Positions 1 through 64,000 of a DNA stretch of 64,000 nt are shown here, piece by piece. How positions within the stretch are numbered: position 1 is the first letter of the stretch; each line of letters starts with the position of its first letter. The position numbers and the translations under genes are program-made. Source of the DNA: Eledone cirrhosa. Taxonomy: Eukaryota. The stretch covers positions 422,654,001 to 422,718,000 of the forward strand of contig OZ024740.1 in assembly GCA_964016885.1 (NCBI GenBank), given 5' to 3'. The notes under the pieces were generated by a model. The model was given only the letters and a program-made list of their open reading frames with translations, had not been told where the DNA came from and made no database searches.

Positions 1-321
1 TATGGTGAGCTGAGAAACGGTCTATATTGACTGCTATTTCTAGTGGCAGTTTGGACTCGTCACGTTTGTCTGTTTATACGAATATTTACTTAATTGATAG
101 ATTTACGCATGCGAGCAGGATTAATTTCTTACACCACGCAGGTTCAATGAAGAATGAACATAATTCTATTAATCGGTATATATTATATAAGATGTTATAT
201 ATATATAGTGAAAGAATGAAGAGTAACATGGTTGGCTGTACAATAAGGGGCTTTATATCCACGACGCAGAGTACTCAAAACCTCTAACTGGATTACCTAT
301 AACTTGTTACCCTATATATAT

Positions 322-1020
322 AGTAATAATAATAAATTTGAAGACTAAAATCCAAAGAGGGCTCGATAAGGATAAATATATATCAAATATATAAGAAACA
401 TAGAGCAAATATTTATTAAAATAACAGATTAAAGTTTAAGCAAAGAATCGCTGCTTTCACCCTTAACGGGATCTTCTGAAACTAACAAAGTCAATCTATG
501 AACGCAGAAGTGAATATTTCAAAAAACGTTGCAACCGGAGGAAGACAGGAAGACGATACTTTGGTTCGTGGAAACGTTCCCTGGCAAAGAACGGGGAAAA
601 ACGAATATAATACGTCATTATTTGGAGCGGTGAAAAACAATTACACGCAAATATATAAATTGGTGTCCGTATGCGGTAGGCCGTATGAGCACTCGATGCC
701 CTCGTAGAGCAGAGTATGATATCACGGAAAAAATAGACTCAGTGTTGCGACGAAAGGAATTTATTGGACATATTACAATTGTTTCTCGGGAGACCAGCTC
801 GAGGCACGATCGATATGGTGATCAAACCTGACTCTGAAATCGCGCGATCCTCGGATACGTCTCGATTCTACGAAGCAGATTTTCCAATAGGAAAATCTGC
901 TTCGTAGAATCGAGACGTATCCGATGGTGGGGCGATTGTGCTGATAATAGCAATGAAGGGGAACAATTTGATTAAAATGAAACATACTTATCCAAGTACC
1001 CTGGGCAATGTAGCTTCAGA
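322..1020 (-). mobile_element. Penelope-like (PLE-type) non-coding element, family G, with variant hammerhead at 433-483
   Basis: Bounded by (TA)n. Minus strand reads AGTTT-CAGAAGA-tCCCgttaaGGGt-GAA-AGCA..TGCT-T-AAACT (HHR fold, CAGAAGA core variant). The terminal ~160 bp recurs at 19801-19966, 41045-41250, 54556-54677 and 60803-60893. Confidence 0.6.
851..924. repeat. Perfect 35-bp inverted repeat with 4-nt loop
   Basis: 851-885 TCGGATACG...GATTTTCC is the exact reverse complement of 890-924; loop AATA. Confidence 0.95.
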
Positions 1021-1485
1021 ATATATATGGTTAAGGGGTCTATCTCCCAAACCATAGGAGTAGTTCGTGAACAAACAGACAGGAAGTACAACTTTATATA
1101 TATACCATACACACATGTGTATAAGTTATGAAGTGTATATTTACCTGAGATTTAGATAATTCTTAGCTTGTCACCGTCTCCTCTTCCACTTTCTTCCCTA
1201 ATAATCCTTGCTCTTCTCATTTATGGCATTTACAGACCTTTCATATACACACACATCTGCCCTTTATTCCTTCCCTCCTCTTTTCGTTATTTATATAATT
1301 AATTATGAAAACTTAATAAATATTATAATTTAAGTATCTTTTGAAAGCAATTATTAATTATTTGAGCTGATGTTGGGGAAGGTGGTGGTGGGGCAAGTTT
1401 GGGATTTTTAAGCCACTGTTGAGAATATTTAGAAGGTGGGATATACCACAGTTCCTTTGTGCTTATATATATATATATATATATA

Positions 1486-1683
1486 ACGAAGGAGGCGTGG
1501 TAAGGAACCAGATGGACCATAACGTACCAGAGTACTCAATACTTAGGGTAGTAGAGTGGGTAATAGGCAAATGTTTGACCTCGACGGCAGAGCTCAAGCC
1601 AGCTATTCGGCAGCTATTTCTGGACGTCCAGAAATAGACGTCGAAACGGCTTGACCTCTGCCGTCGAGGTCAAACATTTTCCT

Positions 1684-1684
<1 letters not shown>
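1486..1684 (-). mobile_element. PLE-type pseudo-LTR fragment, family H, fold-back arrangement
   Basis: Inverted arms ~1565-1684 centred on TGGACGTCCA. Carries an HHR 3' half GAA-ACGGC..GCCGT-C. Flanked by microsatellites; copies at 18425-18592 and 59912-60121. Confidence 0.65.
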
Positions 1685-1771
<87 letters not shown>

Positions 1772-2064
1772 GTATGTGTTCAATTATAGGGGATAGAATA
1801 CCACTAGGGTCAAAATCATATCTACGAACAGAATGAGTCTTTAACTCCGTTTTTAATTTGACGCATGTATGTATGTATGGTTTATCTAATGACAAAACAT
1901 CCATTGGGGCAATACAAGCTAGACCAACTTATATCAGAAAGTTTTCCTGGCAGCATCTACCTAACTGCTGTTTCTGGAATTAAGAAACTATTAGTTATCA
2001 CCAATAAATTTAGACAACCAATATTGGAAGAAGTTCCATCAGATGGATGATGTATATATATATA

Positions 2065-2262
2065 TAGAAAAGGCTTCTATATGACTAGAACTGTTTCATT
2101 CGGGAGAAATCATCAGGAAGCCATTTAGGAAGCCGGCTTCTTGATGATTTCTCCCGAATGAAACAGTTCTAGTCCTGTAGAAGCCTTTTCTATATTAAAT
2201 ATTTATACTCTGCTTTGTATTGAGTACCTTACTTACTGTGGTTACCCCCGATTGAACACGGG
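2065..2262 (+). mobile_element. PLE-type pseudo-LTR, family A, with inverted HHR pair (2072-2122 minus, 2135-2185 plus)
   Basis: GGCTTC-(C/T)TGATGA-tTTCtcccGAAt-GAA-ACAG..CTGT-A-GAAGCC. (TA)n on both sides; copies at 18078-18330, 20948-21105 and 60505-60710. Confidence 0.75.
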
Positions 2263-2297
2263 ATATATATATATATATATATAAATGTATGTATGTA

Positions 2298-2334
<37 letters not shown>

Positions 2335-4061
2335 GTGTGTGTATGTATGTATGTATATATGTGTGTATGTATGTATATATATATGTGTGTATGTATGTAT
2401 ATATATATATGTGTGTGTGTATGTATGTATATATATATATATATGTGTGTATGTATGTATATATATATATATATGTGTGTGTGTATGTATATGTGTGTGT
2501 GTGTATGTATGTATATATATATATATGTGTGTGTGTATGTATGTATATATATATATGTGTGTGTATGTATGTATATATATATATATGTGTGTGTGTATGT
2601 ATGTATATATATATATATATGTGTGTGTGTATGTATGTATATATATATATATATGTGTGTATGTATGTATGTATATATATATATATATATGTGTGTATGT
2701 ATGTATATATATATATATATGTGTGTATGTATGTATGTATATATATATATATATGTGTGTATGTATATATATATATATGTGTGTATGTATGTATATATAT
2801 ATATATGTGTGTATGTATGTATATATATATATATGTGTGTATGTATGTATATATATATATGTGTGTATGTATGTATATATATATATATATATGTGTGTAT
2901 GTATGTATATATATATATATATGTGTGTATGTATGTATATATATATATATATGTGTGTATGTATGTATATATATATATATATGTGTGTATGTATGTATAT
3001 ATATATATATGTGTGTATGTATGTATATATATATATATGTGTGTATGTATGTATATATATATATATGTGTATGTATGTATATATATATATATGTGTATGT
3101 ATGTATATATATATATATGTGTGTATGTATGTATATATATATGTGTGTATGTATGTATATATATATATGTGTATGTATGTATATATATATATGTGTATGT
3201 ATATATATATATATGTGTGTATGTATGTATATATATATATGTGTATGTGTATATATATATATGTGTGTATGTATGTATGTATATATATATATATATGTGT
3301 GTATGTATGTATATATATATATATGTGTGTATGTATGTATATATATATATATGTGTGTATGTATGTATATATATATATATATGTGTGTATGTATGTATAT
3401 ATATATATATGTGTGTATGTATGTATATATATATATATGTGTGTATGTATGTATATATATATATATGTGTGTATGTATGTATATATATATGTGTGTATGT
3501 ATGTATATATATATGTGTGTATGTATATATATATATATATGTGTGTATGTATGTATATATATATATATATGTGTGTATGTATGTATATATATATATATAT
3601 GTGTGTATGTATGTATATATATATATATATGTGTGTATGTATATATATATATATATGTGTGTATGTATATATATATATATATGTGTGTATGTATGTATAT
3701 ATATATATATATGTGTGTATGTATGTATATATATATATATGTGTGTATGTATGTATATATATATATATATGTGTGTATGTATGTATATATATGTGTATGT
3801 ATGTATATATATATATATGTGTGTATGTATGTATATATATATATATGTGTGTATGTATGTATATATATATATATGTGTATGTATGTATATATATATATAT
3901 GTGTGTGTATGTATGTATATATATATATGTGTGTATGTATGTATATATATGTGTGTATGTATGTGTATATATATGTGTGTATGTATGTATATATATGTGT
4001 GTATGTATATATATATGTATATATATATATATGTATGTATATATATATATATGTGTGTATG

Positions 4062-4116
<55 letters not shown>

Positions 4117-4192
4117 ATGTATATATATATATATATGTGTGTGTGTGTATGTATATATATATATATATAAATGTGCATGTATATATATATAT
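2263..4192. repeat. ~1.9-kb compound microsatellite of (TA)n/(TG)n/(TATG)n
   Basis: Direct reading; source of the 625-685 aa Y/I/H/T and C/V/M pseudo-ORFs. Confidence 0.98.
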
Positions 4193-4193
4193 A

Positions 4194-4395
4194 GGCGTGT
4201 GGCTGAGTGGTTAGAGAATTGGATTCGCAATCGTAAGGTTGTGAGTTCGATTCCTGGACCAGGCGATGCGTTATGTCCTTGAGCAAGACACTTTATTTCA
4301 CGTTGCTCCTTCTACCTGGAGTTGCGACCGAGAGATAGTATTAGCAATTGGAAAGACCAACGGAAACATTGTTTCCTCGGTTCGATTTGATGAAA
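4194..4395 (+). mobile_element. tRNA-derived SINE, family B (CORE-like central domain)
   Basis: A-box TGGCTGAGTGG, B-box GTTCGATTCC, then CCTTGAGCAAGACACTT. Tail matches 27545-27630 in reverse complement. Confidence 0.85.
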
Positions 4396-4409
4396 GTCGA
4401 TCGTTCCTT

Positions 4410-4429
4410 TATATATATAAATGCGTGTA

Positions 4430-4461
<32 letters not shown>

Positions 4462-4701
4462 AATGTGTGTATGTATATATATATAAATGTGTGTATGTAT
4501 ATATATATATATATGTATGTGTGTATATATATATATATGTATGTGTATGTATGTGTGTATATATATATATATATGTATGTGTATGTATGTGTGTATATAT
4601 ATATATATATATATGTGTGTGTATATATATATATATATATATGTATGTGTATATATATATAAATAAATGTGTGTATGTATGTGTATATATATAAATGTGT
4701 G

Positions 4702-4738
<37 letters not shown>

Positions 4739-4900
4739 GTGTGTATATATATATATGTGTGTATGTATATATATATGTGGGTGTGTATATATATATATGT
4801 GTGTATGTATATATATATGTGGGTGTGTATGTATATATGTATATATATATATATATATATGTGTGTATGTATGTATATACATAGGTGTGTGTATATGTTT
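4410..4900. repeat. Compound (TA)n/(TG)n microsatellite
   Basis: Direct reading. Confidence 0.95.
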
Positions 4901-5567
4901 TTAGATATATTATTGTAGGTTACATTGGCTTTAACTGAAGGGAGCTTGTTGGGAGTAAAATGCATTGTAGTATTTAATTTTGTTTACAGATTAAAATGCC
5001 TTGGAGGTTTATTGAAATGGACTCAAGGCAATCAATTATGCAATATTACTGTCTAGCTTTTTAGACTTTAAACTCTTCTAGTTCTACTATATTATAAATC
5101 TTTTTATATTTTATTTAGTCACTGGAGAGATGGAAATGATAATACTGGAATAAATATATTGTAGATAGTTAACACTCGTCGATGATCCATGTTCGAATGT
5201 TACCAAAAATGATTTTGTCTTTCATTCATCGTTCTTGTGTAATTCTGACAAGTCTCGTAAAGATGAACTGCAGATGATTCAATTTATTTTCTCTCTCCCT
5301 TAGAAATGTGTGACCTTGTGCCAAATTAATATAATAAAATATTAGTGATAATTATGTTTCCAGTGTTTCAATTCTTCAGATAATCAGAAATTATGACGTG
5401 CTTAAATATAAGTTTATTATTGTCAAAGACTGATGTTTACTATCCATTTAACTAGCTTCTCATATAAAACTGGGCTGGAATTTTATAGAATCTCTTCTTT
5501 AAGTGTCCATTTGAGATGTGTCAGTAATTTAAGATATTTTTATATGAATTGTTGAAGCAAGTCATTT

Positions 5568-5803
5568 TGCAGCTCCGATACTATGGGCATGTGGTTTGAA
5601 TGTCCCAGGAAAGACTCACTGGACAGATTTTACGGACAGGAGACCCCAAGCAAAATGGTTGGATAACATCCATGTGCTTGGGCTTGTCTCGTTTGGTGAT
5701 CCAGCAGGATCAGTTGGAGACAGTTGCTTCTGACAGGATCCGCTGGAAGGAGTGTTTGAGGACTCTGCCACCACGACCCTCGCAGGAATAAGTGGGCGAA
5801 GAA
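5568..5803 (+). mobile_element. RTE-type LINE 3' fragment (degraded)
   Basis: Translates to GHVV..MSQERL..LETVASDRIRWKECL, typical of an RTE ORF C-terminus. Related copies at 16738, 34190 and 37435. Confidence 0.8.
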
Positions 5804-6189
5804 GTCATTTTACAACTGTATACCTTTTATACCACTAAATTATCAAATGAAAATGGCATCTAACCTAATTCTTCAGGGAAAGATAATGAAGTTAGTCTAA
5901 GAGCTACCACACATTTAGATCATTAGTCCAGCACATATAAATTCCGAATTACCGATTGAAAAATTCCTATTTTGGTATTTTCAGTATTTCCTGTGTAGCA
6001 GCTACGTCTAGTTCTTGTGTAATTCTGACAAGTCTCGTAAAGTGGAGATTTACTCAAGTCCGTTTCCTACACTTCCTGCTTCTTGTCATTTCATTGAACT
6101 CCTGCAACCAATATTCTCGTAAAAAACATGGACATCTTAAATCCAGATCTCTTTACTTTATTTGTGATGCTCTTACTGCTTCTGACTAT

Positions 6190-6330
6190 TATGGTGTGGT
6201 ATGGTATGATTCCGTAACTCCCGATAGAGTCGTAGGGTTGCTGCAGTGTCATACGGCGTTTGATGGGCGTTTTAAACCTGGCGAAGCCCATCTCCTCCCC
6301 AGGTCTGAATACACCAGATTTCTTCCAATG

Positions 6331-6387
<57 letters not shown>

Positions 6388-6561
6388 TGTGATAGAGGAA
6401 GAATTAACTCAGTATTAGACGTACTTTTTTTTAAATCCACCTCGAAAGGATGAAAGGCAAAGTTGACCTCAGCAGGATTTGAACTCAGAGAGAACAGAGC
6501 CAGAACGAATACCACAAAGTATTCGACCCGACGTTCTAATGACTCTGCAAATTCACCGCCT
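6190..6561 (-). mobile_element. tRNA-derived SINE, family A, long variant with internal (GA)n
   Basis: Reverse complement has GAGTTCAAATCC B-box and TTTGCCTTTCATCC domain; similar to 53235-53535 and 38284-38650. Confidence 0.75.
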
Positions 6562-7014
6562 TTAATTGGGATGCACTTCCGATTCTTGAATATTTCAACA
6601 ACCTCAACAAGAAGTCTCTTAGATAATCGATATCTTTGATTACCATGTTTTATTTCTACAATGACATAGATTAGTGACATTGACATTTCCTTCTTTATCA
6701 TTCCATTAGATTTCTATTTAGAATGTTAAGACATACCAGGGAAAACAAATGTTTCTCGCATCACTTTACCACTTACATTCATGTTTAAACACACACACAC
6801 ACACGCACACACACCTATATACTCATATACATATATGTATACACATACAGACACACATATATTTGTTTATGTGTTTGTTTTGCAAGAGATTTGATGTGAA
6901 ATCGTGTGTTGAACCCGATATTGTTATATTTGGGGATGGTCATGTCGCCAGTATTGCCAGTAAAAAGAAACACGCACCATATGGTTTTCAATTTATCTAT
7001 ATTACTAGATATTC

Positions 7015-7190
7015 GTGAAATCAGTCGGATGGAATTTGCAAACGACACGGTGTTACTTAACTCGACAGAAGATGAATGTTTGATGCAGAGTACTGCATAG
7101 CTGGAATGAAAATCAGTGCTGCGAAAGCTGAGACATTCGTCCTCTCAAGGAAGCCTGCGCAGTGCACGCTACATGTAGGAGATGATAGGC
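7015..7190 (+). mobile_element. LINE reverse-transcriptase relic (RTE-like)
   Basis: Degenerate EFANDTVLL (FADD motif) followed by GMKISAAK; interrupted by stops. Confidence 0.55.
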
Positions 7191-7398
7191 TGTCCTGGCA
7201 TTTGTTGTGCAGATTCGATTAAAGAACACCCATTGCTTTCTAGGAAGGTCAGAGCCGGTTTAGATGTGGGCTCCTGGATGAGGTCTTGGTTGGCAAATTT
7301 GGACTTATTCCATGATCTTCGCTACTCTTTCTTCAGATCTGTCTTTTTATTGGTAATACTGGTAACAGACTATCCCCAAATATAACAATATATATATA

Positions 7399-7604
7399 TC
7401 ATCATTACCACCGTTTTACGTCCGTTCTTCCACGCTAGCATGGGTTAGACGGGTTGTCTTTTGTGGGCAGTGTCCGGTCGGCTGATCTTGTCCTGCTCAT
7501 ACGGGAACTGATTCTGGCTTGATTTCTACAGCTGGATGCCCTTCCTAACACCAACCTCATTTACAGTGAGTGGTGGGTGCTTTTTTCCGTGGCGCCTACA
7601 CGTA
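7399..7604 (-). mobile_element. RTE-tailed short retroelement (CTGGATGCCCTTCCT family)
   Basis: Near-identical to 48087-48295. Diverged copies at 26925-27130, 57060-57260 and 59190-59400. Ends in a (GAT)n-like tail on the minus strand. Confidence 0.7.
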
Positions 7605-7639
<35 letters not shown>

Positions 7640-7641
<2 letters not shown>

Positions 7642-7890
7642 CACCTTGACCGACCAGTCTGTCGGGCGCCAATCGGCGCCGCTGGTCACAGCACGTCGTG
7701 CTGTTTTAGCCATAAGATAACGCCATCCCACTGACTAGGCGGGCAGACTGGTACTCATTTCTACAGCTGAGTAAACTGGAGCAACGTGAAATAAAGTGTC
7801 TTGTTCAAGGAAACAACACATCGCCCGGTCCGAGAATTGAACTCACAACCTTTTGATTGCAAGCCCAATGCTTTAACCACTAAGCCATGC
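7640..7890 (-). mobile_element. SINE family B copy
   Basis: GCAACGTGAAATAAAGTGTCTTG...GAACTCACAACC...AACCACTAAGCCA is the reverse complement of the 4194 copy. Further copies at 27540-27745, 35080-35222, 41298-41482 and 51005-51275. Confidence 0.85.
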
Positions 7891-7914
7891 AGATTTTGTG
7901 TTTGTGTGTGTATG

Positions 7915-7991
<77 letters not shown>

Positions 7992-8786
7992 ATATACACA
8001 TATATATATATATATGTTCTTTTTGGTAAATATCATCTTGGTTAAGAGAGTGGGACTGGCTTTGTGCAGTGCCTTTGCTCACTATAAAAGCTTCACGGCG
8101 CAGGCATTGCTTTATATTTGGAGATCTCTCTGCACTTGTCGTCACATGGTACCATGGGCCTAGCACTATGGGTCAATAATTGTCACAAGTGTAGTGTTTG
8201 TACCAGAGTTTTCAAGTCGCTGGCTGGACTAAAGTCACATTCGTTCAGCGCATCGGTAGGGGTTCTCCTACATGGATATAAAGTAGTGGCTGTACTCGAA
8301 AACGAGTTGGCAGCCACCATATATATATACACACAAACACAAAATCCTCATTTATGCTAATTTTCCCACCTGTCCCTTGATGGGAACCCTTGTCCCGTCC
8401 TCAACCAACGATTATCATCAATACGCATCACATATTCATACTTTCACAATCTTCTTTCCAACACATATCTGGTTCCTCTTATGAAAATGATTTATGTCCA
8501 TCTTTGTATGTACAGGACACGTTCGGTCACACATGAGCTTATTTAGGCTGGTCGAGCACTCTAAAGACACAGGAAGTGCATACCATTAGAAATATGGTAA
8601 CAAAAGGATTAAATTTACCGTCTTTCCACAGCTTGAATAAAATCATTAAATTCTTTAAATGGTGTGCCAAGACCTCATAATCTGAGTAGCTTCATGCACG
8701 TCATAGTTTTTGTATGTTTGGCAATACGCCCTCTTTTAACATAAATATTTATCATTTAATTACGTTGCCAACCAATACACATTGTG

Positions 8787-8829
<43 letters not shown>

Positions 8830-9988
8830 CGCGTGCGTGCGTGCGTGCGTGTGTGTGTGTGTGTATGTGTGCGCGCGCGCACACAGTACCCGTAAAAAAT
8901 GACGGGGTTTATAGTAAAAAATATTTAATCTAATAATTCCTTAATTACAACATTCTATATAAAGATGCTCGAATCCTTCACCTACTGCCTCTTGTAACTC
9001 CGGCCATCGCCGTATGTTATTTTATATTCATTTAAGTCAATTACAAACATTTTCTTCTATATTTTCTTTAATCATCATCAAACATATATATCTACTAAAA
9101 AAAGATGACTATGTTGTACTTATATATCTGTTTATTCATCTATCTTCCTTTCTATTGATCTAATTTCAGACTATTATTGGGAATTAGGCATTGTACTTTT
9201 GTGTTTTATAATAAAGATATATTCATATATTCCTTTACAGATTGAAGTCATTAGACTGCAGTCATGCCTTGAAGGGATTTAGTCAATCACATCGACCCCC
9301 AGTACTTGTTTTATCAACACTCTACTTGTCGAACATAAATATACATACATAGGTACACACACACATACATGGTTATAAGGTAGGACTTAAACCATAGAAC
9401 TCAATGTACTCTTGATATGAATACCTTGTGTGTGTGTGTGTGTTTTCATGTCGGCTTTTCTATGGTGGTATGAGTTGGACACGATTTTTTGAGGCAATAT
9501 TTTATGGGCGGAAGCCCTTTCTATTACTAACTCTTTTAGTAGCTTTTTACGACACGCAGGGATACTGTGTATCTATTCTAAATCACCCCCCCCTCTTTTC
9601 TGGTTCTTATATATAAATAAATAATTAGGTTTTAGTTGATTGCCTTCATCTCTCATATTTTAATCAACACATTCGAAAACTGTTTTACAATTTAATTTAT
9701 TTATTAGATATCTATCAGCAAGAAAATTGAAAGTAAATCTAATTTATCGCGAATATTATTTTTTTTATTTGATAAAATATTTGATTAAATTCCCATAATC
9801 TTTTATTATGTTTCTTCAAGTAGAAAGATCGTGACTCCGTGAAAACCAGCACCGTTGAATGAGTTTAACATTCTTTTCTTCATATTTTACTGACAGATTA
9901 TTTCTATATTGTATGTTATATTAGAAATAGTATCGTTAGTAACAGGTTTTCAGTGGTCAGATTATTGTCTCGTATTTCAGGTAACTAG

Positions 9989-10490
9989 TGTGACAAGGAC
10001 GACGTCTCTCGGTGATATGTATTTGTGAAAGACAATATACTTTTATTTCGTAGTAGAAGCTATATAAACATACAGAGAGAGCAGTATTGGAAAGGACTAT
10101 AAATGCCATAAATGAGAGGAAATGGTGAGGAAGAGCAAGGATTACAAGACAAAGGAAGAAAGAGGTCAGAGCCGTGTTTCAGCTGCACCCCACGGACAAA
10201 ATGGCCAGCGACACTCGCTGCAACAGTCACCCCACCTCGCGGGGCTCCTTCTTCTGACGGGCTGCTATCGATCCGAGTTTATGGAGGAGTTCAGCTGTCC
10301 GGGGTTCGACAACGACTTAGCAAGCTCCAGTATTTGCCTCTGTCCTCCGCGTTGCACTACAAATTGACAAAACAGTCTTCTGTAAAGCAATATGTCTAGT
10401 ACTGACAATAAATTGTACCTTTCCATGGCACCTATCCATTGTTGGGTATTGAGTTGGTCAACGAAAACCCGTCCAATATTTGGTAGCAGG
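9989..10490 (+). mobile_element. Probable LTR of a Gypsy/BEL-type retrotransposon with PBS remnant
   Basis: Starts TGTGAC; TATATAAA at 10061; AATAAA at 10407; PBS-like TGGTAGCAG at 10481. GC-richer than the flanks. The canonical terminal CA is not clear. Confidence 0.5.
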
Positions 10491-10997
10491 GAAGACGGAC
10501 GTTAAATGATGAGACATTGATATGTTATGAACTATCAATAGTTTAACTAGCAAGTTATTGTTGTTTATTCGCAGATCTACTCTAACCCAACAGACCTATT
10601 ATATAATCGAAAGTGTTTCTGCCATGACCATCCGGTTGACTTTTCATACATTACATTGTATGGAATAACAATATTTAATGTAACCCTCTCTTTTATGTGG
10701 GTAGGGTGTATTTTGGGGGCAGTGGCGGGGGTGGGTGTGCGGGAAATTCCGGCTTCTATTTTTAGAAGGTTTGAATGACCACCTAATGTCAGAATTGTGT
10801 CAACTAAGTCCTGTGTCATGTGTTCACCCAGCTATGTCCTGTGTCATCTTACTTTTATTCACATTACAACGTTTAATAAGAAATATGATAGCACTCAATG
10901 CTGCTTAAAACGATACAGTTCAGCCATGAAATGGTTATTTAAACGTACCTACAGAGTAATATATTAGATCCAAGATATACCACATTATTATATGTTG

Positions 10998-11185
10998 GGC
11001 GGTGAATTGGCAGTATCGGTAGAGGGTTGGACGCCATGTTTTCTAGCATAGTTACGGCCCTTGTCATTCTGAGTTCAAATCCCGCCGAGGTTAACTTTGC
11101 CTTTCATCCTTACGGGGTCGATAAAATAAAGTACCAGTAATGTACTGGGTAATTGCTGGCCTTGTGGCAAAAGTAGAAACAATTA
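10998..11185 (+). mobile_element. SINE family A (tRNA head, Nin/Deu-like domain)
   Basis: TGGCAGTATCGG A-box, GAGTTCAAATCC B-box, TTTGCCTTTCATCCTTACGGGGTCGATAAAATAAAGTACC, tail GTAGAAACAATT. Confidence 0.9.
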
Positions 11186-11189
11186 TTTT

Positions 11190-11590
11190 AATATGTTAGA
11201 TCCAAGATATACCACATTATTAATATATTAGATCCAAGATATACCACATTATTAATATATTAGATCCAAGATATACCACATTATGATAATATATTAGATC
11301 CAAGATATACCACATTATAATATATTAGATCCAAGATATACCACATTATGATAATATATTAGATCCAAGATATACCACATTATAATATATTAGATCCAAG
11401 ATATACCACATTATAATATATTAGATCCAAGATATACCACATTATAATATATTAGATCCAAGATATACCACATTATGATAATATATTAGATCCAAGATAT
11501 ACCACATTATAATATATTAGATCCAAGATATACCACATTATAATATATTAGATCCAAGATATACCATTTTATTAATATATTAGATCCAAA
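11190..11590. repeat. 31-34 bp minisatellite, about 12 copies
   Basis: Unit TAATATATTAGATCCAAGATATACCACATTA; single copies also at ~10958 and ~11780. Confidence 0.95.
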
Positions 11591-11591
11591 G

Positions 11592-11780
11592 GGGCGGTGG
11601 ATTGGCAGTATCGCTAGAGGGTCGGACACCATACTTTGACGCATAGTTACGGCCCTTGCCATTCTGAGTTCAAATCCCGCCGAGGTTAACTTTGCCGTTC
11701 ATCCTTACGGGGTCGTTAAAATAAAGTACCAGTAATGCACTGGGTTATTGCTGGCCTTGTGCCAAAAGTAGAAACAATTA
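11592..11780 (+). mobile_element. SINE family A copy
   Basis: Same motifs as 10998-11185. Confidence 0.9.
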
Positions 11781-12183
11781 TATATTAGATCCAAGATATA
11801 TCACATCATTATAACATATCACATTCAATATTTTTCTTTCGGTATATTTACAACAAAAGACTGTTGATATCTCTTCTGAGATGAAGAGAGACTGTTGATA
11901 TAGCTGTCTTTAGTAAGCTCTGTTGATAAAGCTGTCTTTAGTAAGCTCTGTTGATAAAGCTGTCTTAGTAAGCTCTGTAAGACTTTAAAGATGAACTAAA
12001 GAGGATAATGAAGAAAATAATTGCATGAAATATAATACTCATACATAATATATAATATATATATAATGTATATTATTCTTCAATGTACTGTGTCGTTTGC
12101 TTTGTTATTTCTATTTATTTTTTACACGCGCACGTACACATATATAGATATATATACAAAATGGATGTTAAACGGTGATGATG

Positions 12184-12234
<51 letters not shown>

Positions 12235-12419
12235 TACATAACTTCTTTCATCTTTCTCGGTGTTTGTAGTTTTTTTGTCCCTTTTGCACACTAATATTTA
12301 GTTAAGTTGCTACACAATGGCTACCACACTGTGATGTCACAACTGGTTACATCAATTCAGTGGCGTTGTACTCTTAACAGAAACACTCGCTCACTTAAAA
12401 ATTATACACACCCGCAGGG

Positions 12420-12762
<343 letters not shown>

Positions 12763-13132
12763 AGTGTTGATAACACCACATTGAGCTTTAATTTATCTTG
12801 TCAATTCGTAATAAAGTGGATCCCTCTACTTAGTGTTTGTTTATACACACGCACACACACACACACGCGCGCGAATTCCCTGCGCTGCAGAATTGATCTG
12901 TTCATAATAATCTGGTTGTAACGTGAAATTCCCTGCCGTGAACATTTTTTTCACATTGACTTTCATGTTATAAATTGAGAGGGGCTCTAACACAACATTG
13001 TGTGTGTGCGTCTGTGATAAATAAGAGATGTTAAATGAGAAATACATTGGCGAATAAAATAGAATAACCTTATTGTGAAAACGGTAATTCTCTATGTAAA
13101 AGATGTTCACTGCTGTGTGAGGGTCGGTATGC

Positions 13133-13680
13133 CTGAGCTGGGCGGTGAAGTGAGCTCATGTTGGCCTACAGCATGGCTCAACCTGAGCCGGACAGTGGAG
13201 TGAGCTCATGTTGGCCTACAGCATGGCTCAACCTGAGCCGGGCAGTGGAGTGAGCTCATGTTGGCCTACAGCATGGCTCAACCTGAGCCGGGCAGTGGAG
13301 TGAGCTCATGTTAGCCTACAGCATGGCTCAACCTGAGCTAGGCAGTGGAGTGAGCTCATGTTGGCCTACAACATGGCTCAACCTGAGCTGGGCAGTGGAG
13401 TGAGCTCATGTTAGCCTACAGCATGGCTCAACCTGAGCTAGGCAGTGGAGTGAGCTCATGTTGGCCTACAACATGGCTCAACCTGAGCTGGGCAGTGAAG
13501 TGAGCTCATGTTAGCCTACAGCATGGCTCAACCTGAGCTAGGCAGTGGAGTGAGCTCATGTTGGTCTACAGCATGCCTCAACCTGAGCTGGGCAGTAGAG
13601 TGAGCTCATGTTGGCCTACAACATGGCTTAACCTGAACTAGGCAGTGGAGTGAGTTCATGTTGGCCTACAACATGGCTAA
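13133..13680. repeat. 50-bp GC-rich minisatellite, 11 copies
   Basis: Unit GGCAGTGGAGTGAGCTCATGTTGGCCTACAGCATGGCTCAACCTGAGCTG in exact 50-bp phase from 13141. Confidence 0.97.
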
Positions 13681-14095
13681 GGTAGGCTGTATTTATTACT
13701 TGTACTGGCCAAACTCACTCCCGTTGTCCCGTAGCGGCATTGGCTCTACCAAACTAGGTTGGGTATGAAAGCGAGATCTCGGCGCTAGAACTGATGCAAA
13801 GTAAAGTGCATTTACTTGCGCCTGGGCAGCACTTGTGAAACCAATCGGCCGAAGAAACTCCATTGAAATGAATCTACAATGTGAATTCCTTCGATGGAGC
13901 CGACTGAACCCACCCCGAATGAACGCCACCACGAGTACATGTCAGTAGAGGGGTGCTGTATGAGTCACTGTACGGTAGACACTATCTTCCATCAACATCT
14001 ACTTGAAGGGTGAAGAACTCATCCACGTTTGTTGTTTACAGTGAAACCATCTCTGTGTACAACTTAATGTAAGAACTGAGCTCATTATGAAATAA

Positions 14096-14285
14096 GGCAG
14101 TGGATTGGCAGTATGAGCAGAGAGTCGGACGCCATGCTTTCTAGCATAGAGTTACGTCCCTTTACTGACTGAGTTCAAATTCCTCCAAGGTTAACTTTGC
14201 CTTTCATCCTTACGGGATCGAGAAAATAAAGTATCAGTAATGTACTGGGTAATTGCTGGCTTTGTGCCAAAAGTAGAAACAATTA
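14096..14285 (+). mobile_element. SINE family A copy
   Basis: Full head-to-tail motifs. Other single copies at 23718-23825, 29930-30040, 39140-39332, 45190-45325(-), 54445-54556(-), 57785-57966 and 63698-63886(-). Confidence 0.9.
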
Positions 14286-15654
14286 TGAAATCGTGAAAAT
14301 ATTGTTAGGTTCGTGAATGTTATCAGTAAATACCTGTAATATCCTTTACAATCGACTTCAGTGAAATGGGTGCAACTTCTATATTATCATCTTACCTTAA
14401 CAGCTTGCTTTAGTTCAGGTTTTTGCAACCTGGGCGATGAGCAACAGAAAATGGTGGGCGGTATAGGATTTTGAGTATTAGGATATTTCAACATATACTA
14501 CTTGCAAACAAATATCAAAGGAGATATGCAAATATATATATTTTTCTCCCCCAAACTTCTAAAACACATCTATTTGTATATGAGCTACAATTTATGTACA
14601 TGTTATGTTTATCGCATATCGAAGTTCTTAATATCTTGGTTGATATTTGATAACATCTCAACTAAATTGACCAAATTGCCCCCCCCCCCCCCCCCCCCCC
14701 ACAAAAAAAACATTCAGAAATGTTTCCACCGCCCCTGAGTGAGTATTATATAAAATTGATGTTTTGAGTTCACAGTTGCTAGTTTTCCTATAATTTTGTT
14801 GCCACCTCATCTTTTCTACCAATCTTATGCATTGCTCTGGAGTAAATATTACAGTCTATATAGTCTAGTCAAAACCTATTTTATCTCCTACCCCAACCAA
14901 ACTTTAAAAGATGACATCCAGCCCTGTTAATATTCCCCTCCTTGGTATCAGTTCTATAAATTCGTCTCATCCCTGCATGTTTTCCTCTTCTCCACCCTGT
15001 AATATAAACTACAGGTTATATTGCACATGACTTACATCTATACTTTCAGCAATTGCAACACAAAATACTATAAACAAATTAACTTTTCCTTTCAGTTGAC
15101 TGTTAAGAGTCAACAATAATTCATCAATTATTTTATGCAATTCTATTTCTTGGGAGGTTTATGTTTGTAAATGTTTCATGGTTTGGTGGGGCAATTATCT
15201 TCTACAGCCATCAACATCTCCTCCCCCCTCTCAATGGTGTTTGATAACGAATCTATTTTATGGACAATCCTATAACTTCAACTGCATCAATGGCGACGAC
15301 TGCTGGTTTTTAAGTGAGTGCTCCAACTCCTTAAATTTGTCTTCACATAAATTTCCACTACATTCACCATACATCAAAGCATGAGTGCTTTTATAATCCC
15401 TTTAAATGTTTCTATTCTTTCCCCAATGTTACATGTTGCATACAAATCAAACATATTGATTTTTTTCCATTCACTGCAATTAAAAGGTACAAGATATTCT
15501 ACTTTCCCTGCACCGACACACACCAATAACCTCTCTAACACATGAAGGGGTTAAAAGTAAAATCAATTACCTCACATCTATGTAATGCCTCCTTTCATAA
15601 AACATTGTTTTGCTTTTGTCTTTTTAATGATTTGTTTTTCTCAGCTTTTGTTTT

Positions 15655-16485
15655 AATTGTTGTTACCCCCCCCCCCCTAGAGCTATACCTGAGGTGTTGT
15701 TGTTGTTACCCCCCCTCCCCCCTGGAACTATACCCGAGAGGTGTTGTTGTTGTTACCGCCCCCTAGAGCTATACCTGAGAGGTGTTGTTGTTGTTACCCC
15801 CCCCTAGAACTATACCTGAGAGGTGTTGTTGTTGTTACCCCCCCTAGAGCTATACCTGAGAGGTGTTGTTGTTGTTACCCCCCTAGAACTATACCTGAGA
15901 CGTGTTGTTATTGTTACCCCCCTAGAGCTATACCTGAGAGGTGTTGTTGTTACCCCCCCCCTAGAACTATACCTGAGAGGTGTTGTTGTTGTTACCCCCC
16001 CCCCCCCCTAGAACTATACCTGAGAGGTGTTGTTGTTGTTACCCCCCCCTAGAACTATACCTGAGACGTTGTTATTGTTACCCCCCTAGAGCTATACCTG
16101 AGAGGTGTTGTTGTTACCCCCCTAGAGCTATACCTGAGACGTGTTATTGTTACCCCCCTAGAGCTATACCTGAGGTGTTGTTGTTACCCCCCTAGAGCTA
16201 TACCTGAGAAGTGTTGTTGTTACCCCCCTAGAGCTATACCAGAGAAGTGTTGTTACCCCCCTAGAGCTATACCTGAGAGGTGTTGTTGTTGTTATCCCCC
16301 CCCTAGAGCTATACCTGAGAGGTGTTGTTGTTACCCCCCCCCCCCCCCCAGAACTATACCTGAGAGGTGTTGTTACCCACCCCTAGAACTAGAACTAAGA
16401 GGTGTTGTTGTTACCCCACGCCCGAGAACTATACCTGAGAGGTGTTGCTGCTGCTAATCCTCTCTAGAACTAGAACTAAGAGGTA
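15655..16485. repeat. ~38-45 bp minisatellite with variable (GTT)n and poly-C
   Basis: Unit (GTT)nACCCCCCTAGAGCTATACCTGAGAGGT, about 20 copies. Confidence 0.95.
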
Positions 16486-16737
16486 GTAGCACTATTGCAG
16501 TACAATTTTCTACTGTAGCCACTCCTCACGTTTGCCTTACATACTTTCACATTAACGAAAAGCACCATGAAGTAATTATATAAAAAAGAAAGCTTTGTGA
16601 TTGCTTCAATCTCTTTATTGGAACACTTTAGTTAACAATGTAGAATTATAATTTAAACAATAGAAAAATCAATAATTTTCTTAAATATTAAAAATATATA
16701 TATATATATTAATGTTTCTATTTTTGAATAATGTACA

Positions 16738-17245
16738 CCATCCAGAATACAAGCGGCCGAAATAGGGTTCCTCTGAAGATTCCTTGAAGTAATGTTACTT
16801 GATCGAGTGTGTAGCTCAGAGATCAGAGAATTACTCCAGGTAGAGCCGCTACTTCTCTGAATTGAGAGATCACAGCTGCTATACTATGGGTATGTAGTTA
16901 GAATGTCTCGGGAAAGATTTACTGGAGATATTTGTAGCTCAGAGATCAGAGAGTCACTCCAAGTAGAGCCACTACTTCTTCACATTGGGAGATCGCAGCT
17001 CCGATACTATGGACACGTGATTAGAATGTATCAGGTAAGAATCGCTTGACAGATATTTATAGGTAAAATCAACCAGGGGTAGCCCCTGAGCAAGATGGTT
17101 GGATAACATCCATGAGCTTAGCTGGTCTCACTTGGGGATCCAGCTGGATCAGTTGGGGACGGTTGCTTGTGACAGAACCCACTGGAAGGAGTGTTTGAGG
17201 ACTCTGCCCCCACGACTTTCTCAGGAATAGGTGGTCCAAGAAGAA
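16738..17245 (+). mobile_element. RTE-type LINE 3' fragment with an internal ~120-bp duplication
   Basis: RIQAAEIGFL..SEIRE.LQVEPLLL..YYGHV.RM motifs; segment TGTAGCTCAGAGATCAGAGA..AGAATG occurs twice. Confidence 0.85.
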
Positions 17246-17438
17246 GCATTGCAAAGCACAATATATGACTGAAGCAGTACATGGGCCACATGAAAGCAAT
17301 GGGTGACATGTGTGGCTCCCTCACCCTACATGTTATTAATGCTGCTACTTGTCTCTTTATTATTGTCATTGGGTTGGTGGGGTGTGTCAATAAACCGATT
17401 ACCTCCCTTGCTTCATTGTAATAGTAAATAACTATATA

Positions 17439-17636
17439 CGAGGGTCGGCTGAAAAGTCCATAGGCTGACCAAGATACTCTCATGGAAGGACCAAATGAGG
17501 TTTATTTTACAATATAGTCCCTGGAAAGAAACAATGTAGTTATTATTAAGAAGAGTTGAAATTAATGCATGCAAAATTTCACAGCTCTAGCATCTCTCCT
17601 GAATAGTCAACTTATCAACTTTTCAGCCGACCCTCG
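17439..17636. mobile_element. Mariner-type MITE
   Basis: TIR CGAGGGTCGGCTGAAAAGT / ACTTTTCAGCCGACCCTCG with TA on both sides. Copies at 24064-24245, 61780-61860 and 62145-62485. Confidence 0.9.
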
Positions 17637-17704
17637 TAATAACTCCTTAACTGAAATCTACAATTTAGGCTCTTTTTACCCCTTTCAATTGAAATATATA
17701 TATA

Positions 17705-17915
17705 CTCGAGGACGGCCGACTGAGGTAGAAGCTGCTAAATAGTCGGTCGTCCTCTTGTCTCTGATTTTCAGCCCCATGGATTTTATCTGTTATATTCCTT
17801 TGTTATATTTTGAATACCTGATGATATCACCGGATTCATACTGAACCCGGTCATTGAAATGATCATAGTATAATAAACCTTTCAATGATTTACACCAGTC
17901 CAGCCTCCTGTTATT
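17705..17915 (+). mobile_element. PLE-type pseudo-LTR, family B
   Basis: 14-bp hairpin at 17708-17754 followed by an HHR; homologous to 40810-41012. Confidence 0.7.
17814..17871 (+). ncRNA. Minimal type-I hammerhead ribozyme (family B)
   Basis: ATAC-CTGATGA-stem II (ACCGG/CCGGT)-GAA-ATGATCAT(palindrome)-A-GTAT. Confidence 0.75.
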
Positions 17916-18077
17916 TTATAATAATTGACTCCGTACTCGCACCACCAACTACACAAACGAAGACGGGTGAGTTGCATTACGTTGAGTGCTCTCCATGATA
18001 TTACATCGAGATTGACCATACCGAATGACCAATTCTGTCCAGTGGTAAACCAACAAACCTAAATAAATATATATGTT

Positions 18078-18330
18078 TTAATATAGATGAGATTCTACAG
18101 GACTAGAACTGCTTCATTCTTTAGAAATCATCAAGAATCTCATTCCTGATGATTTCCAAAGATATACATAGCATTCTTTAGAAATCATCAGGAATGAGAT
18201 TCCTGGTGATTTCTAAGGAATGAAACAGTTCTAGTCCTGTAGAATCTCATTTATATTAAAACTTTTATACTCTGCTATGTATTGAATACCTTACTTACTG
18301 TGGTTACCTCCGATTCAACCCGGAATAACG
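18078..18330 (+). mobile_element. Family A pseudo-LTR with multiple inversions; HHR at 18196-18248
   Basis: Four alternating HHR segments; stem I here is GAGATTC/GAATCTC. Confidence 0.75.
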
Positions 18331-18590
18331 TGTATATATATGTATATATATATATGTAGATATATATATATGTAGATATATATATATATTATATATATAA
18401 TATATATATATAGAGAGAGAGAGATAGGAAAAGAGTCAGAACCCCGACGGCAGAGCTCAAGCCGTTTCGACAGCTATTTCTGGAAATAGCCGGGGTTCTG
18501 ACTCTTTTCCTATTACCCACTCTACTACCCTAAATATCGAGTACTCTGGTGCGTTATTGTCCATCTGGTTTCTTACCACACTTCATCGTG

Positions 18591-18637
<47 letters not shown>

Positions 18638-19569
18638 GAGTATATATATTCCCTCTGAAAAAGTATAGCAATGAAATGAAATGAAACTCGTAGATAAAAA
18701 TATAAACCATTAAATGTGAAAATAAGTAATTAATATAAGTTTTCTTCCATTTCTACTGAATTATTCCATACTTGGTTGTCTTCTCTTCTAACTTGTTAAA
18801 AAATACGTCTATTGCCTTCTTTGAAATTGTTTTCTTAATGATAACAACAACCACACCACCAACACCAACAACATCACCACTACTACTATTACTACTGCTA
18901 CTACTACTATTACTGCTGCTGCTGTAAAACGCTACCTTAGGTGAATAATATATTAAAATTGTTTCCCTTCCAATGTCTTTTCTTCTTTATTGTGTTCTGT
19001 TATAATTTTATATATTTATTGTTGTAGTTGTTCTACTTGAGATATCTGGAAAGACTGCCTTTAGTTCACTGTAGATGATAGAGATGTAGGAACATGGCGG
19101 AAATACATCTACACACATACACGCGCACATACACACATATATATATATATATATGTACACGTTTTTCAAGAGATTTATCCATTGTGATGTTTTTATTCTG
19201 TTGTATATCCAAACTTAACAGTAAACACTATATTTCTAATCAAACACACACACACACAATCTAATCTGTCCTCGGGGGTCATTTCCATATATTTCAATAA
19301 GTCAAAAGATTGTGCAAATAAAGGAAACATCAATTAATGAATATGATTCAACCCCTCACCCCTAACCTTATATGTCGATAGATAATTACTCACCCTTACC
19401 CAACCATAACTTCCATGTTCTTAACAATTCTTCCCACCACCACCACTTTCCTTGTTACAACAATATTGCAACGAAACAGTAAACAGTTTTAAGGTACTAT
19501 GTCAGATTCTTAAAGTTTAGTTAATTCAGCTAGAACATTTTAGTACATTTTCCAATGCTTCAACATGTG

Positions 19570-19790
19570 TAATTGTCGTCACCATGAAAGGACCTGTTAT
19601 TTTTATCTAAAGACATTTTTTTCCAATTTCAATTCGTGCGTCCCCTCAATCTATCTTATTTATCATTCTTTCTTTTGATGAAGGACTAACGTCCGAAACG
19701 TTAAGACCCTCTTCCTGCTATATCAAGCGTTAACCTAATATATCCCATCCATATACTGTACCGATTGTGTTGTTTTTTCTGTTTACCTTA
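19570..19790 (+). mobile_element. PLE-type pseudo-LTR, family C, HHR at 19671-19706
   Basis: TCTT-TTGATGA-aGGACtaacGTCC-GAA-ACGT-T-AAGA; ends at (TA)n. Second copy at 29230-29440 (HHR 29328-29363, CTGGTGA core). Confidence 0.7.
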
Positions 19791-20070
19791 TATATATATA
19801 GCAATAATAATTACGAAGACCAAAATCCGAAGAGGGCTCTATAAGGATTGTATATATATAAAAAGTATATATAAACTCGTAGAGCAAATAGTTATTATTA
19901 GTACAGATTAAAGTTTAAGCAAAGGATCGCTGCTTTCACCCTATTACAAGATCTTCTGAAACTCAGTTATATATATATATATATATATATATCACCTTGA
20001 TCATCTTGACCGACCACTCGTGCTGTTTTAGCCATACGATGACGCCATCCCACTGGCTGGGCGGGCAGGC

Positions 20071-20118
<48 letters not shown>

Positions 20119-20540
20119 TGATAATAAGGGCGCTGCGGAGTTGCAAATGGGTTACATATGAAAAAAGTTTGTCCTTCATCAGTGATCTTCCAACCATCAT
20201 AGGCATTTCATCGCTTTAAAGACCATATACCTCCGGTTGGTGCGAGCAACGGCTAAAAAAAGTCGTTGGGACACGTAAATAAAGGGGACGCGAGGGTAAA
20301 CAAACAAAATGGTGAAGCAACAGAAAGTGAGGAAGAAGGAGACAAGTCCCAAATTTCTATGAATTTAAATTCGGTGAAATCGTGAACGAGAGAATAAAGA
20401 CCATCAAACCTGGTTGAAATGGGAGCAAGGAAGGAATTTCGCACAGGTCTAATGGGAGGAAGAAGGGGTCTGGTCTGCGAATTCGGTAAACATAAGTTCT
20501 GTGAAATCGTAGACGAGAGAGAGAAAAAATTCCGACCAAC

Positions 20541-20571
<31 letters not shown>

Positions 20572-20576
20572 CATAC

Positions 20577-20880
20577 TGTAGTAGAAGTTTGGGATAAATA
20601 TCCAAGGTAAGAGCACTCAGTCCATTCGTCCAGTTAAGTATAATTAGTTACAACTGTGATATATACAGGTACTTAAGTTTCATTGGGTTATACAGCCCAA
20701 CTCATTCAGCCTGTTATTTAAACAAAAATGGCTACCTCCACCGAAGAGGTTTTGAAGTTTTTAAAAAGAGCTCTTTTGTGATTTCTAAAAATTTCAAAAA
20801 AATCTTCTGTGGAGGTAGCCATCTTTGTTTAAATAACAGACTGAATGAGTTGGTGTGTATAACCCAACGAAACGTAAGTA
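20577..20880 (-). mobile_element. PLE-type pseudo-LTR, family D, fold-back with ~100-bp arms
   Basis: 20670-20765 is inverted relative to 20785-20880; adjacent to (TA)n. Confidence 0.7.
20666..20713 (-). ncRNA. Hammerhead ribozyme with CTGAATGA core (family D)
   Basis: Minus strand: CAGG-CTGAATGA-GTTGGG..CCCAAT-GAA-ACTTAAGT(palindrome)-A-CCTG. Confidence 0.7.
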
Positions 20881-22094
20881 AGCAGCGGTTCTTTGCTTAA
20901 ACTTTAATCTGTTATTTTAATAATATATATATATATAGAGAGAGAGATCGATCCTCAGTGAAATCGAGGGTAACCACAGTAAATAAGGTACTCAGTACTT
21001 AAGTAGAGTGAGAACAACGAAAATTTAGTATAGAAATGGCTTCTACAGGTCTAGAACTATTTAATACGAATGAAACAGTTCTAGTCCTGTAGAAGCCATT
21101 TCTCTCTATATATAATCTACTGCTAATACGTTGAACTGATCTTGTGTAACATAAGCCCGATTAATTCTCATAGAAAAGCGACGACCACATCTGAAATGTA
21201 AAGAACTGGGAATAACCCTACATTAATGTAATACCATTGATTTATTGATATACTCTAGGAAGAATAAAAATACCAAACAACTAAAATACGAGACAAAAAA
21301 AGCAGCATTACATCTGCACAAAATCTATTTTCTTCTTATACATTTACCATTCTTCTTGTGTAAAGACTTCAGGCAATATACCTTATAAATAGAATGTTCT
21401 ACCTGTGTGTACGTGTATCTTCTTTATTTTACTTTTATTGTTTTCTTTATTCCAATTATCCTGTTTATTTTTATTTGTTCCACACACCGATTCCACCCCT
21501 GTAATATTCCAGAAGATCTCTTTAAAATTATTTTCTTACACCGTTTCCACCCCCACTCCACCCTGTAATATTCCAGAAGATTTCTTCATAATAATTTCTT
21601 CAAAATATGTCAACAAATTCTCGCATTTAATCTTATTGTGAAATTTACTTGTTTTTTTATGTTAAATGTTTTCTAGTTTAAAGTTGTATTAAGTAAATAG
21701 TTTTATTTCACTATATGTTGTTGTTGTTGTTGGTAGTGATGGTGGCTGTGGGGTTGAGTAGTAGTGATAGTTGTGTGGTGGTAGTGAGAGTGGCTGTGGG
21801 GTTGAGTGGTGGTGGTGAGAGTGGGGTTGAGTGGCGGATTTTTTATTGCTGCTGTTGGTGCTGGTGTCTGTGGTGAGGGTGGGTGGTGATTGTGGCGGCA
21901 GTGTCTGTGGAGGTGGGGTTGAGCAGTGGTGGTGGCGGCAGTGTTGTTGTTAAGCTCCAGTTCAACTGTGAGTATACTCACAATCAATAGTTTATTTGCC
22001 GTGGTCATCTCATCCTTTATTTCTAGACCACACAGTGACCCTATCACTTACAACACCACACAGTGACCCTATCACTTACAACACCCCACAGTGT

Positions 22095-22430
22095 CTCTTA
22101 GTCTTAGGTACTTCCGCACCTTTCGGCACATCGTGCTGTAAGTAGTCGCCAAACATCACGACCAGCGGCGGCCAAGTGTTGTTGGCTGTCATCTGGTCTT
22201 TTTGGAACGTTCGTCGCCAGGTGATCCTGGGGCAACCCCGCTTCCGTTTGCCGCCAGATGGAGTCCAGTTCATCGCCATTTTCGAGTGTCGTTCGTTGGG
22301 CAGGTGCAGAATATGGCCAGCCAGTCGGCCCGGCGCTCCGTGACCACCCTCTACAGCGTCCACGACTCGGTTCTTCGTAGGATTTCCTCTGTCTCTCCCT
22401 GCTTTAAGCTGGTACAGTGTCCTATGTGAG
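22095..22430 (-). mobile_element. RTE-type LINE 3' ORF fragment
   Basis: RLAGHILHLPNERHSKMAMNWTPSGGKRKRGCPRITWRRT is a typical RTE C-terminus. Confidence 0.85.
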
Positions 22431-23330
22431 ATTTTAGCCTATTTCCAGCAGATGATGCAAACACAGAGGCCCAGGTCGTTGTTTTGTGTAAATGTTGTTG
22501 TTGTTAGTGTTGTGACTCTAGTTAACCTGTTCTTGGGAGTGATTGCACGTGACCAGCAATGGATCGATAAATGTTGCTCCTTTTAGTGTTGTTTTACATC
22601 ACCACCACCACCACCACCATCGTCATCACCACTATCATCATCATAACGTCCACTTTCCCTGCAAGCAAGTGTTGGACAGGTCTACATAGACCAGGTCAGT
22701 ATTGAAGCAGGGGTTACTGATCTCCCAGACAAGCCAGGGATCTGTTGTCTACGGGGTACACCAGAGAAGTTGTCATGTTCCACGACACAACTGAGGGTCT
22801 TCTTAGTCACTTCATACCATGGAAACCGGGATAAGCATCGACCTAGTGGATTCTGGGCTCCAGACAGACGTGGTTGTAGTTGTTGTGTGTGTGTGGAGTG
22901 TCTGATGTACATTGTTTAGTAGATAAGGAAGTACATTATTAAGTCTACTTCAGAAATAAAGGTTTATAGTTCTTGTCTAGTCTACAAACGTATCCAGGAT
23001 TAATCTTATTACCAACCCAGCCAAAACCACCGCTGGTCCTATGAGACAACACCATCCATTTCAAGGGGTTCTTATTTAAATTAAAACCTCCCAAAATAAT
23101 GCAAGATTGAAAAAAAAAGAAAAAAAAAAAGGACGTACAAAGGATGATGATGAAACATATGTTAAGTTACTATTTAGTAATAAAATAATTGATACTTCTA
23201 GTAAATCTCTTGAAAATCTTCATTAATTAATTCAAATAGAGAGTATTTCATTAGAAATATGGTCATGAAAGGGTTAATACTTTTGGTGGGGATTGAAAAC
23301 TGATCGAAACACAGCGTAGTTATATAATAA

Positions 23331-23911
23331 CTAGCAGAAAAACCACCTTTCGGGTGGTTTTCTGCTACCTTGTGTAGTGTGCATATTGATATTATACGCA
23401 AGTATATATACATGTAGATATGATACATCAAATAAAATCGTAATTGACAATATACACAAAAAACGAAGACTGTGTTACACTGTGTTATGTAATCAGTAAC
23501 GTAATCCATGATACATTAAAAAAAGACGATATATATATAAACTGCATTAGGAGAAGATTAGTGACGGAAATATATGAATGTTTATTTAAGCGATCGCTAA
23601 CCAGAAGTGTTGACATTTGAAAATTTTAAAGAAATGAATCTTAAAATAAGCGACAAAATTATTTATATTTAATCAAGAATAACGAAATTTAGTAGATACA
23701 TTATGTAATATTCATTCATCCCGCCGAGGTTAACTTTGCCTTTCATCCTTACGGGGTCGATAAAATAAAGTACCAGTAATGCACTGGGTAATTGCTGGCC
23801 TTGTGCCTAAAGTAGAAACAATTATTTATTCAAAGTAATCCAACTTATTTTACAAACAGGATAAAAAAAATATATTCTGGACGCAGCCCCGCACTCTTAA
23901 CTTTATTATAG
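23331..23911 (-). mobile_element. Probable non-autonomous Helitron (contains a SINE fragment)
   Basis: Minus-strand 3' CTAG at 23331 next to hairpin TAGCAGAAAAACCACC/GGTGGTTTTCTGCTA. Minus-strand 5' end CTATAATAAAGT lacks the perfect TC. Confidence 0.5.
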
Positions 23912-24251
23912 TTTACATTGAAAATAATCTAAATATGAAGTAATCCAGAAGATAATCTTAGATAATTTTATATTTTGGAAGAATTATCTGGTCTGATAAT
24001 GGTTTCTAATTTAGGCACAAGACAATGGAAGTTGATGAAATTGACCTCAATACTTGACTAGTACGAAGGTCAGCTGAAAAGTTCATATGCTGTCAAAGAT
24101 ACTCTCATGGAATGACCAAAAGAGGTTTAATTTTTCAACATAGTCCCTGGAAAGAAACAATGCAGTTATTAGTAAGAAGAGTTGAAATTAATGCATATAA
24201 GATTGCACAGCTCTAGCATTACCCTTCATAATCAGCCTACCCTCGTATATA

Positions 24252-24349
24252 CAAGGTGTCCCCCAAAATGTATACACACTGATTACCTGTACAGGCAATA
24301 TTTATTAGAATGCTGTTGAAGTATGTATACATTTTGGGGGGACATCCTG
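24252..24349. mobile_element. Tc1-like MITE
   Basis: TIR CAAGGTGTCCCCCAAAATGTATAC / GTATACATTTTGGGGGGACATCCTG, TA-flanked. Confidence 0.8.
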
Positions 24350-25470
24350 TATATATTCTCCGTAGCCCACCTCAATACCCACTAAACACATCTAACCACA
24401 AGAAAAAGAAAAGTCTCTATGTGATTGCTCAATCTGTTAGAAATAGCAGCCAAATCTTTTGTCCTAAAATTACATTATAGCATAAAAAGAAAGCATGATC
24501 TCATTTTGGATAATTTATTTAGTTTTGGCTCAGAAAAAAAGAAAGAATAAAAAATGAGATTGTCACAGCTGGAGGTTGACATAGGACATTACTAATGTGT
24601 CATTACTAATGTGATATTACTAATGTTAATGAGTTTACGGTGGGGTGGGGTTGTGGTGTAGGGGAAGAGTAAAACAGAACCTAACACAGAGGGCCAGATT
24701 TAGGACTAATGAAGCCCTCTACTTAAGTTATGAGGTCCCTTTGAACGTTTGACATTTGAAAAATTCATCGTAAAAAATCTTGGTAGTAGGAATATGCCCC
24801 CCCCCCCCCTCCACCCGCCTTCCCTCCCGGCCAACAGGGCCTTGTGCTTCAACACACCTAAGCACAATGGTAAATCTGGCACTGATAACATGGACAATTT
24901 AGGAAAGTAAATTCAGTTTAAAGACGAGAGAAAAGAAAATATACAAAAACAAAACAAAAATGCCGTATATACAGACACACACACACATACGCGCGCATGC
25001 GTGAAAAACATCTAAAATTACAAAATACATATTCGTGAACAAGTTACTTTACACTTGTAAGAAGGATAATTTGCTATGATTAGTAGTTAAGATATTTCAA
25101 TAATTCATCTTTTAAGAGAGATGAAAAATATTACTATATAAACTATATATTGATTATTGGTTTATAGTGTAAATGATCTCTCTCTCTCTAATATATGTCA
25201 TTTTTATTAGTCTATAGATATTAGGAACTGTTAGGATGGATGTGACAGAATAATATAGTGTCTGAGGTAATATATAGAGTGTGTCTCAGGGTAATATATA
25301 GAGTGTGTCTGAGGTGTTAGGATAATATATAGTGTGTCTGAGGTGTTGGGATGGATGTGAGATAGAATAATATATAGTGCGTGTCTGAAATTACTATATA
25401 GAATAATATATAGTATATAGTGTGAGTCTCAAAGTAATATATCTATATATATATAGTGTGAGTCTCAAAG

Positions 25471-25512
<42 letters not shown>

Positions 25513-25524
25513 TGTGTCTGAAAG

Positions 25525-25558
<34 letters not shown>

Positions 25559-25570
25559 TGTGTCTGAAAG

Positions 25571-25617
<47 letters not shown>

Positions 25618-25819
25618 TAAAAAAATAATGAATAAAACAATGAAACAGTTCCTTATATTAAACAAAAAAAGTTCATTATTTAACGATCGTTTCTGGGATA
25701 TATATGTGTTAGAATTGGCATGTATATTTAACAGATCTATGTACAAAATTATACAAAATTATACAAACTATCAAAATTAAATACACATACCAACTCATAT
25801 ATATGCCGTCTTCAGAAAT

Positions 25820-25853
<34 letters not shown>

Positions 25854-25967
25854 CAAGGTTTAGCAAATAAGAAAAAGTTTCAAAATAAATTTTAAAAGAT
25901 TCACTGTACTCACTATGGTTACCTTTACCGAATCGGTTTCGAGTCTCAAAAATAAATGGACAGTCCT

Positions 25968-26021
<54 letters not shown>

Positions 26022-26320
26022 GTGTGTGTGTGTGTGTGTGTGAAATTATTATATTTCCATTGCCCTGTCTCTTTATTTTCTCAATTTCTCTTTTATTAGT
26101 TCACAATAGAACACGTACATCATTATTATAGTGTTTATGTCCAGTTTCCCATGCTGGTAATGGGATGATTTGTGGCTATGTTTTACAGCCACCTTCCTTA
26201 TATTAACCCTTTTAATCGCCTCTTCTAATATCTGGGATACACGTGGCAAATACTGTGTTATCTAAAATAAAACAATGTTCAACTGTATCTCATACCATCT
26301 TACAGGTACATATAAATATA

Positions 26321-26587
26321 CCGTAGTCTTCCGTGTATACAGCACAACCTTTTCCACTTTTTTCCTTGATTGTTTTATGGGTAGGTGGTATACCCCAAAC
26401 CTAGGGTGGAATACACCAGAACTAGGGTGGTATACACCAGAACTAGGGTGGTATACACCAGAACTAGGGTGGTATACACCAGAACTAGGGTGGTATACAC
26501 CAAAATTAGATGTTATACACAAACACGAACCTTTAAATAGTTTTTTTTATACACGAATGCGTGCAATGCATGGGAGGAAGAATACGG
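26321..26587. mobile_element. pogo/Tigger-like MITE containing a 21-bp minisatellite
   Basis: TA|CCGTA..TACGG|TA ends; internal ACTAGGGTGGTATACACCAGA x5 at 26383-26502. Confidence 0.7.
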
Positions 26588-26852
26588 TATACATCTGGAC
26601 ACAATATCAACTGACTGGCTGCTTCAACTGGGTTTCAAATAATCTAACACAAAGTTTTATTTATAAAAATGTAAAGTATTTAAAGTATGATCTATGTTAT
26701 GTAAGTACAGCATTTGTTTGGTCATCTGTCAAAAATATTCTAAAATTTCTATTTAAGATTCATGAAACACAATTTAATGTTAGACGGGGTAGGGGTGGCT
26801 AATGTTCTAAAAATGATTTCATTCGTGTCAAAACAGTGAAATCTATTCAATG

Positions 26853-26914
<62 letters not shown>

Positions 26915-29484
26915 TTATTCATATTATCATTGTCATTTTGTGCCTGCTTTCCACACTGGTATGGGTTGGACAAGCTGTCTCAGTCTGAGAGTCTGGAACC
27001 AACTGAGTCAGAGTAACATATCTGTCATGGTTTCTATAGCAAGATGCTCTTCTTAGCACCAACCATTTTACAGGGTGTACTGGGTCCATTTTTTATCGTG
27101 CCATCAGTACTAGAGAGGTTGTCACATGTTTGTTTAGACTAAAGTGTCTTCTCCGCTTTATCACTAACACTATAGCCTCCAGTCTCTCACTACATTTATA
27201 TTATCTGTTGGTGTTTATATAGGTGGGTTGGTCTTTTGTATTATAACATATCACCAATCAGTTCGGTGCTGTATCTTAGTTTGTGAGGTTCGGTTTGTCT
27301 CATGTCTTCCTTGGTCTCCCTCATCCTCCTGATATTTAAAACAATATTGTTCCAGATACAAAACAACCCAAAACAGCTGCATTGTGTTGATCCTTGATTT
27401 ACAAATACTTTCGCCCATGTCTAATACCTATTACTGTCATCAACTGTTGCTGTTCGGCTCTTTTGGGGGGATTGGGGTCAGTGAAGTGCTGGAAGTAGCA
27501 GAGGGTAACACTGGGAGACTCTGGACCTAGCTCCTCCTGAGGTGGAACTCGTCAGATCGAACCAAGGAAACAATGTTTCCATTGGTTTTTCCAATTGCTG
27601 ATACTATCTACCGGCTGCAATTCCTTGCAGAAGCAGCAATGTGAAATAAAGTGTCTTGCTCAAGGACATAACGCATCGCCCGGTCCCGGAGTCGAACTCA
27701 CAACCTCATGATCATGAATCTAACTGTCTAACCACTAAGCCACGTATAAAATAATTTGACCTCCTCCGCCACTGCTGCTGCTGAAATTTCCCAATTTGGC
27801 AAGTTATTTGAATTGTAAATATAGAGCCTAGTTTTATTGAGCAGGTCATATGCTGCTTGAGTTAGGAGAAATCTAACAAGAAAATCAAAATACTATATAA
27901 ACATATATTCCTATATATCTGTGACTAACAATTTAAGAGTGCAACATAATAGAAGAATTTCTTCTTTATATGGTTTATCGTGGTAAGAAACTCTCAGAAG
28001 AGGTGGACAGCTGAAAGTCTTCAGAGAAGAAACCACTCCAAGCAAGTGTTTCGGTCTTTAACTTCTTTATAAAACCCTCACAATAAGAAAATGTAACTGA
28101 GCTCAGAATATAGATGGAATAAAAGTAGTAAAAAAACTCACAACAGAAGGTCTTCAGAGAAGACCCCCCCCCCCTCGGCAAGGGCGTCAGAAGTTCAAAT
28201 ATTTCATCAAACAAGTTATTACAACCAAATATCTTACTATTAGTTCAATATTCGGCACTTCACAGATTCAATATTAACTATAGTACAGAATTGCTTTATA
28301 TATAAATAGCGATATAGATGAATTCTTCAATTCTTAAAATAACTTTAGAAATGAATGGAAACTGCCAGGAGGGAAATATCCACGGTGGGGTCTAGTCTGC
28401 ATGAAGAACTCAATGTAATCCATATGTTGAAAATGTTGTAGGTTAAAATAAATCCCGGAAAACAATAAAACATCAAAAGGAAAACAGAGTCATGATATAA
28501 GTTAAAACAATGAAATAAAAATTCAAGTCATTAGAAATATACTTCACTGCTTTACTATCGTTTCTAGCTGATAATAATACATAATACGCATATTTCGTTA
28601 TCGATCTATGTAGGGTTAGTTACAAAATAGTTAGGTATCCTTGAAATATATATAATAGAATAAATATGGTTTTATAAATATAGTTTCCATTTATTTAATA
28701 TCATTGAATATTTACTCCAGAAAACTTGTCGAGTGCTTTGAATCAGTTATAAACATTTATATTTGTTGAATTACCAACAAATTGAATATCCCTTCTGCTT
28801 ATAATATATATACATATATATATATATATAAATATAAATTAGCGAGAATCGTATTTCGGCTTTGCAAATTAGCGAAAAACAACTTTCGAGATGTGTGGCA
28901 AGCGCTCAATAATTCTAACGAACCAGAGCTACAACATACGTTAAAAGGCCAAACACACTGAGACGATGGTTAAACCATTATCCGCACAGCCATAGAAACG
29001 ACCAAGTAATTCGGGTCAAACAAATAAAAAAATATGATTGAAAAATTTATATATAGTGGTAAAAAAAAACCAGTAGGTTATATCTATAGAGAGTAGAGCA
29101 TTCAGTCCAAAGGACGAGTTTGTTATAGAGTTAGTTCCACAACAAATTAGAAAACCATACTCGAGGACGTAAGTTTCGAGTATGGTTTGCTAACTGCCCC
29201 CACCTCTCTCTCTCTCCAACAGTTTTGCAAGAGATGTCAACACGAATGGACCTGTTATTTTCATCTAAAGACATTTTTACCAATTCCACGCCGCCCGTCC
29301 CCTCAATCTATCTTATTTCTCATTCTTTCTTCTGGTGAAAGACTAGCGTCCGAAACGTTAAGACCCTCCTCTTCCTGCTATATCAAGCGTTATATCCCTT
29401 CCATATACTGTACCGATTGTGTTATTTCTGTTTACCTTTAAACACACCACACCACACCACACACATATATATATAGTGAGATGG

Positions 29485-29778
29485 AGACCGTAAAATGTAT
29501 TAAGATAGAAATACAGAGAATTAAGAGAAATCGGAAGAGGTGTGAAAAAGAGAAGACTGCGTTGGTACGGACATGTGATGAGTATGGGTAACAATGACTA
29601 GGTGAAGAAGTGCCAGGAAATGATACAAGAGGGAAGCTGCAGTAGAGGCAGACCTAGGAGGACCAGGGCAGAGGTTGGGGGCTGATCTCAAATTGCTGAG
29701 ATTCACAGAGGAGGTGATGAAGGAATGCGGCGAGTGGAGATATTCTGTGCTAAAAAGGACCCGTCCAACCCATGCAGG
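29485..29778 (+). mobile_element. RTE-type LINE 3' fragment
   Basis: RRLRWYGHVM..RGRPRR..WRYSV motifs and ACCCGTCCAACCCATGC tail. Confidence 0.8.
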
Positions 29779-31279
29779 GGGGGGGGGGCATAAAAACAAT
29801 GATGATGAGGATGCAGAGATGGGTATTGACATTGTTATAGTTCTGTTGGTTCCTGGTGGTGGTTGTGTCAGTGTCACTCTATCATCATCCCTACCATTAC
29901 TCGCCGCCGGGTCTACACATCAACATTATTTTAATCCCGCCCAGCTTAGCTTTGCCTTTCATCCTTACGGAGTCGATAAAATAAAGTACCAGTAATACAC
30001 TGGGTAATTGCTGGCCTTGTGCCTAACGTAGAAACAATTTTTACTACTGCCAGGAGGAGATTGGCCATCACCACCATCATCATCATCACCACTAGCAGCA
30101 GCAGCACCACCACCACCACTAGCAGCAGCAGCACCACCACCATCATCACCTCCAGCACCCCACCACCCCCACCATCACCTCCAGCACCGCACCATTCCCC
30201 ACAAGCACCCCACCATCACCACTATCACCACAACCTCCACCAGCACCACCACCAGCACCTCTATCACTACCACCACACCACCACTACCACACTACCACCA
30301 TCACCTCCACCACTATCAACACCACCAGCACCACTACCATTACTTACTTAAAAGAATATACAATTCTTAGTTCAGGGTTAAACATCGTTGATAGTGTTTA
30401 GATGATGAGTATTAATGTAAAGATTATTGTGGCTTCCAGCAGATATGTAATTACATGTGAATATGTATGTGTTTATGTGTGCGAGCTTGTATGTGTAAAA
30501 ATAGTGTAATTTTAAATGTTGGTCTTCTCAAGTGTGCAGCAAAATCTAAAGTGAAGATAGATCGATAGGGAAATACAAATATAGACAGACAGTTATAGAA
30601 ATAAGTTTGAAAGTATTTCCTACATGGAATGGTATAAATAAAATGTTTGATACATTCACACTCTGTGGTGTAACTTGTCTGCTTTTGTCGACATGATCTG
30701 AAAATGAGCACATTTAATAAACATTAAATATATTTCTGAGTCATTGAGGAGGTCACAGAATGCGTGACAAAAGAACTTTGACGAATAAATAACAAGCAAT
30801 AAAGATAAAGTGTATCTTTTTATTGGCAATACATGACCATCCCCAAATATAACAATAATATTTATTTCTCAGTTGTTTGGAAATCTAAATGTTATTTCTG
30901 TTGACAAATTACATTAAAAATTCCGTTACAAAACATTTCTTTCTTGTCTAACACGTAAAAGTTCAGCCTATCATAAAACTTTGTTTACACAGGCATCTTT
31001 TATAATGTTAATAGCTTTGGAAGAATTCACTTCTGCTTTAAGATTGATTTCTTTAGTTTTCATCATCATTCCTTCTTCACACGGTTGTGGAAACCTCAAA
31101 CACCCCTTCGAGCTGGTCCTGTCAGAAGCAACTGTTACCAACTTGATCCGGCTGTATACAAAACATCAATTCTTCATTTTTATCTAAAATTCCCCAAATG
31201 AACTAATTTTTTAAATTCATTTGATTGTATTTTCAAAAGTCTGGAAAAAATTGTACACATTTTTACCAATTAATTTAAT

Positions 31280-31322
<43 letters not shown>

Positions 31323-31608
31323 ATAAATCATGTCTACAGAATTATTAGATAAACAAAATATATACTCCATTTCCTCTGCCAAACAGCACAATCAACCATA
31401 TAAAAAATCAGTTATACTAAGCCATAAGGATAAAAGTTCCTATGAAGAAATCTCCGACAAATAAACGAGAGTGGCTTCTTCACGGTATCCACAGCAGGTT
31501 ATTTATCCAACATTTCGACAGCATGCATAAATCGACCAAGTACATAATTAACCATATGCAATTCGGTGTAAAATCAAACACAGAAGAACTGTGTACATAC
31601 CGTAACTA

Positions 31609-31688
31609 TATCTCTACCATGGTTTCATCCGTATTTTTAGATATCCTATTAATAGGAAATCCATTGAGTTCGGAATCATCAGGAGATA
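31609..31688 (-). ncRNA. Type-I hammerhead ribozyme
   Basis: Reverse complement of 32672-32751; intact core. Confidence 0.85.
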
Positions 31689-32671
31689 AACTCAAAAATA
31701 GACACTTAGTATTCCAAGCCGATCGCGCCAAAATTGGATTCAAAAATGGCTAAGAATCACACTATGGCCGTGGTCAAGTTGGAAAGAATGTGATTGGCTG
31801 TTGACGGCGTGTAGGCCTGTCGCTCGAAAGCGCAGCCAAATATCGCCAAATTTAATCTCAACCTTACGAGAGATTATTAAATATAAAGGTTTACATATAC
31901 ATAAATTTATATATATTACAACCGGTCACTTTTTAGCTCTATGAAGAATTAATAAATTAAATACTCAGAGCAATATATTATTATAAATCATGTCTACAGA
32001 ATTATTAGATAAACCAAATATATACTCCATTTCTTCTGCCAAACAGCACAATCAACCATCTAAAACTACGGATGAAACCATGGTAGAGATATAGTTACGG
32101 TATGTACACAGTTCTTCTATGTTTGATTTTACACCGAATTGCATATGGTTAATTATGTACTTGGTCGATTTATGCATGCTGTCGAAATGTTGGATAAATA
32201 ACCTGCTGTGGATACCGCGAAGAAGCCACTCTCGTTTATTTGTCGGAGATTTCTTCATAGGAACTTTTATCCTTATGGCTTAGTATAATTGATTTTTTAT
32301 ATGGTTGATTGTGCTGTTTGGCAGAGGAAATGGAGTATATATTTTGTTTATCTAATAATTCTGTAGACATGATTTATAATAATATATTGCTCTGAGTATT
32401 TAATTTATTAATTCTTCATAGAGCTAAGAAGTGACCGGTTGTAACATATATAAATTTATGTATATGTAAACCTTTATATTTAATAATCTCCCGTAAGGTT
32501 GAGATTAAATTTGGCGATATTTGGCTGCGCTTTCGAGCGACAGGCCTACACGCCGTCAACAGCCAATCACATTCTTTCCAACTTGACCACGGCCATAGTG
32601 TGATTCTTAGCCATTTTTGAATCCAATTTTGGCGCGATCGACTTGGAATACTAAGTGTCTATTTTTGAGTT

Positions 32672-32751
32672 TATCTCCTGATGATTCCGAACTCAATGGA
32701 TTTCCTATTAATAGGATATCTAAAAATACGGATGAAACCATGGTAGAGATA
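32672..32751 (+). ncRNA. Type-I hammerhead ribozyme, predicted GUA cleavage after 32745
   Basis: TATCTC-CTGATGA-tTCCG[extended stem II with TCCTATTAATAGGA]CGGAt-GAA-ACCATGGT(palindrome)-A-GAGATA. Confidence 0.85.
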
Positions 32752-33243
32752 TAGTTACGGTATGTACACAGTTCTTCTGTGTTTGATTTTACACCGAATT
32801 GCATATGGTTAATTATGTACTTGGTCGATTTATGCATGCTGTCGAAATGTTGGATAAATAACCTGCTGTGGATACCGCGAAGAAGCCACTCTCGTTTATT
32901 TGTCGGAGATTTCTTCATAGGAACTTTTATCCTTATGGCTTAGTATAATTGATTTTTTTATATGGTTGATTGTGCTGTTTGGCAGAGGAAATGGAGTATA
33001 TATTTTGTTTATCTAATAATTCTGTAGACATGATTTATAATAATATATTGCTCTGAGTATTTAATTTATTAATTCTTCATAGAGCTAAAGAGTGATCGGT
33101 TGTAACATATATAAATTTATGTATATGTAAACCTTTATATATATATATATAAATGTTAGTACAGCATTGACGAAGCTTTAGTATACGGCCAAGCTAGCGT
33201 ATATGCATAATCGGTCTGTAACTTTAGCACTCGGATGAGGTAA

Positions 33244-33295
<52 letters not shown>

Positions 33296-33320
33296 GTGTA
33301 TCTATATTTATATCTGTGTG

Positions 33321-33351
<31 letters not shown>

Positions 33352-33637
33352 TTATATCTGTATTTTTAACCGTTGGTCAATCAATGATACACATTGATTG
33401 CCAAATAAATTAACTATGGAGATATAAAAGATACAGAAGCGAAAACCAACCAAACAGTGAGTGTGTTCTGTTATTATTTCTGGCAATATTATTACAACAA
33501 TATGACCCTCCCCAAGTATAACAAAATTTTCTATAAGATTTGTCTCAATTGTTTAGACACATTAAACTGCCAATATTGTACGAGTTACAACAAACGTTTT
33601 TAGGCTCCAGCTATTGTATATAGAGAATTACGGGTTA

Positions 33638-33943
33638 CTCTCAGGTCTTGAATAATCGCCACCACCCCCGCTTATTAATTTTTTTCCAAACCCCTTTCCC
33701 CCGCTTTTATTCCACCCCCACATTTATTAAATTTTGCTAATTTATGTCCAGCGAAATTTTATTATAATTCATATTGATACAGCAGCTGGAGAATTTAATG
33801 ATTTTATTTTACATTAAAAAGAACATTATATATGACAAAAAAAAAAAGAACATTACAAGAAATCCCATATTTATGAACCTACACTATACAATTCCCGACC
33901 CCCTCCCCCACTAACCCCCCCCCCATTATTTGGGACCAGAGAG
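33638..33943. mobile_element. Tc1/mariner-superfamily MITE
   Basis: TA|CTCTCAGGTCTTGAATAAT ... ATTATTTGGGACCAGAGAG|TA imperfect TIRs. Confidence 0.7.
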
Positions 33944-34189
33944 TACTTCCTTCTTAATATTTTGGCTACTTTCCAGGGTTAAACATACTTTTATATGTTT
34001 TATATAACGTTGACTTTGATGTCGGTATTTCTGTTTAACTAAAGTAGTAACAGCAATATCTAGATAGTTCTTTATTTCTCTTCATCTTTTCAGTTTAATA
34101 TGTTAATCCGTAACAAAGCAGGTTAATCCAGTTTGTCTTCACATATATTTAATTTTTGGCAAAGAGTTTCGATAGAATGCGTAGCTGAT

Positions 34190-34455
34190 AGAACCGCTAC
34201 TTCTCGGAATTGAGAGATCACAGCTCCGATACTCTGGACATGTGGTTAGAATGTCTCGGGAAAGAATCGCTGGACAGAATTTACGGGCAAAACCAGCCGA
34301 CAGGCGACCCAAGGGTAGACCCACAAGCGAGATTTTTGGATAACATCCATGAGCTTGGCTGGTCACGCTTGGCGATCCAGCCAGATCAGTTGGAGACGGT
34401 TGCTTCTGACCGGTCCCGCTGGAAGGAGTGTTTCAGGACACAGTCCCTACGACCA
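34190..34455 (+). mobile_element. RTE-type LINE 3' fragment
   Basis: IQPDQLETVASDRSRWKECF; homologous to 5568 and 16738. Confidence 0.8.
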
Positions 34456-34485
34456 ATATATATCGCTACTGATTAATAGTAAGTA

Positions 34486-34654
34486 CCGTATTTCACGGCG
34501 CCGAAGACGCTTCGTCCTCGAGGACGCACCCTAATTTTGACAACCAAAAATTTGAAAAAAAATAATAAACAACCTTCGGCTTCCAGGACGCATGGTAGAT
34601 TTTTGAGACTTATTTTATGAAAAAAAGTAGCCTCTTCGACGACGGGAAATACGG
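34486..34654. mobile_element. pogo/Tigger-like MITE
   Basis: TA|CCGTATTTCACGGCG ... CGACGGGAAATACGG|TA. Confidence 0.8.
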
Positions 34655-36289
34655 TATATGCTGAAAGGAATTTAAAAGATTTCCACCAAAAATTAAAAAA
34701 AAGTGAGTTCTCTCCAAAAGCATGTTCAAAAATGTATAAAAATATATATTGAGAAAATAGATTTACTTGATAGATGATACTGAATATCTGTTGTGTCTTT
34801 AAAACATGGACGTGTATGTTATAGTGAATTGTAACAAGCTTTCCTTTTCGTGCTGGTTGCCTTCAAAATGTCCTTGCTCCCTGATCTGTCATTCCTTTCT
34901 GCAAAACTGGGAGGAGTACTTCTCACCTGAGGAAGGAACCTCTAAAGGCTGTTTAGTAGGTATCACTTGCTGGTCTCTGTGTGTGACAGCTCACACCTAT
35001 GCAGGTTTAGCTGGCCTCCTCCAAGGTATATCTCGTTGGGGGTGTCTTGGGTAATTTTATATGGACCCCAGTCCTATCATCTCATTTCTACAGCTGAGTA
35101 AACTAGAGCAACGTGAAATAAAGTGTCTTGCTCAAGGAAACAACACATCACCCGGTCCGAGAATTGAACTCACAACCTTTCGATTGCAAGCCCAATGCTC
35201 TAACCACTAAGCCATGCGCCTTCACAACAGCAATATCATTGCCCTTTTGTTTTAAAATGGATGTGAATTGTTGTAAGCTTCTTTTTACGTGTTGGTTGCC
35301 ATTACGACCTCTGGTGTCCTTGCTCTCTGATCTGTTATTTCCTTCTACAAAATTAGGAGTAGTATCTCTCATCTGAGGAAGGAGCCTAATGAGGTGTGAG
35401 TGGCTGATGTAGTAGGTGTCACTAGTTGTTCTCTGCAGCAACACCATCGCCATTTTGTTTATGGGACTCAACTGAGATATACCACCTGGACTGGGGGGGG
35501 GGGGTCTAAAGTCTGTTGCTCCTTTTCCTTATTTAGTTTTTGTTTGTTTTTATTGTAAATTCAATTGAAACTTGTTGAATGAAATGTTCTCATTCCAGTT
35601 GAAATTATGACAAACTGGAGTAATATAATGAAAACTCTTCTCGTTCTGATAGAACTTGATATATTATAATTGTGAGATGCAGAGACGTACAAGGAGAACT
35701 CTCTCTTGCTTCTTATCTGCCTTCTCTCTTGTTTTCTCACTTCTGGTCTCCCTCTCTCTCTCTCCTCCCTCTCCCTCTTTCCTCTTTCTCTCCCCTCCCC
35801 CATCTCCCTTCCCCCTCTCTCTCTCCCCTCCCCCATCTCCCTTCCCCCTCTCTCTATCCGACAGAAATATGTATATATCGTTTGTAGATAGAAGCAGAGT
35901 AATACAAGGAGAGCTCGCTCTCTCTCGTTTTCTCACTTATCATCTGCCTTCTCTCTCGCTCACTATCACTCTCTTCCCCCCACACAGACCGACAGACAGA
36001 AGCCAGTAATATATTCTAATGTTGTACAAGATGTCTGAAGTTCTCTCTAAGCAGAACTAACCTCTTACAATATTCACTGAAGCAATAATCTACTAAAATT
36101 AAGAAATTCACATTGAATTTATTTAAAAAATCCTATTTTAGTTGCAGAAAACAAAATTCTGTATTTATTCAGATTATTTATTGTCTCAATATTATTAGAA
36201 ATGTCTACTACAATTTTATACAATTTCATTTCAAATATTGTTTTATCTTCCTCTAATATTCAATGACTCCAACATTTTATTATCATTGC

Positions 36290-36795
36290 GGTCGATAAAA
36301 TATAGTACCAGTTACGGACTGTATTCGATTTAATCGACTTCACCCACCTTCAAATTGCTGGCCTTGTGCCTAAAGTAGAAATGATGATTATTATTATGGC
36401 AGTGGATTGACAGTATCGGTAGAGGCTCGGACGCCATGCTTGGAATTATAGAGTTACGGCCCTTTATGGTCTGAGTTCAAATCCCGCCGAGGTTAACTTT
36501 GCCTTTCATCCTTACGGAGTCGATAAAGTAAAGTACCAGTAATGAACTGGGATAATTGCTGGCCTTGTGCCAAAAGTAGAAACCATTATTATGGCAGTAA
36601 TCGGAAGAACGTCGGACACCCTGCTTTGAAGCACAGTTACGGCCCTTTACGTTCTGAGTTCAAATCCCGCCGAAGTTAGTTTTGCCGTTCATCCTTACGG
36701 GTCGATAAAATAAAGTACCAGTAATGCACTGGGTCGATTTAATCGACCCCCCCCCCTCAAATTGCTGGTCTCGTGCAAAAAGTAAAAACAATTAT
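36290..36795 (+). mobile_element. Three head-to-tail SINE family A copies
   Basis: Successive copies begin in the (ATT)n tail of the previous one. Confidence 0.85.
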
Positions 36796-37434
36796 TTGTT
36801 CTGTAGTTTCATGCGAGCTTCTACTGCATCTCCGTTCCCTGTGTGTCTGTGTGGTGTTCATATTTTTGTGGTGGTGAAGTATAGACATTTTATGTTAGTG
36901 TTCTGTATCTAGTTCTGTTATCGGGGTTTATCTTATTCTTTCTTTTGTTCTGTTGTGTTTGGTATGTGTGATGCGAGTTGTGTTATTTTATTGGGTATTA
37001 ATTTTGTACAGTATATGTTGTGTGAAGTGTGTTGCTATATTTTATTAGCTGCTTATTCTATAGGCTGTGTGTAATGTGTGAAGATTGTTCTATTTGATGT
37101 GTGCTATGAATCGATAATTTTCTTGCGTAGATTGTGAACCGTTTCTAGCAGAGCTATCTATATTTTTTTTGGACAGTATATAGAGTTGTGAGCCATGCTA
37201 TGGCTTCTATGTTTCATTATTATTATTATTATTTCTAATAATTTCTCTTTTCATTATGTCCCCTTCACTTCAGCTCACACTGTCTGCTAATGGAGGAATC
37301 TTTTGTAGATGTGAGGAAGAACTAGAAACATTTAAAGTATGACTGTAATCATAGGTTTCTACACAATAACGGAAGGTTTTGGTAGCATTTAATATGAATT
37401 GACAGCAAAGGAGAAGTTGTATCTTAGTACATTT

Positions 37435-37660
37435 TAACCACATGCCCTTAGTATAGAAGCTGTGATCTCTTGATTTGGAGAAGTAGCAGCTCTACCTGGA
37501 GTGACTCTCTATTCTCAGAGTTACGCACTCTATTGAATAACGTTTCTCCAAAGACATTTTGGAGGAATCCCATTTTAGCCACTTGTATTCACGATCGTAT
37601 TCTTTCGGACATTACCCAAGGTTCTTGACCAGAGGTAAGGGTTGGCACGAATTCCAACTA
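37435..37660 (-). mobile_element. RTE-type LINE fragment
   Basis: Reverse complement is homologous to 16738-16900 (RIQVAKMGFL..SENRESLQVELLLL). Confidence 0.75.
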
Positions 37661-39011
37661 TACTACTTTACAAATAATATTTGATAACATTAAAATAATA
37701 GAATAACTGAAGCATTAGAAATACTGGTAGACTGATATATTCAAGTGACTAATACAACAAACGACCAGCTAATAATGTATCTAACCCTCAACAACCGAGA
37801 ACTGGGAGAATCAACTTCAACTGTGGGGGTGGCTGACTGGGATGGTTCATTGTATAAAACATTTTTAATGGGAACCCTTTTCCTTTTTATCCACACACAG
37901 ACAGATGAAACACACACAAAACACCCCCACGTACAACACTCATATGAAACACTCACACAAAGCACACACACACACACACACACTCAACACCCACACATAT
38001 GTAAGCAGGTATATTAAATATATGGTTTTATTACGTAGAATTTACATATCTATTTCGCTACTTTTATAATAGAAAGTCTACTGATTGTCTTTTTATTCTA
38101 CCTAAATCACCCGTTTTCTCATTGAACTACTGGAGCTGACAAGTTAATAAGTCTATTACACTGTAGTAGTTAGTATCTGTCGGTCCATGTTTGGTGTGGA
38201 CCTAGTGTCTGCTCTGTAGTCTTCTTGTTGGATGACATATATACAGTAGCTAGAGAGGCAGGTGAGCTAGACAAAAGTGTCATTTGCAGCATTATGGATT
38301 GCCTCCAGACCGCCGTGAGAGGGCAACCCCGAACAACATACAGTACTGCCTAGTCAGGGTCCCCACAGCTACATGCTGGACTGTCTTTCATTTTCCATCG
38401 TCGGAGATGATGGACTGTCCTGGCATGTGTTGTGCGGGTCCGCTCTCTCAGTTCAAATCCCACAAGGTCAACTTTGCCTTTCATCCACTTGAGGTCGATA
38501 AAAAAGTACCAGTCGAGTACTGGGGCTGATTCTTCCTCTATATCCCTTTCTCATTTCCTCTCTCTCACTCTCTCTCCTTCACTGGAAGAAATCTGCCCCT
38601 ACGACTCTCTCAGGAGTTACAGGACCGTACATGCATCAACCCCAGTACCTATTTATACCTACTAGAAATAGCAGCTAAATCCACATCAAATAACACTGTC
38701 TTAAAAAGAGAAAACTGCATTAGTTAATGTAGTCCTAGATACCCTTTGTCTGAGAAAAAGACAGGATGTCCATGTCTGGAAAGCCTTTCGTTATATTTCT
38801 GCTTTATGACATGTGTAGGATTAGGGTAAAGACTCCCTTCAGTCAGGAATGACGATGGGATTTTCATCTAGAAAGTTCTCCGAGACACAAGTCCAAGCAA
38901 GGTTGTTTTGTGGAAGACCAGCAGTCGCCCATACATACCAGTCTCCCCTCTCCATGCCACTGATGTTGTCCAAGGGAAAGAAGCAATGGCTGATACAACT
39001 TGGCACCAGTG

Positions 39012-39092
<81 letters not shown>

Positions 39093-39347
39093 TATATATT
39101 ATGTTCAAGGCAATGGCTGATACAGTTTGGCACGAGTGACGTCGGTGAATTGGCAGTATCGGTAGAGAGTCGGACGCCATGCTTTGACGCATAGAGTTAC
39201 GGTCCTTGCCATTCTGAGTTCAAATCCCGCTGAGGTTAACTTTGCCTTTCATCCTTACGGGGTCGATAAAATAAAGTACCAGTAATGCACTGGGATGAAT
39301 GCTGACCTTGTGCCAAAAGTAGAAACAATTATATATATATATATATG

Positions 39348-41009
39348 TCTACCGCCCACCCGATGCTGCTTCCTTGTCGGGAATATTCGGATTCCGACAA
39401 AATTCTACGTATTATACTAAAACATGTATTGTATTGACTGAATTCTCTACTCTATACCTCAGGACTTTTTTGTGACTCACACTGAATTCGGAGACCCGAA
39501 CTTTACAATAGGTACCACCTGCTACCATTCCATCTCTTCCATCCTCTATATCTATATGTACTACCTATATTATCTTACTACAACTTGATCTATATTGTAT
39601 TTCCCCTTTGCTCTGATTCCTCCGATATGTTCTTATATATTTCCGTCTTACTACATCACTACCCTAGCTATGAAGGCGTTTTATTTATGTATTTTACTTT
39701 TATTAGTTTATTAATGTATTCTTTATCTTTGTATCCTGCTTTTATTTATTTGTAACTTTCCTTACTCAGGTCATTATGCATCTTTCATAGCCTCCTACCC
39801 ACCAAAGAACCACACTACTTATAACCCGGACTAACTGGGACTTTAAAATAATTATAGTCTATTTGCACTTTTCATTGGGTTTTGCTACCTTCGACTGATG
39901 TGGTGGCTTTTTCTGGCTGCGCGCCGGGCGCTCGGAAAGTTCAGCCTTCCTTGAGTGCTTGAAAAAATAAATTTCCCCTCTTTCGGTAAACGAAATTACT
40001 CGGAGCGGTTTGCTTTGCCCCGGGCCCGCCGCGCCGGCTGTTTTGACCGCCATATTATACTCATACCTATAAACTCTAGGCTTAGGCATAACTGTTAGCT
40101 GTATCATGCCTCCCTCTGCTGGCACGTAAATAAACCCCTCCTGTGTGAATTAATAGTATTCGTTTGGTATAGACGATGGCCTGTCGAAATTGTAGACTTG
40201 CCGCTAACACACCCGGGGCCTAAGGTAGCAACGTTCCTTGAGTACTCGGAAAAATTAATTTCCATTTCTTTCGCTGGACGATACCACTCGAAACTGGCTG
40301 ACACGTGGTTAGGAGGTGTTGGCTGGGATTCGCAATCGAAGGCTTTAATCTTTACTCCAGATCCCACCCTGATATCTTATCGAGATTAACTTTTTCATAT
40401 AAGACTCTCTCTGTAAGTTCATTAAATAAATCTCGCTACCTTAACCTTTAATTTTCTAATTTTTTTTTTTTTTTTTAATTTTTTTTTCAATTTATTATTT
40501 TTTTTTATTTAATTTCATCCTATAACTCGTAACATAAGTTTAACGTTCCAATTATCTGTTCACACATTAGACCATACAGACACCCATTTATGCCTTTGTT
40601 AAAATATAGATTCTTTGGAATAACATTTTTCGCGGAGTTTTCTAGCATGACTGTAGTGTGACCCTTACGCTGACTTCTTTCTTTTTTTTCTTATTTCTTC
40701 TTTCTTTCGTTCTTCCCCTTTTTTATTCTTTGACGGAGAGGTAGTAGTACATTATAAGCCTTTGGCCCCTCACCAGATGGTCATTAACAGAACGAGTAGC
40801 CATCACCTTGAGGGCGACTGGCCGAGGTGAAGACAGTTAGTTGGTCAGTCGTCCTCTCTGTCTCTGATTTTTCGGACCCATGGTTTTTACATATTCCTTT
40901 ATATTTCGAATACCTGATGATATCACCGGATTCATATGGAACCCGGTCATTGAAATAATAATAGTATAATAAACCTTTCAAGGATTTACACCAGTCCAGC
41001 CTCCTGTTA

Positions 41010-41012
<3 letters not shown>
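39348..41012 (+). mobile_element. Long (~1.65 kb) PLE-type element ending in a family B pseudo-LTR; HHR at 40910-40967
   Basis: Lies between two (TA)n tracts. The 3' 200 bp matches 17705-17915. Internal GC-rich segment 39860-40390 encodes no recognisable protein. Confidence 0.5.
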
Positions 41013-41045
<33 letters not shown>

Positions 41046-41245
41046 TAAAATAACAGATTAAAGTTTAAGCAAAGAATCCTTGCTTTCACCCTTAACGGGA
41101 TCTTCTAAGGGTGAAAGCAGCGATTCTTTGCTTCAACTTTAATCTGTTATTTTAATAAATATTTGCTCTAGGGTTCTTATATATTTGATATATATTTATC
41201 TTTATCGAACCCTCTTTGGATTTTAATCTTCACATTTATTATTAT

Positions 41246-41291
<46 letters not shown>

Positions 41292-42156
41292 TATATGATG
41301 TTGTCCAAGGGAAAGTCAATGGCCGATATATCTTGTTACCTCTGACGTCGCAACTCATTTCTACAGCTGAGTAAACCGGAGCAACGTGAAATAAAGTGTC
41401 TTGCTCAAGGACACAACACATCGCCCGGTCCGAGAATCGAACTCACAACCTCGCGATTGCAAGCCTAACACTCTAACAACTGAAAACGCACTGCAAATAT
41501 TTGGAAATTCTAAAAAAGATTGACTTATTTTGTGGATTATATATTTTTTTTACTCCTAAATTATGAAAATGATTGAAGAAACTGTTAATATTTTTGTATT
41601 TGACAACATGAGAGCTATTGTGTTTCTGAAAGATGTTAGCAGCGACATATTTTAGTCTATAGCCATGGTGTTTGTTGAAAAAAGATGAATTTAAAAAATA
41701 GTGGTTGTAATAGTTGTAGTAGTAGTAGTGGTTGTAATAGTTGTAGTAGTAGTGGTGGTAGTAGTTGTAGTAGTGGTGGTGGTGGTAGTAGTAGCTGTAA
41801 TAGTAGTGGTGGTGGTAGCAGTAGTAGTAGTGGTAATAATAATAATAGTCGTAGTGGTAGTAGTGGTGATAGTAGTAACAGTAATAATAGTGGTGGTAAG
41901 AATATCAACTATTTATCAATATACGACAATATATATTTCATTAGATGACTTTAGATTAAATCTTATTGTCACTAATTTTTATCAGACTAATTAATTTTTA
42001 GAGAAATAAAATATAATTTAGTCTCGAAAATATTGTAAAAGTTGATTTTAAAAAAATGATAAAAAATTAAAATAAATTTTATTTTAATTTTTTTTTTAAT
42101 TTTAGTTTCTTCTAAAGTCTGGAAGAAAATAAAATCTAGAATTTAGACAGAAGTGC

Positions 42157-43742
42157 AGGTAGTGTTGGGTAGTGGGTAGAGTTGGTTAATGGGGTAGAGG
42201 GTAGTGTTGGTTAATGGGGTAGAGGGTAGTGTTGGGTAGTGGGTAGAGTTGGTTAATGGGGTAGAGGGTAGTGTTGGTTAATGGGGTAGAGGGTAGTGTT
42301 GGGTAGTGGGGTAGAGGGTAGTGGGTAGAGTTGGTTAATGGGGTGTTGGGTAGTGGGTAGTGTTGGTTAATGGGGTAGAGGGTAGTGTTGGTTAATGGGG
42401 TAGTGGGTAGAGTTGGTTAATGGGGTAGTGGGTAGTGTTGGGTAGTGGATAGTGTTGGTTAATGGGGTAGAGGGTAGTGTTGGGTAGTGGGTAGAGTTGG
42501 TTAATGGGGTAGAGGGTAGTGTTGGTTAATGGGGTAGAGGGTAGTGTTGGGTAGTGGATAGTGTTGGTTAATGGGGTAGAGGGTAGTGTTGGGTAGTGTT
42601 GGTTAATGGGGTAGTGGGTAGAGTTGGTTAATGGGGTAGTGGGTAGTGTTGGGTAGTGGGTAGAGTTGGTTAATGGGGTAGTGGGGTAGAGGGTAGTGTG
42701 GGGTAGTGGGTAGAGTTGGTTAATGGGGTAGTGGGTAGTGTTGGGTAGTGGATAGTGTTGGTTAATGGGGTAGAGGGTAGTGTTAGGTAGTGGGGTAATG
42801 GGTAGAGTTGGTTAATGGGGTAGTGTTGGGTAGTGGATAGTGTTGGTTTTTGGGGTAGAGGGTAGTGTTGGGTAGTGGGTAGAGTTGGTTAATGGGGTAG
42901 AGGGTAGTGGGTAGAGTTGGTTAATGGGGTAGTGGATAGTGTTGGTTAATGGGGTAGAGGGTAGTGTTGGGTAGTGTTGGTTAATGGGGTAGTGGGTAGA
43001 GTTGGTTAATGGGGTAGTGGGTAGTGTTGGGTAGTGGATAGTGTTGGTTAATGGGGTAGAGGGTAGTGGGTAGAGTTGGTTAATGGGGTAGTGGATAGTG
43101 TTGGTTAATGGGGTAGTGGGTAGTGTTGGGTAGTGGATAGTGTTGGTTAATGGGGTAGAGGGTAGTGTTAGGTAGTGGGTAGAGTTGGTTAATGGGGTAG
43201 TGGATAGTGTTGGTTAATGGGGTAGAGGGTAGTGTTGGGTAGTGGGTAGAGGGTAGTGTTGGGTAGTGGATAGAGTTGGTTAATGGGGTAGTGGGTAGAG
43301 GGTAGAGTTGGTTAATGGGGTAGAGAGTAGTGGGTAGAGTTGGTTAATGGGGTAGAGGGTAGTGTTGGTTAATGGGGTAGTGGGTAGAGGGTAGAGTTGG
43401 TTAATGGGGTAGAGGGTAGTGGGTACAGTTGGTTAATGGGGTAGAGAGTAGTGGGTAGAGTTGGTTAATGGGGTAGAGGGTAGAGTTGGTTAATGGGGTA
43501 GAGGGTAGTGGGTAGAATTGGTTAATGGGGTAGAGGGTAGTGTTGGTTAATGGGGTAGAGGGTAGAGTTGGTTAATGGGGTAGTGGGTAGAGGGTAGAGT
43601 TGGTTAATGGGGTAGAGGGTAGTGGGTAGAGTTGGTTAATGGGGTAGAGGGTAGTGTTGGGTAGTGAGTGGGTAGAGTTGCTTAATGGGTAGAGGGTAGA
43701 GTTGGTTAATCGGGGTAGTGTTGGGTAGAGGGTAGAGTTAGT
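42157..43742 (+). repeat. G-rich scrambled minisatellite (~1.6 kb)
   Basis: Modules GGGTAGT, GGGTAGA and GTTGGTTAATGGGGTAG; almost no C on the plus strand. Confidence 0.95.
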
Positions 43743-44689
43743 TAAAACTGACAGTTTATTTATTGGTCTCCTGCTAGCTCTCCTCTTTCAGGAGATAAAA
43801 AAATAATAAAGTTTACTCGAAATATATTTGAACCATTAAAATTGCGATTATATTAATAAAGGATTTAATATTGGATATTTCTACAGTGTTTGCCTTGCGA
43901 TTCTCTTAATAAAAGAACATGATTTCAATGTATTCACTGTGTGGTGATATTGGAAAACAATGTTATCAATATTTTTCATCAATTATATATTTGTAATGTC
44001 CTGGCTAGCTAAAAACCAGACTAAAAGGTCATTTCTAAACACGAAGTCATACATTCAGTTTTTCTCTTCTTAGGAACTTAGGACTGAATAGAAATGTTTT
44101 TTTTTATATTTGCTCTAGGGTAACACTTTTATAAAGACATAGATATATTTATACCCGATGATAATGATGATCTCTCTCTCTCTCTCTCACACACAATAAT
44201 TTCATTTGCTACTTGTTTCTATGATTGCTTCCCCTCTTTTTTATTCTCTGTTTAGAGAAAGATGTTTTCTTGTTCCGGAAAGAAGAAAAAATGTGTTAGT
44301 TGCGTTTTTTCACTTTAAATACCATTGACAGTGGTAGTACTAGACATTGACAACCTAATATTTTTTGCGAGATAGAAATACGGGAATGGTGTGTGAGCTT
44401 TTGAAAGAGCAACATTGAATAAAAGTCCAACACCCTTATCACTAGCTTGTATTACCTAAGATGTGATCCGAAGAAGTCGTGTTAGTGATTGCGCGTGACG
44501 ACAGCATTATGTAATTAATAACACCACCAAAATACGTATTACAGTGAAATCTTGTTAATTTTATTGATCGACGTTCCCCTCCCCCTCAACCCCACAAATT
44601 GTTGGTTTGGAATCTGAATCAGAAACAACCATTACTATTACTTTGATATTTCAGTCATTGATGTTATTTAACCGAAAAATTTGCCCTAA

Positions 44690-45105
44690 TGAACATTAAG
44701 CCACTACCCGCAGTCTCAGATATTCAGCGTGTATCGGAGGGTCCTTGCTGTTCCCAGTAGGTATGCCTTTTCGGGTGCTCCAAAAAAAGGAGCTTGGGCT
44801 AATGTTTTTTAACCAGCCTTGGAATCTCTTCAAGAGAGTACCTGATGCTTCTATGGCGATAAGGACGACCTTGATCTCATGACAGTCCCAAATCCTTTTC
44901 AGTTCCCACTTTAGATCCTGGTACCAGTTAATTTTCTCCTCCTTTTTTTGTAATCTTGTGTCAGGGGGGCAAGCTGCATCTATAATCAAGCAAGATCTTT
45001 TTTCCTTCTCAAAAACCACCAAGTCAGGCCTATTGTGTTCTAATTCTTTATCTGTTTGTATACTGAAATCCCACAACACCTTCACCCGATCCTTTTCTAT
45101 CAGAT
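44690..45105 (-). mobile_element. R4/Dong-type non-LTR retrotransposon 3' fragment (restriction-like endonuclease)
   Basis: KVLWDFSIQTD..HNRPDLVV..CLIIDAACP..K..YQDLKWELKRIW is the RLE PD-D motif; frameshifted near the end. Confidence 0.88.
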
Positions 45106-45966
45106 CGTAAGGGGGTGTAACACTATGCCATAAATCATGTTGCCTGACGCACTAGCGATTATTGCTAATCTGCCACCCTAATGGTTATAAATAATTGTTT
45201 CTACTTTTGAAGGGGAAGGGATAGTCATTTAAATCGACCCTAGTGTATTACTGGTAATTTATTTTATCAATCCTGTAAGGATGAAAAACGAAAGCTGACC
45301 TCGGCAGGATTTTAACTGAGAACGATCTGTCCTCAAGTCAAGAGACAGCAAACTCGTCGTCAGTATTAAGAGGTGATATACGATATAGTCGTAAGACTGG
45401 TAAGATAATCCACACGTTTCCGTTTACAACCTGTCAATGTCTGTATGTTTGAGTGCATGCATATTCGATGACAAACTTTACACATAAAAATATAGCCGTA
45501 TATGTGTGTATACTTGAATGCTTAAAAAATCCGTTTGTGCAACAATTCTAGAAGCTGCATACTCCGTCAGAGAACACGAGCTATTACGACTGTGATTTAA
45601 AATAAGCGGTCTTTCTGTTTTGTGAAGATATATATATTGTTGATTAATTAAATCAAGCTTAGGTTTCGTTGACATCAGCTCACTATGAAGTCGCTATTCT
45701 CTCTCTTTGAAGTGATATGTATCCACTTTGATTTGACATGCACTCACTGTGAAGTCGTTAGTCTCACTTTGAACTGATATATCCTCGTTTAGAATTACAA
45801 ATACTCTTTAACTCTTCTCTTACCTGTTCCAATCAGTGAGTTGCAATCATGCTGGGACATCGACGTTGTGTGTGTGTGTGTGTGGATTTTGCAAGTGAAT
45901 GCATCTGTGTTTCGTATGTTCTTCATATACAGATATACAGTGGTTGTAATTCTATATGAGAATATA

Positions 45967-46471
45967 TCTAATACATAAATGGCAATTTCTGTCTGTTTGT
46001 TTGTGAACCTAAAACTCAAAAACTACCAAACTGATCTTGATGAAACTTGACACGTGTGTGGGGCTCATGTCCATTTGAATTCTTACGCATATTTCATTTT
46101 AATCGAAGGGTTCTCCGGGGGTTCAAACCCTCGCTTAATTTTCTCCCTTCGATTCATATGAAATTTAAACCATAGGTAAATGACAAGATATGATGCCTAT
46201 TCACAAAATTTCAGCAAATTTCAATAACATTAAGACACCCTAATGGGGGTTCTATTTTTTCCGAATAGCAACACTCAACTTCTCTGACAAACATTTTTTC
46301 ATCTGACCAATGCAATCAACAATATTTGTTTGTATTATTGTTTCGTAAATGAATTTGTCTTCGCTTTTGATTACCTGTCCTATATTTTAATTTCATATTT
46401 GAACTGAGAGGCATTGGGCATTTTAATGGGAACTGGCAATACCCCCCGCTCCCGGGTATTACCTCAACTAG
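45967..46471 (+). mobile_element. Complete non-autonomous Helitron
   Basis: A|TC 5' end, subterminal CTGTCTGTTTG, 3' hairpin GGCAATACCC/GGGTATTACC, then CTAG|T. Confidence 0.8.
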
Positions 46472-46487
46472 TATATATATATATGTG

Positions 46488-46690
46488 TGAGAAAAACCAC
46501 AAACCCTCCATCTCAATTCTACTTTTGAAAAGCAGAAGAACTGCGAAACCGGTAAAGGAACCAAATAAATATATATTTTTATATAAGAAGACTCCAGTTG
46601 CATTTTCGATTTCATATTTTTTCCTTATACTTTCACTCGTGTAGGACACCTCGGTTTTTTTTTCATTTTGTAAAAAAAACTCACTTTATT
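46488..46690 (+). mobile_element. PLE-type pseudo-LTR with degenerate HHR at 46522-46557
   Basis: CTT-TTGAAAA-GCAG..CTGC-GAA-ACCGGT-A-AAG; stems intact, core mutated; (TA)n-flanked. Confidence 0.5.
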
Positions 46691-47028
46691 ATATATATAT
46701 ATATGTACGTATGGATTCACCGAACATTTATTATAATGCTTGGTGTGTTTGTAAACAAACATCTCGAATTAAGCCGTACAGTTTCTAGCAACCATCGTTG
46801 CTTGCTCGTTTGTTCAACACTGACAAAGGAACGCTGTACTAGTTTCAAGCTTATTAGCTATCGTCAGCAACGTATACCTTCCTGCCAGATGATTGAACGT
46901 CTGAAAGTATATACTTTCCTTATGCATATTAACGGCTGAGCAGCCTAATTTGCATATCAAGTGAGTTAATCGGCCGGGGCACCGAAAACAATAAACGGAA
47001 AAAATGAAACGAAATTTCATTTCTCACT

Positions 47029-47083
<55 letters not shown>

Positions 47084-47088
<5 letters not shown>

Positions 47089-47826
47089 ACGTCAAGACGG
47101 GCGGTCTGGAAAGTGAAAGTAATTTTTGACACTGTGAATTTGTTTTTTTGTTTTTTTTACAACAGGTTTCAATAGTGAAAGTTACGATACACACGCAATT
47201 GTATGGATTTCTTAATATATATAAATGTGTGGGTGTGTATTTGTTTGTTTATTTACAACAGGTCTCTATAGTGATATGGTGTTAATTAGTATTGCGTGTG
47301 TGATTTTTTTTTTTTTTTTTTTTCTTTTTTTGTGTATTGTGTGTACGGAAAATGTGCACGCCTCATTGCAGACAGGACAATTCACACTGTTCGCCAACAG
47401 ACGCCGACTCGCCAACCACTGTAACATACACAACGTGTCACCGTGTATCGCCGGACACAGTGTATACACTGTTTCAAAACGATTAATAATGGCATTGGTG
47501 TCCAAAATATCTTCAACTAAGGTAACGCGATCATACACTCGTCCAGCCATATTTGATGTGACACTGTATTAGAATCCAGCCCTTCGGTGCTTCGTTTAAA
47601 AAAAATAAAATTTTCCCAGCCCCTCTGACCCAAATCCCTTATCATTCTCTGTCCTTCTTATGACCCGACCTTAATTTCTTTGAGGACAGAGAGTTGGTGT
47701 CAACAAGTTTGGCGAGATGTACAAACACATATATACACACAAACATATATATACGTCTAAACCCATGCTTGCGTGGAAGATAGACGTTAAACGATGATGA
47801 TGACACAAACATATATATATATACAA

Positions 47827-47857
<31 letters not shown>

Positions 47858-48031
47858 CACATACAGACACACACACATATATATACCCACACATTTATAT
47901 ATATTAAGAAATCCATACAATTGCGTGTGTATCGTAACTTTCACTATTGAGACCTGTTGTAAAAACATAAATAAAAAAAATTCAGTGTCAAAAATTACTT
48001 TCACTTTCCAGACCGCCCGTCTTGACGTATG

Positions 48032-48033
<2 letters not shown>
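47084..48033 (-). mobile_element. Internally deleted Merlin (IS1016/ISXO2-like) DNA transposon
   Basis: ~155-bp TIRs starting GGCATACGTCAAGACGGGCGG, inserted in (TA)n; carries a transposase N-terminal remnant. Confidence 0.75.
47340..47550 (-). pseudogene. Truncated Merlin-like transposase N-terminus
   Basis: LQWLASRRLLANSVNCPVC resembles the N-terminal Zn-ribbon of Merlin/ISXO2 transposases; no DDE domain present. Confidence 0.6.
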
Positions 48034-48090
<57 letters not shown>

Positions 48091-48385
48091 TCATCATCAT
48101 CACCGTTTTACGTCCGTTCTTCCACGCTAGCATGGGTTAGACGGGTTGTCCTGTTGTGGGCAGTGTCTGGTCGGCTGACCATGCCTTGCTCATACAGGAA
48201 CTGATCTGGCTTGATTTCTACAGCTGGATGCCCTTCCTAACACCAACCTCATTTACAGTGAGTGCTGGGTGCTTTTTCGTGGCGCCTACACGTCCACTTT
48301 ACAGTGTGGGCTGGGTGCTTTTTTGCCGTGGCACCTCCACGACCACCTTGCGGTGGGGGGAGTGGGGGCATATTGTTTATATGCT

Positions 48386-48905
48386 TCAGCATGTACCCAT
48401 GGGAGGTCGGGTACCCTGTATTACTGCGTGACGCCAGAAGTCACGGTCGTGTGTCATTGACTTTGAGAGGTGTAGTTGGGTAAGGTCGGCTTTTATCACC
48501 TCATCCCAAGTCATCTTGGGTCTCCCCACTCCGCGGTTTCCATCAACTTCTAGTGCTCTGCACCTTTTTATGCAGCTGTCATCCTTCATACGCATCACAT
48601 GTCCATACCAGCGTAACCGCCTCTCCTGCACGCAGCATTTGATTCCTCTTATGCTCAGTCTCTCTCTCAATTCATTTATGCTTTGTCGTTCACGTATATT
48701 ACTGTTACACATCCATCGGAGCATGCAGGCTTCGTTTCTCTCTAATCTACGTAAGTCTTCCACCTTCAGCGCCCAGGTCTCACTACCATGCAACATCGCT
48801 GTTCGGATACACGCATCATACAGTCTGCCTTTCATTCTGAGGGAGAAGCCTTTTGCAGCTAGCAGTGGTAGTAGTTCCCTAAACTTCTTCCATCCCGTTC
48901 TTACC
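48386..48905 (-). mobile_element. RTE-type LINE 3' ORF fragment (well preserved)
   Basis: GWKKFRELLPLL..KGRLYDACIRTAMLHGSETW..RRLRWYGHVMRM..GRPKMTW; 5'-truncated at (TA)n. Confidence 0.92.
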
Positions 48906-49164
48906 CTTATATATATATATATGTGTGTGTGTGTGTATATTTAGATATATGTGTGTGTGTATTTAGATATATGTGTGTGTATATTTAGATATATGTGTGT
49001 GTGTATATTTAGATATATATGTGTGTGTGTGTGTATATATTTAGATATGTATATGTGTGTGTGTGTATATATTTAGATATGTATGTGTGTGCGTGCGTGT
49101 TTTCCAAACAGTGTTTGAATTATTTATACATATCGGATGTCTACGATAATTTTATGGATATGTA

Positions 49165-50250
49165 ATGGTAAAGTACCAGTAATGCACTGGGTAATTGCTG
49201 GCCTTGTGCCTAAAGTAGAAACAATTATTTGTATTTAATCGATTCTGAAGAGATTATTATATCAGGAATGGAATATTCGAGTTATTTCAATCAATCGCCA
49301 ATGAATTTACTGAAGAATATGGCCAGGATTGGGTGTCTAAAGAATCCGTTTGCGCGACCATTCTAGAAGTTGCACAAGAATATAATAATAATTGTTTCTA
49401 CTTTGGCACAAGGCCAGCAATTATCCCAGTACATTACTGGTACTTTATTTTATCGACCACATAAAGACGAAAGGCAAAGTTAACCTCGGCGGGATTTGAA
49501 CCCAGAACGTAAAGGGCCGTAACTCTATATTGCAAAGCATGGTGTCCGATGCTCTACTGATATTACCTATCCACCTCCTTAATAATTCTTTCTACTTTAG
49601 GCACAAGGCCAGCAATTACCCAGTGCATTACTGGTACTTTATTTTATCGACCCCGTAAGGATGAAAGGCAAAGTCAACCTCTTATATAGGCACAAGGCCA
49701 GCAAAATTTTTTTTTGGGGGGGGGGACTAAATCGACTCCAGTACGTGACTGGTACTTTATTGCACTGGGGTCGATTTAATCGACTTTTACCTCCCCTCAA
49801 ATTGTTGGCTTTGTGCCTAAAGTAGAAATTATTATCATTATTATTTGTTAAAGGCGGTGGATTGGCAGTATCGGTAGAGGGTCGGACGCCATGCTTTGAA
49901 GCATAGAGTTACCTCCCTGTATGATCTGAGTTCAAATCCCACCGAGGTTAACTTTGCCTTTCATCCTTCCGGGGTCGATAAAATAAAGTACCAGTAATGC
50001 ACTGGTAATTGCTGGCCTTGTGCCAAAAGTAGAAAAAATTATTATTTGTTAAAGGGCGGTGGATTGGCAGTATCGGTAGAGGGTCGGACGCCATGCTTTG
50101 CAGCATAGAGTTACGGCCCTTTATGATCTGAGTTCAAATGCCGCCGAGGTTACTTTGCGTTTCATCCTTACGGGGTCGGTAAAATAAAGTACCAGTAACG
50201 TACTTATATAATTGCTGGCCTTGTGCCAAAAGTAGAAACAATTATTTGTT
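49165..50250. mobile_element. Cluster of at least 6 SINE family A copies in both orientations
   Basis: Minus copies at 49385-49760; plus copies at 49165-49228 and 49760-50250. Confidence 0.88.
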
Positions 50251-52723
50251 AAATAGAATGAAAAGAAAAGGAGAACCGAGTGCCAAGTATTGTATATTAT
50301 AGGAAGGAGTTAGCACTTGTCTTACATTTGTGTTCTGTAGTTTGTTTCAACCAAGGCCATGTTGGAACAATCCTTCAATATATGCGTCAGTGTATGTGTG
50401 TCAGTATCTATGTATCTGTGTATCTGTGTATGTGTGTATGTGGTATATACGCATTTGTACATCACACCTTCGTTTTACATACAATAATTGCAGTGTACTA
50501 TATTTTGAGTTGAGGTTATTGAAGAAAAAAAAAACCTTACATTACGTATTATGGTTGAATATATATATTCTTACAGATCTGACTATACGTTATCTAAAAT
50601 CTTTTTTAACCTTTTCATTACATATTTTTATATAATACACTTGCTATATGTTTCAAACCATTTCCAAAATAACCAAGAATTTGGAAGGATTTAGTAATGT
50701 AACTTTCTCATCAAGTATTATGATGGTATCCGTTTATAGATCTGACTACTAAACAAATGTGTCGTATTTTTCGATTAAAACGCATTTTTTATCATTATCA
50801 TCGTTTAATAATGAAAGGAGTGTCTTAGCCGAGAAATACGGTTGATATGTTTAGTTAGCTCTGTAATATATGTATCGGCAGTCCCCAACCTTTGTACACC
50901 ACGGACTGGTTTCATGCAAAACAATTTCTCCATGGTCCGAGGGGTGACGGTTGCTGTCAGTCACGCGCACAATAAGAGCAATAAAATACATCTATAAAAA
51001 AAGTCTCGAACCCAGAGGTCCACCAGGCCGGTGCTAATCCCGGTTTATGTGACGTAAAGCGACTGAGAGTATAATACTTCCCCTCTGGATAGGATGCCAG
51101 TCCGTCGCACGGTCCCTCCGGTTATTACTGGTATTCATTTTCAGCTGAGTATACTGGAGCAACGTGAAATGAAGTATTTTACTAAAGGACACAACACACA
51201 ACCCAGCCCAGGAATCGAACCAATAACATTATGATCGTAAGTCTAACACACTTACCACGAGGCTACGTACCTCCATGTAAACAAACAACAACAAAAACCT
51301 TGTATAGCCATAACTGGGATATCTTTGATCATATACGTCTGCTTGAACTGGGCTAACATGGAGCTTAAACCTATTTACATTGTTTTAATTTATTCTCTTT
51401 ATTAAAGAGAATAACAGCCACTGTTATTCCTGTAACTAACATATCTTCACTTTTATAGTCGTTGAATGGACGACAATCTTTTTATAAAACATTTTCCCCT
51501 ACCATGTCTATTATCGTTTTTTATATTTCTTACTCTTATCGCTACAATTTCCTCCCAGTTCAATTAGTGTTTACAATGTAAGGTTAAAAACTACATTGTT
51601 GATACATGTTATCTCTTCAGAGGATTTCACTCAATAAATACAAATTAAAAGAAACTAATGTAATTGAAAACGAGGAAAGAAAACAATATTTTGCTATTCT
51701 GAAAACATCTTTTATTTCAAACAACTGTTTAATTCGTTGTTTGTTAATAGTCCTTTAATCAGCTTCGTTCAATGGTGACTTTATTTTATTATTTATTTAT
51801 CGATTTATTTTACTTTATGTAAAACATCTCGTGTCTCCATTTGACGGATTTAAGAATACTTTAGTTGAATTTCTCTCACTTTAAGACATGAATACTTTGG
51901 TTGAATTTCTCTCTCTTTCTTCCGTGGCCTAATAGTCCTTTTCTTCACATTTATGACATTTACTTTACTTTCCCATACAGCCAGATCTGCCCTTATTTAT
52001 CATTCCTCCTATTTTCGTTACTTAGTTTTCTTTTTATCTTTTTTGTCTTCATGTTTCTATCATTGTATAACTTATATTTGTAAAATATAGTTGACTTAAT
52101 ATGTTTATGTATAACTGATTGTTGTGGGGGGGAAAAAACCCCGAACACCCCCGCGTAACTAAAAGTGGACTAGGCGAAATTCTATAAATAAGAACTGCCA
52201 GGGGAACTATGTGTACAGAGTCTCGTTGGTAGGAATTACACATGGGTGTCACCCCCGTTTCCTACAGATATACAAAACAGGTGTGTCACCATCATACCAC
52301 TGATTAAATATAAAAATGTTGTAATGTTTTAGAGATTAAAGCAGAGTCTGTGTCTTAAGGAAATATAATATATATATAAATAAATAAATCGATCCAGTGT
52401 GAAAGATAAAACATTCGTTATGTGTGTCGTTGTTTGTTAATAGTCCTTTAATCAACCTCGTTCAATGATGATTGTTTTTTATTTATTATTTATCGATTTA
52501 TTTTACTTTATGTAAAACGACAGCTAATGTCTTCATTTGACGGATTTAAGAATACTTTGGTTGAATTTCTCTCACTTCAAAACTAAGACATGAATGTAAA
52601 AGTAATTTATAGAAATTACTTTAGTTTTTCTTTGATTCATATATTGTGGCAGCATATTCTGTTTAATCAGGCTAAAGAGATGTACTTATTACTGATGTAC
52701 TTATTAAGATGGAAAATACATTT

Positions 52724-52899
52724 TTAGAAAAGCTCCTCCGGGAATTGTGAAGAGATCATTTTTTTTTTTTCGTGTGTTTTCAACTAATCTGACCCTAGGC
52801 TACCCCCTTCCGTTTTCGGGATAAAAAGTCGGAGATCAGATTAGTTGAAAACATACGAACAAATTCTTTTCTTAGCAATCCTCAGCGGATGCTTTTCTA
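52724..52899. repeat. Imperfect long inverted repeat
   Basis: TCGTGTGTTTTCAACTAATCTGA / TCAGATTAGTTGAAAACATACGA plus outer TAGAAAAGC / GCTTTTCTA. Confidence 0.8.
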
Positions 52900-54742
52900 T
52901 ATAAACGACTGAGAGGTGCTTATCTGTCACTCCGAGGTTCCCCCTCCCACACCCACTCCGTTTTCAGAAAAAGGAGTCGTTTCCTGATGTCATACGAATG
53001 AAATAGTTCGTCGCCTCTCGATTTACATCGGGATCATATATATATATAATATATATATATATAGTGTCTGTGGTAGGAGGAGGATCAGCAAGACTACAAA
53101 TGAAAGTAGTACTCAATGCAGATTGATATATTGAAGAGGTAGAATCCTACCTGCGAGTCCTACAGTTTCAGATTTTCTCAAGCTTCTCAAAATGATACCT
53201 CTTCAATGTGTGAGTGTGAGAGAGAGATATATTGCATGGTGTGGTCCCGTAACTCCTGATGGAGTCGTAGGGGTGCACTATTGACATACGGCGTTTCAAG
53301 GACATTTTAAACCTGGTGGAGCAGATTCCTTCCAGAGGAGATAGAAAGTAAGAGAGAGGAAGTTAGAAAGATATATAGAGGAAGAATCGACCCAGTACTT
53401 GACTGGTACTTTTTTTTATCGACCTCGAAAGGATGAAAGGTAAAATTGACCTGGGTGAGATTTGAACTCAGAGAGCAGAGAGCCAGAACAAATACAACAA
53501 ATATTCTATCCGACGGCCTTACGACTCTGCCTATATTCTATTCATTTCTAATATAAATGTTTCTTCAATAGTTTTACTACTATTTTGTACTTGTAAGTCA
53601 GTGATATGAAGAAAAGATGTATGGTTCTAGATTTAGAACTACACACCAGCCTCAGGCTACTTCTATATAAATATTATTAAATTTGAATATTAAAAAAGAA
53701 ATATAACAACCACAGACTGTCAAGCTATGTGTACTTACTACTTACTGTAAAATTTATGGGGAGAAGACATTACTTTTGTTTATCTTTTCCTTGTCAACAG
53801 TTTTCAAATCTGTTGGTTAATTTATCTTTCAGCTGTTGATTCTAGGAATATGGTAAATAAATTGTTATGATTAATGTTATTTTCTAATATTTCTTTTGGC
53901 ATAACACAATTATTTATAGATATATTATAAAATTCCTTGTTTTGGATACTTTCTTTCAGAGGTCTGTGTATTATATATTTCCTGTTTATTCTCTATTATA
54001 AAATGCCAGATTCTCTCAGGAGGTTGATATTTCCAAAGTCTTCCATCTTCTGTTTGTAATATGTTGTTAGGTGTCTTGTACAGTTTGTAAGTTTTGATTC
54101 ACATCTTGTTTAAGTATTAATGAGAACAACTATACTCATGATTAACTCCTAATAAGCAGAACATTGGATGAAATACCTTGCTGTGTTGATTCTGGCTTCC
54201 TGTATTCTGAGTTCAAATCTTGATTCTGGCTGCTATAAGTCAGCAGACCTATAATGAAAGATATTTTGTGTTCTCATCTTTCTCTATTTCTCAGAAGGAA
54301 TTGTCAAATGTCTCTTTTATTAAGACGGTATATTGTTATTAGAAGGAATTTGGCTACTATTTCTAGCAAGTCAAAAGGCTGTAAAGGCTTCCCTTGTTAA
54401 TAATTTATAGCTTATTTGGAACCACATTATATATATATATAGCAATAATAATTGTTTCTACTTTTGGCACAAGGCCAGCAATTATTCCAGTGTATTACTG
54501 GTACTTTATTTTATCGACCCTGTAAGAATAAAAGGCAAAGTTAACCTCGGCGGGATAATAATAAACGCGAAGACTAAAATCCAAAGAGGGCTCGATAAGG
54601 ATAAAATATATATCAGAAGATCCCGTTAAAGGTGAAAGCAGCGATTGTTTGCTTAAACTTTAATCTGTTATTTTAATAGGGATAACTAGAACCGTTAAGG
54701 TATATTATCCTTGGCTATGTCAAATATTTATAAAACATTTTG

Positions 54743-54803
54743 TATTTTATCTGATGATAGCGTACCAAAATTTTGGTACTCTTGAAATATATATAATAGA
54801 ATA
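54743..54803 (+). ncRNA. Type-I hammerhead ribozyme (family J)
   Basis: TATTTTAT-CTGATGA-..GTACCAAAATTTTGGTAC..-GAA-ATATATAT-A-ATAGAATA. The 3' half and tail recur at 28638-28710. Confidence 0.7.
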
Positions 54804-54845
54804 AATATGGTTTTATAAATATAGAGTCCATTTATTTAATATCAT

Positions 54846-54884
<39 letters not shown>

Positions 54885-54945
54885 GAAGTATTTCTGTAGG
54901 AAAGATAAAGGAAAAGAGTGCTCTATATAGGCTACAGAGTTTTTT

Positions 54946-55041
54946 TAGTTATGTAATAAACAACATAAGATAAATAATTTGTGTCAAGCTCTTCAAGAAA
55001 CCATTGGTAAATGAATTATCTTATGTTGTTTATTACATAAC

Positions 55042-55043
<2 letters not shown>
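54946..55043. repeat. 28-bp perfect inverted arms in a (TA)n-flanked element
   Basis: TAGTTATGTAATAAACAACATAAGATAA / TTATCTTATGTTGTTTATTACATAACTA. Confidence 0.85.
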
Positions 55044-55078
<35 letters not shown>

Positions 55079-56223
55079 ACTCCTTTCCTGCTATGTTAAG
55101 CGTAAAACTAATAATATATTTCTTCATTGTACTGTGTTGTTTGCTTTGTTGTGATGTTGTCCTTGGCTAACTCTTTCGAGTTCTTTTCCCCGTCAACCTC
55201 AAAACAAAGTTGGGGGGACTGTAGTGTTAAGGTAGCCTGCAGAACATAGCTATGTCTAATATATATTTTATATACTTTTATACTTTATATTATGGCGTGT
55301 TGTTACGTTTAGTTTTATTTTGTGCAGTACTGTTTTGTAAAGAAATTATGACCGAAGAATAGTTTGAGTTAGAGAAGTTCAACAATTCCCCCAACACGAG
55401 ATTGTAACACAATACAAGATATTTATAATTTTGTTTATACGACTTCTATTTATAATGGTGGTTTTGTATGTGTATCGTGAAATATTTAAGCGTTGAAATA
55501 TGTGTATGATTAAAAGCTTATTTCTCTAGTTACAACAATTTCCGTTGTCATTGACATCGTGAACGAACACGATCGTCATCTAGATTTCTATGAATGATAA
55601 TACGATGTTGAGATTAAACATTTGAAATCTCTATAGTGTTATAATAAAAATAGTTGAGTCAAATGTCTTTACATTTACAAACCTTCAACAATTTAATACA
55701 AAAGAGGATTTTACCCAACAAATCATATACATTTGCTGTGTAGTGTATCTGAGATGGCCTTCACTTGTCTAAAGGTTCCATACATAGTATTGGATGGTTA
55801 CACACACACTCTCTCTCTCACACACACACACACAGTCTCTCTCTCACACACACACACACACAGACTCTCTCTCACACACATAGACGTAGTGTATCTAGTA
55901 TGGCCTTGATTTGTTTAAAGGTTTCATACATAGTATTTGGTGGTTAAATACACACACACACACACTCACTCTCTGACCCCCCTCCCCTAACATAAAAGGG
56001 AAGTTTTTGACAATATCTGATATATTTCACGAGATAGCCAAGCCAGTAAACTTACTTTCATCTGATTAAACTAAATTCATTATTTAAATTTGTTTGCTCT
56101 ATAAACCTAATGTTTATCATTTACAGCGATGTAGTGTCGTGTTCTCCTCTATAAAAACTAAATTGTGACAAATAAGTTTCAACGTAAACCAACGGTTAAC
56201 TCAACTATTGTGATCATATCTGA

Positions 56224-56852
<629 letters not shown>

Positions 56853-57559
56853 CTTATGCAAACATACATATTATACCTTCTATTTGGTGCAACCCCCCTC
56901 ATGTTCCCAACAACCACTGATACCCCCCCCCCCCCCTTACTACCAGTAATTACTTAAAAGGAGTCAAATAAGTTTCATTTTGGTAAAATAGATTAGTAAC
57001 CAATCAGTATTAGTTAATGATTGGTTATTTCTCTCAATTGGTGAACACCTGTACACCTCATCATCAACATCATCACTGTCATCATCATCGTCGTCACCAC
57101 CACCACCATCGCTTAACGTCTATTTTTCCACACTAGCATGGGTTGGACAGGTTGTCATGTTATGAGACAAGTCAGGTCAGTTGACCATGTCTTGCTCATA
57201 CAGATCTGTATTTTGGTTTGGTTTCTACAACTTGATGCCCTTCCTAATAACAACCTGTTACCTTACTTATCTGACATTTCCTTTCATACTTGCTGATGGT
57301 TGCTGTCAATTTACCCTTCTACATTTTTTCATTGTTTCATTTTGTCCATCCATACCTTTGACATGTTTTAAAGTGACAGGGAGTAGTGCCAGCATCCTTT
57401 TCCATGTATCCATTGAAATCAATAAAATATGAGAGACAGTAAGAGTCTGTTTTTATCCCCCAATGGAATATACTGCAGAAAAAAAAAACACCTGCCTTTA
57501 TATTTTATCAGTTTTATTTACACTGGTACCATGTAACCCAGTACAACCTGCTTCATGGT

Positions 57560-57988
57560 TGGGTGGTTGACAACTAAACCAGCTCCCCCACCTGACTATG
57601 ATGGCACAACTGAAAAGACATCATGTGGACTGTGGTGGCAGAGCTGACAGCCATTTTGAAAAAAACATTTCAGGCATTGCTTCAAAGAGTGGCAGAATCG
57701 CTGGGCTAACAGTGTGAAGGACCTACTTTGAAAGGGATTAACAATTGAATGCTACCAAGTATACAATTCTTCTTTCCTAGTTTAAGGTCTGGCAGTATCG
57801 GTAGAGGGTCGGATGCCATGCTTTCCAGCATAGTTACGTCCCTTTACGATCTGAGTTCAAATCCCGCCGAGGTTGACTTTACCTTTCATCCTTACGGGGT
57901 CGATAAAATAAAGTACCAGTAATGCACTGGGTAATTGCTGGCCTTGTGCCTAAAGTAGAAACAATTATACTTTTATGACAGACCTCGT
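57560..57988 (+). mobile_element. Mariner transposase C-terminal relic with right TIR, interrupted by a SINE
   Basis: CFKEWQNRW..YFERD* motif; TIR-like ACTTTTATGACAGACCTCG|TA at 57969-57990. Confidence 0.6.
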
Positions 57989-58341
57989 ACACTTGACAGA
58001 TTACATTATAATTCTAAAGATATATATATAAGGGCGGTGCCCCAGCATGGCCTCAGCAGGATGGCTGGAACAGGTAAAAGAGTATAAGTGGGTGGCAGGC
58101 TTAGCATTTGTTAATTGATGAGGATCAATAATTATAAATCATTTGAAATATTGAGTTTCACAAAGTCTATAATCATTATAGATGGTAATAACAATCTGAA
58201 AATATCTGTTTTACTACAGCTTTCTTGTTATGTAAATTGATAATTACCTGAGAAATTCATAATAGACCAAACATTTGTTGCATGTTCTCTATATCTATTC
58301 ATATAAACAAATTTAAATTTAGAAAAACCATATATATATAT

Positions 58342-58373
<32 letters not shown>

Positions 58374-59882
58374 TTATAACTAATTGGTTTAAGTTAATAT
58401 AGCGTAAGTTGGATAATCATTAAAAAGAAAGCCAACATTAGTTGGCAAGAAGAAAAGGAAGTATCATTTTTTTAGCCATTTAATTAGTTTTCCTGTTATC
58501 TGCTAAGCAATTAGACTTGTTTAACAATTTAATAAAACAAATTTGGAGAAAGCATATAATCACAAAAGTGAAACTACATATTCTAATGTAGCATAGATTG
58601 AATGCAATTATTATATTTCATAGAAGAAAAAAAAAAGAAACTTTCAAGCTGTAAGTCTTTGCTTTTGAAATGAGATTGTTAATTATAATTCTACTTAATA
58701 ATACTGAAATAACATTTCCATTAACACTTTTGATACAAACCTATCTTGTTCTAACGATACAATAAACAGCCAGTTTAAAGTAATCATATCTATATTCAAA
58801 CCTTAGATCTTTTATGGGGGACCTTTTGTTAAGTTATGTTCCAGATGTTGATTTAATAATGGAGAAGACAGTTCTAGATTTTGTTTCATAATCAATTGAA
58901 ATGTGTGGACTACTGTGTATTTCATTAGCAATATGGTTTATTAAAGGAATATTTCTATTAGTTACATACTTTTACCTGTTTCTATATATTTTGTTGCCAT
59001 GCCAAAGCAATGGCAATCATAAATAATGCTTAATGATATGAAATAGTTTTTACACATGTAATATCTTGAAAAGAAATCAATAATTGTTATTTTAGCCATT
59101 CAAAAGAACAGGAATTTGCAATAGCTAATGGCATTAACTCTGGAATAGATAGGCTCAATGAGTTTGACTCATAGTGGAGTATGGCTCACATCATCATCTC
59201 CATTGTTTAACGTCCATTTTCCACACCAGCATGGGTTAGCCAGGTTGTCTCATTAGAGGTAAATCAAGTCAGGTGACTGTGTCTTGCTCATATAGAACTG
59301 TTTCTGGTTAGGTTTCTATGGCTGGGTGCCCTTCCTAATCCCAACCACATTTACTGTGTGGGCTGGCTGCTTTTTTTGTTGTGATACCAACATAACTTTA
59401 CAGTGCGAAGGTGGTGGGGGCAGAAGTGGGTGGGTGTTGGGACGCGGGAGGTATATGAAGGACGTATAGTGGTTAATAAGAGGTGCCTATGGAATAGTAC
59501 TGCCCTTGTGTACACACAAACATCTTAGACCACATCGATTTGCGAAGATCCACTCATCGACGTGCTTCAACCACTGTCTTATAGATGTGGTCATGTGTGT
59601 GTACAGTATATATTTGGACATTTAACTGTCAAACCTGTTTTGTAGAAGATTACAAAAAGCTAACAGTACTTTCAAATTCACTCAATGCTTCATAAGACAA
59701 TTATTTGTTTACAACTACTGTTTGACAGATCTAGCTTTAAATCACAGGTAAATAGTTATTTTCATGACAGGTAAATGGTTATTCTTGCTTTGTTATAATG
59801 GTACTACAACTACTTGACCAGTATAGCAGATTGGTTTGATTCCAACAGATGACTCTCTCCATTTTTTTTCCATCTCTAAGGA

Positions 59883-59913
<31 letters not shown>

Positions 59914-60118
59914 GGAAAAGAGTCAGGACCCCGACGGCAGAGCTCAAGCTGTTTCGACAGCTATTTCTGGACATAGCTGTCTGTCCAGAAATAGCCATTG
60001 AAACGGCTTGAGCTCTGCCGTCGGGGTACTGACTCTTTTCCTATTACCCACTCTACTACCCGAAGTATCGAGTACTCTGGTGCGTTATGGTCCACCTGGT
60101 TCCTTACCACACTTCCTT

Positions 60119-60177
<59 letters not shown>

Positions 60178-60706
60178 ACTCTTTAATAATCCAACTTGCA
60201 TTGTACCAGCATACTGAGGCTGTGATTCCTCCCAACTTACGCAATGTGTAGTAATATTACCTAATTTCTGCACATGATGGTTCCATTTGGAGTACCGTCA
60301 GCAGATCAGAATCATAGAAACAGGTGAATCAGTCCAGGTAACACCAATTTCCTACCCACACGAAGTTGTCTTCCTCACTGTTTAAAATTAATTAGTTGGG
60401 TTTGTATTTTAATGATACAGACTTAAATTATTGAGTGAGAAAACAACTGAAGCTATCTGTGTCCATTCTATTTGATAAACTTTGTTTTATAATTGTGTGT
60501 GTAAGTTCCTGATTCAATTTTGGAGGGAGGGTAACCACAGTTAGTAAGGTACTCAATACATTAGTAGAGTTTAAACATCATGTTTAATATAGGAATGGCT
60601 TCTACAGGACTAGAACTGTTTCATTCAAAAGAAATCATCAGAAAATCCCATGCTGATTTCTTTTGAATGAAACAGTTCTAATTCTGTAGCAGCCATTTCT
60701 ATATTT

Positions 60707-60802
<96 letters not shown>

Positions 60803-61513
60803 TAATTAAAATAACAGATTAAAGTTTAAGCAAAGAATCGCTGCTTTCACTCTATCTAAAATCCAAAGAGGGCTCGATTTATTATTATTACTATATATAC
60901 ACATAAAAAACAGGTGTTGAAAACTGAATAGTGATGTATATAAGGGCCTAGAGATTGTAGTTATCTAAAGTTGCTGACATCTGTACAATTTCTGTCCAGT
61001 CTTTCAGCAGTCTCCACTTCCTCTTTGCCTTCTTCTGTCAAGCAATTTACATGAATTGGTGAATCAATCCAATACATAGCTTGTCATGTCAGCTGAGTCA
61101 TTAGTTAAACATTTACAGTTATTGCTGCTGCAGTATTAATGCAGTTAAAATGTTGCAGGATTGCCACTGGAGTAGCATCCATAATATACCTTAGTGTAGA
61201 TGTTGTTGTTGTTGTGAGGCCTGGGGTCGAGGTAGGGGATGAGACCTGTGATCAAAGGCATTTCAGTCATAACTAATTCCATCTTTTTTTCCTTCTTTTT
61301 TTTTCAACCATATATCTACTACTTTATTATTTTAGTGTGTTTTTCAATGGAAGTATAACTTGAGGGTGATGTGGCTGCTATTTCTAGCAAGTTGATTAAC
61401 TTCCATTCACATATTCCTTCTTTTTGAAGTCATATTGTTTATGTTGTGCTTTCTCTTATACCAAATATTCTTATTAGAATACGGATAGCATTCTTAGGCT
61501 GTCCTTCAGTTCT

Positions 61514-61742
61514 GTGTGTGTAAATAGGTTTGTATGTGTGTAAATAGGTTTGTATGTGTGTAAATAGGTTTATATGTGTGTAGATAGGTTTATATGTGTG
61601 TAGATAGGTTTATTTGTGTGTAGATAGGTTTATTTGTGTGTAGATAGGTTTATTTGTGTGTAGATAGGTTTATTTGTGTGTAGATAGGTTTGTATGTGTG
61701 TAGATAGGTTTGTATGTGTGTAGATAGGTTTATATGTGTGTA
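61514..61742. repeat. 20-bp minisatellite
   Basis: TGTGTGTAGATAGGTTTATA x11. Confidence 0.95.
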
Positions 61743-62489
61743 CACGTTAACACTCATCTCTTTCATTGTGTATACACACATACAAGGTTTGGCTGAAATA
61801 TCCATATGCTGACCAAGATACTCTCATGGAATGACCAAATGAGGTTTATTTTTTTAACATTGAAGGCCTACATTGCCTTTCATTCTTTTGTGGTTGATAC
61901 AATAAACTATTATGACCTGGAGAATTATAATAGAAGTGGGGTGATAACGAAACCTTGATGGACACTGACCTATATACTGAATTCCTGACTAATCACATTG
62001 CCTGCTCTCACTTTACTGACAACTTATACATGGTTTACTCTCATTTCACATGTCATTCGTCTAAACCTAATTTTCTTAAATATCACCAGACTACAGATTG
62101 TGGGATTTTGTTAAAGGTTTTCTCTGGGTCAATAGAAACTAAATTTGGCTGAAAAGTTCAAAGGCTGACTAAGATACTCTCATGGAATGATCAAATGAGG
62201 CTTATTTTTCAACACAGTCCCTGGAAAGAAAGAAAGCAGATATTAATATAAGAAGAGTTGAAATTAATGCATGTAAGATTTCACAGCTCTAACATCACTC
62301 CTTCATAGTCAGCTAATAACCAAGATACTCTCATGGAATGATCAAATGAGGTTTATTTTTTAACATAGTTCCTGGAAAGAAACAATACAGTTATTAAGAA
62401 GTGTTGAAATTAACACATGCAAGATTGCACAGTTCTAGCATCACTCCTTCATTGTCAGCCTATGAACCTTTCTGCTTACCCTTGTATAG

Positions 62490-62690
62490 TGGCTTACATT
62501 TATCTAGCAAGGGACTTCTCTTGTAATTGTCTCACTAACAAGGTGTTGATGACCACCCTGTTAAAAATCCAAACTGTATCTCATCTATTTCTTTCGTCAG
62601 TTTGATGTCACAGTAGTTCTTTCCAGAGTCTTTGGCCTTGTAGCAATTAATGATGATATTGCTACACAAGTCATAGAGTATGACATCATT
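62490..62690 (-). mobile_element. RTE-type reverse-transcriptase relic
   Basis: CYKAKD..NYCDIKL..QFGF..VRQLQEK motifs with deletions. Confidence 0.6.
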
Positions 62691-62965
62691 ATGTATTACC
62701 TGGCTATTACCTAGTGACATCATCATGTATTACCTGGTGACATCATTATGTATTACCTGGTGACATCATCATGTATTACCTGGCTATTACCTGGTGGCAT
62801 CATTATGTATTATCTGGTGACATCATCATGTATTACCTGGTGACATCATTATGTATTACCTGGTGACATCATTGTATTACCTGGCTATTACCTGGTGACA
62901 TTATGTATTACCTGGTGACATCATGTATTACCTAGCTATAACCTGGTGACATCATGTATTACCTG
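62680..62965. repeat. ~23-33 bp minisatellite
   Basis: TGACATCATTATGTATTACCTGG repeats. Confidence 0.9.
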
Positions 62966-63289
62966 ATTATTTCTTGGTTGACTGTCAGTGATTTGTTTCT
63001 AGTCCACTGGATATTTTCAGCAATTTGGTGGACAATTTCTGAACTCGGAAAAATAATGCAAGTCATTTTGTTCTATACTCTAAAGACTCTGTCAATACCA
63101 ATTCTGTTGAGAAAAAGGGACTAATCATTAAAGGTGTTGGTAGTTCTATGCAGGATGTCTGTAGGTTTAATGGGGAAGTACAGGGTGTATATATTTCATT
63201 GAAAACACCTACAGTAGTAGTATAAATAAGGCAAACTTAGAAAAGACTATTTAGTTATAGTAAGATGAGATGAGTTGAGATGATGACAT

Positions 63290-63600
63290 ATCACTGCATC
63301 ACAGGATGTCAATGTGACACTGGATCAGGATGTCAATGATCACTGCATCACAGGATGTCGACTTGATCACTGTATCAGGATGTCGACTTGATCACTGTAT
63401 CAGGATGTCGACTTGATCACTGTATCAGGATGTCGACTTGATCACTGTATCAGGATGTCGACTTGATCACTGTATCAGGATGTCGACTTGATCACTGTAT
63501 CAGGATGTCGACTTGATCACTGTATCAGGATGTCGACTTGATCACTGTATCAGGATGTCGACTTGATCACTGTATCAGGATGTTAACATGACACTGGATC
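63290..63600. repeat. 25-bp minisatellite
   Basis: ATCACTGTATCAGGATGTCGACTTG; perfect central copies with degenerate edges. Confidence 0.95.
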
Positions 63601-64000
63601 TCTGGATCACAATGTATGGAAATTTATTGCCACTCATCTCAGATGTGAAGTGTATGTTGTTGCTGTTGAGTGTCAGTGTTTTATTCCTGTAATAATATAA
63701 TTGTTTCTACGTTAGGCACAAGGCCAGCAATTGTCCAGTGCATTACTGGTACTTTATTTTATCGACCCGGTAAGGATAAAAGGCAAAGTCAACCTCGGCG
63801 GCATTTGAACTCAGATCGTAAATGGACGTAACTATGCTGGAAAGCATGGCGTCCAACCCTCTACCGATACTGCCAATCCACCGCCTATTCCTGTAATAAT
63901 ATAAGGTTTCTAAATTATTGATTAAACATTCATGTCAGATTGTAATGGTTTCAAAAGTTCCATCTTTATAAATCAAGACAAGCTGCTGTAGTTCAAAGTC

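What the first reader, a model, noticed from the sequence alone, without database searches (positions are those of the whole stretch)
31314..33137. Candidate 660-nt retrozyme: hammerhead-punctuated tandem unit that could release a circular RNA
Seen: a near-identical 660-bp unit is repeated head-to-tail on both sides of an inversion. Each full unit has one intact HHR (6-bp stem I, CTGATGA/GAAA core, palindromic ACCATGGT stem III, GUA site). Predicted cut positions 32085 and 32745 are exactly 660 nt apart, although the first HHR is only a 3' half here. The ORF track shows no ORF on the HHR strand, and both ends lie in (TA)n. Established: metazoan non-LTR retrozymes are tandem non-coding repeats with minimal type-I HHRs that cleave as dimers, give circRNAs and are thought to be mobilised by Penelope-like RTs. 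Inference: this is a young, possibly uncharacterised retrozyme family, and the circularly permuted copies fit reverse transcription around a circular template.
Basis: partly seen in the sequence, partly recalled or inferred. Interest (0 to 1): 0.82.

Follow-up and report, generated by a model that had tools for sequence, protein, structure and literature searches.

The report
Hammerhead repeat with Penelope-type insertion footprint
A 660-base non-coding unit carrying a hammerhead-shaped RNA motif sits here as about three tandem and inverted copies inside a TA microsatellite; it is likely a passenger of Penelope-like retrotransposons (a "retrozyme", a kind already known from many animals), and whether it cuts itself or makes RNA circles is untested.

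Summary
A 660-nt unit (34.5% GC, no coding signal) is present as 1.14 units on the minus strand and 1.64 units on the plus strand, joined head-to-head, both outer ends in (TA)n. It carries two complete type I hammerheads and one 3' half; chance is about 0.0004 per unit. The ribozyme is not minimal: it has a 6-bp helix I, a U·U-closed helix II with a 39-nt structured insert in loop 2, and Rfam misses it. Sequencing runs show a large related family; about half the depth has the canonical C at position 11.1. The layout is the known footprint of Penelope-like elements (PLEs), and both arms read through cut sites, so the template was longer than a cleaved monomer: a circle, an uncut multimer or template jumps, which I cannot separate. 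Published work finds uncut RNA is a PLE's main template. This locus lacks two consecutive complete ribozymes and is probably a dead-end copy. No RNA run and no genome were available, so cleavage, circles and an RT-coding parent are untested. Verdict: a probable new non-LTR retrozyme family, a known kind; its size is within the published 51-972 bp range.

The parts
31313..33143 (.). Whole insertion: two arms joined head-to-head, both RNA-3' ends facing outwards into (TA)n
31284..31318 (.). Left (TA)n target; 6 nt are shared with the unit's TA tract at unit positions 297-302
31313..32065 (-). Inverted arm, 753 nt = unit 210-660 + 1-302 (1.14 units), crosses one predicted cut site
31609..31688 (-). 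Complete type I hammerhead, predicted cut between 31615 and 31614
32058..32065 (.). Inversion junction: 8-nt overlap of the two 5'-truncated arms, 7 of 8 letters shared
32058..32091 (+). 3' half of a hammerhead (GAAA, helix III, GUA, 3' strand of helix I); no CUGAUGA; predicted cut after 32085 only with a partner core
32086..32745 (+). One full 660-nt unit, cut site to cut site; GC 34.5%
32099..32341 (+). Predicted long imperfect hairpin (unit 14-256); unit 1-260 folds at z -2.2
32100..32105 (+). Splice-donor-like hexamer 14 nt after the cut site (consensus recalled; function untested)
32561..32569 (+). CCAAT-box-like nonamer upstream of the ribozyme (NF-Y consensus recalled; function untested); no Pol III A or B box matched
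32672..32751 (+). Complete type I hammerhead: helix I 6 bp, CUGAUGA 32678-32684, U10.1/U11.1, helix II 4 bp, GAAA, helix III 2 bp + palindromic loop, predicted cut after 32745
32690..32728 (+). 39-nt loop-2 insert with an inner 9-pair hairpin (32697-32722; 8 of 9 pairs at probability 0.8-1.0)
32746..33143 (+). Partial unit 1-397, the part beyond the last cut site; ends in a TA tract
33136..33151 (.). Right (TA)n target; 5 nt shared with the unit's TA tract

Best explanation
This is likely one truncated insertion of a non-coding, hammerhead-bearing 660-nt repeat family that likely borrows the reverse transcriptase and endonuclease of a Penelope-like element (a non-LTR retrozyme in the broad sense). 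Shown: the unit, the ribozyme-shaped motif, the head-to-head layout, the (TA)n ends, the many relatives. Inferred steps: (1) a tandem source locus elsewhere is transcribed into more-than-unit RNA; (2) a PLE protein nicks both strands of a (TA)n tract; (3) each nicked end pairs with a short TA tract inside the RNA (unit positions ~302 and ~395) and primes cDNA; (4) both cDNAs run through ribozyme sites, for 1.14 and 1.64 units; (5) their far ends join by an 8-nt microhomology. The template was an uncut multimer, a circle or monomers bridged by template jumps; I put a circle at about one in three. The ribozyme probably cuts weakly and mainly as a dimer. This copy is probably a dead end.
For: Layout equals the PLE footprint: partial tandem plus adjacent inverted 5'-truncated copy, (TA)n targets, no readable target duplication (PMC8557442); head-to-head inversion is the commonest PLE form and microhomology 5' joins are described (PMC3846280). 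A purified PLE cuts and extends both target strands in AT-rich DNA and starts inside its RNA (PMC11167929). The unit closes on itself with no ORF, and every position of the 660 is present at least twice, positions 210-660 in both arms, so the template already had the closed unit. Both outer ends fall on TA tracts of the unit (6 and 5 nt; about 0.004 for random ends). Family: 599, 551 and 668 contigs laid in three runs of one sample and 1632 reads in a second sample, most 85-95% alike. Position 11.1 is C in about half the depth (X1 10,440 of 18,910; X4 198 of 354 reads, 45 starts) and one loose-end consensus shows G at 10.1, the canonical pair. U10.1-U11.1 is known in active natural hammerheads (PMC3088659) and in an axolotl retrozyme (PMC7229834). 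The unit folds better than 60 of 60 shuffles (z -3.4); 5 of 6 control stretches lie within z of +/-1.
Against: No RT-coding parent could be looked for: no genome, and the read-laying skipped 33105-33240, which covers unit ~360-397, a possible exit point into an ORF (only 24 of 291 loose ends shown). No array of two or more complete units was seen anywhere. The hammerhead fold is not the predicted ground state: helix III has probability 0, and helices I and II fall from about 0.4 to 0.02 or less in a 250-nt context. The antisense strand is as structured as the sense (z -3.9), so folding gives no strand evidence. Only 1 of 9 predicted Xenopus retrozyme dimers cut in vitro. The G10.1 letter rests on the far end of one loose-end consensus. 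In the reconstituted PLE, priming needed no homology to the target, unlike step 3; that step rests on two junctions.
Confidence: 0.68

Rival explanations
1. The 3' end of an autonomous PLE that carries two or more long pseudo-LTRs in tandem; both arms were truncated before reaching the ORF, so no separate non-autonomous family exists.
For: PLE insertions are mostly 5'-truncated and hold hammerheads in their pLTRs, also as close opposite-strand pairs (PMC4209133). CCAAT-like and splice-donor-like motifs flank the ribozyme, as in PLE 5' regions. The parent test was not possible.
Against: The same closed unit appears in both arms. No coding remnant: Pfam 0 of 6 frames, no homologue of the 110-aa frame. 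Near-identical contigs have similar depth on both sides of the cut (about 200-420), and only 0-1% of laid contigs run on into unlike sequence. The ribozyme lacks the min-HHR traits of PLEs.
Confidence: 0.2
2. The first reader's stronger version (a sub-case of the best explanation): the family is processed to a 660-nt circular RNA and this insertion was copied round such a circle.
For: cDNA runs of 1.14 and 1.64 units cross three cut sites exactly; circle-templated copying is the published proposal (PMC4209133; PMC7229834); no two copies are closer than the rest (0.7-3.7% apart over their overlaps); the monomer is self-paired.
Against: An uncut multimer or template jumps give the same DNA. Ribozyme cleavage was dispensable and uncut RNA dominant for the reconstituted PLE. 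With three or four short copies the difference pattern cannot separate the models.
Confidence: 0.3
3. A solo pseudo-LTR or monomer was duplicated and inverted locally by DNA repair or replication errors at the unstable (TA)n tract, without a second round of reverse transcription.
For: Microhomology at the inversion junction and at both ends also fits DNA repair; satellite-like local expansion is proposed for retrozymes.
Against: No flanking host DNA is duplicated or inverted with the unit; both outer ends are ribozyme-strand 3' ends at different unit positions; the form is the standard PLE one.
Confidence: 0.08
4. Assembly artefact from collapsed or mis-joined repeats.
For: Such tandem/inverted PLE structures trouble assemblies; no read spanning the junction was examined.
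Against: The four copies differ from each other at 13 places, and no pair is identical; the junction has its own letters.
Confidence: 0.04

Closest known systems
Metazoan non-LTR retrozymes (Cervera and de la Pena 2020, PMC7229834; parts 2-4 of 6 read)
   Same: Non-coding, GC under 50%, tandem unit with a type I hammerhead, many copies, self-paired monomer. The axolotl HHR_Amex2 has the same 2-bp helix III with tetraloop and U-U at the base of helix II.
   Different: Unit 660 nt against 150-450 there; 39-nt structured insert in loop 2; dispersed inverted insertion rather than a long array; no cleavage or circle shown.
Non-LTR retrozymes as non-autonomous PLE derivatives (Li, Clavereau and Pollet 2026, bioRxiv 10.64898/2026.07.22.740005; parts 1-3 of 5 read, supplements closed)
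   Same: Family lengths 51-972 bp include 660; most families have 7 or fewer units; pLTR origin fits the footprint here.
   Different: 35 genomes, none listed as a mollusc in the text; this locus fails their 'active' rule of two consecutive complete ribozymes; kinship to a pLTR is not shown here.
Pseudo-LTRs and tandem/inverted insertions of EN+ Penelope-like elements (PMC8557442 passages; PMC3846280 passages; PMC11167929 parts 1-2 of 4; PMC4209133 parts 1-2 of 4)
   Same: Partial tandem plus head-to-head inverted copy, (TA)n target, hammerhead near the 3' end, 3' ends beyond the ribozyme.
   Different: No RT or GIY-YIG frame; the arms' 3' ends differ by 95 nt, not a 30-40 nt tail; the ribozyme is canonical-like, not minimal; ends share letters with the target.
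Non-autonomous Chlamys PLEs such as MRC1, and Naiad PLEs of octopus (PMC8557442)
   Same: Non-autonomous PLE derivatives with multicopy head-to-tail insertions are described; octopus Naiads prefer (TA)n.
   Different: Naiads lack canonical hammerheads and are called long inactive in cephalopods; the unit's 12-nt core motif has 0 hits in that supplement, and the Naiad_Obim and Naiad_Ovul 3' ends do not resemble the unit by eye.

Membership tests
Non-LTR retrozyme | Head-to-tail non-coding unit | tested here: met
   1.64 and 1.14 units; longest sense frame 62 aa; Pfam 0 of 6 frames
Non-LTR retrozyme | Type I hammerhead in each unit | tested here: met
   2 complete and 1 half, by descriptor; chance about 0.0004 per unit; not detected by Rfam
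Non-LTR retrozyme | Unit length in the known range | tested here: met
   660 is outside 150-450 bp (PMC7229834) but inside 51-972 bp (preprint)
Non-LTR retrozyme | GC below 50% and self-paired monomer | tested here: met
   34.5% GC; circular fold z -3.4, antisense z -3.9
Non-LTR retrozyme | Many genomic copies | tested here: met
   551-668 contigs per run and 1632 reads in a second sample, mostly 85-95% alike; copy number not calibrated
Non-LTR retrozyme ('active' as defined by Li et al. 2026) | [quoted passage not shown] | tested here: not met
   At this locus the upstream site is a 3' half. Other loci could not be examined. The locus is therefore filed as a truncated offspring copy, not as an active retrozyme.
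Non-LTR retrozyme | Self-cleavage as monomer or dimer | not testable with these tools
   Folding only: weak in cis, favourable as a two-strand dimer site
Non-LTR retrozyme | Expressed as unit-length linear and circular RNA | not testable with these tools
   No RNA holder listed; no evidence either way
Non-LTR retrozyme | Not attached to an RT-coding element; related to a PLE pLTR | tested here: inconclusive
   No ORF at the locus; 0-1% of contigs run on unlike, but unit ~360-397 was skipped; no genome
Autonomous EN+ Penelope-like element | RT plus GIY-YIG reading frame | tested here: not met
   None in the insertion; recalled RT and GIY-YIG motifs gave no credible hit in six frames of the window
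Autonomous EN+ Penelope-like element | Partial tandem with adjacent head-to-head inverted copy, microsatellite target | tested here: met
   against PMC8557442 and PMC3846280
Autonomous EN+ Penelope-like element | Optional 30-40 nt tail at one end | tested here: not met
   The two 3' ends differ by 95 nt
Minimal PLE hammerhead (min-HHR) | Helix I 4-5 bp, little or no helix III, extra base between 9 and 10.1 | tested here: not met
   6-bp helix I, 2-bp helix III with tetraloop, no extra base in the fold used against PMC4209133
Canonical metazoan type I hammerhead | Loop 1-loop 2 tertiary contact | not testable with these tools
   A U follows helix I and an A-rich run ends loop 2, as in the recalled consensus; loop 2 is interrupted by an insert; no 3D test

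The most novel reading that the evidence does not exclude
A first cephalopod-type retrozyme family whose hammerhead carries a conserved, structured 39-nt insert in loop 2 that hides it from Rfam and from short-spacer descriptors, makes a 660-nt RNA circle, and is inserted by PLE enzymes that prime on TA tracts inside the circle. Each insertion would then record where priming began and how far the enzyme ran round the circle, a genomic test of the unproven circle-template model.
Probability: 0.22. Interest if true: 0.6.

Novelty: new member of a known kind. Interest (0 to 1): 0.32.

Why it matters
The kind is known, so the gain is modest. If the family makes circles, it adds a larger animal retrozyme from a lineage with no report in my searches and a long-loop hammerhead that standard scans miss, which would mean such ribozymes are under-counted. 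Mapping the ends of all copies in a genome would bear on an open question: whether PLE enzymes use circles or uncut multimers, and whether they prime by pairing with the microsatellite.

Tried and rejected
No whole genome is held. Rfam: no hammerhead at gathering score in the window or at E<=10 in 31200-33300. No RNA holder listed among 6 runs; not evidence on expression. Pile-ups of read starts and ends in run X4 looked like preferred reverse-transcription starts but all 7 places, and the 379 loose ends at 32950, coincide with GCATGC or AATT sites, so they are RAD library cuts (enzyme names SphI and MluCI recalled); rejected. Strand asymmetry of folding: rejected, antisense z -3.9. Star-like differences among copies as proof of one circular template: rejected, too few copies. 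The 110-aa antisense frame as a gene: no Pfam hit, 1 candidate and no hit among near-length proteins (longer and shorter not searched), Atlas best score 0.77. Pattern scans: 0 metagenome hits; 21 viral hits, all with helix I of 0-2 bp; 16 metagenome hits with a looser pattern, best helix I 5 bp in 1 of 16; none of the 37 loci matches the unit by blastn. Naiad identity: not supported (compared by eye, no alignment). Pol III promoter: no A or B box. Earlier scan notes: none for this genome or sequence.

Full report
OBSERVATION. The window is repeat-rich animal DNA; its dispersed short repeats resemble octopus SINEs (recalled, not tested). Between 31313 and 33143 lies a 660-nt unit. Taking the predicted cut as the origin (unit = 32086-32745), the minus arm 32065->31313 is unit 210-660 then 1-302, and the plus arm 32058-33143 is unit 633-660, 1-660, 1-397. 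The arms meet head-to-head in an 8-nt overlap with 7 shared letters. Both outer ends are 3' ends on the ribozyme strand and run into (TA)n. The copies differ at 13 places and no pair is identical, so the insertion is not brand new or its templates already differed. No other copy is in the window. There is no coding signal.

THE RIBOZYME. Two complete type I hammerheads (32672-32751 plus, 31609-31688 minus) and one 3' half (32058-32091) are present. My descriptor finds only these two in the window and 1 hit in 3 Mb of simulated sequence; 21 of 21 chance core matches in viral contigs have a helix I of 2 bp or less. The motif is not the minimal PLE type (PMC4209133). It has the 6-bp helix I, 4-bp helix II and short palindromic helix III of canonical metazoan hammerheads, a U-U at 10.1/11.1, and a 39-nt loop 2 with an inner hairpin. 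That length probably explains the Rfam miss and exceeds the 7-17 nt spacer used in one PLE survey. U10.1-U11.1 is tolerated in natural hammerheads (PMC3088659 passages) and occurs in axolotl HHR_Amex2, which cuts weakly alone and better as a dimer. Folding is ambivalent: the active fold costs 5.7 kcal/mol over the minimum of the 80-nt motif, helix III is never populated in cis, and helices I and II drop from about 0.4 to 0.02 or less in a 250-nt context; a complete core paired with a second GUA strand folds into the hammerhead helices at -28.4 kcal/mol. A dimer mode is therefore the likely one, if it cuts at all.

THE FAMILY. Three runs of one sample hold 60-69% of the unit's sampled words; they may be the window's own source. 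Laying these and one RAD run of another sample on 32484-33240 gave 599, 551, 668 contigs and 1632 reads, most 85-95% alike. Near-identical pieces have depths of about 200-420 on both sides of the cut; listed diverged pieces have 7-158 (24 of 1825 pieces shown; the tool warns that depth is no copy number). An identical 101-nt contig across both U positions (depth 265 and 233) shows that U-U belongs to the young subfamily and is not decay at this locus. About half the depth has C at 11.1, and one loose-end consensus shows G at 10.1; another keeps the complement of the inner hairpin (agreement 0.73). None of the 40 substitution rows shown (of 110) falls in the two core boxes or helix III. Most of the 24 loose ends shown (of 291) continue co-linearly; one X4 row (76 reads before 32603) is unlike the unit and unexplained. 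The stretch 33105-33240 was skipped. Read pile-ups in X4 are restriction sites.

MECHANISM. The layout is the PLE footprint: partial tandem, adjacent inverted truncated copy, (TA)n target (PMC8557442), mostly head-to-head (PMC3846280). A purified PLE cuts and extends both target strands and starts inside its RNA (PMC11167929), which would give two outward-facing 3' ends. The rotifer paper explains head-to-head inversions instead by self-priming on an antisense template; I cannot exclude that. Both ends lie on TA tracts of the unit (6 and 5 shared letters; about 0.004 for random ends), which suggests priming by pairing with the target, though on two junctions only and unlike the reconstituted PLE. 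The cDNA runs cross three cut sites, so a single cleaved monomer was not the template. Circle, uncut multimer and template jumps all fit. The in vitro work found uncut RNA dominant and no read ends at the cut; the circle model is a published proposal. Because the closed 660-nt unit is present in both arms, the template was most likely a non-autonomous unit rather than an ordinary truncated PLE, but an autonomous element with tandem pLTRs is not excluded.

CAN THIS LOCUS RELEASE A CIRCLE? Probably not. The site at 32085 lacks its CUGAUGA and could be cut only by a partner core. The CCAAT-like box lies inside the unit, downstream of that site, and read-through from the left would make a 753-bp inverted-repeat duplex. 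These are inferences.

COMPARISON AND NOVELTY. It works like a metazoan non-LTR retrozyme (PMC7229834). A 2026 preprint derives these from PLE pLTRs, gives lengths of 51-972 bp, and found cleavage in 1 of 9 dimers (its supplements are closed and may list closer cases). The locus fails that preprint's rule for an active element, so I file it as a truncated copy of a probable new family. Searches for retrozyme or hammerhead with octopus or cephalopod returned no report of such a family (listings only; the library lacks most subscription papers, and Repbase and Dfam were not available). The supplement of PMC8557442 has 0 hits for the core motif. This scan holds 76 findings with the words retrozyme and hammerhead in at least 32 genomes, so the kind recurs.

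VERDICT. Observation confirmed, interpretation partly supported. New member of a known kind; interest 0.32. The unusual points are the long structured loop 2 and the TA-tract ends; cleavage, circles and the parent element are untested.

Noticed in passing
window 20670-20880 and 21032-21103: A hairpin with 98-nt arms (85% complementary, 15-nt spacer) and a second with 34-nt arms; the 660-nt stretch from 20600 folds at z -17. Possibly a miniature inverted-repeat element.
   Followed up: no
window 30833-30855 and 33502-33524: The two flanks of the insertion share a 23-nt match at 91% and look alike over a wider stretch by eye; perhaps an older duplication or repeat. No Pfam hit for the frames there.
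   Followed up: partly
window 10984-11193, 36353-36590, 49380-50253, 57790-57975, 63690-63900 and 7830-7887: Many ~200-nt dispersed repeats at 85-92% identity and a tRNA-like head repeated elsewhere; SINE-like.
   Followed up: no
window 48386-48940 (-) and 44696-45151 (-): Open frames of 184 and 151 aa that read like C-terminal remnants of LINE proteins (resemblance recalled, not scanned).
   Followed up: no
L025:3001-3062 (-): A metagenome match with both hammerhead core boxes, a long helix II region and a 5-bp helix I; unrelated to the unit by blastn; may be chance.
   Followed up: no
supplement of PMC8557442, 3' ends of Naiad_Obim and Naiad_Ovul: Both carry a GAAA box about 25 nt upstream of a CUGAUGA box with a nearby short inverted repeat, an order that recalls a permuted hammerhead; the authors mark one as 'HHR_half_core'. 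Seen by eye only.
   Followed up: no
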